A stretch of 64,000 nt of DNA from Somniosus microcephalus (Eukaryota). Location of the stretch: NCBI GenBank assembly GCA_052327205.1, contig CM126216.1:69192001-69256000 (forward strand), in the 5' to 3' direction. The notes under the pieces were generated by a model. That model saw only the letters and a list, made by a program, of their open reading frames with translations. It did not search any database and was not told the origin of the DNA. The position numbers and the translations under genes are program-made. Below are positions 1 to 64,000 of this stretch, piece by piece (within the stretch, counting starts at the first letter, position 1; each line of letters begins with the position of its first letter).

Positions 1-686
1 TAATTCTTTGCCCTCTGGAGAAGAGGGGTGAAATTGTGGGGCAGTGTTATTTGGTAATTACATTTTGTTTCTGACACTGCTTTTTGCTATATGCAATAGA
101 TTTATACAACATACATTTGAGCCCTAAATTGCTCTGGGGTTGATTCCAGACTTTTAAAAAGTTTATATTTTTAATGTTTATATATTTTGGCACCAATGTT
201 CTTCCCTTCACAAAGTATCAACTCCTGCTTAAGTACAGTTCCTAGGCACTGGGTGCCTTACTCAAATGGCCATTCTTCATGTGAGGCCAGGCAGTGAATG
301 TTGGCTGGCTACTTAATTGTGAAAGGGTATCTCAACTGAGCCTGTCAAGGTTTTCAAATGATGTTCATGTATACTTCTAGCAGAGGTCACTTGATGGACA
401 AGGATGATTATCCTGATTTTTACCTCCCACCCTAGGGGCCCAATGCCAGTTGTAGCGCCCCAGCTGAGCGCCAATAACTCACCAAAGATCGAATTTGGGG
501 GCTTCTCTACACTTCTACACGTAGAAGTTTGAGGAAACCGAATTGGGATGCAGTTATAAATACCTGTACAGAAGCCCATGTAAAGTTTTGCTCCGCTTCT
601 GAAATGTTACGTTGTAATTGGAAGTCTGTTCTTCATGGTCTGCATTTTAGTTTTTTTTTTAATGCTGCTTACCTTTTTATTTTCAG

Positions 687-785
687 GCAACATATTTATA
701 TCCAAAAAATTAGTCACTAATTCAGTGGCAGATGAGATGGATGATGATGACTGCATATTGTCAACAAATATTATATACAAAATAG
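687..785 (+). CDS. WEE1: WEE1 kinase coding exon (NIFISKK...IIYKIG)
   Basis: tttcag|GC AAC ATA TTT ATA TCC...AAA ATA G|gtagg. Encodes the kinase segment after the catalytic loop; phase joins the next exon to give KIGDLG. Confidence 0.93.
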
Positions 786-924
786 GTAGGATCAGTTGCT
801 TCAGAATTAATGTTTGAAAAATTATGGGATTTTGAGTAAATAAGGAGAAACTATTTCCACTGGCAGGTGGGCAGTAACCACAGGAAGCAGATTTAGGATG
901 ATTGACAGGAGAAACAGGAGCTGA

Positions 925-1081
925 GCTTTCTTTACGCAACAGGTTCTCATGTGGAATGCACTGCGTGAAAGGGCGTGAAAGCAGATTTAATAATAACTCG
1001 AGGGAATTGGATAGATACTTGAAAAGAAAAAAATGACAGGGCTATGGAGAAACAGCAGGAAAGTGAGACTAATAGAATAGC
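925..1081 (+). mobile_element. CR1 LINE 3' fragment (tail resumes ~2788-2980)
   Basis: Degenerate FFTQ..WNAL 3' end; tail continues after the Penelope insertion. Confidence 0.6.
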
Positions 1082-2787
1082 AAAATACTGCGGATGCTGA
1101 AAATCTGAAATAACAACAGAAAATGCTGGAAATACTCAGCAGGCCAGGCAGCATCTGTGGAGAAGAGTTAACGTTTCAGGTCTGGGACCCTTCATCAGAA
1201 CTGGAAAAAGCTGGAGATGTAACCGATATTAAGCAGGTGCAGAGACAGTGGGGGGGGTGGCAGCGTTAGGAGGGGAGGGAGGAATTGAAAGAACATCCTG
1301 TACTTTTGTAAGAGGCAGGAAAGATAAAATGTTGCAAATGGGAGTGGCAAAAATCATACTGCATGAAAAATGGGGGCAGGGATAATTATCTGAAATTGTT
1401 GAACTCGATATTGAGTCCGGCAGACTGTAAAGTGCCCAATCGAATTGAAAGATATTCCTCGAGCTTCATTGGAACAAAGTAATAGCCCGAGGACAGAGAG
1501 ATCAGAGCGGGAGTGAAGCGGTGAATTAAAGTGACAGGCGACCGGAAGTTCAGGGTCACCCTTACGGACTGAATGAAGGTGTTCCGCAAAGCGGTCGCCC
1601 AATCTGCATTTGGTCTCCCCAGTGTAGAGGAGACCGCATCGTGAGCAGTGAATACAGTATATTAAATTGCAAGAAGTACAAGTAAATCACTGTTTCACCT
1701 GGAAGGGGTGTTTGGGGCCCTGGACAGTGGGAAGGGAGGAGGTAAAAGGGCATGTATTGCATCTCCTGCGCTTGCACGGGAAGGTGCCAGGTGAAGGAGA
1801 AGGGCTGTTGGGGGTGATTGAGGAGTGGACCAGGGTGCCATGGAGGGAGCGGTCCCTTCGGAATGCTGAAAGGGGAGGTGAGGGGAAGATGTGTTTGGTG
1901 GTGGGATCACGTTGGAGGTGGCGGAGCATGATCCGTTGAATGTGGAGGCTGGTGGGGTGAAAGGTGAGGACAAGGGGAACCCTATCGTGGTTCTGGGAGG
2001 GAGGGGAAGGGGTGAGAGCAGAAGTGCGGGAAATAGACCAGACACAGTCAAGGGCTGTGTCAACCACAGTAGAGGGGAATCCTCGGTTGAGGAAAAAGGA
2101 AGACATGTCGGAAGCACTAGTATGGAAGGTGGCATCGTCAGAACAGATGCGGCGGAGACTGAGAAACTGGGAGAATGGAATAGAGTTCTTACAGGAAGCG
2201 GGGTGGGAGGAAGTGTAGTCCAGGTAGCTGTGGGAGTCGGTGGGCTTGTAGTGGATGTTTGTCGAAAGCCGATCGCCAGAAATGGAGACGGAGAAGTCAA
2301 GGAAGGGAAGAGTCAGAGATGGACCATGTGAAGGTGAGGGAAGGGTGAAAATTGGAAGTAAAGTGAATGAACTTATCTAGTTCAGGGCGAGAGCAGGAAA
2401 CGGCACCAATACAGTTATCGATGTACCAGAAAAAGAGGTGAGGGAGGGGACCGGAACAAAGAATGTTCCACATATCCCATGAACAGGCAGGCATAGCTAG
2501 GGCCCATGCGGGTTCCCATAGCAACACCTTTAATTTGGAGGAAGTGAGTGGAGTCAAAGAAGAAGTTGCTCAATGTGAGAACAAGTTCAGCCAGGCGGCG
2601 GAGGGTGGTGGTGGATGGGGACTGGTTGGGCCTCTGTTCAAGGAAGAAACGGAGCACCCGAAGGCCGTCCTGGTGGGGGATGGAGGTGTAGAGGGATTGG
2701 ACGTCCATAGTGAAAAGGAGACGGTTGGGGCCAGGAAACTGTTAAAGTGGCGGAGGGTGTCCAAAGAGTCGCAAATTTAGGTGGGAA
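1082..2787 (-). mobile_element. Penelope-like retroelement, 5'-truncated and decayed (RT + GIY-YIG)
   Basis: Minus-strand fragments MDVQSLYTSIPH, GVAMGTRMGPSYACLF, YIDNC, DRFAEH...VACHFN. Terminal-repeat sequence at 1082-1205. Imperfect 17-bp duplication at 1065-1081 / 2788-2804. Confidence 0.9.
1166..1202 (-). ncRNA. Putative minimal hammerhead ribozyme in Penelope terminal repeat
   Basis: Minus strand AGTT-CTGATGA-AGGGTCCCAGACCT-GAAAC-GTT-AACT: both core boxes, stem II and stem I; stem III is only a short palindrome. Confidence 0.6.
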
Positions 2788-3029
2788 GAGACTAATTGGA
2801 TAGCTCTTTCATAGAGCCAGAACATTCAGTTAGATAATGACTGATCTGTATCGCAACTCCGCATCTACCCGCCTTGGCTACGCAACAGCTTTTTGGGAGA
2901 GTTCCAGATTTCCACTACCCTTTTTGTGTGAAGTGCTTTCTGATGGGCTGACTGGCCTTTTTTTGTGCTATAAGATTCTATAAATTTAAATTTGGTATGT
3001 AACTTCTTCAAATTTGCTTTTACAATCAG

Positions 3030-3115
3030 GTGATCTTGGACATGTTACTCGTGTATCCAATCCTCACGTAGAGGAGGGAGACAGCCGGTTCTTGGCCAAC
3101 GAAGTACTGCAAGAG
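3030..3115 (+). CDS. WEE1: WEE1 coding exon ([29 protein letters not shown])
   Basis: cag|GT GAT CTT GGA...CAA GAG|gtagt; 86 nt. Contains the Wee1-family DLG and EGD motifs. Confidence 0.96.
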
Positions 3116-3564
3116 GTAGTGTTTACGATTGTTGCAGTAGATATGTAGAATGTGTATGCTTGACTGAACCTAAGCAAAGGACCTGAAATTATAACTTTGC
3201 GTCTTCCCCCAATCAAAAAGGGATACTCTTGTTTTTTTTTAATCCTATGACTTAACTGAAAACGTGACTTTCCACCATTTGTACCAGCAATTTTGCTGCA
3301 GACTGAGTTGAATAAAGAAAAATAATAATTCAGTATATAGAGCATGTGGTTGGTGTTTGAGACCTCTGAACTACTGATCTATTCGGTCAAGCCTATTTAA
3401 GGAAGCTACCCCTTCCATCAGTTCAAATGAACTTGCATTAAATGTTGAATAAACAGCCAAAACTGTTTCATCAATTTGTCACTTAATACAAAATTGGCTA
3501 CTCCTACTTGCCATAGCAATGCTCCTTGTAGATCAGGGAGGTAGGTTTCCCCACCACGTCAATG

Positions 3565-5575
3565 TCTTAAATCAATTTGATATGTTTTGTATGCTGTTTG
3601 TGCCCAAGGCGCAGTATCAAAACTGCTCTAGTCAAAGTCACAAATGACATCCTTTGTGACTGTGACAAAGGTACACTATTCCTCTTTGTCCTCCTTGACT
3701 TTTCTGCGGCCGTTGACACAGTTGACCACTCCATCTTTCTCGAACGCCTCTCCACTGTCGCCCAGCTGGCTGGGACTCCACTCGAGAATCACCTGCAATG
3801 GCTTCTCTTCCCACTCCCACATCGTTACCTCTGGTGTCCCCCAAGGATCTATCCTTGGCCCCCTCCTATTTCTCATCTACATGTCGCCCCTTGGCGACAT
3901 CATCCGAAAGTACAGTGTCAGTTTCCACATGTACGCTGATGACCCCCAGCTCTACCTCACTGCCACTTTTCTCGACCCCCTCCACGGTCTCTAAGTCTGA
4001 CATCCAGTTCTGGACAAGCAGTAATTTTCTCCAATTAAATATTGTGAAAACTGAAGCCATTGTTTTCGGTCCCCGACACATTCCATTCCCTAGCCACTGA
4101 CTCCATCCCTCTCCCCAACAACTTTGAGGTGGAACCACACTGTTCGCAACCTTGGTGTCGTATTTGACCCTGAAATGGGCTTCCGACCACATCAGCAGCA
4201 TAATTAAGACCGCCTATATCCACCTCCGTAACCTCGCCCGCCTCCACCCTTGCCTCAGCTCATCCGCTGCTGAAACCCTCATCCATGCCTTTGTTACACT
4301 AGACTTGACTATTCCAATGCACTCCTGGTTGGCCTCACATTCTACCCTATGTAAATTTGAGGTGATCCAAAACTTGACTGCCTGTGTCCTTACTCGCACC
4401 AAGTCCCATTCACCCATCACCCATGTGCTCGCTGACCTACATTGGTTCCCAGTTAAGCAACACCTCGATTTCAAAATTCTCATCCTTGTTTTCAAATCTC
4501 TTCATGGTCTCGCCCCTCCCTATCTCTAATCTCCTTCAGCCCCAAAACACCTCCGCCTCGCTATAAGAACATAAGAAATAGGAGCAGGAGTAGGCCCTTC
4601 GATGAGATCATGGCTGATCTGCCTCAACTCCATTCACCGGCCCTATCACCATATCCCTTGATGCCCTTGCTAGTCAGAAATCTATCGACTTCTGTTTTGA
4701 ATATACCCAATAACTGAACCTCCACGGCCCTTTGGGGTAGAGAATTCCAAAGATTCACCACCCTCTGTAGAAATTTCTTCTCATCTCAGTCCTGAATGGC
4801 CTACCCTTTATCCTGAGGCTGTGGCCCCTGGTTCTAGACTCCCCAGCCAAGGGAAACATTCTCCCAGCATCCACCCTATCAAGCCCTGTAATCATTTTGT
4901 ATGCTTCAATGAGATCCCCTCATTCTTCTGAATTCAAGAGAATACAGGCCTAGTTTACTCAATCCCTTCTCATACGACAGTCTCGCCATCCCAGGAATCA
5001 ATCTCGTGAACCTTTGTTGCACTCCCTCTATGGCAAGTATATCCTTCCTTAGGTAAGAAGACCAAAATTGTACACACTACTCCAGGTGTGGTCTCACCAA
5101 GGCCCTATATAATTGGAGTAAGACTTCTTTACCCCTGTACTCAAATCCTCTTGTAATGAAGGCCAGCATACCATTTGCCTTCCTAATGGCTTGCTGCACA
5201 TTCACTTTCAGTGACTCATGTACAAGGACACCCAGATCCCTTTGAGCATCTGCATTCCCCAATCTTTCACCATTTAGGAAATACTCTGCCTTTCTGTTTT
5301 TTCTACCAAAGTGGATAACTTCACATTTATCCACATTATATTCCATCTGCCATGTTCTCACCCACTTACTGAGCCTGTCGAGATTCCCTTGAAGCCTCTT
5401 CACATTCTTCCTTTAAGACGCTCCTTAAAACCTACCTCTTTGACCAAGCTTTTGATCACCTGCCCTAATTTCTGCTTATGTGGCTTGGTGCCAAATTTTT
5501 TGTCTTCTAATACTCCAGTGATGCGCCTTGGGACGTTTTACTACATTAAAGGCGCTATATAAATACAAGTTGTTT
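3565..5575 (+). mobile_element. L2 LINE 3' part, interrupted by CR1 at ~4563-5403
   Basis: [31 protein letters not shown]2-type tail (cttaaaacctacctctttgacc...aaggcgctatataaat) at 5410-5570. Confidence 0.85.
4563..5403 (-). mobile_element. CR1 LINE 3' fragment
   Basis: WQMEYNVDKCEVIHFG...QLYRALVRPHLE on minus; repeated TAAGAACA-type tail at the left. Confidence 0.88.
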
Positions 5576-5773
5576 TATCTTCAACCCAGAAAGTTGGTGA
5601 ACTGTGGATGTGGGTTTTAGCAAGTTGCATGATTGAGTTAATTTTATTTGAATCTCCCTTTACTGTGTGTGGTTCCTAACTGCACAGATCTTTCTTCTTT
5701 ACCCTTCTATCTTCAATTGAGTCTTGTTCTTTACTATGGTATCTTTATCAAATATTTTGTATTTGTATTTCAG

Positions 5774-5944
5774 GATTATAGACATTTGTTGAAAGCAGAT
5801 ATTTTTGCTCTTGCACTCACTGTTATATCTGCTGCTGGTGCAGAGCCATTGCCAACCAATGGAGAAAAATGGCACGAGATTCGCCGAGGAAAACTTCCGA
5901 CAATTCCGCAAACACACTCGCAGGAATTTTTGGATTTATTGAAA
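5774..5944 (+). CDS. WEE1: WEE1 coding exon (DYRHLLKADIFALALT...EFLDLLK)
   Basis: tttcag|GAT...TTG AAA|gtaaga; 171 nt; kinase subdomain IX KADIFAL. Confidence 0.96.
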
Positions 5945-6102
5945 GTAAGATATTTGACTAGCAAAATTGTTTTAGGTTTTGGTTTGTGCCTCTCGGTTGT
6001 TTTCTGTAGGGAAGGGGAAATTTTCAAGTATGAGGTTTGTTTAAGTTGTTGCATTCTTGTGAAAAATAGATGCCTACTTCAAATACAAATTTTCTCTTTC
6101 AG

Positions 6103-6248
6103 TTAATGCTCCATCCAGATCCGGAGAAACGGCCCACTGCAGGTGCTTTAATCAGACATTCAGTGTTGCTTCCAACTGCAAGGAAGAGTGCAGATCAACT
6201 TCGGTTAGAACTGAACGCCGAAAAATTCAAAAATGCACTTTTGCAAAA
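6103..6248 (+). CDS. WEE1: WEE1 coding exon (LMLHPDPEKRPTA...KFKNALLQK)
   Basis: tttcag|TTA ATG CTC CAT CCA GAT...CAA AA|gtaagc; 146 nt; kinase subdomain XI and start of the C-terminal coiled coil. Confidence 0.96.
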
Positions 6249-6940
6249 GTAAGCTTTTCTCCTACAGTAGGTAGTCAACTTGTATTTAAGATCACTTGTA
6301 CTTCAACATTTGAACTCGCTTCATACATGCAGAAACTAAAATTAATAGTGTAAACATTGTGACAATTTACACTATCTACTGTTAATCTATCAAACTCTAA
6401 TCCATATTTGTAGATTTTATGATGAATATTCTAGCTATATTTTTGTACCGTAAAGGTGGAATTTTTTATGTTTCAGAACCAGTACCTTATTTCAATCTTT
6501 TGGAAATACTGATCAATATATTGATCACAGAAATTAGAACTTAAATGTACGGTTTGAGCTCTCCAATGATTCAAAGTTTAGGCAGTGAATAATTGAGCCA
6601 TACAGATCAGAAATGTATGAGGTTTAACCTGTATGTGCTGAGCTGGCTTATCTCAACTGGTGTGGTGGGTACAAGTTCTATCGTCGCTCCAAATGCCCCT
6701 GGGTTTCTGCCCCTGTGTTGCTGTCCCTGCTGAAAATGCAAGTCCAGATTGGAATGTTGACATCGTCGAAGCTTGGGTTGTTTTTTTGTTGCATGTTTCG
6801 TCTGCTGTTCTGATATCCTGCTTTTGTCTGGCTTACTTTTCCTCAAGCATTCTCATACTTTTGCAGCCCCCCCCCGCCCCCCCTGTCTATTATTGAGTCC
6901 ATGTTTTGCCAAAGTAAATATGCACTAGTGGCAAATTATT

Positions 6941-7298
6941 GGCCCGTAATTTCCGATAGGAGGCTTCCTGCGTGCGGATGCCTCCTATCGGGGGGTGGGG
7001 GGGGGGATCTACGCACTTACCTGAGGGCTCCCAAGGTCCAGACACTTCCGCTCCTGGGCCTCTCCACAGTCGAAATGCGCAGGGCCCACGTATCCCAGGG
7101 GCGCAGGCAGTTTGCAAGCGTCCCTGGGATCGCATGGGGCAGGTGAGCCAATAGGAGAAGGGAATTTCCCTTCATACTTTTGAAAGATGGACCTGAAGGC
7201 CTGTTTCAGGCTTCACATGCCTGAAACCGACATTTCTGATGTCCCTGCGGGTATGTACACTGCTCATACACACCTGTAGGCATCGGAAAATACAGGCC
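6941..7298. mobile_element. PIF/Harbinger-type MITE
   Basis: TIRs GGCCCGTAATTTCCGAT / ATCGGAAAATACAGGCC; 3-bp TSD ATT on both sides. Confidence 0.8.
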
Positions 7299-7422
7299 AT
7301 TAACTTTTTTCTGTCTCCCCTCTTTCGCCCCTCCGCCCTCTTTCCACCTTCCCCCCCCCCCCCCCCCCCCGGTTGCCTTCGGACCATCTATGTGCCTCAG
7401 CTATTCACTGGTTAAACACATT

Positions 7423-8109
7423 GGCCTAGAAATTCAGTGGGCTTTGCGCCCAGTTACCGCCCAAAGAGGGCTTCTGCGCCACTTGAGGAGTTTGCGCTGA
7501 TATTCAGTGCTGCGGTAATGGCGGCGGTAGCCGGTAGCGCTGCGCTGACACCGATGCGCATACCGATGACGTCAGTGTCCCGGTTCCGCCCCGCTACCGG
7601 CCCGACCCCCCATATTTAGTTGCGGCCGCAAACAACGATGTGAAGACGGGGCCGTCCTGCAGCCTCAGTGGGGCGAGTTAAGGCGGAGGTGCGGCCAGCC
7701 GCTTTTTCGGCGGCCGCCTGCCCGCACCTCCTTCCCCGGCCTCCTCTCCTCCCCCCCCCCCCCGGCATTGCCAGCTGTTTTCCGGGAGCCTGGCACTTCT
7801 CCGTGGTGCCGGGCTCATTTGCCGGCACTATCAAGCGGCGATCTCCCCGTTGCAGGCACCTCCCCCTTAAGAGAAGGAGGAAGGCCTGCAGTACCGCAGC
7901 CTGCCGCGCCGCAGCGGGTGGCGCTGCGGCACCTAGCGCGCCGAAATTCAGTTTCAGCGCCCCAAGTGGGGGCGGGCACACCCTGGAATAGCGGCCGGTT
8001 TCGACTTGGGGCGCAGAAACTGAATTTCCGACGGGCGCAACTGGCTCCGCGCGCAGCGCTAACTTCTGGACGCTAGCCAGCTGGCGGGCCCAAAGTGAAT
8101 TTCTAGCCC
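7423..8109. mobile_element. PIF/Harbinger-type MITE, GC-rich
   Basis: TIRs GGCCTAGAAATTCA / TGAATTTCTAGCCC; TSD ATT at 7420-7422 and 8110-8112; many CpGs retained. Confidence 0.85.
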
Positions 8110-8457
8110 ATTATATCCTCCAGATATATTAGAAAATGAAGTATAGGAATGCAACTCGGGTAAAATGAATACATTTTTAAATAACTAGTGGAAATTTTAG
8201 TAACAACGAAGTTAATTTGCATGACAATGAAGGATGGAATAATTGTCTGCATCATTGTCGGATTACAACATTCTTTTGTGCTCCCCTATTAATTCAACAC
8301 TCGGAATTGTTTTTGTGTACCTGTCCTTGTCGGAACACACCGTCCTTCCATCAATTTGTTGTCCAAGAAGGAAGTTTTTAAAAAAAAGAGTAATCCTCCT
8401 TTTCCATAATATTTCTGGAATTGAGATGCTGCATTAAATATTTTTTTATCATTTCAG

Positions 8458-8611
8458 AGAACTGAAGAAGGCACAAATGGCAAAAGCAGCAGCTGAAGAG
8501 AGAGTGTTGTTCACCGACCGAATGACAACTCGGTCTACAGTGCAGAGTAACAGAAGTACAAGGATCATTGGGAAAAAGATCAACCGTTCGCTCAGCCTTA
8601 CAATATATTGA
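8458..8611 (+). CDS. WEE1: WEE1 last coding exon (ELKKAQMAKAAAEER...NRSLSLTIY*)
   Basis: tttcag|A GAA CTG...ATA TAT TGA. C-terminus matches the vertebrate WEE1 end; adjacency to SWAP70 supports WEE1 rather than WEE2. Confidence 0.96.
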
Positions 8612-9335
8612 AATCTTGTAGATGACTGGGCTGATTTTTTTTTTTAAACTGGGGATTTTTTTTTGTGCGAGTTGTTGCCAGTTTAGTTATCACACAACTG
8701 TAGGATCCACTGAATATTCTTGTGTGCAAAATTTGGTTAGGCTATAGCATTTCTGCTGCCTATATCGTCTTAATTATTTTTCAATTTTTAGTGTGCCTTT
8801 TGAATAAAGAGGACAAAGATTGATTAAAGAAGATATTGGGACATTTTTATTGAGTGGCTTGTACACCATGAATTCTGCAAATCTGCCTTGTTTCAGGTTT
8901 AAAACTTGCATTGTGTACATCTGGAGGATGTAATTGAACCATGTTATACATTGTACTGGGAGCACTTTGTAGGCATTGGAGGTCCATGGCATGAAACTAT
9001 GGATGAACTTGTCTTGGAAAAACTGCTGCTATATTAGTCAGTGTTGTACACTTGCTGTAAAATTCAGTTAGCATTATAAACAATCATTGCTGTATTAGAA
9101 ATAGGCTTTTTGGAGAATACTTTTAATTATGTGAATTAAAGAAAATAACAGTTGTTCACTGTTTACTGCTTGTATTTAGAGCAGTTCTTATATTAAGCTA
9201 GTGCATTGTAGAGAAACATTGCACCTTTTTTGTGTTTCTTGAAGTGTTTCTATTTTCTGTACTTTTAAATTGTAAATTGTGGTGGTCGGTCACTTAACCG
9301 TCTTGTCCAATAAACTGGTGTACATTTGTAAATGT
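8612..9335 (+). promoter_or_regulatory. WEE1: WEE1 3' UTR with polyadenylation signal
   Basis: AT-rich and TE-free after the stop; AATAAA at 8803-8808 and 9309-9314; cleavage site inferred. Confidence 0.7.
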
Positions 9336-9869
9336 AAATTTTGGTGTGAAGATTATTAGCATTATATGCTTAATTACATAAAATGACCAACAGATGGATT
9401 TTAGTTCCTGAAAATTCAGTGGAAAATTAAATAAGTTCCAGACCCGAAGTGGACTCTTGATGCACTTACTGATCATCTTGGTAAGGGTGATAGCCTTACT
9501 GATTGGGGGGTGGGGGGGGAACATTCATTTGTCTTAACATGTTAAACCATGATTCAAAGTACTTTATGTAGTAATTTTGATTTCAGGTGTTCTTATTAGA
9601 TGGATCTTTTACGTCACAGCCAAGAATTAAAACCTGCATCTGCAGTATAGTGTATTTGAGTAGATTCATTTGAGAGGAAGGGACTGAGTTGAATGTAGAT
9701 GGAAAATTTAGGAGATTATTTAAAAGTCTATTGCTTTTAAAGGTAGTGAAAGATGGCATAAATCTGAGGGAAATATTTTTCCCTGACTTGTATTTATATG
9801 GGGCCTTGTTGCATGAAAACATCCAAGTGCTTCACAAGAAGTTTAGTGTAAGCCAATGTCACTCCATTA

Positions 9870-11125
9870 TTTAAGCAGGGTAGGAGAGATAAACTAGGAA
9901 ATTATAGGCCCATTAGTCAGTTAGTTGTGGGGAAATTACTAGAATATATTAGGGATGGAGTGACTGAGCATTTGGAGAACTAGGAGCTGATCAGAGAGAG
10001 CCAGCATAGATTTGTAAAGGGTAAGTCATGTCTTATGAACCTAGTTGATTTTTGAGGTAACTAATGTGGTAGATAAGGGAGTGTCTATGGATGTTATTTA
10101 TATGGATGTCCAGAAGGCATTCAACAAGGTTCCACATAAGAAACTGTTAACAAAAATGAGATTACAAGGAATTGGAAGCAACCTATTGGTTAGGAGGTAG
10201 GACACAAGAGTTGGGATAATGGGTATGTACTCATTGGGTGTGACTGGTGGTGTCTGGTAGGGATCTGAACTGGGACCTTGGCTTTTCACTAATAAGTGAC
10301 TTGGATAAAGGAATAGAGAGCTGTATATTTAAGTTTGCTGGCGACACTAAGTTAGGTGGCACAGTAACTTTGGAGCAGAATGTTACAAAGGGAGGTTGAT
10401 ATATTTCAGTGAGTGGGCAAAATTGCCAGATGGACTTCAATGTGGGAAAGTATGAGATCATCCACTTTGGACCTCAAAAATAGATCAGTGTATTTTCTAA
10501 ATGGTGAGAAGCTAGGAACTGTGGCTAAGCAGAGAAATGTAGGGGTCCATGTACAGAAATCACTAAAGTAGTGGACAGGTACAAAAAATAATTAAAAAGG
10601 CTAATGGAATGTTGGCCTTTACTTCAAAGGGGCTGGAATACAATGGGGTAGAAGTTATGTTACAGCTGTACAGAGCTCTGGTTGGACCCCATCTGGAGTA
10701 CTGCATTCATTTCTGGGCACCTCACCTCGGGAAGGGTATATTGGCCTTGGAGAGGATGCAGTGCAGATTCACCAGAGTGATACTGGGGCTAAAAGGGTTA
10801 AATTATGAGGACAGGTTGCATGGACTAGACTTGTATTCCCTTGAATATAGAAGATTAAAGGGTGATCTAATTGAAATGTTTATGATTAAAAGATTCGATA
10901 GGGACAAACTCTTTCCTCTGGGAGAGTCTGGAACAAGAGGGCATAATCTTAATTAGAGCCAGGCCATTCAGGGGTGATGTCAGAAAGCACGTCTTCACAC
11001 AAAGGGTAGTGGAAATCTGGAACTCTCCCAAAAAGCTGTTGCGTAGCCAAGGCGGGTAGATGGAGTTGCGATACAGATCAGTCATTATCTAACTGGCGGA
11101 ACAGGCTCAAGGGGCAGAATGATGT
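9870..11125 (+). mobile_element. CR1 LINE 3' portion, decayed
   Basis: Broken RT (MDVQKAFNKVPH, KFAGDTK) and LYRALVGPHLEYC; 3' UTR has an internal deletion. Confidence 0.85.
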
Positions 11126-13028
11126 AATATTCTTACAGAAAATAGGGATGCCATTCGGCACTAGCAATGTGTCTCTAACTACTAGACTGACCAGTTATTT
11201 TTTGATAGTATTGGTCAAGTGAGGAATGTTGTCCAGGACAGCAGGAAAATTACCTGCTTACTTATGAATACTACCACAGGATCTTTCATATTCACTGGAA
11301 GGGAGATGGAATGTCAGTTTAACTGCTTATCTGAAGGACTATGCTTCTGACAGTTCAGTGCACACTCAGTACTTTACTGAGCTATTGACTTGGGCTATGA
11401 GCTGAAGTACAGTATGGGGCTTGAATTTGAATGCTGTTTGACTAATGATTCGCTAGGGTAGACACACACTATTTCCTCTGGTGGGGGAATCCAGAGCAAG
11501 AGGGCATAATCTTGAAGTTAGAGCTATGTTCTTTAGGAATGAAATCAGAAAGTACTTCTTCACATAAAATAGCAGTCCGACAATAGGAAACAATATTTTT
11601 GAGGATAGGGTGGTAAGCCGAGGAAGGTACAGCCCAACTAATGTTTAATCATTCAGTTCTCATCGGGGCCACTAGATGGGGGTATCCTACCAGCACAAAA
11701 ACCTTCAGCCTTGTAAAATCACAAATTGGCAAAGTGGGACAAGTAGCCCAAAGGCTGGGCTGTGCCATACCAAATTTTACGTGACTGCATTTACCCTGCC
11801 ACTGGCCTGACCTTTCGCTCGCCCTTTCCTCTTGGTTTGGCCAACTGTTCAGGCCACTGCTTGTAACTTTCAAAATTTGCTCCATGTTTGCCATTCACCA
11901 TCCCCTCTCATCTGTTTTATTGATATTTGATTTTTAATAATGCATCCCTCACTACCACTACCTGTGCCCTCTGGTTTTTTGATTGTGCTTTTTTTTTGGC
12001 TTTGCTTTTCACCAGTGCCAACCCTAGTTTTTTTAAAGCTCTTTAATTTTAAGTGTCAGCCTTATTTAAGGTATTTTGCTTTTTTCCCCCAGCTATGGTG
12101 CTCTTTTTTAGACCCACCAGTCCATGGCATAGGTGTGCTTCCTCCTGCATCTCTGGAGAGTTTGCCTGCACAGCCTGGTGTTGCCTCCTATATTCCACTT
12201 GAATGGTGCTCTGAAGGGGAGGCCAGTTAACTGGTATGTGCTGGTTTTCTGAGAAATGGCAGACTCGTGCAGGTTGCACTCAGCCTTTGCCATTTCACTG
12301 GGCCAGAGATCTGCATCTCCATTGATCAGAGAACTGGTTGGTCCAATGGCAGCTATCTGATCCTGAAAGCCCAGTGAGGCAGCTGCCAGCCGAACCCCAC
12401 GGTCTGAATGCAGGGTGCTGTCTAATCCGTGCCTTATAGCCACAGAGCTGCAGACTGCTGAGGTGGGGAGCTGCTGCAGATTCCAATGCAACTGCCACAT
12501 GATCCATTGATTCTTGCAATGAAGAAAAAGTTTCCCTGATCCCACAAACGAGGGCTGTGGATTACAAAGTCACATCTGTCTGTTGCTCCCCATCCTCGCA
12601 AAGTGAGGTCAGAGTATCCTTTCTCGGATGAAGACCTATGAGATATGGGTTCTATGGCTCAAGCCTTCGCTAGCCTGCTCTCCTCCTCATCTGGGTTGGT
12701 GGCACATCTTCAGCCACTCCTTTTTATTGACTCTTGTGCCATAGCAAGACTATTTCAAAATTATTTTTTCCAAATTTCTCCATTACCTCATCCAACTTGT
12801 ATTAAGTGAACTCCCCTTGCCTTGCATCCCTGCACACACCCTTTCTTCCTTTAACACCAGACATCTTGCTATTTCCTCTGCTCCTTCATTGGTGGCCAAA
12901 TGGTTCAGTTGCTATGCTTTTACCATCTGGAATTTTCTACCTTCTCAAAACCTCCTCTTCAACCATGCTTTCAGTTCTCTATTCTAGCCTTTCCATTCCC
13001 ATCTCCTTTCCCCATGCTCTGTATCCAC

Positions 13029-13181
13029 CAATGTTCCCCCTAAGGTGTGCGGCTGCTCACTGATCATGAGGTCCCGCACAGGCCACTTGCCAGCTATTCC
13101 GCTGGAAGAAATATGACGCATGCGCAGCTGTGCAGAAAATGTAAAGGGCCTGCGCAGGGAAAAAAATTAAAGGGCACATTG
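13029..13181. mobile_element. Short hAT-type MITE
   Basis: TIRs CAATGTTCCC / GGGCACATTG; 8-bp TSD GTATCCAC / GTGTCCAC. Confidence 0.8.
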
Positions 13182-13284
13182 GTGTCCACATTATCCCTTT
13201 TCTCCTTATTGTGAAGTGCTCTGAAATGTTTTCTGCATGGGGAGCACTGTATAAAGGCAAGTAGTTGTAGATTACTATATTTGT

Positions 13285-13730
13285 GTCAGCTCTGGCTCAG
13301 TTGGTAACACTCTTGTCAGAAGGTTGTGGGTTCAAGTCCCACGTCAGAGACTTGAGCACATAATCCAGACTGCCACTCCAGTGCAGTGCTGAGGGAGTGC
13401 TGCACTGTCGGAGTGCCGTCTTTTGGATGAGATGTTAAACCGAGGCCCCATCTGCTCTCTCAGGTGCATGTAGAAGATCCCATGGCACTATTTCAAAGAA
13501 GAGCAGGGGAGTTATTCCCCCATGTCCCAGCCAATATTTATCCCTCAATCAACATAACAAAAACAGATTATCTGGTCATTATCACATTGCTGTTTGTAGG
13601 AACTAGCTGTGTGCAAATTGGCTACTGCGTTTCCTACAACAGTGACTACACTTCAAAAGTACTTCAGTGGCTGTAAAGTGCTTTGGGACGTCCGGAGGTC
13701 GTGAAAGGTGCTATATAAATGTAAGTTTTT
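13285..13730 (+). mobile_element. tRNA-derived Deu-domain SINE (SacSINE1/AmnSINE1-like)
   Basis: A box TGGCTCAGTTGG, B box GGTTCAAGTCC, central ...gatgttaaaccgaggcccc...gatcccatggcact... domain, L2-like tail. Related copies near 43690-44110 (+), 44940-45295 (+), 47640-48005 (-), 41800-41915 (-), 11150-11440 (-). Confidence 0.8.
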
Positions 13731-13879
13731 TTAAGTGGTTCCTTATATCATGTTGGATGTCTGACAAATGAAACATTAAACAAAGCCAAATTTCAAAGTG
13801 TAATTTTACATATTTTGTAATAGAGTCTAAATGGTTACAGCAGCTGCTTTTCTTTGTTTATACTAAAAGTTTTAGCCAA

Positions 13880-14230
13880 TGAGCCTTTGGCTCAGTAGTA
13901 GCATTCCAGCCTCTGAGTCAGAAGGGTCGGGTTTGGGCCACACTCCAGGCAGCACCGGCAAGTGAAGCACCAACTCTGAATGCTGCACTGACGTCCAGCA
14001 GGGTTACTTGCATCCAATGGATGCGGGTGGCCTCCCACATAGTTATGGGTAGGCGAGGATCCTTTAGCCTTGGTTGCAAGTTGCAGCCCACCTAGGAGAA
14101 GGTACTCGGAAGATGACATTCACAATGAAGGCGATGGGAATCCACCTCAGCTACTCTTCCCCTCGTAAGTGGCTCAAGAATCTCATGTGAGACTTGCCCT
14201 AAGACAGAACGCAATGGGTGGATAGATTAA
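13880..14230 (+). mobile_element. Older tRNA-derived SINE related to the 39355 element
   Basis: tRNA-like head gcctttggctcagtagtagc; shared middle gacgtccagcagggttacttgcatcc...gcgggtggc. Confidence 0.55.
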
Positions 14231-16654
14231 CAGCTTCAGAATAATGATTGTTAATATAAACAAATCGGGTAACAATTTGTGGAATGATTGCACCATTAAC
14301 CAAGTTTGGAGATGTAATGCTCAAATATACAAGGTACCGTTGTGGCAGAGAAAGAAGTGTAAATAAAGATTAAGCTGGTTTTAGTATTTTGTTGGATTGT
14401 GCTATAAAAAGCCACATGCTAAACAAAGGGACAGTAAAGGGCTACTCCCCCATATTAATTAGAATCATACAATGATACAGCACAGAAGGAGGCCATTCGG
14501 CCCATCATGCCTATGCCGACTCTGAAAGAGCTATCCAGTTAGTCCTATTCGTCTGCCCTTTCCCCAAAGCACTGCAATGTTTTCCCTTTCAAGTATTTAT
14601 TCAATTCCCTTTTGAAAGTTACGCACGGATTTATTTATGTAACTGGGATTTATTTATCTAGTGAGTAAAGAAAATACTACTTATTTCTAGGAATCGATCT
14701 CTTAAAAACTACTTTCCAAATTCTTTAATTGGATATGTGCACTACTCCTCCAAGTCCACAACCAGAACCGCTCCCTCTCTCAATAATCTAATCTCTGACT
14801 CACTATCAGCAATCCAATGAGAATCTGCCAGTATTCTATTTTCTGTAATATTTCTTACTTGAATCCCAAACTCCAACCCCAACATGTATGTAGAGGGGGA
14901 TTCATTTTAAAAAGTATACTTGTTTATGAAGTACAGTATTTGAGATTTATTTGTGGCCGATTAAATCCAGATTTTTCTGACCGAGTGCAATCGCTGCCAG
15001 AAATGTGGTGAGGTGGGACTTCTGCCCACCCGACCACTCTAGCACTCGCCTTGCCAGAGTTTAATTACTTGATGGCCAGCTCCAGGCATTGTTAAATGCA
15101 TCTCATTGGGAACTCGCCCATTTGAAGCAGGAAATAGTGTGCTGCTGTAGGATTTAAACACCTGCAGCAGCTTAAAAGGCCTGGCACAATGAGACACTGG
15201 ATTGGGAGCAGATCCTAAAGTTTGTTTGTTAAAAATGTCTTAGTTCTGCAGAAGGGCACAGGACCTCAGGAAGTGCTGTAGGACTAAGTGGAGTAGAGAA
15301 GGAAATGCAGTTTGGGAGAGAGCAGCAAGGCCCTCCAAAGGTACTTTCTCAGGCCCAGCAGAAGGAGGTTGCCAAGCAAGTAAGTGTCAACGACCACATG
15401 TGCAGCCACTCAGTGCCACAGAAAATGGCCTTATCGGGGCAGGCAAATTAAAATGGCCCAGCCAGACCTTCCAAGGATGTACCACACTAAACATGTCTTT
15501 CACTTAACTTCTGCAGTTACCATGAATGCTCAGGAGGTAGCATAGGGCCCTTTACACCACCAGCTGTCACCTGGTAGTGTTCCTTCACTCAATTTTATAG
15601 GCATATAAAAGCTTCACATGGTATGTACCTCCTTGGTAAATGCAGTTTTCATCATCCCCATGATAGTTTCTATACTAACAGCTGGCTTTGAATATGGTCA
15701 TTCTTACCTTTTTGCATTCTTTTTAAAGGAGCAGATTTCCCTTAGCACTAGAGAGAAATTGATTCTAGGTGGTAGACCCACCCATCCTCTACCATTTCAG
15801 CCCAACATGAGGTGGAGTCTTTGGAGCTCTTGGGGCGACAGACAGAGGGAATCAGAGATGGGGAAGTAGGAGAGCATATGCCAGCTTTTTCTCTTCTTTG
15901 CCATCCTATTGTAACCTATATTTCCTGTCGGCAAACTAGATTGGTAATTGGTTGGTAGGTAGACAGAGAATAGGGATAAAGGATTCATTTTCTGATTGGC
16001 TGGTTGTGACAAATGGTGTTCCCCAGGGATCTGTACTGGGGCGTTCAGCTTTTCACCATAGGTACTAATGACTTAGATGAGGAAATAGAGAATTGTCTAT
16101 CCAAGTTTACAGATGATACTAAATTAGAAGCCACAGTAAGTTGTGTGGATGGAAGAAGGAAGTTGCAATGGGACATAGACAGACTAAGTGAATGGACAAA
16201 ACTATTGCAGATGGAGTTCAATGTGGAGAACTGTGAAGTTAAATACTTTGGATCTGAGAAAGACAAATCGGAATATTTTCTTAATGGTCAGAGACTAGGA
16301 GCTGTGGAGCAGCAAAGGGATTTAGGTGTTCATGCGTACATCACTAAAAGCTAGTGCATAAGTACAAAAACTAATCAAGAAAGGTTAATAAAATGTTCGT
16401 TTTTATCTCAAGGGAGTTGGAAGCCAAAAATTAGGAAGCGATGCTTCAGTTGTAGAGTCTTGGTCAGACTCCATGAGGAGCATTGCGTTCAGTTTTGGGC
16501 ACAAAATCTCGGAAGATATATATTGGCCTTGGAAGAGGTACAGCGCAGATTCAGCAGAATGATACCAGGGCTTAAAGGGTTAAATTGAGGGAAGGTTGCA
16601 TAAACTTGGCTTGTATTCCCTTGAGTTTAGAAGGTTGAAGGGTCATCTAATCAA

Positions 16655-18056
16655 TCAATCATCAGCAAAGTGATGGAAGGTGTCGTCGACAATGCAATCA
16701 AGCGGCACTTACTCACCAATAACCTGCTCACCGATGCTCAGTTTGGGTTCTGCCAGGACTACTTGGCTCCAGACCTCATTAGAGCTTTGGTCCAAACATG
16801 AGCAAAGGGGCTGTATTTCAGAGGTGAGGTGAGAATAACTGCCATTGACATCAAGGCAGCATTTGACCGAGTGTGGCATCAAGGAGCCCTAGTAAAACTG
16901 GTCAATGGGAATTGGGGAAAACACTCCACTGGCTGGAGTCATGCCTAGCACAAAGGAAGACAGTTGTGGTTGTTGGAGGTCAACCATCTTAGCCCCAGGA
17001 CAACACTCAAGTTCCTCAGGGCAGTGTCCTAGGCCCAACTATCTTCAGTTGTGTCATCAATAACCTTCCGTTCAGCATAAGGTCAGAAGTGGAATGTTCG
17101 CTGATGATTGCACAACGTTCAGTTCCATTCGCAACTCCTCAGATAATGAAGCAGCCCTTGACCACATGCAGCAAGACCTGGACAATAATCAGGCTTGGAA
17201 TCCTCCACCATCAACATCCTGAGGTTACCATTGACCAGAAACTTAACTGGACCAGCCACATAAATACTGCGGCTACAGGAGCAGGTCAGAGGCTGGGTAT
17301 TCAGCGGCGAGTGACTCACCTGACCAATGTTCCTGTTTAGCTGCATGGCCATGCAGCTGCCTGAAGCTCCCGCTCAGGCCATTTGCCGGTTTCTCAATGG
17401 AAAAAACGCTCATACGTGGAGGTTTGAATAGGCTGTGCAGCCCCTTAAAGAGGCCACGCACCCAAAAAAATACATTACGGGGAGCATTGCTCCTGACTCC
17501 CAAAAGCCTTTCCACCATCTACAAGGCACAAGTCAGGAGTGTGATGGAATACTCTCCACTTGCCTGGATAAGTGCAGCTTCAACAACACTCAAGAAGCTC
17601 GACACCATCCAGGACAAAGCAACCCGCTTGATTGGCACCCCATCCACCACCTTAAACATTCACTCCCTCCACCACTGGCGTATCGTGGCTGCAGTATGTG
17701 CCATCTATAAGATGCACTGCAACAACTCGCCAAGGCTTCTTCAACAGCACCTCCCAAGCCCGCAACCTCTACCACCTAGAAGGACAAGGGCAGCAGGCGC
17801 ATGGGAACACCACCACCTGCAAGTTCACCTTCAAGTCTCACACCATCCTGACATGGACATATATTGCCGTTCCTTCATTGTCACTGGGTCAAAATCCTGG
17901 AATTCCCTCCCTAACAGCACTGTGGGAGTACTTTCACCACACGGACTGCAGTGGGTCAAGAAGGTGGCTCACCACCACCTTCTCAAGGGCAACTAGGGAT
18001 GGGCAATAAATGCTGGGTTTGCCAGTGACACCCACATCCCGTGAATGAATAAAAAA
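16655..18056 (+). mobile_element. CR1/L2-clade LINE 3' part (tail gaatgaataaaaaaa)
   Basis: RT remnants (DIKAAFDRVWH, VPQGSVLGP), IYKAQVRSVMEYSPLAW; AATCAA duplication at 16649-16654 / 18057-18062. Same family at ~23636-24750 (-), 35797-36283 (+), ~50915-51435 (-). Confidence 0.85.
17325..17489. mobile_element. Short hAT-type MITE nested in LINE
   Basis: TIRs CAATGTTCC / GGAGCATTG; 8-bp flanks CACCTGAC / CTCCTGAC. Confidence 0.8.
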
Positions 18057-20562
18057 AATCAAGGTGTTTAAAATGATAAAGGGATTTGATAGGGTAAATA
18101 CAGAGAAACTGTTACCTCTGGTGGGGAAATCCAGAACAAAAGGGCATAATCTTAAAATTAGAGCTTGGCCATTTAAGAGTGAAATCAGGAATCACTTGTT
18201 CACGCAAAGGGTTGTGGAAATCTGAAACTCGCTCCCCAAAAGGCGGTGGAGGCTGTGTCAATTGAAATTTTCGAGACTAAGATCAGCTATAATTTAGTGA
18301 ATGATGGAACAAGCTCAAGGGGATGAATAGCCTGCTCCTGTTCCTATGTTCGTCATGTCACTGCTTCGATTGAAAGATTAAATTTAAGAATTCAAAATGA
18401 CACACTGGTCCCAAGGGGAAGCACAGTGGTAAGAAATAATAAGCACACACCCACAGTAGGAGCTGTCAATAAAACAATGGTAGAAGACATTGTTTTGGCA
18501 AGATTTGGATGTGGCTTTGATGAAGTGGCATGAATGGGGGTTGGGTAAGTTGTCATTTACAGAGAAGGGTTTGTAGTTGATGGCATACTTGTGGGAAAGG
18601 GGAAGGTGTAGAAAGAACTGTTAATACAATGGCCAGATGTTGTAGTAAAGATATCTCCCATATTGGGTTGGCACAAATGTCTCTTGTAGCCAGCAACAGA
18701 TAGTCCTCCGCATCATCCTTGAGCTGCTGCTGCTCCTCTGGCTGATCTGCTAATGTCATTGGGTACATTTCTCCTCCAAGCCCTCCATAATAAGTCCTTT
18801 TTGTAAGACAAAGTTGTGTTGTACAAAATGGCGATCCTTGAGACCCTAACCAGACCATATTGCAGAGATCCCTATCGATTTAGGCACCTGAAACATACCT
18901 TCGACATTCCAACTGTGAGCTCTATGATGATTGGTGGATTTTGTTATAGTGATGCTCAGCTGATGTCTTGGGAAAGAGCAGAGGTGTCTTCAGCCTTGGC
19001 TGTACATGGAAGGTAGCCTTGATCTCCCTAGAGTCACCCAGAGACTTGTCTTTCTGGATCAAAGAGTATTGGCAAGGTGAATTTCTTTAAAAGAAAGGCT
19101 TAATGGCAACTCCTAAGAAAGCCATCATTCTTTTACATGATGTGGTTCTGCTGTTCCCAAATGAGTGAGAGTGAGAGTGGACTTCCTGGTGACATACACA
19201 ATGGAATTGATCATGAGTATTTATAGGCAAATGGGTATAATCTATGGCTCCTTGCACCGTGGATCATCCAACCACTATAAAATTGCAGTCCTCTGTCCAT
19301 GGGGAAGTGAATGAACTGACTTGCTCCAGCATGTGTATGACTTTGTTACTTTATACACAGCTGATTGGCTAATCTTACTGATGGCAGGCTAGAATGACCC
19401 TGTTGCATAAAACTTCAGGGAGTTGGTAACTTTTACTCAATACTGCAGAGAAAATAGGACTTCAGAGTCAGTGATCCCAAAAAGCCACGGTTGCTCTGGC
19501 AGACTCCTGCTGTAAGTCTGACGAGACCGCTGGAATGGCTGCAACCACAACTTGTGGCAATGTTTCTGGAATGGCCTTATGGGAGGTGGTGCCTCTGTCT
19601 GTTCCACCACGCCATTGGCATAATGGGGTGGGGACTCCCTAAATTTGGGAGTTAGGACCTGGCGTATAATCAGCACAGACTATGTCTAGTCATACCAGAT
19701 GTACCTGGAGGCCCATGGCCTGGACTCCCAAAGTTGAGGAGCCCAGGATTTATTTTACATAATACAAATTCATTATTTCGCCAGTAAAATGCAATGAGTG
19801 GAGGATAGTTACATAATACTAATTATGTGCGTAAATTCAATCCCAGTCACTTACAGCAGTGATTGACGGGGGAGTTACCCAATCATCTCCATTTTGGCTA
19901 GGACTTGTCACTATATACAGTCAATACAATATATCTGAATTGTTATGTAAATCACAAATTCCTTTTGTGGGCATCACTATTTCTGTCATGCCTCTACGTC
20001 AGGTGTTCTCAACCGGGGGGTCCGCGGCTCCATAAGGGTCTGCGAGAAGGTTTTAAGAGGTTCGCGGACTCCTGGTTGAGGCCCCCTGGTCTATAGGACA
20101 TGTTTTGAGCGGCCCAATGACCTCCCCAGCAAGTATCCATATCACTTTAGTCCCCGGGTCCGCACAGGACGCGGCGAACTGGAAAACGCCGGTGGGCCCC
20201 AGAGACTCGTGCTCATCGGTCCGCCGTGTTGTCAAGGAGATGCCGTCCAGTCTCAGTGGGCAGGCTCTGCTCGGCTCGTTAGTAGCGGAGAAGCAAGAGC
20301 TGGTACGGCCATCAACGCCAGCGGTCTCATCAGCACTATCAGCTCCATTGACACTTTACCAACCTTAGTGACAGTCTACTAACCTCATTGATAGTCTATT
20401 AACTTCAGTATAACTCTACCAACCTCAGTAACAGTTTACTAACTTCTGCAAGTTTACTAATGCAAGCAGAACTCTACCAACCTCGGTGACAGTCTCAACT
20501 TCAGCACCAGAAACAAGTTTCACTTTTAGCAAAACAAAAATAGTAAATATATATGTTTAATT

Positions 20563-21950
20563 CATGGAATCATAGAAATTTACAGCACAGAAGGAGGCCA
20601 TTCGACCCATCGTGTCTGTGCTGGCCGAAAAAGAGCTATCCAGCCTAATCCCACTTTCCAGCTCTTGGTCTATAGCCTTGTAGGTTATGGCACTTCAAGC
20701 GCATATCCAAGTACATTTTAAATGGGATGAGGGTTTCTGCCTCTACCACCTTTTCAGGCAGTGAGTTCCAGACCCTCACCACCCTCTGGGTGAAAAAAGT
20801 TCTCCTCAACTCCCCTCTAATCCTTCTACCAATTACTTTAAATCTATGCCGCCTGGTTATTGACCTCTCTGCTAAGGGAAATAGGTCCTTCCTATCCACT
20901 CTATCTAGGCCCCTCATAATTTTATACACCTCAGTCAAGTCTCCCCTCAGCCTCCTCTGTTCCAAAGAAAACAACACCAGCCTATCCAATCTTTCCTCAT
21001 AGCTAAAATTCTCCGGTCCTGGCAACATCCTGGTAAATCTCCTCTGTACCCTCTCTAGTGCAATCACATATTTCCTGTAATGTGGTGACCAGAACTGTAC
21101 GCAGTACTATAGCTGTGGCCTAACTAGTGTTTTATACAGATCAAGCATAACCTCCCTGCTCTTATATTCTATGCCTCGGCTAATAAAGGCAAGTATTCCG
21201 TATGCCTTCTTAACCACCTTATCTACCTGTCCTGCTACCTTCAGGTATCTGTAGACATGCACTCCAAGTCCCTCTGTTCCTCTACGCTTCTCAGTATTCT
21301 ACCATTTATTGTGTATTCCCTTGCCTTGTTTGCCCTCCCCAAATGCATTACCTCACACTTCTCTGGATTGAATTCCATTTGCCACTTTTCTGCCCACCTG
21401 ACCACTCCATTGATATCTTCCTGCAGTCTACAACATTCTTCCTCACTATCAACCACACGGCCAGTTTCTGTATCTTCTGCAAACATCTTAATCATGCCCC
21501 CTATATTGAAGTCTAAATCATTGATATATACCAAAAAAGCAAGGGACCTAGTACTGAGCCCTGCGGAACCCCACTAAAAACAGCTTTCCAGTCACCAAAA
21601 CACCCGTCGACCTTTGTTTCCTGCCACTGAGCCAATTTTGGATCCAACTTGCCACTTTCCCTTGGATCCCATGGGCTTTTACTTTTCTGACCAGTCTGCC
21701 ATGTGGGACCTGGTCAAAAGCCTTGCTAAAATCCATATAGACTACATCAAACGCACTACCCTCATCAACAGAGGGATGAAGGATTTACCTCCTCAAAAAA
21801 TTCAATCAAGCTAGTCAGACACGACCTTCCCTTAACAAATCTATGCTGACTGTCCCTGATTAATCCGTGCTTTTCTAAATGATGATTAATACTGTCCCTC
21901 AGAATTCTTTCCAACAATTTGCCCACCACCGAGGTTAGGCTGACTGGCGA
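20563..21950 (-). mobile_element. CR1 LINE 3' portion
   Basis: SLTSVVGKLLE, MDFSKAFDQVPH, FFTQRVVRVWNSLP on minus, with frameshifts. Confidence 0.92.
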
Positions 21951-22174
21951 CTTGGTCCCACGGGGTGCCATCATGCCTGCAGCTGTACACTTTTACCTCT
22001 AGATGGAGCCTTAAAAGTTCCAGTTCTCCAGGTTTCTGGAAATGTTGAGACTGCATCCACCGTCTTGTTTTCTCTCCAGGTAAATACTTAAGGTAAGCTT
22101 TAATTTTAAATTTATTTATTATTCCCCTCTTTAATTTAAAATTTAAGATTTGTCTTCATTTTCATCCCTCTTCA

Positions 22175-22935
22175 AGCTGGTTGGGAGAAACAACATGGAG
22201 AGGCGGTATAATCTAAATGGTACCATTTTGAAGGGGTTGCAACAGCAGAGAGACCTGGGGGTGCATATTCACAAATCTTTGAAGGTGGCAGGGCAAGCTG
22301 ATAAGGTGGTTAAGAGAGTGTATGGGATACTTGGCTTTGTAAATATGGGCATTGAATACAAACAAAAGGAAGTCACAAATCTCTGGTTAGCCCTCAGCTG
22401 GAGTGTTGTGTACAATTCTTGGCACCACACTTTAGGAAGGATGTTGAGACCCTGGAGAGGGTACAGAGGAGGTTTACCAGGATGGTACCAGCGATGAGGG
22501 AGTTCAAGTTATGTGGAGAGATTGGAGAAGCTGGGATTGCTCTCCTTAGAGCAGAGAAGGTTAAGGGGAAACATAATATTAATTATGAGGGGTTTTGTTA
22601 GAGCAAGTAGGAAACTGTTTCCTCTGGCGAGTGGGTCGGTAACCAGAGTTCATTGATTTAAAATAATTGGCAAAAGAACTAGAGGGGAAATGAGGAGAAA
22701 TTTTTTCACACAGAGGATTGTTAAGATCTGGAATACATTGCCTGAAAGGGTGGTGGAATCAGATTCCATGGGAACTTTCAAAAGACAGTTGGACATGTAC
22801 TTGAAGAGGACTGATTTGCAGGGTTGTGGGGAAACTGCTGGGGAGTGGGACTGAATGGACGGCTCGTTCAAAGAGCTGGTACAGGCACGATGGGCTGAAT
22901 GTCCTTCTGTGCTGTAAGATTCTATGATTCTATCA
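22175..22935 (+). mobile_element. CR1 LINE 3' fragment
   Basis: QRDLGVHIHKSLK, LERVQRRFTRM; repeated ATTCTATG tail at ~22919-22934. Confidence 0.85.
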
Positions 22936-23635
22936 TCTTAAACCAAAATTATTGAGGTTCTCTCCAAATAAATTAGACTGAACAAGTCTAGACTATGATA
23001 CATACTGTATCCTCATGAGTTCATGGATTATAATTTTTTTTGAAGTAATTTGTGAGATAATACAAAGATTCTGCAAAAGCTGTCAAATTCTGATTTTCCA
23101 CTGTTCCTGTGTTCCTGATTGTTTCCACCATTCAATCAGCCACACAGAAGCATTGCATTGGTGCACCTTCCTGGCAATGGATGTGGGAAACTCCCTGCAG
23201 AGGTTCTGGGACAGCAGAGAGGCAGCTGCAGACCTGCAGCAAAGATACCAAAACTAACACAAGGCTGGCACGGCTAGTGATAGTAACGGTTAGCTGTAGC
23301 CTTCAGCTTGCCTCAGTCTCCTTCTGGCATGCTGCAATGATGTCCTTTGAGGATGGTACAATGGATTGGAAAAAAATCCCAATCTTCTTGCGACTGCCTC
23401 CACTTCAAGCCATCAAACAGGGAGTTGGGTGCTGAGTTTCACCATTACTTGCCCACAGACTCATACCTGTAATTTGGGTTTCCTTATGTAACCTTTAGTT
23501 TGGATAGGTCTCACAATAGTTTATTAGTGGCACCCTAGGGTGCGTACAATATGGGTGTACCAGTGCCACCCCATTCGCCTACCTAAAATAGAACCTTTCC
23601 AGATGTGCCCTTGAAGCTGTGAATACGTATGAAAA

Positions 23636-24750
23636 TGTTTTTTTATTCATTCACAGGATGTGGGCATCACTGGCAAGGCCAGGATTTATGGCCATCCCTA
23701 GTTGCCCTTGAGAAGGTGATGGTGAGCAGCCTTCTTGAACCGCGGCAGTCTGCGTTGTGAAGGTACCCCCATAATGTTGTTAGATAGAGAGTTCCAGGAT
23801 TTTGACACAGCGATGATGTAACAACGGCAATGCATGTCCAAGTCAGGATGGTGTGTGACTTGGAGGGGAACTTGGGAGATGATGGTGTTCCCATGCATCT
23901 GCTGCCCTAGGTGGTGGAGCTCATGGGTTTGGGAGGTGCTGCGAAGAAGTCTTGGCGAGTTGTTGTAGTGCATCCTGTAGATGGTACTGCAGCCACGGTA
24001 CGCCGGTGATGGGGTGGACGGACGTTTAGTGGATAAGATGCTGATCAAGCGGACTGCTTTTTCTGGATGGTGTTCTTGAGTGTTGTCGCAGCTGCATCCA
24101 TCCAGGCAAGTGGAGCGTATTCCATCACACTCCTGACTTGTGCCCTGTAGGTGGTGGAGAGGCTTTGGGAAATCAAGAGCAACGTTCCCTCATAGGTGCA
24201 CGGGCGCGCAGCCACGCATCAATCCGGAGGTCCCGCACAGGCCTCTCACAAGCTGAAAGAGATACTGTGCATGCGTGGCCGCTGGACCGCACATGGGAAA
24301 AAAAATTAGAGGGAACATTGGTCAAGAGGTGAGCCACTCGCCACAGAATACCCAGCCTCTGACCTGCTCTAATAACCATGGCATTTATGTTTACATAGAA
24401 TTACGTAGGATATGCAGCACAGAAACAGACCATTCGGCCCAACCAGTCTGTGCAACCGTTTATGCTCCACTCAAACCTCCTCCCATCTTTCCTCATCTAA
24501 CTCTATCAGCATAACCCTCTATTCCCTTCTCCCCTCATATGCTGATCTAGCTTCCCCTTAAATGCATCTACACTATTCGCCTCAACTACTTCATGTGGTA
24601 GCAATGTGGTTGGTTTAGTTGAGTTTCTGGTCAATGGTGACCCCCCAGGATGTTGATGGTGGGGGCACTCTTGATGATAATGCCATTAAATGTCAATGAG
24701 AAGACGATTCGGCTTTCTCTTGGATATGGTCTGTGCCTGGCTTGGAAAAT
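23636..24750 (-). mobile_element. CR1/L2-clade LINE 3' part with nested MITE and CR1 tail
   Basis: Same family as 16655-18056 (HHHLLKGN*; QRLGIL). CR1 tail fragment at ~24395-24605. Confidence 0.8.
24180..24320. mobile_element. Short hAT-type MITE nested in LINE
   Basis: TIRs CAACGTTCCCTC / GAGGGAACATTG; 8-bp TSD ATCAAGAG / GTCAAGAG. Confidence 0.85.
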
Positions 24751-25079
24751 GGAGTGATTTTAGCCTATTGCCATTCTGCCGAGATTTGCGCCAGTTTTTA
24801 ACCATTTAGAACTGACATACACTAGTGCACGAAAATTGGACCCCATATGATTAAAAACACTTTTGCTCCTTTGATAAATTGGCTCCGAACATTTCCTCAG
24901 TGTTTGCAGTTCTGAGCCATCACCACGCGTTACTAAAGTTGAACATGTCTCAGCCACAACATACCATCTGCGTGTAATTCTAGTTTGGTTATTTGATTTC
25001 AAGCCGTGCACTTTTTGTTGTTGCAGTGGGGCAGCTCAAGCAATTGCACTCAGTCCTTCCCATTTGTGGACGGTTGTTG

Positions 25080-25214
25080 TTGTTGGTGGTGGGTGGAGTC
25101 CCTTTCTGGGAATGCGAGCTGCGCCGAGCCGCTGACTGACGTGCGGAAGGGGCGGGTCAGGTGTCGCGGTGGCTGCGGAGCCGGAGCAGAGAGAACCCGG
25201 GGATAGCAGAGGCA
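25080..25214 (+). promoter_or_regulatory. SWAP70: SWAP70 CpG-rich proximal promoter / 5' UTR
   Basis: CpG-rich stretch just upstream of the ATG; adjacent TGACGT (25137-25142), CGGAAG (25144-25149) and GGGGCGGG (25149-25156). Confidence 0.65.
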
Positions 25215-25313
25215 ATGATGGCGCTTCGAGAGGAGCTGTTGAAAGTTATCTGGCATGCGTTCACTGCCCTGGATGTCGACAAATGCGGCAAGGTGTCCAA
25301 GTCCCAACTTAAG
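25215..25313 (+). CDS. SWAP70: SWAP70 coding exon 1 ([33 protein letters not shown])
   Basis: Matches the SWAP70/DEF6 N-terminal EF-hand-like region; 99 nt; ends at AAG|GCGAGT (GC donor). Start could be the second ATG at 25218. Confidence 0.93.
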
Positions 25314-25964
25314 GCGAGTTTGAGGCTCTTTCTGTTGAGTTGAGTTGTGCTGTGTTAGACTCCAGTTGCTGCCCTCCCCGGCCGAAGAGCTGCCAGTCTC
25401 TTCTTCTGCAGGCTGCTCCTGTGGGCTGACTCCTTTAATCTTACCTGTTTGTAAACACCATTTCCGTTTTCCGCCAAGGCTGTGGGACTTGGGATCTAAG
25501 ATCACAAATGGGATTTTGAAACCAAAAGTGGTTAAGATTCTTAAAGGAGTGACTCGATGTTTGAGTAAGTGTATTTGGTGAAAGCTGGGAGCTAAATCTG
25601 CCTTTGAAAGCGACCGGAGATCAACTGGGGGAGTTAATGCTTAACACTTCTAAGTAATTTTCAAAGTCCATTCACCAATCCGACTTTTTTTTCTGTAAAA
25701 TACAGCGGATTTAACAGTTATTTTGTCTTTATAGAAGGGTTCTTTTTAATGATCTAGGTTTTTGTGGGCCAAGAATAACGGGCTAATTTTCTGGCCAGTC
25801 TTCTCGTTTGCAGTGTTACTTTTTTTTTGGATGGTGTCCTATTTAAGGTACATTAAGGGATGGGCAGCTGCCAAGTATTGACAGTATTCCGTGTGCTGTC
25901 TGATATATTTAAATACCGACAGGGGGCGCCAACAAACCCTTAGGCTGTAGTGAGATTGTCTCTT

Positions 25965-27463
25965 GGGCTGGAATTTCCTGTGTGTTTGCGTCCAGAGACG
26001 CGTGTAATCGGGGCGTAAAGCAAACACACGGGGGAAAAATTCGGTATCGCCTCATTTGGGGCACCATTATTGGCAGTGCGCAAAGTTTAGCGCCTGGCGC
26101 TAATTATCGCCTCCGACAGCAAACTTGGCTTTTATCGCCCCTGGAGGTGATTGGAGCGCTAAATCAGGCGCTACACACCTCTCAAGGCGCTAAGGCCGAG
26201 GAGCGAGGCGCTACCTCAGAGGGCGGGCGAAGCTCATGTGATGTCAGTCAGCAATGGAACACAGACACACTGGCACCGGCCAGTTCTTAAAGGGGTGGGT
26301 TGATCTTGCTCTCCATCCACATCCTGCTCATTGCAGCCTTGAATCTCGGCCTGGAGAGACCTGTACATCAAATCTGCTGGAAAGAACAATGGAGAGACCC
26401 AAGGGAAGAGCTCAGAGTGCAGCCCCCACAATCTCTTCTAAATCGATACAAGGAAGGGCAAATCAAAATGAACCTGCAAATTACTGCTCAGTACCCAAAA
26501 CTCCTTCACACAGTGTTGAATCTCTCCAGAAGTCTCTCTCTCTCTCTCTCTCTCTCAGAATGCGCGGTGCAAAAATGTCACCAACAAAAAAAGGCAGGAA
26601 GTGGCCCCCTTTAAATAGCGCTCCCCCAGTCCCTTTCTGACTGCAGAACGCTCCCCTCAACCTGTCGTTGCTAGCGGCAGGCGGTAAGGCAGGGGGCGCC
26701 ACTCAATATCTGGTCCGAGGCGCTTCCGGGGCGTTGTGCACTCGACTGACGTCACGATCTGCCGGCGCAAGAGATCGTGGCGGTAGCGTTTAATGCCGCC
26801 GCAAAATGTCTAGTTAATTTTGCGAGAGGTGCAGATATCGCCGCGCCCGGGCGCTAGTTGCTTTGCGCCCCACTTGGCACCCTCTTAAGGCGCTAACGGG
26901 AGGCGCAAACAACTGAATTTTTCCCCCACGGTGTAAAATAGCGAGGAAGCCTGGACGTAAGGGCATTGCGCACCTAATTATGCTATAGCCGAATATCCTG
27001 GCTCCTTTGCACCCATCCATCGATCCTTGTGCCTGAATGCACAGCTCATTATAATGACTCTGCCCCCAGTCTAAAGAGCCACACACTCGAATTTCCTGGA
27101 ATTACGCTGGTTATATATTTCTTCTGACTGAGACTTGCACTGTATTTTCTGTGTTTTTGAATGCAATTAGTATAAGTCACATTAAAAAGTTTAAATGTTC
27201 CACAATTGCAGGTTCGTAAAGATGCTGTGCCCAATGTGCATAAATGAGAGTTAGATGACTTGAAACGTTAACTTTCATACTTAAAGAAGGAATACATGGT
27301 GTGAGTTTGGTGCTTTCCTTGGACCCTGATTATTATGTTCTGGTGTATGTTAATGAGATTGGTAGGAAATTTAGTTGTAAATAGATTTTGGCAAAATGGC
27401 TGCATGAATGGGCGTAATTTCAGTTGTAACTTCTCAATCATGCCCCAACAGGAAATTCAACCC
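25965..27463. mobile_element. Older Harbinger-type element hosting a younger MITE
   Basis: TIR-like ends GGGCTGGAATTTCCTG / CAGGAAATTCAACCC. Confidence 0.6.
26030..26927 (+). mobile_element. ~900-bp Harbinger-type non-autonomous element (family A, copy 1)
   Basis: TIRs GGGGGAAAAATTCGGT / ACTGAATTTTTCCCCC; probable CAC TSD. Reverse-orientation copies at 48896-49633 and 52485-55162. Confidence 0.85.
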
Positions 27464-28873
27464 CGTTAAAGAGTGTTTCACAACGAAGGGTTTACGTGCA
27501 TTCCATAGCTTCCTGAAATATATCGGTGCGTTTGTGTTGATGTGCACCCCAAACATAGAAACATAGAAGATAGGAACGGGAGTAGGCCATTTGACCCCTC
27601 AAGCCTGCTCTGCCAGTCAATGAGATCATGGCTGATCATCCAAACTCAGTACCCTGTCCACTTTCATCAATGGGCAAGTGGAAGTATAACTACACCCTTA
27701 ATTCCATCTTCTTTCTCTTCTGCCAGATAGCATATTTTAGAAATTATCTTTAGGATGTATAATAACTAATTCCATTCTATAATTTTAATAATTGTAACCA
27801 GCCCACCTCTCCTGTGATAATGTGTAACAAGGCCCCAGGTCCCATCCCTCTTTGCTGAGTTAGCTGACCTCAGCATGGCATTGAGGTGCCACAGTTGGCG
27901 TCAGTGCCTTCCACGATGGGGAGGGGAAAAATCAGCCAACTTTGTTTTTGCCACTTCAGTGACCCCTGCTGCAAAGGCCACACGTGGATGTTGAGGTTTG
28001 GGCTGAACTGTGATGCGTCATACAGCCAAATAGCCTGCCAACGTCTATGATCTTGACTTGCACCTGAAGAGTAACCACTTGAGTAGGGCACTGCAGGACT
28101 TGGTATGAGCTATTACTTTTAGGGGGGGAAGTAAAAATGAAAGAAACCATTGCCTTTCAAATGGAAATGAGGGGAAGGAAGAATATCTTGTTATTAAACT
28201 TGATTTTTAATCTCTAGCAAAGCACAGTAATAAATAACCAGTGCCAGGGAAGGCAATCAGACGGAATGAGACAATACTGCACATTGACACATATTCACGC
28301 GTGCTGGAAAACAAGTTCCTCCGTGGGGAGAATCAGTCAAGCAGAAACACATAAACACACAGAGTACCAGTCAGGTGCTGAGAGCATTTGGAGCACTACT
28401 GCAGCTGAGATCAGCTACCCCAGTATAGACTGGGGTTTGAACCTCAACCACCCTGGCCTGCATGAGTCACCTAAGCACCGGATAAACTTTTTGAGTCATA
28501 GAGGAGGCCCAGTTGTTAATCTGTTTTTGCCCTGTTTGTATCCTTGGGGCAGACTGGTATTCCATGAATAAAAGCATTAAAAGTTGTTGAGGATGTGTTG
28601 AACTTTGACTGTTTGTGTACTGTGAGTGACATGCATTGGTTTTGCTGGGAAAATTTGAGTGTCTTGAGGCTTTTTGGGTTAATCAAGTTGTGAGGTTTTT
28701 ATTGCGTATTTTTAACTGCCTGAATACTGCCTAGCGACACATGCAGAGTTGATTTGCTCCTCCTATTCATACTTTTTGTACTAATATACCATTCCACAGA
28801 TAATAGGAGCGCCCTGCTACTGCATCCAACTGCCCATTCTTCATATGTGAGCCTATACCGTGAGCGCCAGCAG

Positions 28874-31660
28874 TAGGGTTGCAAAGGGGTGGAAAGTTTC
28901 CGGTAAATTTCCGGAAATTTTCCACGGGAAGTTTAGCTTGGGAATTTTGCGCAAAAAAGCACATGCTAGCATAATATTGTTTTTTTTGTATTTCTTTTTT
29001 TTCCACAGGTCCTCTCTTAAAATTACTAACAGAGATGGAATCTTAATTATTAAGGAATTTCTTAATCAATATATGTTTATCTTCTTACTTGGCTTGTTTT
29101 AATAATTACAAGTTTTGTGTGTGACTGTGAACAAATGTGTCCTGATTGGGTGGATGAGCGATTAGCTCCCTCTATTTGTAATATTTGCATATCGAATTGT
29201 GATTGGCCTGCAGGCATCTGTAAGACTGCTGTAGTTTTTTAAGATCCAGGTTAGGGGGCCTGAGGGAAGTCATTTTGTTTTCTGCTGATGTTGTGATGAT
29301 GCAGTAAGTAAATCAGACTTTATACCAAATAAACCAGTTACTTGTTGAACTCTGTTGTCCTTCAATTTAAAATATACAAAATAATACACTATTGGTGATG
29401 TAGCGTCGTGTGTGTACAGGTCATGCTTCCATCACATGGAGCATCAGCAAAAATGTACTCACCCTGTTGCAATCGTGCTGATCGACCGCAGTTCGACACA
29501 GAGATGAATGCCCTTTATTTCTCTGCATAGAACAATGCCACGTTTACCGTCGGATGTGTGGAAGCATTTTACCCCAGGCATTAAAGATGGAAAGACTGTG
29601 TACATGTGCAAACACTGTAGAAAGCCATATGTAAAGAAAGCCACAAAGATGCAGCAGCATTTATCCAAATGCAACAACTTCACTCAAAGCTCACAGCAGT
29701 CAGCCCAGAGTTCCTCTGCTTTCATTCAAGAAGATGATGGTTCTCATTCAGCATCAGGCTCCTTATCATCAGCAACTCCTGGCCCACTTGGAAGGTTCTT
29801 TGATACAATGGATAACCATAGCCAGAAGAATGCAGATGAGTGCCTTGCTCGAGCTGTATATGCAACAGGCTCACCCCTCATGCTCACAGCCAATGTGTAC
29901 TGGAAGAGATTTTTCAATGTTATTTGCCCTGCATACTGTCCTCCCACCAGACATGCTTTGTCTACTTATTTGCTGGAGGCTGAGTATAACAGAGTCCAAG
30001 GAAAGCTCAAAGAAACGATAGCGATGGCAGACTGTGGTGCAGTTATCTCAGATGGGTGGTCAAATGTACGAGGGGAGGGCATCATAAACTACATCGTCTC
30101 CACTCCTCTCCCAGTGTTCTTCAAGAGCACAGACACGAAGGACAACAGACACACAGGCACATACATTGCTGATGAGCTGAAAGCGGTCATCAACGATCTT
30201 GGATCACAAAAGGTCTTTGCAGTAGTTACTGACAATGCTGCGAATATGAAGGTTGCTTGGGCTCAAGGGGAGGAGGCCTACCCTCATATTACGTCTATTG
30301 GGTGCGCAGCTCATGGGCTTAACTTGCTCCTCAAGGACATCATGGGTTTGAGAACCATGGAAGCACTGTACTAGAGAGCCAAGCAAGTTGTTAAGTATGT
30401 CAGGGGAAAACAGGTAGTTGCAGCAACCTACAACTCCAAGCAAATGACAAAGAACAAGAACACCACACTGAAGCTGCCCAACAACACTAGATGGGGTGGT
30501 GTTGTCATAATGTACAACAGCCTTCTGGAGGGTAAGGAGTCGCTGCAAGAAATGGCAATATCCCAGTCTGGGGATATGGAAACCACCATCAAGAAAATAC
30601 TGCTGGATGATGTGTTTTGGGAGAGAGTGGTTAGCAGCCTTAAACTACTCTCACCAGTAGCATCTGCAATTGCTCAGATTGAAGGAGATGACGCTGTCTT
30701 GTCAGATGTTCTCAGGCTTTTTACTGATTTAAAAGAACAAATCAGCATTGCCCTACCTACATCCCTGCTGCTCAAAGCAGAGGAGAAGGCAATTGTTCAA
30801 TTCATACAGACGCGTCAAGAATTTTGTGTCGAGCCGATTCATGCTGCAGCATACATGCTGGACCCAAAGCTTGTTGGGAGACCAATACTTTCTGGAGAAC
30901 AGATCAACAGCGCTTACAGTGTGATTTCTACCCTCTCACACCATCTCAATCTGGATGTGGGCAAAGTTCTGGGAAGTCTGGCAAAGTTCTCTACCAAGCA
31001 AGGTCTTTGGAATGGGGATGGGATATGGGAATCATGCAAGCATATCAGTGCACATACCTGGTGGAAGGGACTTTGTGCATCTGAGGCCCTGTCACCTATT
31101 GCATCGGTGATACTCCAAATCCCACCTTCATCAGCGGCCTCTGAACGAAACTGGTCACTTTTTGGGAATACGCATACAAAGGTGCGCAACAGGCTGACTA
31201 ACAAGAGAGTGGAGAAACTGGTGGCTATCTGGGCGAACCTACAACTTATTGAGCCAGATACAGAAGTGTCCACCACACAGCTAGACACTGACGCAGAGGA
31301 GGAAATGGACACGTCAGAGCCAGAGTCAGAGAATCAGGAGGAGCAATGATGAGTAGAAGACTCAGAAGACTCCTGAGTAGAAGACTCAAAGGGACAAAAT
31401 AAGGACAAATTACAGGCTAAATAAGCTGACGCTCTTTATTTTATTTTAGATGGGTCTTTTTTGTGGGGGTTCAATAAAGTTCAAAATTATAACCTAAATA
31501 AAGTTTTGAAAGCCTGTTTTTATTTGTATGGAACAGTATGTCTATTTTGATGACAAAGATAATATAAGGGTCAGAGACAAAAACCATCAGTGTGCAAAAA
31601 AACTCAAAATTCCCATGGAAAGTTTCCTCTTTTAAAAATTCCCAGAATTTTGCAACCCTA
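28874..31660 (+). mobile_element. Full-length hAT DNA transposon (2787 bp)
   Basis: Perfect TIRs TAGGGTTGCAAA / TTTGCAACCCTA; perfect 8-bp TSD GCCAGCAG (28866-28873, 31661-31668); GGAAA/TTTCC subterminal repeats; internal transposase. Confidence 0.97.
29535..31349 (+). pseudogene. hAT transposase, ~604 codons, one in-frame TAG at 30372-30374
   Basis: The two ORF-track ORFs share a frame and are open across the gap after the TAG. BED finger (VWKHF..CKHC..HLSKC), ISDGWSN, VTDNAANM, CAAH, TRW, and SAASERNWS in the C-terminal dimerisation region. Confidence 0.93.
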
Positions 31661-32325
31661 GCCAGCAGGCTTAAATACTAAGATAATTCGAGCGCTATTT
31701 TATACAAGACACCTGTAAACATAACCTGCCCCCATTTTAGGACAGCCAGCCCACAAAGTATTTGAAGCAAATTTCTTAACCTAAGTCTGACATTTAGAAT
31801 GATTAATAATGTGGAACAATTGTTAGGCAGCTGCAGAAAAATAACTGGTTTCGAAAAAATACTAGAAGTCAAGGTGGATACGTTATTGTGTGCTGATGGA
31901 CTGTTGACGGAGCAGTTAGAAATACAATGGCAGCCAGCATGGATCTGTTTAAAAACAAGTCCCGTTTGACAAATTTGTGTTTTTTGAAGAAGCGACCAAT
32001 TAATGAATAAAGGGAATGCAGTAGATGTAGTGCATATGATTTCCAGAAGTATTCAACAAGATGTCTCACGGGTTGTTACAAAAATTCAGGCCTGTGAGTT
32101 AGGAGCAAACCTAACAGTATGGATGGAAAATTGAAGTGGGATGGGGAAAAGGTAAAGCTAATGGGTGTTTCTTGGATTGGAGAAGGATTGGAAATGGTAT
32201 ACCCCCGGGGTCAGTGCCGGCTCCACTTTTGTTCTGAGTATATATAGATGATTTGGCCTTGGACTTGGGAAGCATGTCCATCAAAATGTTTTGATGGCAC
32301 AAAACAGCAAGGAGGACTGTAAAAG

Positions 32326-35300
32326 AAACATACATAGAAACATAGAAGATAGGAGCAGGAGTAGGCCATTCGGCCCCTCGAGCCTGTTCCGCCATTTAAT
32401 GAGATCATGGCTGATCATCCAAATTCAGTACCCTGTACCTGCTTTCTCCCCATATCCCTTGATCCCTTTAGCCTTAAGAAATATATCTAACTCCTTGAAT
32501 ATATTTAATAAGTTGGCCTCAACTGCCTTGTGTGGTAGAGAATTCCACAGGTTCACGACTCTCTGGGTGAAGAAATTCCTCCTCGTCTCAGTCCTAAATG
32601 GCTTACCCCTTATCTTTAGAATGTGACCCCTGGTTCTGGACTCCCCCGCCATCGGGAACATCCTTCCTGCATCTAGTCTGTCTAGTCCAGTTAGAATTTT
32701 ATAAGTTTCAATGAGATCCCCTCTCATTCTTCTAAACTCTAGCGAATATAAGCCTAATCGACCCAATGGCCTGCTCCTGCTCCTATCTCTTCATACGTCA
32801 TTCCTGCCATCCCAGGTATCAGTCTGGTGAATCTTTGCTGCACTTCTTCCATGGCAAGAACATCCTTCCTCAGATAAGGTGACCAAAACTGCACACAATA
32901 CTCAAGGTGTGGTCTCACCAAGGCCCTGTACAACTGCAGCAAGACATCCTTGCTCCTGTACTCGAATCCTCTCGCTATGAAGGCCAACATACCATTTGCC
33001 TTCTTAACCGCCTGCTGCACCTGCATGCTTACCTTCAGCGACTGGTGCACAAGGACACCCAGGTCTCGTTGCACTTCCCCTTTCCCCAATCTATTGCCGT
33101 TCAGATAATCTGTCTTCCTGTTTTTGCCACCAAAGTGGATAACCTCGCATTTATCCACATTATAATGCATCTGCCCAATCACCCAACCTGTCCAAATCAG
33201 AATGGAGTTTCTCTGCATCCTCCTCACAACACATACGCCCACCCAGCTTTGTGTCATCTGCAAACTTGGAGATATTACATCTAGTTCCCTCATCTAGATC
33301 ATGAATATATATTGTGAATAGCTGGGGTCCTAGCACCGATCCCTGCGGTACCCCACTAGTCACTGCCTGCCACTCGGAAAAAGACCCGTTTATTCCAACT
33401 CTTTGCTTCCTGTCTGCCAACCAGTTCTCTATCCAAGTCAGTACCTTACCCCCAATCCCATGTGCTTTAACTTTGCATGCCAATCTCTTACGCGGGACCT
33501 TATCGAAAGCCTTTTGAAAGTCCAAATACACCACATCCACTGGCTCTCCCTTATCTATTCTACCAGTTACATCCTCAAAAAATTCCAGTAGATTAGTCGA
33601 GCACGATTTACCTTTTGTAAATCCATGTTGACTTTGTCCGATCCGGTCACTGTTTTCCAAGTGCTCTGTTATTACATCATTTATAATGGACTCTAGCATT
33701 TTCTCCACTACCGATGTCAGGCTTACCGGTCTATACTTCCCCGTTTTCTCTCTACCACCTTTTTTAAATAGTGGGATTACATTAGCAACCATCCAATTCA
33801 TGGGAACTATTCCAGAGCCTATAGAATTTTGGAAGGTGACCAGCAATGCATCTACTATTTCTAGGGCCACTTCCTTAAGTACCCTAGGATGTAGATTATC
33901 AGGCCCTGGGAATTTATCGACCTTCAATGCCGTCAATTTCCCTAACACCATTTCCCTACAAATACTGATTTCATTCAATTCCTCCCTCTCATTAGATCCT
34001 ATGTTCCCCAACATCTCTGGAAGGTTATTTGTGTCCTCCTTTGTGAAGACAGAACCAAAGTATGTATTTAATTGGTTTGCCATTTCTTTGTTCCCCATTA
34101 TAAATTCCCATGATTCTGACTACAAGGGACCTACGCTTGACTTCACCAGTCTTTTTCTCTTCACATATCTACAGAAGCTTTTACAGTCAGTTTTTATGTT
34201 CCCTGAAAGCTTACTCTCATATTCTATTTTCCCCCTCTTAATTAATTCCTTTGTCCTCCTTTGCTGAATCCTAAACTGCTCCCAATCCTCAGGTTTGCTG
34301 CTTTTTCTGGCCAATTTATTTGTCTTCTCCTTGGATCTTATGCTATCCCTAATTTCCCTTGTTAGCCATGGTTGAGTCACCTTTTTTGTTTTATTTTTAT
34401 GCCAAACAGGGATGAACAAATTCTGTAGTTCATCCATGTGATCTTTGAATGGTTGCCATTGCCTATCCACCATCAACCCTTTAAGTAACGTTCCCCAATC
34501 CATCCTAGCCAACTTGCGCCTCATACCATCGTAGTTTCCTTTATTTAAATTCGGGACCCTAGTCTCTGAGTCAACTACTTCACTCTCCATTTTAATGAAG
34601 AATTCTATCATATTATGATCGCTCTACCCGAAGGGGCCTTGCAAAACAACATTGCTAATTAATCCTTTCTCATTACATAATACCCAGTCTAAGATGGCCT
34701 GATCTCTGGTTGGTTCCTCGACGTATTGGTCTAGGAAACCATCTCGTATACACTCTAGGAATTCCTCCTCCACAGTATTGTTACTAATTTAATTAGCCCA
34801 ATCTATATGTAGATTAAAGTCGCCCATGATAACTGCTGTGCCCTTATTGCACGCATCTCTAGTTGCCCGTTTAATGCCATCCCCAACCTCAGCATTACTG
34901 TTTGGGGGTCTGTATACAACTCCCACTAACGTTTTCTGCCCCTTGGTATTTCTCAGCTCTACCCATACAGATTCCACATCATCAGAGCTAATACCCTTCC
35001 TTACTATTGTGTTAATCTCCTCTTTAACTAGCAATGCTACCCCACCTCCTTTTCTTTTTTGCCTGTCATTCCTGAATATTGAATACCCCTGGATGTTGAA
35101 TTCCCAGCCTTTGTCACCCTGGAGCCATGTCTCCGTAATTCCAATTAAATCATATCCGTTTGCATCTATTTGCGCAGCTAATTCATCCACCTTATTACGA
35201 ATGCTCCTCGCATTAAGACACAAAGCCTTCAGGCTTGTTTTTTAACATTCTTAGTCCTTTTAGAATTATTATTTACTGTAGCCCTGTTTGATTTACACCC

Positions 35301-35437
35301 TTGATTTCTCTGCCTTCCACTTTTGCTTTTCTCCTTCCTGTCTTTTGTTTCTATCCTTGCTTCCCTTTCCTCTGTCTCGCTGCACAGGTTCCCAACCCCC
35401 TGCCATTTTAGTTTAAACCCTCCCCAACAGCACTAGC
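32326..35437 (-). mobile_element. CR1 LINE with essentially complete but disrupted ORF2 (APE endonuclease + RT)
   Basis: CLNARSIRNK, ITETW, GGGV, GDFN; YRPVSLTS, LDFQKAFDKV, GVPQGSVLGP, KFADDTK. Several stops; repeated TTTCTATG tail; 5' end appears to be the last codons of ORF1. Confidence 0.95.
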
Positions 35438-35796
35438 TGGGGGACATAGACAAGCTGGCAGAATGGGCAGACAGGTAGCAGATACAATTTAACGTGGAAA
35501 AGTGTAAGTTATATTTTGGGAGAAAAAACAAAGTATGGGTGTGGAAAGATGCTAGATACCTGGGAATTCAAATACATAATTCTCTGAAATTGCGAGTCTG
35601 GGAGATAAAGCCATTAAAAAGGCCAATTGCATTTTATAAATAGGGACATGGAGTACAAGAGAAACAAAGTAATAACAAAATTATACAAGTGTGCAGATTT
35701 GGGAGGCCCATTCCATAAATGACCATAAAGCCATAGAGCTCATACTGTGTCAATTCCAGCATGATGCCAGACTAGGAGACTATAGTTATGAGGAGA

Positions 35797-36283
35797 AACT
35801 CAACACCATCCAAGACAAAGTAGCCTGCTTAATTGGCAATCCATCCACCACCTCAGCCCGCTTAATTGGCAACCCATCAACCACCTTAAACATTCATTTC
35901 CTCCACCACCAGCGTACTGTGGCTGCAGTGTGGACCATCTACAAGATGCACTGCAGCAACTCGCCAAGGCTTCTTTGGCAGCACCTCCCAAAACCGTGAC
36001 CTCTTCCACCTAGAAGGACAAGGGCAGCAGGTGCATGGGAACACCACCACCTCCAAGTTCCCCTCCAAGTCACACACCATCCTGACTTAGAAGTATATCG
36101 CCGTTCCTTCATCGTCACTGGGTCAAAATCCTGGAACTCCCTCCCAAACATCACTGTGGGAGTACCATCAATACACTGACTGCAGCGGTTCAAGAAGGCA
36201 GCTCACCATCACCTTCTCCAAGGCAACTAGGGATGGGCAATAAATGATGGCCCACATCCCAGGAACGAATATAAAAAAAAATT
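35797..36283 (+). mobile_element. CR1/L2-clade LINE 3' fragment
   Basis: Same family as 16655-18056; contains a ~33-bp tandem duplication (LIGNPSTT twice) and an A-rich end. Confidence 0.8.
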
Positions 36284-36935
36284 CTGGGATTATTTTAACT
36301 GGAGCAGAAACACCCGAGAGGAGATTTAATAGAGGTTTTTTAAAAAACTGATGGGCGATAGGGTGAATAAGGAAAGACTATTTTCTATGTTTGGAGTGTC
36401 AGTAATGTTGGATTATCAATTTAAAGTTGTGAGGAGAGAGGTTAGTAATTATTTCTTTACACTGGGAGTTGATGGAACAGTGAATGCTTTGCCACAGGGA
36501 GGAGCTGAGGCAGAGACCATTATGTCTTTTAAGGAAAAATAGATAAATATTTGAAGCAGAAGAAGGTAGAGGACTATGGGGAAGAGAATAAGATTTTGGG
36601 TTTTAGTTTTGGATGGTTCTAGAAAAGATTGACGGACGTGATAGGCAAAATGGTCTTCTACTGTGTTATAAGCTTCTTTGGTTCTATAGCCGTCTTCTTT
36701 CGTATGGTAGTAGCAAAGCAAATCAAATGTCAATATCTAAGTCAGATATCCAGGCCAAAGCTTCCAGTTCTAGAGTACAGTGCCACTGTGCCAGAGGGGG
36801 CAGTGATGCAGTCTTAAATCTACTGCCAGATTGTACAGCCATAAACCAGAATTGATGGTATAAATCTGCCGCTGAATTGAGTCTTGTTATGCCGGTGTAG
36901 TTTTCTCATATGTAAATCCGCTCCGCTTGTATATA

Positions 36936-37489
36936 CAGGTAGACTACCCTTTATCCGAACTTCCGAAAACCGAAACCCTCTAAAAACCGAAGGTTTTTTC
37001 GTTCAGCGTAAGTCGTGCGCACGACATGACCAGAGTGGCGCACGACTTACGCTGAGCAGGGCAGAGGGTCACTGAGTTCCCTCCTGGGTCGGAGATTGCA
37101 GGCCGAGCCGGGCAGTGTGAAGGAGGTATACCGGGAGAGTGAACCCAACAATACAGCGGCCCGTCCGATAGCTGCAGCGGCCTGTCCGATATTCTTTTCT
37201 CCCCCCCCCGACCCCCCGCCGACCCCCACCCTTTCGGATAAGGGATAGTGTATCCTTTATCCGCACTTCCGAAAACCGAAATCCTCTGAAAACCGAAAGT
37301 GTTTTCATTCAGCTTAAGTCGTGCGCACGCCCCTGACCCCCACCCCACCGACCCCCACCCCCGACCCCCCGCCGACCCCTACCCCCGACAAATTTCCCAG
37401 TCTTATAAAATACCTTCCGAAATCCGAAATTTTCCGAAAACCGAAACACGGCTGGTCCCGAGGTTTTCGGATAAAGGATAGTCTACCTG
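36936..37489. mobile_element. Tc1/mariner (pogo/Tigger-like) MITE with composite structure
   Basis: TA|CAGGTAGACTACCCTTTATCCGAA ... TTCGGATAAAGGATAGTCTACCTG|TA: 24-bp TIR with 1 mismatch, TA TSD. Confidence 0.9.
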
Positions 37490-38936
37490 TACTTTGTGTT
37501 AAAGGTTGGAATTCAACCCATTTTAGGTGAAATCCAATCTTGAAACTCAGTACAATTTATGTCATAAGTTCCAGTGACTTCAGCCAACCAGAATTTTGGT
37601 TTCGACCTGCTACATTATTGTATTGGCTATTCTTGATGCATATTGCCAGCCAATAAAGGGAATAATATTTAATACAAACTGCTTGTGGCAGAAATTTAAT
37701 TATAGGATGCAAATAATTGAGATTTAAAAAAGTTCAGACTGTTAAGTTCCTTCATATTTAGAAATCTAGCACTAAACTAGTAATGCTTACTGCACATTCT
37801 TAAATTAAGAGCGTTTTAACTCCTAATGGATGGGGGTGGAATGGTACAGCAGTAAGGTACTGTTAAGAAACTTTCCGAGAACTCATTCCAAACTGTCATC
37901 GGAAGCAACAAATGTTGGGAAATAACATTTCAACATTGAATCTGATGTGGAAACCGAATGGAAGGAGTAGTAGTCGGCAGGAGGTTCATAGAATTTTACA
38001 GCACAGAAACAGGTTCACCAGGCCTCTGTCGGTGTTTACATTCCACACAAGCCTCCTCCCACCTTATTTCATCTCATCCTGTCAACAAACCCTATTCCTT
38101 TCTCACTCATGTACTTGTCTAGCTTTCCCTTAAATGCATCTATGATTTTGCTTCAACCACTCCATAATATTTGTCTTTACAGCTTTATCTTAAAGTGCGC
38201 ATTGACCAGAACGGCTTACTTCCTCAAGCTCTGCCCTACACATGCCTACTGAAAGGACGAGATTGTAAAATGCACTGCGTTAATGGCTATGTATAACTTC
38301 TTTATGCTTTCAGCACTAATCTTTCCTTGCACCAGTGATATTATCAGCACTTGATATTTAAAAAAAAAACTTTAAGTCGAAAACAAGGATGTTAAAAGTA
38401 ACATTTGTTTAGTGGTTTTTAAAGCAGAACCGATGAGCCTTCCTCTTTAAATAGAGCTAATAATTTACAGAAAAGATTTAACATGTATTTGTGGTGGTGT
38501 TCAGATAAAACTCTCCTTGTCTGAAAGGTCCTTCATACTGGCCTTGGAAGGCTGGATTTAAAACTGGATCAATGCACTAAACTTAAACAGGCATCTTTTG
38601 TGTAGCCCATGCAATAAAGGCCAGCCACTGTTGTGATAACTTGAGTCCAACAAAATCAGAATAATTTGAACAACTAAGGGGAGATTTTCAGAAGAGTCGT
38701 GTGTGTAAATTTTGCATTGTTGAAATGATGACTGCATTTGGTAGAAATGTGGTTGAAAAATACTATTGTAGCCATATTATTAAAAACATTGTGTGAAACT
38801 ATGTTGCCCTGAACAGGATAACTGCTGTTTATAAACACAAGGCCACAAGTATGTTTCCTTGTACATGGATGTTTGACAGTAATTTAAGTTAATTTTTTTT
38901 CTCTGTTTTCTTTAATTTATTTTTATCTTCACTCTT

Positions 38937-41370
38937 TTAAAGGAGGAGACATGTGCTGGCTCCCTCTGGTACCTTGCTTGTGTGGCCATTTTGAAACATG
39001 TATGAGCTGCCGATCTGCTCAATCACCTTGGATGTCCTTGTCCCCAGTAAAACCCTTATTCTCTCCAACCCCCGTCGTTCCCCTTGATACTGCCCCCATC
39101 TTCGCTCCCTTAAGCCCAAGGGATGCAGATTTGAATGTTTATGGCGCACAACTGGTTTAGCCACTCATCGCCAGATCTGGCTGGACTACATCGAGCCCTG
39201 TCCAGGCTCTGCTCTCTGCTGCCAAACTGCTCACGAATCCAGGATCATCCTGGAATGTAAAGATAAGCCCTGGCTTTTTTTCTCCACTGCAAAGCATCTC
39301 CTTAAACCACTCTCCCCTTCCCCCCACTCTCCCCTTCACCTCACCTCTAACAACGGAGTGGGCCTTTGGCGTAGCGGTAGCATCCCCGCTGCTGGGCCAG
39401 AAGGCGTAGGGTTTCGAACCCCGCTCCAGACAGTCCTGGCAAGTGGAGTCGGAGCTCCGGCTCTAAATTCTGGGTTGACATCCAGCGGGATACTTGCGTC
39501 CGTGGGTGTGGGTGGCACCCCCCTTGTATGGGTTGTGGGAGCCCGTAAAACCCTCCCGCCATAGGACTAACCACCCTAATGGCTGGTACGAAGATGGTTA
39601 CGGTCACGGAAGGAGCGTTAATCGAGGCCAGAAATCCTTCTACCACTTCATACAGTTCCCCAAAGGGAACAGTGTGAAGACACGTACGACGACGACCTCT
39701 AACAACGTGCAAGGAGCTCATGAACTTCTTTGTCACTAAGATTGAGTCCATCCGTTCAGCTGCCTCTGTTGCTTCCCTCCCTTCCCCTAGCCCACCAATC
39801 CAAGCATTCCCCCAAGGTTTCCCCTGCCCCAGCCCTGAACTCGCATCTTCCTCTAGTTTCTCTCCAAGCATATTGTCCATGAGGACCATCTCTTGCTCTC
39901 TCGACCCTATTCCCACTAAACTACTGACCACCCAACTTCCCTTTCCTGGCCCCTTGCTAGCTGACACTGTAAACGGTGCCCTCTCCTCAGGTACTGCCTC
40001 CCTCCTTTTCAGATCTGCTGTCAGCAATCCCCTCCTCAAAAAATCCATCCTTGACACCGCTCTCCTTGCAGACTACCAACCCAACTCCAACCTCCCTTTC
40101 CTCTCCAAAGTAATTGAACATGTTGTTACCTCCCAAATCTGTGCCCATCTTTCCCACCACTCCATGTTTCAGCATCTCCAATCAGGTTTCCACCCCTGAC
40201 ACCGCACTGAAACAGCCCTAATCAAAATTATAGTGACATCCAATGTGACTGTGACAATGGTGCACTCTCCTTCCTCATCCTTCTTGACCCGTCTGCAGCC
40301 TTTGACATGGTTGACCACACCATTCTCCTCCAACTCCTCTCCTACATTGCCCAGCTGAGTGGGAATGCCCTTGGCTGGTTCCACTCTTATCTATTCAGTA
40401 GTAGCCAAAAAATCTCCTGCAGTGGCTTCCCTTCCCACTCCCGCACCACTACCTCCTGGAGTCTCCCAAGGATCTATCCTCGGCCCCCTCCTATTTCTCA
40501 CTTACAGGCTGCCCCTCAGTTACAGCACCCAGCTCTACCTCACCACCACCTCTCTCGATCACTTCACTGCCTCTGTGTTATCAGACCGCTTGTCTGACAT
40601 CCAGTCCTAGATGAACCTAAATTTCCTCCAATTAAACATTGGGAAGGCTGAAGCTATTGTCTGACCGTCTCCACAAACTCTGTTCCCTCACCATCCATTC
40701 TATCCCCTCACTTGCCACTGTCTCAGGCTGAACCAGACTGTTCACAGCCACAGCATCCTATTTCACCCTGAGCTGAGATTCCGAGCTCTCATCCTCTCCA
40801 TCGCAAAGATTGCCTTCTTGAACCTCTGTAATATCACCGTTCTCCACCTCTGCATCAGCCCACCTGCTGCTGAAGCCCTCATCCATGCTTCTGTTTATCT
40901 CCAGATTCAACTATTCCAATGCTCTTCTGGCCAGCCTCCCATCTTCCACGCTCCCTAAACTTGAGCTCATCCAAAGCTCTGCTGCCCGTATCCTAACTCA
41001 CACCAAGATCGTTCAGCTATCATCCCTGCTTACTGGCTCCCGGTCCACCAATGCCTCGATTTTTAAAATTCTAATCCTCATGTCTAAATCGCTCCATGGC
41101 TTTGCCCCTCTCTATATCTGTAACCTCCTCCAGTTCTACAACCCTCCAAGACTCTGCCTTCTTCCAACTCTGCCTCTTGTGCATCCCCCACTTCCTTCAC
41201 CCCACCACTGTCGATCGTGCCTGCAGCTGTCCAGGCTCTAAGCTCCGGAGTTACCTCTTTGTTAGTTTTAAAACTTACCTCTTTGACCAAAGTTTGAGTC
41301 ATCTGTCCTCGCATCTCCTTCTTTGGTTCCATGTCAATATTTGTCTGATTATGCTCCTAAACTGGCTTTT
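38937..41370 (+). mobile_element. L2 LINE, decayed, interrupted by a SINE
   Basis: [36 protein letters not shown]; L2-type tail near 41270-41350. Confidence 0.88.
39355..39694 (+). mobile_element. Young tRNA-derived SINE with (ACG)n tail
   Basis: A box TGGCGTAGCGG, B box GTTTCGAACC, tail ACGACGACG; perfect TSD ACCTCTAACAAC (39343-39354, 39695-39706). Confidence 0.88.
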
Positions 41371-42768
41371 AAACATGGACTTGCTGTCACCGGGCATCTA
41401 ATCCAGTGTGGTGCCCTCTATATGGGATCTGTGGCATATGTGAGAAGGCCAAGCAACAACAAGGCTCTTCAACCAATCGGATTGAAGAATCCTCACTGAG
41501 ACACGCAGAGCCTAAACCAGGAAGTATAAGTTAGATTTAAATCATGTACAGAAAGCAAAATAAAGACTGGGAAAGAAAGATGCAATTAAGAGAGATAAAA
41601 GAGCCAGACAGAAAAAGTAAAAAAAAAGTTATTTTAATTTTTATTTAAAAAAAATCTCCAACACTAAAATTAAATTTTCAGGGCCAGAGAGATTGTTTGG
41701 CAATAATTATGTCTTATCACACCGTTAAAAATTCACTTACACCTGAATGCACCAGCCTTAACTTTTTCTGCAGTGTTTAGTTGTTAACCCGTGGGTAAGT
41801 AAAGAAAGAAAGACTTGCATTTATATAGCGCCTTTCATGACCACCGGACATCTCAAAGCGCTTTACAGCCAATGAAATACTTTTGGAGTGTAGTCACTGT
41901 TGTCATGTGGGAAAGCACCGCAATTACACGGCAATGCATTGATTTCAATGCTGAGTCTATCGTTGAGGTATTGTTATAGTGCTGCCTGTGGAGGAGCAGG
42001 GTAACTCGGAGCGCAACTTCTGGATTACTGCGCATGTGTGTACTCTGGAAGTTGATGTCCGATTTACTCCATAATAACGGTGAGCGCTGTTAGCCTCACC
42101 ATTATTCTCGATGCAAATTCCGGGCCAGTATGTTAAAAGTCAGTTTGTGGTATTTTATTCACCCTCGTCCCCTCATGAAGACACTGTCTCTGGCTGTGGT
42201 ACAATTCCATATGTGCTGGGAGCTCTCTGACAGTTCACCCAACAGACCATTCTTCATGTATGAGACTAGAGTGAGTGCCAGCTGGGTATTCAACCATAGA
42301 GCCACACCACAGCCAAGTCCAATCTTGTCCATAGGAGCACTTTCCAATATGTGTCAATGGATAGTGATCAGGAGTAGGAACCCTGGCTGATATCCCTTCC
42401 CCCCCCTCCTGCCAAACTGAGAATGGTGAGGCCAGTTGTTAAATATTTGTAGTCAAAATGTAACGATGCAGTAAATCTAATAAAAATTAGCTGGTTAATT
42501 TATGTTTCCTAAACATTATTTATGAAATTCTGTAAAACTGCACACTTGTGTGGTGTGAATCATATTGTTACTGAGTGCAATCCAATATGTAGCATCATTT
42601 TGGTTTTGTTTGTTTCTCTGTGCCTCTTGCTATTTCCTGTTCATCTCTCTTAGCTTCAGTGTAACAATGTCTGGTGGCAATCTGGGGTTCAATAAAAATC
42701 TAACTGCTAGCTTGAATTTTACCCAACAATTGAGATGTGCTCTTAACATTTTGATTTGTGTTAATCTT

Positions 42769-42983
42769 TGATGCGCTATCAATTACTCATAAAAGACTGA
42801 GAGTTAAGAGAGTAACTAAAGGCTTTTATTAACAAAAGAATGAAGGTCTGCCTCGAGTGGTCGACCGGTCCAGAAATACAAAGGGCTGGGGAGCAGTCAC
42901 CTTTATACTAGGACTTGTGGGAGGAGTCAGCCGAGGCATGTCCAGGCATGTACACAGTGGAATACAAACAGTGGTTTACCACA
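42769..42983 (-). mobile_element. Solo LTR (Gypsy-like)
   Basis: TG...CA termini; perfect 5-bp TSD ATCTT (42764-42768, 42984-42988); TATAAA then AATAAA on the minus strand. Confidence 0.85.
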
Positions 42984-44263
42984 ATCTTTACATACTCTGG
43001 AGAGAAAAGGTTCAGGAGAGATATTCAAATATTAGATTCTTAATAGATAAATTGAAGTCTGATGATATGCTTGAGATTGCCATAAGCTCTAGAGCCAGGG
43101 GACCAGGTGCGCAGACAGTTTAGATGTAGCTGCTTTATGCAGAGGGCGATAAATGTGCGGAATGAAATGAGCAGGGAGGCAGTGGTGACAGGTAAAGTGG
43201 AAAACGTTCAGGGAAAATTGCAGTTATTTGAGGGAGTGGGTGATTGAGAGTCTTTGGGACTGCATTCTTTTCCAGTCCTGAACTTTCCTAAGTATCTGTG
43301 TTGAAGGTTGAAAGTTCTCTGGTAAACAAGTGCACTTTAGCTAGAATAAAGGTAGAAAATCACCCAGAGAACCCACAAAAATGTTGTGTGGCGTAAACAT
43401 TTGTTTGTAGAGCAGTCTATCTCAGAGAATTTTGAAGTTTTGTGTCTGTGTGTCTATCTGTATATAAATAGCCACCTTCGTTCTCAAATTGATAAATTTC
43501 CAACAATTTAATAAGAAATTGAGCTCCCACCGGGGTTATTGTTAACTATGTTTATTTTAAAATCTGATGCTGTTAGATAAAGATAAGCTGCTTTTGTGGG
43601 GCCTTTTGCTAACCTGTTGTATAGGTTCTCTATTAATAAATGATTTTGTTCAGAAAATAGTGTAACCATAAAGTTTTAACTTTGTCTTTGAGTCAGAAGG
43701 TTGTAGGTTTAAGTCCCACCACAGCATGAGCACTTATTCTAGGCTCATACTTGCAGCACTGAGGGAGTGCTGCATTGTTGGAGGTGCCATCTTTCAGATG
43801 AGATTTTAAACTAAGGCCCTGTTTACCTTCTCAAGCGAGCATAAATGATCACATGGCACTATCCGAAGAAGAGGGAGTTCTCCAAGTGTCCCGGTGAAGA
43901 TTCCTCCCTTCACCAATACCACCAAAACACATTATCTGGTCAATCCATTAATTTGCTGTTTGTTTGACCTTGCTGTGCACAAATTACCCCATTTACCTAG
44001 TTAACTGCTCTTCAAAAGTAATCCGTTGAGTATTTATAAATTGCTTTATAAAGTGCTGTTGAATGTCCTGAGGACGTGAAGGGTGCTATATTAATGCAAG
44101 TTCTTTCTTTATTGAAGGTAAATTCTTTGAAATTTGACAGTCTTTGATTTAGTCAGATTTCCTCTCCAAAAGATTAGAGATTACAATTGCTTTCCATATC
44201 TATGTTATAAAGAGGAGTTAGTCCTTAAACCCCACTAATGTTTTTTTTATTTTATTGAAACAG

Positions 44264-44404
44264 GTTCTCTCGCACAGTCTCTGTACAGTGTTGCAAGTAC
44301 CTCACAATCCAGTGGCTTTGGAAAACCACTTTAAGGATGACGATGAAGGACCAGTTTCTAACCAGGGATACATGCCTTATTTGAACAGGTTTATCTTGGA
44401 TAAG
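44264..44404 (+). CDS. SWAP70: SWAP70 coding exon 2 ([14 protein letters not shown]...YLNRFILDK)
   Basis: cag|GTT CTC...GAT AAG|gtatct; 141 nt; [20 protein letters not shown] motif. Confidence 0.96.
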
Positions 44405-46479
44405 GTATCTTTTTTAATAAGTCCATTTATAACCCTAACTGTGAAACTCCATTATGTATTACGTATGTATAGTTTAAAAATCCATTGCATAGAATAGCAG
44501 CTCTTGTAGTGAAATTAGTGCCTATTGACTGAGTTTTTTTTAAACAATGAAGAGTGACAGGAGGTGCCTCCAAGAGCAACAGAAATCAGCGTCTCCAATA
44601 ATAAAAATCTCTATTATTATTATTATAAGTGGTTGCAGTCCTCTATGCCTTGTCCTTTGCTCTAACCAAGATGGCACTCCGCAGTGCCATAGTCTAACGA
44701 GTCAGATTGGCATCTGACTCCCATTTAATATTTTTGCCTGCTAATTTTAAGGTATCAGCCTTGGGTCAGTGGTCACACGGAGGTCCCATCTGCCCTCTCA
44801 GGTAAAAGATCCTATGGCAAAACCCCCAAAATGTGTGTTTTTGAATTGAATGGCTTGGCCCTTCCCTTGGTTATCTGACCAGATACCTATATCTGGAACA
44901 ACTATATTCTGAGGCATTGTGCATTAGAACAATTGCCATCTGGCCCAGTGGTCGCACTCTCATTTCTGAATCAGATGTCGGTGGTGCCGTCTTTCAGATG
45001 AGACGTTAAACTGAGGCCTCGTCTGCCCTCTCAGGTGGATGTATTTGAAGAAGAGCAGGGGAGTTCTCCTGGTATCCTGGCCAACATTTATCCTTCAAAT
45101 AATATCACTTAAAATAGATTAGCTGGTCATTTACATCATTGCTGTTGGTGGGACCTTGCTGTGTGCAAATTGGCTGCTGCATTTTCCTCCATTACGAATG
45201 TTCCTACACTTCAAAAAGTACATCATTGCTATGAAGTGCTTTTAAACGTCCGGAGGTCATGAAAGGCACTATGTAAATGTAAGTTCTTTCTTTCTATGAA
45301 TGAACCTGATTTTTAACCCCATATGTACCATGGCAGAAGGAAAGTAGTCAATGTCATGAGACAAAAATGCTTCACTTTGTCAATCTCGTAGCACTTGCCT
45401 AAATTCGAGTTAGAAGATTTCATGCACATATCATACCACACATCATGCCTTCACATTGATGCTATATGTAAACTATAACCGGCCAAGAAGAGTCCAATTT
45501 TTAGCTTCATTGCCTTCATAATTATGGTTTTTTAAAATGAAAATGGAGGAAGCAGATTTCTGTTTTTTTTAAAAATCCTTCTTCCTCCATTTTAAGTCTC
45601 ACAATTGAAAATATCGTCATGAGACCCAAGAGAATGAATACACTTATTGGGAGATTGTGCAACTTCCCCCCCCCCCTCCCCCGTGCCTTGACTCACATTT
45701 TTATTCTGCACACGCTTTTTTCTTCGTTGTTTGTGTAATGACCTCAAGAATATTTCTGTACTTTTTTTTGTAAACTGCAGGAAACACGTTTTTCCTTTTC
45801 TACCACACACCCAGCTGAAACCATAGATCTGGGCATTTCTCCATAATTGCCCTCCACAAACAATGAATGCCTTGTTAAAGGGCAGGCGGTTTATTGCTCC
45901 CTTAGATAAACAAGTCATTTGCATTTGGTAAAGCAAACGAGCATTTAATATTTTAAACTTTGGACAAAAAGACATGACATAGGAACTCTACTTTTTAAAA
46001 TCTGATAAAATTCTGAAATTATATAATGTTCAGCTGCAGAGACAAAAAATCCTTCGAACTTAAAAAATGCAAGTAATTTTTTAAGCTGCCATCCCTGCAG
46101 CATTTTCCCAATTTTCTAAACAGTGCTGTTTTCTTCATGAACTGAATGATTTGTCCAAAGTTCCTATCACATGCTTTTGGCACCAAGAATTTAACTGCAT
46201 TTGTGAAGTAAACGAAGATAGTCCTTACAGAACATGCAGATGTTATTCGTTGCTGGTTCAGCATTGTGCTTATCAAATCCACTAAGCACAAACGTTCAAT
46301 CATCAGGCCACACCACACTGGCCAGGCGCTTTTATTTTAATCCAGCTCAAAATAATTGAGAAATTTTAATAACGACCTGTCCTTTTTCTTAAATGATGGC
46401 AAGCATAGGGCTCTTTCTGTTTTTTAATTTCAAAATTTTTTTAAGAATTGAGAAACCAAATTGAAGGGCCATGATCAAT

Positions 46480-47470
46480 ATCACAGGACACAATTAAGGT
46501 TGAAAAGATCAGGGTAAAAGATGAGGTAAATGAGGAAGAAGTTGATTAGGTGATTCTAACCTTGAGTTTTAAAAATCTGATGATTGTGAGAGGAAGGAAG
46601 ATCAACATTAAGGAGTTCTGTTGTCCCAGGAAATAATGAATTAGAGTAGGAGGCTGTCATAACAAGTCTTGATTTCAACATAGTGGTGATTTAGGGAGGA
46701 TCACGAGTGTGTAGGAAGCTGCATTTTGAGCTTCGAATGATCGAGAGGAATGTTTAGAAGAGTAGTGACCTTCGTAGTATTAAAAATGAACAGGAATTTA
46801 GGTGCTGGAGAGGGGGCAGAGGAGGGCAACCAGGATCAGTCCAAATCTTAGTTACGAGGATAGGCTCTAAGAATAAGGTTTATTTACTTTGGAGAAACAC
46901 AGGTTTAGAGGGGATGACTATTTTAAAAGGTTGAAAAGATTGGTTACAATCCAGTTAGATGGGTGATTTGGGATGGTTAGGATCAGTAAAACTAGAGGGA
47001 ATGCATATAAAATCTCTCTTTCAAAACAGAAATAATCAAGAAGTTAGGTTAGAAACCAAAATCACAAGAAGTTAGGTTAGATGTCAGGGAGTATTTCTTT
47101 TCACAGAGAGTTGTCGCCCTCCAACTGTCTAAGACGTGGGCAGTGTGGAGTTGCAACAGTCATTTAAAAGGGAACTTATAAAATCCCTGAGAAAAGAGGG
47201 CATTTCCAGTTATAGGGAGTAAGTTCCAAATTAGTTGTGAGGACTCATCGACAACTGCATTTTCCTGTGGCTTGCTTGATTGCAGAGGAACTTCCCAAAG
47301 TTTTTCTTAAATTAGTCAGTTTTTTTTGCTCCTCGCAGAAGATAGCATGGTTAGGGGATGGTTGAATAGGTTAGAGAGTGGGTTAACAGTGCACAAGGTT
47401 GCACTGTCGGTCTGGATGGGCAGGCATGATGAGCATAATGGTCTTTTCCAACTCTTCAGTTAGGTATGTT
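46480..47470 (+). mobile_element. Old CR1-like LINE 3' fragment
   Basis: Heavily decayed motifs (sYEDRL..l.lF.LEK.R.RGD; fFSQRVV). Confidence 0.55.
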
Positions 47471-48895
47471 CATGTGTAAATCAGTCTTCAGGGAAAGAGG
47501 GGAGAAAATTGGGGGTGGGGAGGAGAACCCTGGAAAGTATTATATAAGGCCAAAGCAGATTGGCCCACTAATGCTCTATTTTCTCAGTGCACATTTGAAA
47601 TCACAATTCCCTGCCCAGTGAGCTTGATCTCAGTTGAGTGAAAGGAAAGGACTTGCTATTATAGTAAGTTTTTCACAACCTCAGAATGTACCAAGGTGCT
47701 TTACAGCCAATTCAGTACTTTTGAAGTATTGTCACTGTTGTAATGTAGGGAAACACGGCAACGAATTTGCATACAGCAAGGTCAGATGTTGGCTAGATAC
47801 CAGGAGAACACCCCTGCTCTTCTTCAAATACATACGCCTGAGATGGCAGACAGGGCCTCAGTTTAACGTCTCATTTGAAAGATGGTATTCCTGATAATGC
47901 AGCACTCCGTACTGCATTGGAGTGTCCGTCTACTTTATACACGCAAGTCCCTGAGAGTAGGGCTTGAACCCACAACCTTCTGACTCGGGTGAAAATGCTA
48001 CCACAGGACACAAAGCCCTAGAATAAAAATGTTCCAGATCGAGATATCTGGGCAGTTAACCAAGGGAGGGGCCAAGCCATTTAAATCAAATACTAGCATC
48101 TGGTGTGTTCTGTTTGTTCTTGGCTGTTTTTGAGTTTGAATTTTGAGTTTGAGATAGGTATTTAAATTTCCTTTGTCTCAGTTATTTAAAAAAAAAAGTA
48201 TTTCTCAGCCTATCCTGTTCAAATTTGGTAATCTGTCTGAAGCCATTAGAGATAGATAAGCCAGAGACACACTTTAGTTATTCAGCAACAAACAACCACA
48301 AAATAGGTTAATATTCAGGGACCTTGTGTCCAGTCTAGTTTACATTACGGTTTAGAGCAGCAGATAGAAGTGATTTTTCTATCTCCTGAGGAGGGATGGT
48401 TAAACCTGCAACTAAAGCAAATTTACAGTGTCATTGCTTCTCTGTTTAAATAAACCTGTTTGGCATTTTATAGCTTCAGTCTGGGGAAGCTGTTCATTTG
48501 ACCTCCTGTAAGCTGGAATTGCAGTAAAAATGGTATCAATTCAATCCCTAGGCTTGCCACAAATTACCTGGATTTTGGGCAGGTAAAGATGCACTCTGGG
48601 CCACACGGAGTGAGGGCTCACTTACAGAAGTGTGAACTTGAGAAAATTTCTAGAGTTTGAAAACCTAAAAATGTAACAAATCCACCTCCAAATGATAGTC
48701 CCTCAGCACCTGTAGTATAACTGCAACTGGTGCAAGTTTAAGAATTGGTGAAGTTTTAAGAACTTTCCAAGTAGTTTTAGATTATCTGGGAACTTTTTAA
48801 AATGTCGTTTGTAACATTTTTAACAGCAGAGAGATGACTCTCTTGATGGCTGTTTACTAACATCAAAATATAGTCAACATGTGAAGTTGGTGCGC

Positions 48896-49633
48896 ACTAC
48901 CGCCACGATCTCCTGCGCCCGCAGATCGTGACGTCAGTCGAGCGTGCAGCGCCCCGGACCGGATATTGAGTGGCGCCCCCTGCCTTACCACCTGCCGCTG
49001 GTAACGACAGGTTGAGGGGAGCGTTTTGCAGTCGGGAAGGGGCTGGGGGAGCGCTATTTAAAGGTGACCGCTTCCTGCCTTTTTTTGTCGGCGACATTTT
49101 TGCACCACGCATTCTGAGTGAGAGAGAGAGACTTCTGGAGATATTCAACGCTGTGTTGTGGAGTTTTGGGTACTGAGCTGCAATTTGCAGGTTCATTTTG
49201 ATTTGATCTTCCTTTCATCGATTTAGAAGAGACTATGGGGGCTGCACTCAGCTCTTTCCCTGGGCCTCTACATTGTTCTTTCCAGCAGATTTGATGTACA
49301 GATCTCTCCAGGCCGAGATTCAAGGCTGTAATGAGCAGGGTGTGGATGGAGAGCAAGATCGACCCTCCCCTTTAAGAACTGGCCGGCACCAGTGTGTGTG
49401 TGTTTCATTGCTGACTGACATCACATGAGCTTCGCCAGCGCTCTGAGGTAGCGCCTCGATCCTCGGCGTTAGCACCATAAGACAGGTGTGTAGCGCCTGA
49501 TTTAGCGCTCCAATCACCTCTGGGGCGATAAAAGCCAAATTTGCAGTCGGAGGCGATAATTAGCGCCAGGCGCTAAACTTTGCGCCCAACCGATAATTGC
49601 GCCCCAAACAGGGCGATACCCAATTTCTCCCCC
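48896..49633 (-). mobile_element. Harbinger-type family A copy 2, truncated at one end
   Basis: Reverse complement of ~26030-26785; ends in CCCAATTTCTCCCCC. Confidence 0.88.
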
Positions 49634-50455
49634 AATATGTATAGGCATGATGCTTTTATAGAGAGAGTGAGAATGAATACATTTTAAAATTGCAGTCTTG
49701 TGTGAATATAGAAATTATATACAGAGGTGGATATACTTAACCACCTAGCAGTTATTGCACTCCACATGATTAGAGTGAAAGTTTGATGCGGGGAAGAAAT
49801 ATTTTCCCCCAGCGCTTGAAGAAGCTTAATGATGCTGGTATCATTTGAAATTGCTAAGAGAGAAACCTATTCTTTTCCTAAAAAATGAAGGAAATGACTT
49901 AGTTGCCAACTGAGCTGAAATGTACTTGTGTAACTTTATGGCAGGCTGCAGTTGTGTGAATATATTTGGGCTTGCAGGAGCTTTATATCTTGGTTATACA
50001 GTTTAAAATTTTAATCGGCTGGACAACTAAAATGTCAACACATTAATGATCGTTCTCATGGATTTGACACTTGGTTAGAAGAACTCTGAAGAGACATAGA
50101 ATAGATTTAGCCTTTTGGAATTTATTCTCAACAAACCAGTCAATGGTTTCTATGGTGAAGATTGTGCAGCAGAAGTAATTAGAGTTTGCTTATTCTTGGA
50201 GTACGTAAAAACTTGCAGTACAATAATACCACGTGTTTTTTAGAATGCTGTAACGCTGTCTCTCAAAAGGGGAGGGGGGGAAGATCCTAATTGTTATTGA
50301 GTTAAATCTTGAATAAAGAAGCAAATCTTCTGACCATTGAAATATCAGAAATTTAAAGAAATATAATCACTAATTGTTTTCTTCCTCTTTTTCCCATTTT
50401 TCTCCTGATAATTTTTTTCTCTCTCTCTTCCTTGTCCTCCCCTACCCTCTTAAAG

Positions 50456-50632
50456 GTTCAACCAAACAGCTTTGATAAATGTGACTTTAATAGGATGTGC
50501 TGGACTCTCTGTGTCAAGAAAAATCTGAACCGGAACAATTTACTGATCAGTGATGATGATACCTTCAAAGTATGGTGTATCTTCAACTTCCTCTCGGAAG
50601 ATGTCTATCCCTTGATCATAGTCCCAGAGGAG
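50456..50632 (+). CDS. SWAP70: SWAP70 coding exon 3 (VQPNSFDK...YPLIIVPEE)
   Basis: Long pyrimidine tract, aag|GTT CAA...GAG GAG|gtaaga; 177 nt; [14 protein letters not shown] motif. Confidence 0.96.
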
Positions 50633-51769
50633 GTAAGATCAATAAACCTTTAAATTAACGTTTTGTCCTTCGCACCCTTGGCTATGGAGAGGAAAGATCA
50701 ATCGGGGTTCCTGTACCTGATCACGATCCCATAATTCATGCTGGAAAATGTTTGTGGACGTTGGGTCAGATGAAAATCCGACTCGGCTGTGCTGCTCTCT
50801 GTCAAATGGCTAAGACGAAACCCATTGTCTCGGTTAAATGGCTACTTGGGTGAGGTACTGAAAGGGCCAATGCTTCTGCCTCTGAAATTGTGCCTCAGCA
50901 CAAGACACTGACTTTTAAAAAATGTTGTTCTGGGATGTGGACGACGCTGGCATTTTTGTCAATCCCTAGTTGCCTTCAGAAGGTGGTGATGGGCCCCCTT
51001 GAACTGCTGCAGTCCTTGTGGTGATAGTGCACTCACAATGGTGTTGGGTAGGGAGTTCCAGGATATTGATTCAGCAACCATAAGGAAACAGTGATAGAAG
51101 TCCAAGTTAGGATGGAGGGGAGATTGTAGGTGATGGTGTTCCAATGACATTGCTGCTCCTGAGCTTCTTGGTGGTAGAGGCTGCAGGGGTGGGAAGTACT
51201 GTCAAAGTGACTTGGTGAGTTGCTACAGTGCAACTTGTAAATCGTGTATACTGCAACCACAGTGTGCTGTTGGTGGAGGGGGTGGAGACTTGAGGCCAGT
51301 GGCATGGCGGCTGGCTGATTAAGTGAACTGCTCTGTCTTGCATGGTGGTGAGCCTCTTGTGTTGTTGTGGCTGCACCCATCCACATGAGTATTCCATCTC
51401 ATTCTTGACTTGAGGCTTTGAGGATTCAGGAGGTGTTTCAGAGAACCCTGCTGTTTAGGTGAATGGGAGAGAAAAGTGGGGGAGGGAAGAGAATGTAATT
51501 TCACTTTTCAAAGCGTTAAATATGTGATTCTGTGTGGGTGAAAATGGTTGCAAATCCTAGGATTTGAGTTCCAGCCAACACCAGTGAGAACCAAATGACT
51601 AACTGTGAGATTGTAAAGTGATCTTGGTGATCAGTTAGGCCAAATACATAATTTATGGTGTTCCAGATTAACTCCAATGGTTTTGGATTAATTCTAATGT
51701 GAAACTTGTTAAAGCTGCTGGAACATGAACTTTTGGAATAATCTAGACACAGAGCCTTAGTGTAGTTAA

Positions 51770-52481
51770 GGGGGAAAAATTCGGTAGCGCCCCGCCCCGC
51801 ATCGCCAGGGCGGTAAGTTTAGTGCCCGGCGCTAATTAGCGCCCCATACTGCGATACTGACTTTAGTGCTCTAAGAATGAAGTGGAGTGCTACCACTTCA
51901 CTTAGGGCGCTAACAGGCTGGGAGCGCCAGGCCGCTAATGAAGTTGGCGCTCAGCACTACCGGTCTCGGAGGCTCCTTCCCTGGATTAAAGGGAATGGCC
52001 CAATGCTTACTCCAGCATCAGGTAAGGCCGGGGATGGATGGGCAATGGCTCCTGTAGGCCCCAAGGAGCAGCCCCAAGCACCCAATAGAGTGCAGGGCTG
52101 CCCCATCGGTTGCATCAAAAGTGGCAAAAGGCCGTACCCGGGGCGCTAATTAAAGGTCGGCCAACCTGACAGCTGATGCCTTTAATTAGTGCCCCCCCCC
52201 CCCCGACCCGCCGGGCATTGCTGCAGTACCTGCTCCAGCAGTCGCTGTTAGCGCCCGGCAAAGGTGGAGGGCGCGCTACTCAATTTCCCGGTGGGGCGCT
52301 AACGGGACGTTGCACACCTGGATGACGTCATGATCTCTGGGCGCAGAGTTCTGAGGAACTAAGTTTTAGCGCCGGCGCTATCCACCAACTGAATTTATAG
52401 CGTGGTGCTGTTAGCGACCCGCTCGGGCACTAACAGGGCGGACCGATAATGGGAGGCACTAAGCTAGCTAATTTCTAGCCC
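51770..52481. mobile_element. Harbinger-type MITE (family B)
   Basis: TAA|GGGGGAAAAATTCGGTAGC ... AATTTCTAGCCC|TAG; GC-rich with many TAGCGCC motifs. Confidence 0.75.
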
Positions 52482-52633
52482 TAGGGGGGAAAAATTCAGT
52501 TGTTTGCGCCTCCCGTTGGCGCCTTAAGAGGGTGCCAAGTGGGGCGCAAAGCAACTAGCGCCCGGGCGCAGCGATGTTTGCGCCGCTCGCGAAATTAACT
52601 AGACATTTTGCGGTGGCACTAAACACTACCGCC

Positions 52634-54292
52634 GTATATCAAGTATATCAAGTGACATACTTGAACATATTAGCATCGAGAGGGAGGAGGTGCTAGCGGT
52701 TTTAGCAGGCCAAAAGGTGGATAAATCCCCAGGCCCGGACGAGATGTATCCCAGGCTGCTGTGGGAGGCAAAGGAGGAGATTACAGGGGCTCTGACACAA
52801 ATTCAGAACCTCTCTGGCCACAGGGGATGTACCAGAGGACTGGAGAACAGCTAATGTAGTACCATTATACAAGAAGGGTAGCAGGGAGAAACCAGGGAAT
52901 TACAGGCCAGTGAGCCTAACATCTGTGGTAGGGAAATTATTGGAAAAAATTCTGAGGGACAAAATTAGTCTCCAATTGGAGAGGCAAAGATTAATCGGGG
53001 ATAGTCAGCATGGCTTTGTCAAGGGTAAATCATGTCTGATAAATCTGATTGAATTTTTCGAGGGGGTGACTAGGGGGGTGGATGAGGGAAATGCTGTGGA
53101 TGTGGTTTACATGGACTTCAGTAAAGCTTTTGACAAAGTCCCGCATAGGAGACTGGTCAAGAAGGTAAGAGCCCATGGGATCCAGGGTGCCTTGGCGCGT
53201 TGGATCCTAAACTGGCTGAGTGGCAGGAGGCAGAGGGTGATGGTCGAAGGTTGCTTTTGTGACTGGAAGCCTGTGTCCAGTGGGGTACCTCAGGGATCGG
53301 TGCTGGGTCCCTTGTTGTTTGTGATCTACATAAATGATTTGGATGAGAATGTAAAAGGTATGATCAGTAAGTTCGCAGATGACACGAAAATTGGTGGGGT
53401 GGTAAATTGCGAGGAGGAAAGCCTCAGGCTACAGGACGATATAAACGGGTTGGTCAGATGGGCGGAAAGGTGGCAAATGGAATTTAACCCTGAAAAGTGC
53501 GAGGTGATGCATTTTGGACGGACAAATAAGGCAAGGGAATACACAATGAGTGGTAGGACCCTAGGAAGTACAGAGGGTCAGAGGGACCTTGGTGTACATG
53601 TACATAGATCCCTGAAGGCAGCGGAGCAGGTAGATAAGGTGGTTAAAAAGGCATATGGGATACTTGCCTTCATTAGCCGAGGCATAGAATATAAGAGCAG
53701 GGAGGTTATGATGGAGCTGTACAAAACGCTGGTGAGGCCACAGCTGGAGTACTGTGTGCAGTTCTGGTCGCCTCACTATAGGAAGGATGTGATTGCTTTG
53801 GAGAGGGTGCAGAGAAGATTCACCAGGATGTTACCTGGGATGGAGCGCCTCAGCTATGAAGAAAGACTAAACAGGCTGGGGTTGTTTTCCTTGGAGCAAA
53901 GAAGGCTGAGGGGGGACCTGATTGTGGTGTACAAAATGATGAGGGGCATAGATAGGGTAGATAAAGAGGAACTTTTCCCCTTAGTCGGGGGGTCAATAAC
54001 AAGGGGGCATAGATTCAGGGTAAGGGGCAGGAGATTTAGAGGGGATTTGAGGAGGAACTTTTTCACCCAGAGGGTGGTTGGAATCTGGAACTCACTGCCT
54101 GAAAGGGTGGTAGAGGCAGGAACCCTCACAACATTCAAGAAGCATTTGGATGAGCACTTGAAATGCCATTGCATACAAGGCTATGGACCAAATGCTGGAA
54201 AATGGGATTAGACTGGACAGGGATGGATGGGCGGCGCAGACTCGATGGGCCGAAGGGCCTCTTTCTGTGCTGTAAAACTCTATGACTCTATG
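52634..54292 (+). mobile_element. Young 5'-truncated CR1 LINE with 433 uninterrupted RT/C-terminal codons (52910-54211)
   Basis: MDFSKAFDKVPH, GVPQGSVLGPLLF, KFADDTK; repeated ACTCTATG tail; TSD ACTACCGCC / ACTACCACC. Confidence 0.95.
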
Positions 54293-54797
54293 ACTACCAC
54301 CACGATCTCCTGCGCCGGCAGATCGTGACGTCAGTCGAGTGCGCAACGCCCTGTTAGCGCCCTGGACCGGATATTGAGTGGCGCCCCCTGCCTTACCGCC
54401 TGCCGCTAGCAACGACAGGTTGAGGGGAGCGTTATGCTGTCAGAAAGGGACGAGGGGAGTGCTATTTAAAGGTGACCACCTCCTGCCTTTTTTTGTCGGT
54501 GACATTTTTGCACCACGCATTCAAAGAGAGAGAGAGAATTCTGGAGAGATTCAACGCTGTGTGAAGGAGTTTTGGGTACTGAGCAGCACTTTGCAGGTTG
54601 ATTTTGATTTGCCCTTCCTTGTATCGATTTAGAAGAGACTATGGGGTCTGCACTCTGAGCTCTTTCCCTGGTTCTCTCCATTGTTCTTTCTAGCAGATTT
54701 GATGTACAGGTCTCTCCAGGCTGAGATTCAGGCCGAGATTCAAGGCTGCAATGAGCAGGATGTGGATGGAGAGCAAGATCAACCCTCCCCTTTAAGA

Positions 54798-54894
54798 TAA
54801 AAACAGAAAATGCAGGAGAAACTCAGCAGGTCAAGCAGCATCTGTGAAGATAGAAACAGATTTAACGTTTCAGGTCGATGACCATTCGTCAGAA
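54798..54894 (-). mobile_element. 97-bp Penelope terminal-repeat insertion with hammerhead motif
   Basis: Homologous to ~1110-1200; perfect 13-bp TSD CTCCCCTTTAAGA (54785-54797, 54895-54907); CTGACGA...GAAAC on minus. Confidence 0.85.
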
Positions 54895-55339
54895 CTCCCC
54901 TTTAAGAATTGGACGGTGCCAGTGTGTCTGTGTTCCATTGCTGACTGACACCACATGAGCTTCACCAGCGCTGTGAGGTAGCGCCTCGCTCCTCGGCCTT
55001 CGCGCCTTGAGAGGTGTGTAGCGCCTGATTTAGCGCTCCAATCACCTGCAGGGGTGATAAAAGCCAAGTTTGCAGTCGGAGGCGATAATTAGCGCCAGGC
55101 GCTAAACTTTGCGCACCGCCAATAATGGCGCCCCAAATGGGGCGATACCGAATTTTCCCCCCAAGTGTTTTATGCTGGCATGATCCCAGCAAGGCAGTGC
55201 AATACCTTGTTTATGATCAAAGGTCACATTCAAAGGCAGTAACAAAGTATCCTATTTTATAGGAAGACGCTCGATAAGTAAAACTATGGGCATGTTGAGC
55301 TTGCAACTTCTGCCTGGCGAGGAGCTCATGGACTTCAAT

Positions 55340-56630
55340 GTCATTAAGATTGAGACTGTTCAGCTTTCCACCTTTTTCCTTGCCCACCAAGTCAAACCTC
55401 TCCCCAGGCTTCCACCACCCTAGACCTGATCCCGTATCTCTAGTTTTTCTTTTATCTCCTATCATGCCCTCTCTGAACTCATCTTGTCCATGAGACCCAC
55501 CTCCTGCTCTGCTGACTCTATTCTCACTAAATTGCTGACCTTCCTGGCCCCCATGCTAGCTGACATTGTAAATGGTTTCCACTCGGGTATTGTCCCCCTA
55601 CTTTTCAAAACTGCCGCCACCACTCCCTCTTCAGAAAACCCACCCTCGAACCCTCTGGTCTTGCAAATCGTCACCCCATGTCTAATGTCCCTTTCCTCGT
55701 CAAAGTCCTTGAATGTGTTGTCGCCTCCCAAATCTGTGCCTGTCTTTCCCGCATCTCCATGTTTGAATCCATGAGTTTCTGCCTCGCCACCGCACAGAAA
55801 CAACTTTAATCAAAGTCACAAATGACATTCTCTGTGACTGTGACCTCCTCCTCATCCTCAATCTCTCTGTGACCTTTGATACGGTCAACTATACAGTTAT
55901 CCTCCAATACCTTTCCTCCATTGTCCTACTCTGTGGGACTGCCCTCACTCACTTCCACTCTGATCGTAGCCGGAGCAGTTCCAGCAATAGCTTCTCTTCT
56001 AGCCTCCTCACTATTACCTCTGGAGTACCACAATGATATATACTTGGCCTTCTCCTGTTACTCGTCTACATGCTGCCCTTTGGTGACATCATCTGCAGAC
56101 ATGGGTTCTGCATCCATATGCGCTCAGCTCTACCTTTCTCAACCCCTCCACTGCCTCTGTAACGTTGGACTACCCATCCTTGGATGAGCAATTTCCCCCC
56201 GTTAAACACTGGGAAGACTGAAGCCATCGTCTTCGGCCCCTGTCACAAACTTCGTACCCTTGCCACTGATTCCACCCCTCACTCCCCGGCCACTATCTCT
56301 GGTTCAACCAGACTGTTTGCAACCTCCGCATCCTATTTGAACTTGAGCTGAGCTTCTGACCCCATATACTCTCCATCACAAAGGTCGTCTACTTTCATCT
56401 CCGTAACATTGTTCATCTCCGCTCCCACCTTAGCCCATCCGCTTCTGAAATGCTCATCCCCTTCCTTCACCCCAGCATTGGTGGCCTTGCCTTTTAGGCC
56501 CCAAGCTATAGAATTCTGTCCCTAAACAGCTCCACTTCTCCAGGCCCCCCTCCTCCTTTTAAGATTCGCTTTAAAACCCGGCTCTTCAGCCAATCTTTTG
56601 GTCACACCTCGTCATATCTCCTTCTTTGGA
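55340..56630 (+). mobile_element. L2 LINE fragment, decayed
   Basis: Homologous to 39715-41350 (SMRPTSCS..DSILTKLL; [13 protein letters not shown]). Confidence 0.8.
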
Positions 56631-59144
56631 CCATAATTTGGTACTAACATGGAATTATTGCGATGGTAAATGGTGTACAAAATTGAATAGTTGCCCTGTC
56701 ACTTTGTCTCTGTGTGGGCACTTCCGCCTTGGAGTCAGAAGATTGTGGGTTCAACCCCGACTCCAGAGACTTGAGCACATAATCTAAGCTGACACTTCAG
56801 TATAGCCCTGATTGGCACAGTAATCTCCCACATGGTATCTTGTCAAATGCTTTCCTAACGTCTATGCACACTCAATCCATTGCATTTCCCCCATCTACCA
56901 GAGACTTCTGTGATGTTTATCAAGCATGATCATCCATTTTGAAATCCGTGTGGATTATTTTTAATGGAAAGCACTGGGATAGAACTGATACCATTCTGGA
57001 CAGAGATTATTATAACAGCAAGCAAATGGAAAGGTGGAATTTAGTGAAAATTTTGCAGAGAATGCACTTCAGTAGAAGTTTCAAATATGTACACAATGCC
57101 TTATTAGTTTGGAGCTTGTACCCTCCCAACTGTATGTGTTATGCCATCTTAGAACTAACGCAGTTGCCCTCACCTTTGTAATCTTTCCTGACTATTTAAT
57201 AATCTATGTATAAATGCTTTTAATCATTTGATTGCCTGCTCCATACAGTCTCCAGTTAAATTAGACAGAAGAAAAGTGAGTAATTAAGAGCACAATTCTG
57301 TCTTCACTCCCTAGAGAGGAAGTCAGTTTCCCCGCAAGGTAAACTGGGCTGGGATTTCAGTTAGAAATTCCCTGCTGGTGTTTTCCGCGTAGTGCATAGT
57401 CTTGCAAGAAATGCATATACAGTATGTTGCATTAACTAATATTTCTATATTCTCCTGATAGACAACAAAAGTTGATTAAAAGAGATGAAAATGTTTTTAT
57501 TTTTTTTAACATTTGGTGCAAATGCAGTACTTTTAACTCTGCTTTTCTGTAACTTGCAACAAACTAGATAGTTCTGCTTTTTAAAGGCTTGGCCTCAAAT
57601 GTATGTTTATGAGCCAGATTTTCCAGTGCAACACTGGCTGCTTTGTGGAGACCAGTGATCTCTAGGTGAACTTCCATTGTTAAGGAACTGTGTTTTAAAA
57701 TTATGGAAAAGCGAGCATTGTTCTGATTTTTTCAACCCTATTTAATTTTGTTCAGAGAGTGCACTCTCGGTTCGTTTATACTTTCCATTGTACTAAGTAT
57801 GTCATTTACAAATACAAAGAAAGGATTATACAGTGTGGTGAACTGCAATTCTTATGGGCTTGGGTTGGGTTCCCTGAAATATAAATTTGGATCACAGGAA
57901 GTGTAATTCTTGTGACAGGGAGAGAGAATTACTTTCAGTATAAATTAAATACTCTTTGATTGCCCCCCTCAAAAATAGAGAAGAAAGGCTTTTTGAAAGG
58001 GTTGCTAAACATATTTCCTTCCTAAGGGGATATGTATTTATTTGCACTGCTGCAGGCCCAAATCCAGCCTGTGGAGATGTGCTGTGTTGGGCTACCTGAC
58101 TGACAGAGTACCCACTCTGACCTAACCATTGAGTCCCTCCTGCCAATTGACTGCTTTTGAGGAGAATCGGTATTGGCTCGTACTTTCTTCTGGATAACAG
58201 TCTTCATGCTGAAATGCACGTCAGTGGTTGGATATTGGCTGACCTAACTTGTATAGAGCCTTTTGTTTTGCAATTTCGAAGTTGAAACTGACATGCAGTA
58301 CAGTATTAGGAAGACTTGCTGATACCAGCCCTTCTCCATAGTAACTAGTCAGACAGTGAGCCAGCTGATATCTCTGCTATGCCACGTTTTATCCAGCGAC
58401 TAGGAAAAGCATAGTAGTGACCTAGGGAGAAATTACTAAGGCATTAATAGCACACTTTTATGACTTAAACATTGCAATGGAAACCTGAATTGTGAACCTC
58501 TTCTCTGCAATTTGTAGTTGGTCTTAACCTCCAATAAGTTAGTTGAGCAACCCTTTAACTTCTGGGCATCTTTGCAAAGGTTACTAATGCAGGACTTCCT
58601 ATGCACCAACACTCATCCTACTTTTATCTTGTCAGCGCAGGAAGGGGCTCTCATTTTATAGTAGAGCATTGTTGAGAAAATCTCCAGCTCATTGTGGTCA
58701 CCTCATGTATGATCATCACCAGTTGGGCTTTTCGCTGTCTAACAGAATCACAGATGATAATTTGCACAGGTAAATCGCAGAAGTCACCTGACGCTTACTG
58801 AGATTATTAGAGGTTAAAGCCAACTACAAATAGCAGAAATTAGGTCCACAATCATTGGGCCCAATTCAGTTTTAGAGAATGTTGAAAATGTTTACATCTT
58901 CTGTGAGAATCGAAGGTCTCTGGTTGGAACAGCCAGCATCCTCCCCCAACCACAGAAGCAAAATTTACTCAAACGCCTACCTCACACCCACAGAGACTAG
59001 CTTCTCCTTGCCAACGCTGCTTCTTGCTCTCTCCTTCCTCTTCCTCTCTCTCCCCTACCTTCTCTCCTTTCTCCTCCTCCCTCCCCATCTCCCCACCCCT
59101 CCTCCTCTCTCTCCTCCTTCCCTCTCCCTTCCTCTCCATCTGCC

Positions 59145-62100
59145 TCCTCTGCCCTCCCGCCTTGGATCAACTATCTCCCTGCCCTCCCACCTTGGTCAAC
59201 TACCTCCCTGCCCTCCCGCCTTGGTCAACTATCTCCCTGCCCTCCCGCCTTGGATCAACTATCTCCCTGCCCTCCCACCTTGGATCAACTATCTCCCTGC
59301 CCTCCCACCTTGGATCAACTATCTCCCTGCCCTCCCGCCTTGGTCAACTATCTCCCTGCCCTCCCGCCTTGGATCAACTATCTCCCTGCCCTCCCGCCTT
59401 GGATCAACTATCTCCCTGCCCTCCCGCCTTGGATCAACTATCTCCCTGCCCTCCCGCCTTGGATCAACTATCTCCCTGCCCTCCCGCCTTGGATCAACTA
59501 TCTCCCTGCCCTCCCGCCTTGGATCAACTATCTCCCTGCCCTCCCGCCTTGGATCAACTATCTCCCTGCCCCCCCCGCCTTGGATCAACTATCTCCCTGC
59601 CCTCCCGCCTTGGTCAACTATCTCCCTGTCCTCCCGCCTTGGATCAACTATCTCCCTGCCCCCCCCCGCCTTGGTCAACTATCTCCCTGCCCTCCCGCCT
59701 TGGATCAACTATCTCCCTGCCCCCCCCGCCTTGGATCAACTATCTCCCTGCCCTCCCGCCTTGGTCAACTATCTCCCTGTCCTCCCGCCTTGGATCAACT
59801 ATCTCCCTGCCCCCCCCCGGCCTTGGATCAACTATCTCCCTGCACCCCCGCCTTGGATCAACTATCTCCCTGCCCTCCCGCCTTGGATCAAATATCTCCC
59901 TGCCCTCCCGCCTTGGATCAACTATCTCCCTGCCCTCCCGCTTTGGATCAACTATCTCCCTGCCCTCCCACCTTGGATCAATGATCTCCCTGCCCTCCCG
60001 CCTTGGATCAAATATCTCCCTGCCCTCCCGCCTTGGATCAACTATCTCCCTGCCCTCCCGCTTTGGATCAACTATCCCCCTGCCCTCCCGCCTTGGATCA
60101 ATGATCTCCCTGCCCTCCCGCCTTGGATCAACTATCTCCCTGCCCCCCCGGCCTTGGATCAACTATCTCCCTGCCCTCCCGCCTTGGATCAACTATCTCC
60201 CTGCCCCCCCGCCTTGGTCAACTATCTCCCTGCCCTCCCGCCTTGGATCAACTATCTCCCTGCCCCCCCCCCCCCCCCAACCTTGGATCAACTATCTCCC
60301 TGCCCCCCCACCTTGGATCAACTATCTCCCTGCCCTCCCGCCTTGGATCAACTATCTCCCTGCCCTCCCACCTTGGAACAACTATCTCCCTGCCCTCCCG
60401 CCTTGGATCAACTATCTCCCTGCCCTCCCGCCTTGGATCAACTATCTCCCTGCCCTCCCGCCTTGGATCAACTATCTCCCTGCCCTCCCGCCTTGGATCA
60501 ACTATCTCCCTGCCCCCCCGGCCTTGGATCAACTATCTCCCTGCCCTCCCGCCTTGGTCAACTATCTCCCTGCCCTCCCGCCTTGGATCAACTATCTCCC
60601 TGCCCTCCCGCCTTGGATCAACTATCTCCCTGCCCTCCCCCCTTGGATCAACTATCTCCCTGCCCTCCCGCCTTGGATCAACTATCTCCCTGCGCCCCCC
60701 CCCCCCCGCCTTGGATCAACTATCTCCCTGCCCTCCCGCCTTGGATCAACTATCTCCCTGCCCTCCCGCCTTGGATCAACTATCTCCCTGCCCTCCCGCC
60801 TTGGATCAACTATCTCCCTGCCCTCCCGCCTTGGATCAACTATCTCCCTGCCCTCCCGCCTTGGATCAACTATCTCCCTGCCCTCCCGCCTTGGATCAAC
60901 TATCTCCCTGCCCTCCCGCCTTGGTCAACTATCTCCCTGCCCCCCCCGCCTTGGATCAACTATCTCCCTGCCCTCCCGCCTTGGTCAACTATCTCCCTGT
61001 CCTCCCGCCTTGGATCAACTATCTCCCTGCCCCCCCCCGCCTTGGTCAACTATCTCCCTGCCCTCCCGCCTTGGATCAACTATCTCCCTGCACCCCCTGC
61101 CTTGGATCAACTATCTCCCTGCCCCCCCCGCCTTGGATCAACTATCTCCCTGCCCTCCCGCCTTGGTCAACTATCTCCCTGTCCTCCCGCCTTGGATCAA
61201 CTATCTCCCTGCCCCCCCCCGGCCTTGGATCAACTATCTCCCTGCACCCCCGCCTTGGATCAACTATCTCCCTGCCCTCCCGCCTTGGATCAAATATCTC
61301 CCTGCCCTCCCGCCTTGGATCAACTATCTCCCTGCCCTCCCGCCTTGGATCAACTATCTCCCTGCCCTCCCGCCTTGGATCAACTATCTCCCTGCCCTCC
61401 CGCTTTGGATCAACTATCTCCCTGCCCTCCCGCCTTGGATCAATGATCTCCCTGCCCTCCCGCCTTGGATCAACTATCTCCCTGCACCCCCGCCTTGGAT
61501 CAACTATCTCCCTGCCCTCCCGCCTTGGATCAAATATCTCCCTGCCCTCCCGCCTTGGATCAACTATCTCCCTGCCCCCCCCGCCTTGGATCAACTATCT
61601 CCCTGCCCTCCCGCCTTGGATCAACTATCTCCCTGCCCTCCCGCTTTGGATCAACTATCTCCCTGCCCTCCCGCCTTGGATCAATGATCTCCCTGCCCTC
61701 CCGCCTTGGATCAACTATCTCCCTGCCCTCCCGCCTTGGATCAACTATCTCCCTGCCCCCCCGCCTTGGTCAACTATCTCCCTGCCCTCCCGCCTTGGAT
61801 CAACTATCTCCCTGCCCCCCCCCCCCCCCAACCTTGGATCAACTATCTCCCTGCCCCCCCACCTTGGATCAACTATCTCCCTGCCCTCCCGCCTTGGATC
61901 AACTATCTCCCTGCCCTCCCACCTTGGATCAACTATCTCCCTGCCCCCCCGCCTTGGATCAACTATCTCCCTGCCCTCCCACCTTGGATCAACTATCTCC
62001 CTGCCCTCCCGCCTTGGATCAACTATCTCCCTGCCCTCCCGCCTTGGATCAACTATCTCCCTGCCCCCCCGGCCTTGGATCACTATCTCCCTGCCCCCCC

Positions 62101-62256
62101 CCCGCCTTGGATCAACTATCTCCCTGCACCCCCCCCGGCCTTGGATCAACTATCTCCCTGCACCCCCGCCTTGGATCAACTATCTCCCTGCCCTCCCGCC
62201 TTGGATCAACTATCTCCCTGCCCTCCCGCCTTGGATCAACTATCTCCCTGCCCTCC
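59145..62256. repeat. 30-bp minisatellite, roughly 100 copies
   Basis: Unit CCTTGGATCAACTATCTCCCTGCCCTCCCG with 29-bp and C-run variants; preceded by a pyrimidine tract at ~59020-59145. Confidence 0.98.
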
Positions 62257-62443
62257 AACAGTGATTGACCTGAAAAGTGCTTGCGGTCTACACTGTGTGT
62301 ACCACCACAGGAGATCAAATACTTCTAGAAATAGAAATAGTTATTCCATTTATGTATGCTGTTTGGATATTAAATCAAGCCATTAATTAGAATTTTTGTG
62401 GACATTACTGTGCTAATACGATGTTCCTGTTCTCACTACTCAG

Positions 62444-62671
62444 ATTGAATATTTTCTCCAGAAACTGACTGAAGCAATGGGAGTTAATTGGCAGCAAGAA
62501 CAATTTGAAGAATACAGAGCTCATCTTGGTGCCAGGCGGTGTGGCCTTTCTGTGTGGGAGTTCATCGAACTGGTTGGTTCTGGGCTGTTCTCTAGGGGGA
62601 TGAACAGACAAACGTTGTCCATGGCAATCAATGAAGTTTACTGTGAACTCATCCTAGATGTGATGAAGCAG
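62444..62671 (+). CDS. SWAP70: SWAP70 coding exon 4 ([13 protein letters not shown]...ELILDVMKQ)
   Basis: cag|ATT GAA TAT...AAG CAG|gtagga; 228 nt. The gene continues beyond the window. Confidence 0.96.
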
Positions 62672-63522
62672 GTAGGAGCAGTTTAGATGTCTGAAATAAA
62701 TATGGGCTAATCCTGCTGCGAGGTTTTTTCTTTCTCCCCCCCCCCCCCGCCCCCTGTTTCCCCACAGTCTCTCTCACTTGGATGATCCTGATTTCCAGAG
62801 TGGAATGTCGAATGAGTGGATGCAGAAAAATGTGCAAAGAAATGTCTTTTTTTTTTTATCTTCGCTGTGCCACCCAAAGGCTTAGCAAGTAAATATACTC
62901 TGGTCATGGGGACCAGCAATGCATTTTTTTGTAAGTGTTTTGTAGTCATGTCGTGTGAAGCACCAGTGAAGTGGTGCAATGCAGGTTCAGTTTCTCCAAC
63001 TTATGCTGAGTTCCTGATCTACAGGGTTACACTTGTGACAGCTCGCTAAGAGTGGCATTGGCAGTGATCTCTGATCTAGCTGCCCACTGCACCTTCTTGG
63101 ACACTGGAGGATTGTGGCCCAGATGGGGAATTTAAAAGGAGAAAACGGAGTTAAGATACACCACCACCCACCCCGCAAAAGAAAATAGTGCTCCTGTTGA
63201 ACCATTTCATGGCACAGGTTGAAGAGGAGGGAGATTTTGTTTATATTTGTTACCGTATGGGGAAAAAAACTCACAAGCCTAAATTAGATTGGTCTGTCCA
63301 TCGTCTTCACTCTGCTCCATTACTGATTTCTTTGCTACTGTTCACTTCAATAGTTTTTCATGTCTGCTGAAATGCCCTGTGCCAAGCCTCCTATGTGTTT
63401 AAAAGCAAGGTAAATACTTACTTGGAAAAATAAAATGTTAAGCCTCAATAATTGGGACAATTTCAGGGGAATATTCGATCCTTAAAAAACAGGGCAAATT
63501 TGAAGAAAATTAATAAAAATAG

Positions 63523-63772
63523 TGATGTAAGAAAACTACTAGGCACTTGGTCTAAGCGTTAAACAAAGCTTTAATCAACTGTTTTACAACATGGAGGTCT
63601 AGTTGTGTCCTTCACTAGTTCCTGTTAAGAATGTTCTGTGCAAGCTGGGCCCGTGCCCGAGTATTTATACTCTCCCTGGACAGCGCCACCCGCAGGCTGC
63701 TCAGTAGTATTTCATAAGTCTTTCTTTCATGAATGACTGATTCATGTCAAATAGTTTTTATTTTGAACATCA
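63523..63772 (-). mobile_element. Possible solo LTR
   Basis: TGATGT...ACATCA inverted termini; TATAAAT and ATTAAA in order on minus; no clean TSD. Confidence 0.45.
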
Positions 63773-64000
63773 CTAAACCTTAAGAAAACAAGCAATGAAC
63801 CAGGCGCAGTTAAATCAAATTGCAACACATAATTGCACAGTTCAAAGACATCACTTTTATGGCCTTGATGACAGTTTCCGAAAGGCAAGTAAGTTTCTAT
63901 GATCACAAAATGTTATGAAGCTATTTTAAAAACAAATGCATTTAGAGTATTTGTGACTGGACTGTGTGCTGCAAAATTTTGACTGCTAAAGTTGATGTTT

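What the first reader, a model, noticed from the sequence alone, without database searches (positions are those of the whole stretch)
28866..31668. Nearly intact, apparently young hAT transposon, one stop codon from complete
Seen: perfect 12-bp TIRs, perfect 8-bp TSD, and a ~604-codon BED + DDE + dimerisation transposase with no frameshift and one TAG (codon ~280, plausibly AAG>TAG). Other DNA-transposon coding remnants in the window are heavily decayed. Inference: a recent invasion, possibly horizontal transfer, with active siblings likely. It would be easy to resurrect as a tool.
Basis: partly seen in the sequence, partly recalled or inferred. Interest (0 to 1): 0.7.

Follow-up and report, generated by a model that had tools for sequence, protein, structure and literature searches.

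The report
Dead copy of shark-hopping hAT transposon
This is one broken copy among roughly 1,300 of a cut-and-paste jumping gene that spread in two short bursts through a likely shark genome, and a nearly identical version in a clearly different species suggests that it may have crossed between related hosts.

Summary
The anatomy is confirmed: perfect 12-bp TIRs, 8-bp TSD, and a 604-codon hAT transposase with a single AAG>TAG stop. The copy is ordinary. The genome holds about 1,100-1,500 family members, and 26 fetched copies have an open ORF. This copy also has 10 missense changes, several at conserved sites, so it is not 'one stop from complete'. The family spread in two pulses, 0.63% and 2.1% from their majority sequences. 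The closest of 3,437 pairs differs by 0.45%, so I found no sign of current activity. The interesting result lies outside the window. Coded organism B differs 5.4% from this genome at a single-copy flank but only about 0.1-0.25% in the element's majority sequence, and its version is rare here. That points to transfer between related hosts (about 50%). It rests on one flank in one run, and the empty-site test was inconclusive. The closest named proteins are teleost (65-75%), so no recent teleost or invertebrate donor was found. Verdict: new member of a known kind.

The parts
28866..28873 (.). Left target-site duplication GCCAGCAG
   Evidence: Sequence; identical right copy
28874..28885 (+). Left 12-bp terminal inverted repeat
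   Evidence: 1,106 exact 19-mer left ends in the genome
28889..28947 (.). Left subterminal GG(A/G)AA(A/G/T)TT repeats and an 18-bp-arm palindrome; likely BED-finger binding sites (inferred)
   Evidence: 6 motif hits in the left 177 bp, 3 in the right 160 bp, 0 in the 2,450 bp between; palindrome I5; array length varies between copies
29172..29388 (.). 217-bp 5' segment present in the young subfamily S1 and deleted in the older subfamily S2 (5-bp microhomology, not a GT-AG intron)
   Evidence: Joint 29171>29389 in contigs of runs X15, X17, X2; genomic S2 copies
29535..31349 (+). hAT transposase pseudogene, 604 codons (613 from ATG 29508): one stop, 10 missense and 2 silent changes against the subfamily majority
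29550..29669 (+). BED zinc finger (W9, C25, C28, H42, C46 intact; N35K at a nearly invariant position)
   Evidence: Pfam zf-BED; conservation
29943..30359 (+). DUF659 catalytic region with D173 (30051-53), D233 (30231-33) and the CxxH motif (30303-14)
   Evidence: Pfam E 6e-28; alignment to Hermes at D233 and CxxH; conservation in 56 homologues
30372..30374 (+). Premature TAG at codon 280, private to this copy; cuts off the RW motif, the catalytic glutamate and the dimerisation region
   Evidence: A at this base in all four runs
30489..30494 (+). RW motif (R319, W320)
   Evidence: Aligned to Hermes TRW; R in 41 and W in 47 of 56 homologues
31050..31232 (+). hAT C-terminal dimerisation region with catalytic E537 (31143-45)
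   Evidence: Pfam Dimer_Tnp_hAT E 1e-8; Hermes SSAASER alignment
31607..31643 (.). Right subterminal AAATTCCC-type array, shorter here than in most siblings
31649..31660 (-). Right 12-bp terminal inverted repeat
   Evidence: 1,280 exact 18-mer right ends in the genome
31661..31668 (.). Right target-site duplication GCCAGCAG
24641..26026 (.). Single-copy host DNA used as the yardstick for host divergence (not part of the element)
   Evidence: 24700-26000 is single-copy in G000 apart from about 90 bp of old repeat; a 1,447-bp contig of run X2 shows 74 substitutions and 41 gap letters

Best explanation
This is a disabled full-length copy of a cut-and-paste hAT DNA transposon, one of about 1,000 laid down in the younger of two short bursts in a genome that is likely a shark's, and the founder of that burst likely moved between related host species rather than only descending with them. 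SHOWN: ends, TSD, domains, fold, copy number, two pulses (0.63% and 2.1%), near-neutral decay of the copies, amplified internal-deletion derivatives, and near-identity of the element in other coded organisms. INFERRED from Hermes and Ac biology: the transposase binds the subterminal repeats through its BED finger, cuts with D173/D233/E537 via a hairpin on the flanking DNA, and inserts with an 8-bp stagger; it acts in trans, so dead and deleted copies were moved too and the family went quiet. This copy cannot make an active enzyme (the stop precedes E537), but its ends are intact, so a sibling's enzyme could in principle still move it (untested). INFERRED, about 50%: transfer between this lineage and organism B's, or into both from a third host, shortly before the 0.63% pulse. 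The transposon identity and pulse history alone I would put at 0.95.
For: Family: 40 of 40 scored candidates are 96-100% identical and near full length; 1,106 left ends, 1,280 right ends, 962 S1-type and 323 S2-type internal motifs, reversed-pattern controls 0. Fold: AlphaFold model of an intact sibling, pLDDT 87; the top listed Foldseek hits are all Hermes, E 1.5e-14 to 3e-11. Pulses: 55 unselected S1 copies at 0.63% (0.25-1.10) and 24 S2 copies at 2.12% (1.54-2.79); dN/dS among S1 copies 0.69-0.86 depending on the transition weight. Cross-species: 20 of 24 listed runs, 11 organism labels, 11 studies hold the ORF at 0.34-0.74 of words, against a ceiling of 0.78 for a perfect majority sequence. 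B differs 5.4% (95% CI 4.3-6.8) at the single-copy flank but shows only 23 majority differences over 27760-31915, about 18 of them this copy's private changes. B's contigs carry 29620C and 31288G at full depth, whereas 49 of 52 S1 copies here carry G and 49 of 52 carry C at those sites. All 20 further 29620C copies fetched were S2 or S2/S1 chimeras, so B's version amplified separately. Pure descent would need B's copies to be about 4-4.6% (S1) and 6% (S2) diverged, which predicts 10-20 or more private contigs over 279 bp even for 100 copies; at most one was listed.
Against: The host yardstick is one orthologous contig in one run. The two supporting pieces (18 of 310 and 11 of about 245 differences) lie in or beside repeats. 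Organism names are coded, so no phylogeny could be drawn. The empty-site test failed for lack of cover. Contigs drop rare variants, so absence of this copy's alleles in B is not proven. The contig-length argument rests on recalled assembler defaults and on an unmeasured copy number in B. Both subfamilies occur in both genomes in similar shares (about 25% S2 here; about 5-20% of depth at most diagnostic sites in B), as shared ancestry would give. The 28 differences between the S1 and S2 majorities (many at CpG sites, dS about 1.6-1.9%) match the 1.5% gap between the pulses, as expected if the S1 founder sat in this or a similar genome. PMC7070016 (passages) warns that vertically inherited DNA transposons can look too similar between close relatives. 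A small recent sub-burst is not excluded: 20 recent copies would be missed about half the time.
Confidence: 0.6

Rival explanations
1. Purely vertical history. A functional master persisted in the common ancestor, the hosts split just before the 0.63% pulse, and each lineage amplified its own copy. The 5.4% flank difference reflects a much faster rate in B's lineage, a fast-evolving locus or a hidden paralogue.
For: Both subfamilies occur in both genomes. The S1-S2 difference fits the elapsed neutral time and is CpG-rich. A few S1 copies here carry one of B's alleles (3 of 52 at 29620, 2 of 52 at 31288). All four runs share the window's LINE and SINE repeats. Lineage rates can differ with generation time (own knowledge).
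Against: It needs roughly a 6:1 rate ratio and B copies at about 4-6% divergence, which the contig lengths argue against. If B's copies are at most 3% diverged, about 20 or more neutral differences between the masters are expected and at most about 7 are seen. The unique flank beside the insertion is largely uncovered in B at 90% identity, unlike what a very close relative would give.
Confidence: 0.25
2. The element crossed species by rare hybridisation and introgression, then amplified on its own in each lineage.
For: It gives the same sequence signature as transfer between relatives. The carriers that were laid share other repeats, so they look related.
Against: 5.4% divergence in single-copy DNA is deep for hybrids in a slowly evolving group (inference). 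No introgressed host DNA was seen, but none was looked for.
Confidence: 0.08
3. The cross-species signal is an artefact: mixed or mislabelled runs, or trace DNA of the same species in runs labelled otherwise.
For: X1 and X6 show low depth and no cover of unique flanks, as trace host DNA would. A's contigs equal this genome's majority. The labels are coded.
Against: In X2 the element's summed depth is about 10,000 times the single-copy depth and it carries its own alleles at two sites. Three B runs from two samples hold it. J, K and F carry further distinct variants.
Confidence: 0.07
4. One reading: a very recent invasion from a teleost or invertebrate, still active.
For: 26 fetched copies have open ORFs, and 25 of the 26 checked rows keep all 13 key residues. 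In the quick tree the protein sits in a 28-row clade (SH-aLRT 99) whose named members are all teleost. Contigs in runs guessed to be RNA cover the ORF.
Against: The best protein identity is 73-75%. No copy is under 0.24% from the majority and no independent pair is under 0.45%. At the epaulette shark rate of 7e-10 per generation (PMC10587355, passages; another species), 0.63% is about 9 million generations (4.5-45 million). No relative was found in viral contigs.
Confidence: 0.05

Closest known systems
Hermes (Musca domestica), hAT superfamily; PDB 4d1q, 6dww, 8edg, 8sjd
   Same: Same fold (Foldseek E 1.5e-14, TM about 0.55); BED finger, DDE, CxxH and RW motifs, C-terminal dimerisation region; short TIRs, subterminal repeats, 8-bp TSD with T2/A7 bias.
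   Different: Only 17-18% identity; carries the DUF659 signature (SDGW, ERNW); 12-bp TAGGG-type TIR. Oligomeric state not tested.
Unnamed teleost DUF659-type hAT transposases (Labeo rohita RXN06113.1, Paramormyrops, Trematomus, cichlid cluster, Carassius, Silurus)
   Same: 65-75% amino-acid identity, similar length and domains; one supported clade with the query (quick tree only).
   Different: Too distant for recent transfer. Their DNA ends were not available, so TIR sharing is untested.
571-aa salmonid protein (LOC106565584) and about 597-aa percomorph proteins
   Same: Nearest by tree path (0.38 to the salmonid protein; 70% identity).
   Different: Fixed length across many species and no dimerisation-domain hit, so they look domesticated (inference, not followed up). 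The element here is multicopy with TIRs and TSDs.
BuT2 (Drosophila, Tip group; PMC3942097, passages) and other horizontally moved hATs such as SPIN (recalled)
   Same: BuT2 is 2,775 bp with 12-bp TIRs and an 8-bp TSD, has deletion derivatives, and transfer between related species was inferred from element versus host-gene divergence.
   Different: BuT2 has five exons and few copies; this ORF is one exon with over 1,000 copies. Sequence kinship to the Tip group was not tested.
Buster-group tools (TcBuster, AnBuster; PMC12637253, passages)
   Same: Similar size and domain order; young natural hATs from fish and arthropods were active in human cells.
   Different: Those were chosen for insertion ages near zero; this family's youngest copies are 0.25% diverged. 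Central TA in only 2 of 71 perfect TSDs, so not Buster-like by target preference (motif recalled).

Membership tests
hAT superfamily | 8-bp target-site duplication | tested here: met
   Perfect in this copy; 71 of 91 copies perfect, 10 more with one mismatch
hAT superfamily | Short TIRs (10-25 bp) and length 2.5-5 kb (PMC3942097, passages) | tested here: met
   12-bp TIRs, 2,787 bp
hAT superfamily | DDE triad in an RNase H-like fold with a large helical insertion, CxxH and RW motifs | tested here: met
   D173, D233, E537, C257/H260, R319/W320 conserved in 41-55 of 56 homologues; D233, CxxH, RW and E537 align to Hermes by sequence, D173 did not; fold matches Hermes
hAT superfamily | N-terminal BED finger and C-terminal dimerisation region | tested here: met
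   Pfam zf-BED at the cut-off, Dimer_Tnp_hAT above it
hAT superfamily | Subterminal repeats at both ends | tested here: met
   9 motif hits in the terminal 337 bp, 0 in 2,450 bp inside (motif chosen by eye, binding untested)
hAT superfamily | Excision through a hairpin on the flanking DNA | not testable with these tools
   Inferred from the conserved RW and CxxH motifs only
Ac group of hAT | Target preference nTnnnnAn (motif recalled) | tested here: inconclusive
   T2 in 34 of 71, A7 in 41 of 71, both in 18 of 71: a bias, not a rule
Ac group of hAT | Transposase falls inside the Ac clade | not tested
   No Ac, Buster or Tip reference sequences were in the tree
Buster group of hAT | Target preference nnnTAnnn (motif recalled) | tested here: not met
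   Central TA in 2 of 71 TSDs
Tag1-like / DUF659 hATs (label recalled) | DUF659 domain in the catalytic region | tested here: met
   PF04937 E 6e-28; grouping with Arabidopsis Tag1 itself was not tested
Autonomous element (this copy) | Uninterrupted transposase ORF | tested here: not met
   Stop at codon 280 plus 10 missense changes
Currently active family | Near-identical unlinked copies or polymorphic insertions | tested here: not met
   Closest of 3,437 pairs 0.45%, apart from one locus fetched twice. The only near-identical trio is a tandem duplication with a shared flank. Polymorphism was not testable.
Horizontally transferred transposon | Element divergence far below host divergence | tested here: met
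   About 0.1-0.25% versus 5.4%, from one orthologous flank in one run
Horizontally transferred transposon | No orthologous insertions; empty site in relatives | tested here: inconclusive
   The flank beside the insertion was not covered in B
Horizontally transferred transposon | Patchy distribution or a tree at odds with the species tree | not testable with these tools
   Organism names are coded
Horizontally transferred transposon | Purifying selection between founders (PMC7070016, passages) | tested here: inconclusive
   S1 versus S2 majority: 8 synonymous, 8 non-synonymous; p 0.04-0.07 against neutrality. The two known B-versus-S1 changes are both non-synonymous.

The most novel reading that the evidence does not exclude
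A single hAT lineage has swept repeatedly through a clade of cartilaginous fishes by host-to-host transfer. An older wave (S2) and a younger wave (S1) each left near-identical founders in species whose single-copy DNA differs by about 5%, with up to 11 labelled carriers. This would be a datable, multi-species case of transfer among close vertebrate relatives, the range that large surveys leave out, with dozens of naturally intact transposase genes to assay.
Probability: 0.4. Interest if true: 0.6.

Novelty: new member of a known kind. Interest (0 to 1): 0.36.

Why it matters
The copy itself matters little. The family could matter in two ways. First, large surveys of transposon transfer skip close relatives: pairs under 120 My in PMC7070016 and under 40 My in PMC12400950 (passages). 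Neither main text contains 'shark' or 'chondrichth' (supplements not seen). The second paper infers that transfer rates rise with relatedness. A tight, datable case among slowly evolving cartilaginous fishes would test this directly. Second, an estimated 90 (30-200) copies have open ORFs, so a DUF659-type vertebrate hAT could be assayed from natural copies without repair. Many hAT tools already exist, so the gain there is modest.

Tried and rejected
Intron in the 5' region: the 217-bp joint seen in contigs has CT..CA ends and 5-bp microhomology, and genomic S2 copies carry it, so it is a DNA deletion. 'Ladder of intermediates across species': run X19 (organism F) mixes S1 and S2 alleles, which first looked like an intermediate missing from this genome. 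But 9 of the first 100 listed matches here had that allele combination; they proved to be 5 S2 copies and 4 S1 copies with short S2 tracts. Mosaics exist here too and the argument was dropped. Direct empty-site test in B: no cover at 28177-28315, 28455-28732 and 31791-31915, no verdict. Expression: no listed holder is on record as RNA; contigs of three runs guessed to be RNA cover the ORF, which shows neither strand nor level. Viral vector: no relative in viral contigs. This weakens the bound on B's copy divergence from about 1% to about 3.5%. The 30 best hits were set aside as an age sample because they are biased (0.44% against 0.63%). L108 (190 bp matched) was left out of the divergence count. 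The careful protein tree did not finish; only the quick tree is cited. Paper searches listed no description of this family or of hAT transfer among sharks; Repbase and Dfam could not be searched, so it may already be catalogued there.
Full report
OBSERVATION. An 8-bp duplication GCCAGCAG (28866-28873, 31661-31668) flanks a 2,787-bp element with perfect 12-bp inverted ends. One reading frame runs from ATG 29535 to TGA 31349, 604 codons, broken only by TAG at codon 280. Pfam finds zf-BED, DUF659 and the hAT dimerisation region. The best solved-structure matches by sequence are four Hermes transposase sequences, with the TDN, CxxH, TRW and SAASER motifs aligned. An AlphaFold model of an intact sibling (L006; pLDDT 87) matches Hermes first in Foldseek, E 1.5e-14. 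A GG(A/G)AA(A/G/T)TT motif occurs 9 times in the terminal 337 bp and never in the 2,450 bp between.

THE COPY IS ONE OF MANY. The host genome G000 (6.45 Gb) gave 2,571 candidates, of which 40 were scored; all 40 are near full length at 96-100%. Exact patterns count 1,106 left ends, 1,280 right ends, and 962 plus 323 copies of two internal variants, with reversed-pattern controls at 0. I estimate 1,100-1,500 copies. Of 91 fetched copies with both ends, 71 have a perfect 8-bp TSD and 10 have one mismatch; T2 (34 of 71) and A7 (41 of 71) are favoured and central TA is rare (2 of 71). The host is probably a cartilaginous fish: among the named animal hits of the window's CR1-type reverse transcriptase, the highest identities are Chiloscyllium 66%, Hypanus 64% and Pristis 58%, against about 44-55% for birds and turtles. 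Earlier unchecked notes say the same.

NOT ONE STOP FROM COMPLETE. The stop is private (0 of 29 other copies). Against its subfamily majority the copy also has 10 missense and 2 silent changes. N35K hits a BED position that is N in 38 of 39 ungapped homologues; K433 is K in 17 of 17 close homologues; V168G and V245G replace positions that are always aliphatic or M in those 17. Repair is also unnecessary: 22 of the 30 best hits and 5 of 60 unselected left ends have an open ORF (26 distinct copies), which scales to about 90 (95% CI 30-200).

TWO CLOSED PULSES. To avoid the bias of best hits I took the first 60 left ends on contig C1 and 20 hits of the second variant. Fifty-five belong to subfamily S1, 0.63% from its majority (0.25-1.10). 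Twenty-four belong to S2, at 2.12% (1.54-2.79). One short match was dropped. The window copy is S1 (15 differences in 2,490 unmasked sites). dN/dS among S1 copies is 0.69-0.86, close to neutral. The closest of 3,437 pairs is 0.45% apart, except one locus fetched twice. That makes a recent sub-burst of 50 or more copies unlikely (about 94% power) but not one of 10-20. At the epaulette shark rate (7e-10 per generation; PMC10587355, passages; a different species), S1 is about 9 million generations old (4.5-45 million). Recurrent internal deletions amplified as groups (for example reference positions 836-1431, 818-1339, 1182-1273), which shows mobilisation in trans. S1/S2 chimeras and short conversion tracts exist, as gap repair from non-allelic templates would give (inference). 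The S1 and S2 majorities differ at 28 sites (8 synonymous and 8 non-synonymous in the ORF) and by a 217-bp 5' deletion in S2. Teleost homologues favour the S2 residue at most informative sites, so most change fell on the S1 branch.

OTHER ORGANISMS. No close protein relative turned up: the best hits are 65-75% and the named ones are teleost (only the 7,993 best word-sharing candidates were scored). In a quick tree of 57 rows the query sits in a 28-row clade (SH-aLRT 99) whose named members are all teleost, which hints at an old exchange that I cannot date. Near-identical DNA is widespread: 20 of 24 listed runs, 11 coded organism labels, 11 studies, hold 0.34-0.74 of the words, where a perfect majority sequence would hold 0.78. 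I laid 7 of these runs. All four also carry the window's LINE and SINE repeats, so they look like related hosts or contain such DNA. Contigs of A and D differ from the window copy by exactly the number of its private changes (11; 8, 2 and 1). E has one contig over nearly the whole element with 27 substitutions. J and K, from runs only guessed to be RNA, are S2-type with the 217-bp deletion and two further changes.

THE KEY CONTRAST. In run X2 (organism B) a 1,447-bp contig at depth 6 covers 24641-26026 with 74 substitutions and 41 gap letters. That stretch is single-copy here, so B differs by 5.4% (4.3-6.8) in orthologous non-coding DNA. Over the element, B shows 23 majority differences, about 18 of them this copy's private changes. 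The rest include 29620C and 31288G at full depth (14 rows were not shown, so I bound B's own differences at about 3-7, or 0.1-0.25%). Those two alleles are rare in S1 here (3 of 52 and 2 of 52), and 20 of 20 further 29620C copies were S2 or chimeras. So the two genomes amplified near-identical founders separately. Pure descent would place the host split just before the 0.63% pulse, require about a six-fold faster rate in B, and leave B's copies 4-6% diverged. Simulation then predicts 10-20 or more private contigs over 279 bp for only 100 copies, and hundreds for 1,000; at most one was listed.

AGAINST. This is one orthologous contig in one run. The empty site could not be seen. Contigs hide rare variants. 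The simulation uses recalled assembler behaviour and an unmeasured copy number. Both subfamilies occur in both genomes. The S1-S2 difference fits vertical persistence in a shark-like genome. PMC7070016 (passages) excluded close relatives for exactly this risk. I put transfer at about 0.5, descent with unequal rates at 0.25, and introgression and artefact at under 0.1 each.

MECHANISM. Shown: terminal structure, catalytic motifs, fold, TSDs, trans-mobilised deletion derivatives, neutral decay. Inferred from Hermes (PDB matches; PMC10368747, search listing only) and Ac/Ds (recalled): BED binding to subterminal repeats, hairpin-type excision, insertion with an 8-bp stagger, and extinction of the burst as defective copies pile up. 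Untested: any present activity, expression, or oligomeric state.

COMPARISON AND VERDICT. It works like Hermes and meets every testable hAT criterion. It fails the Buster target motif, is inconclusive for the Ac group, and carries the DUF659 signature (the Tag1-like label is recalled, not tested). Four paper searches listed no description of this family or of hAT transfer among sharks. Repbase, Dfam and the papers' supplements were not seen, and a supplement species list could bear on that claim. It is a new member of a known kind. The copy is ordinary; the possible transfer among related hosts is the part worth following. Interest 0.36.

Noticed in passing
window 59144-62256: A 30-bp tandem array of about 102 copies at 92% matches, stop-free in all three plus-strand frames over long stretches (ORFs of 719-926 aa); probably a by-product of a stop-poor unit.
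   Followed up: no
window 52796-54211: A 471-aa open CR1-type reverse transcriptase frame; highest named animal identities are chondrichthyan.
   Followed up: partly
window 32340-35245: Minus-strand LINE with reverse transcriptase and endonuclease remnants, very high depth in all four runs.
   Followed up: partly
L174, L175 (G000:C1:323503700-323517200): Three copies 4.8-5.2 kb apart, only 1-4 differences, sharing the same left flank: a recent tandem duplication, not transposition.
   Followed up: yes
L165, L166, L167, L171, L172, L181, L194: S1/S2 mosaics: short tracts of S2 alleles inside S1 copies and S2 copies with S1 3' parts, suggesting gap repair or conversion between non-allelic copies.
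   Followed up: partly
L083-L142: Recurrent amplified internal deletions (reference positions 836-1431, 818-1339, 1182-1273) form Ds-like groups; L094 and L136 carry insertions of about 4.4 kb.
   Followed up: partly
P0006 cluster; P0021-P0081 clade: A 571-aa protein of fixed length across many salmonids, and proteins of about 597 aa in many percomorphs, lack the dimerisation-domain hit and are the query's nearest tree neighbours: likely domesticated transposases of unknown role.
   Followed up: no
P0003, P0004, P0005, P0013: Related transposases of a mormyrid, cichlids and a notothenioid are joined by very short branches (0.008-0.03), which hints at transfer among distant teleosts.
   Followed up: no
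window 29113-31193 (run X17, organism K): One 1,869-bp contig from a run guessed to be RNA spans most of the ORF with only a 3-bp gap, S2-type; depth falls off near candidate AATAAA sites at 31473 and 31497. A weak hint of a transcript only.
   Followed up: partly
window 29621 (run X4, organism D): D's long contig begins exactly one base after the diagnostic site 29620, which may mean that D holds both alleles in similar amounts.
   Followed up: no
window 28937 and 31606: Subterminal repeat arrays vary in unit number between siblings far more than the substitution rate would suggest.
   Followed up: no
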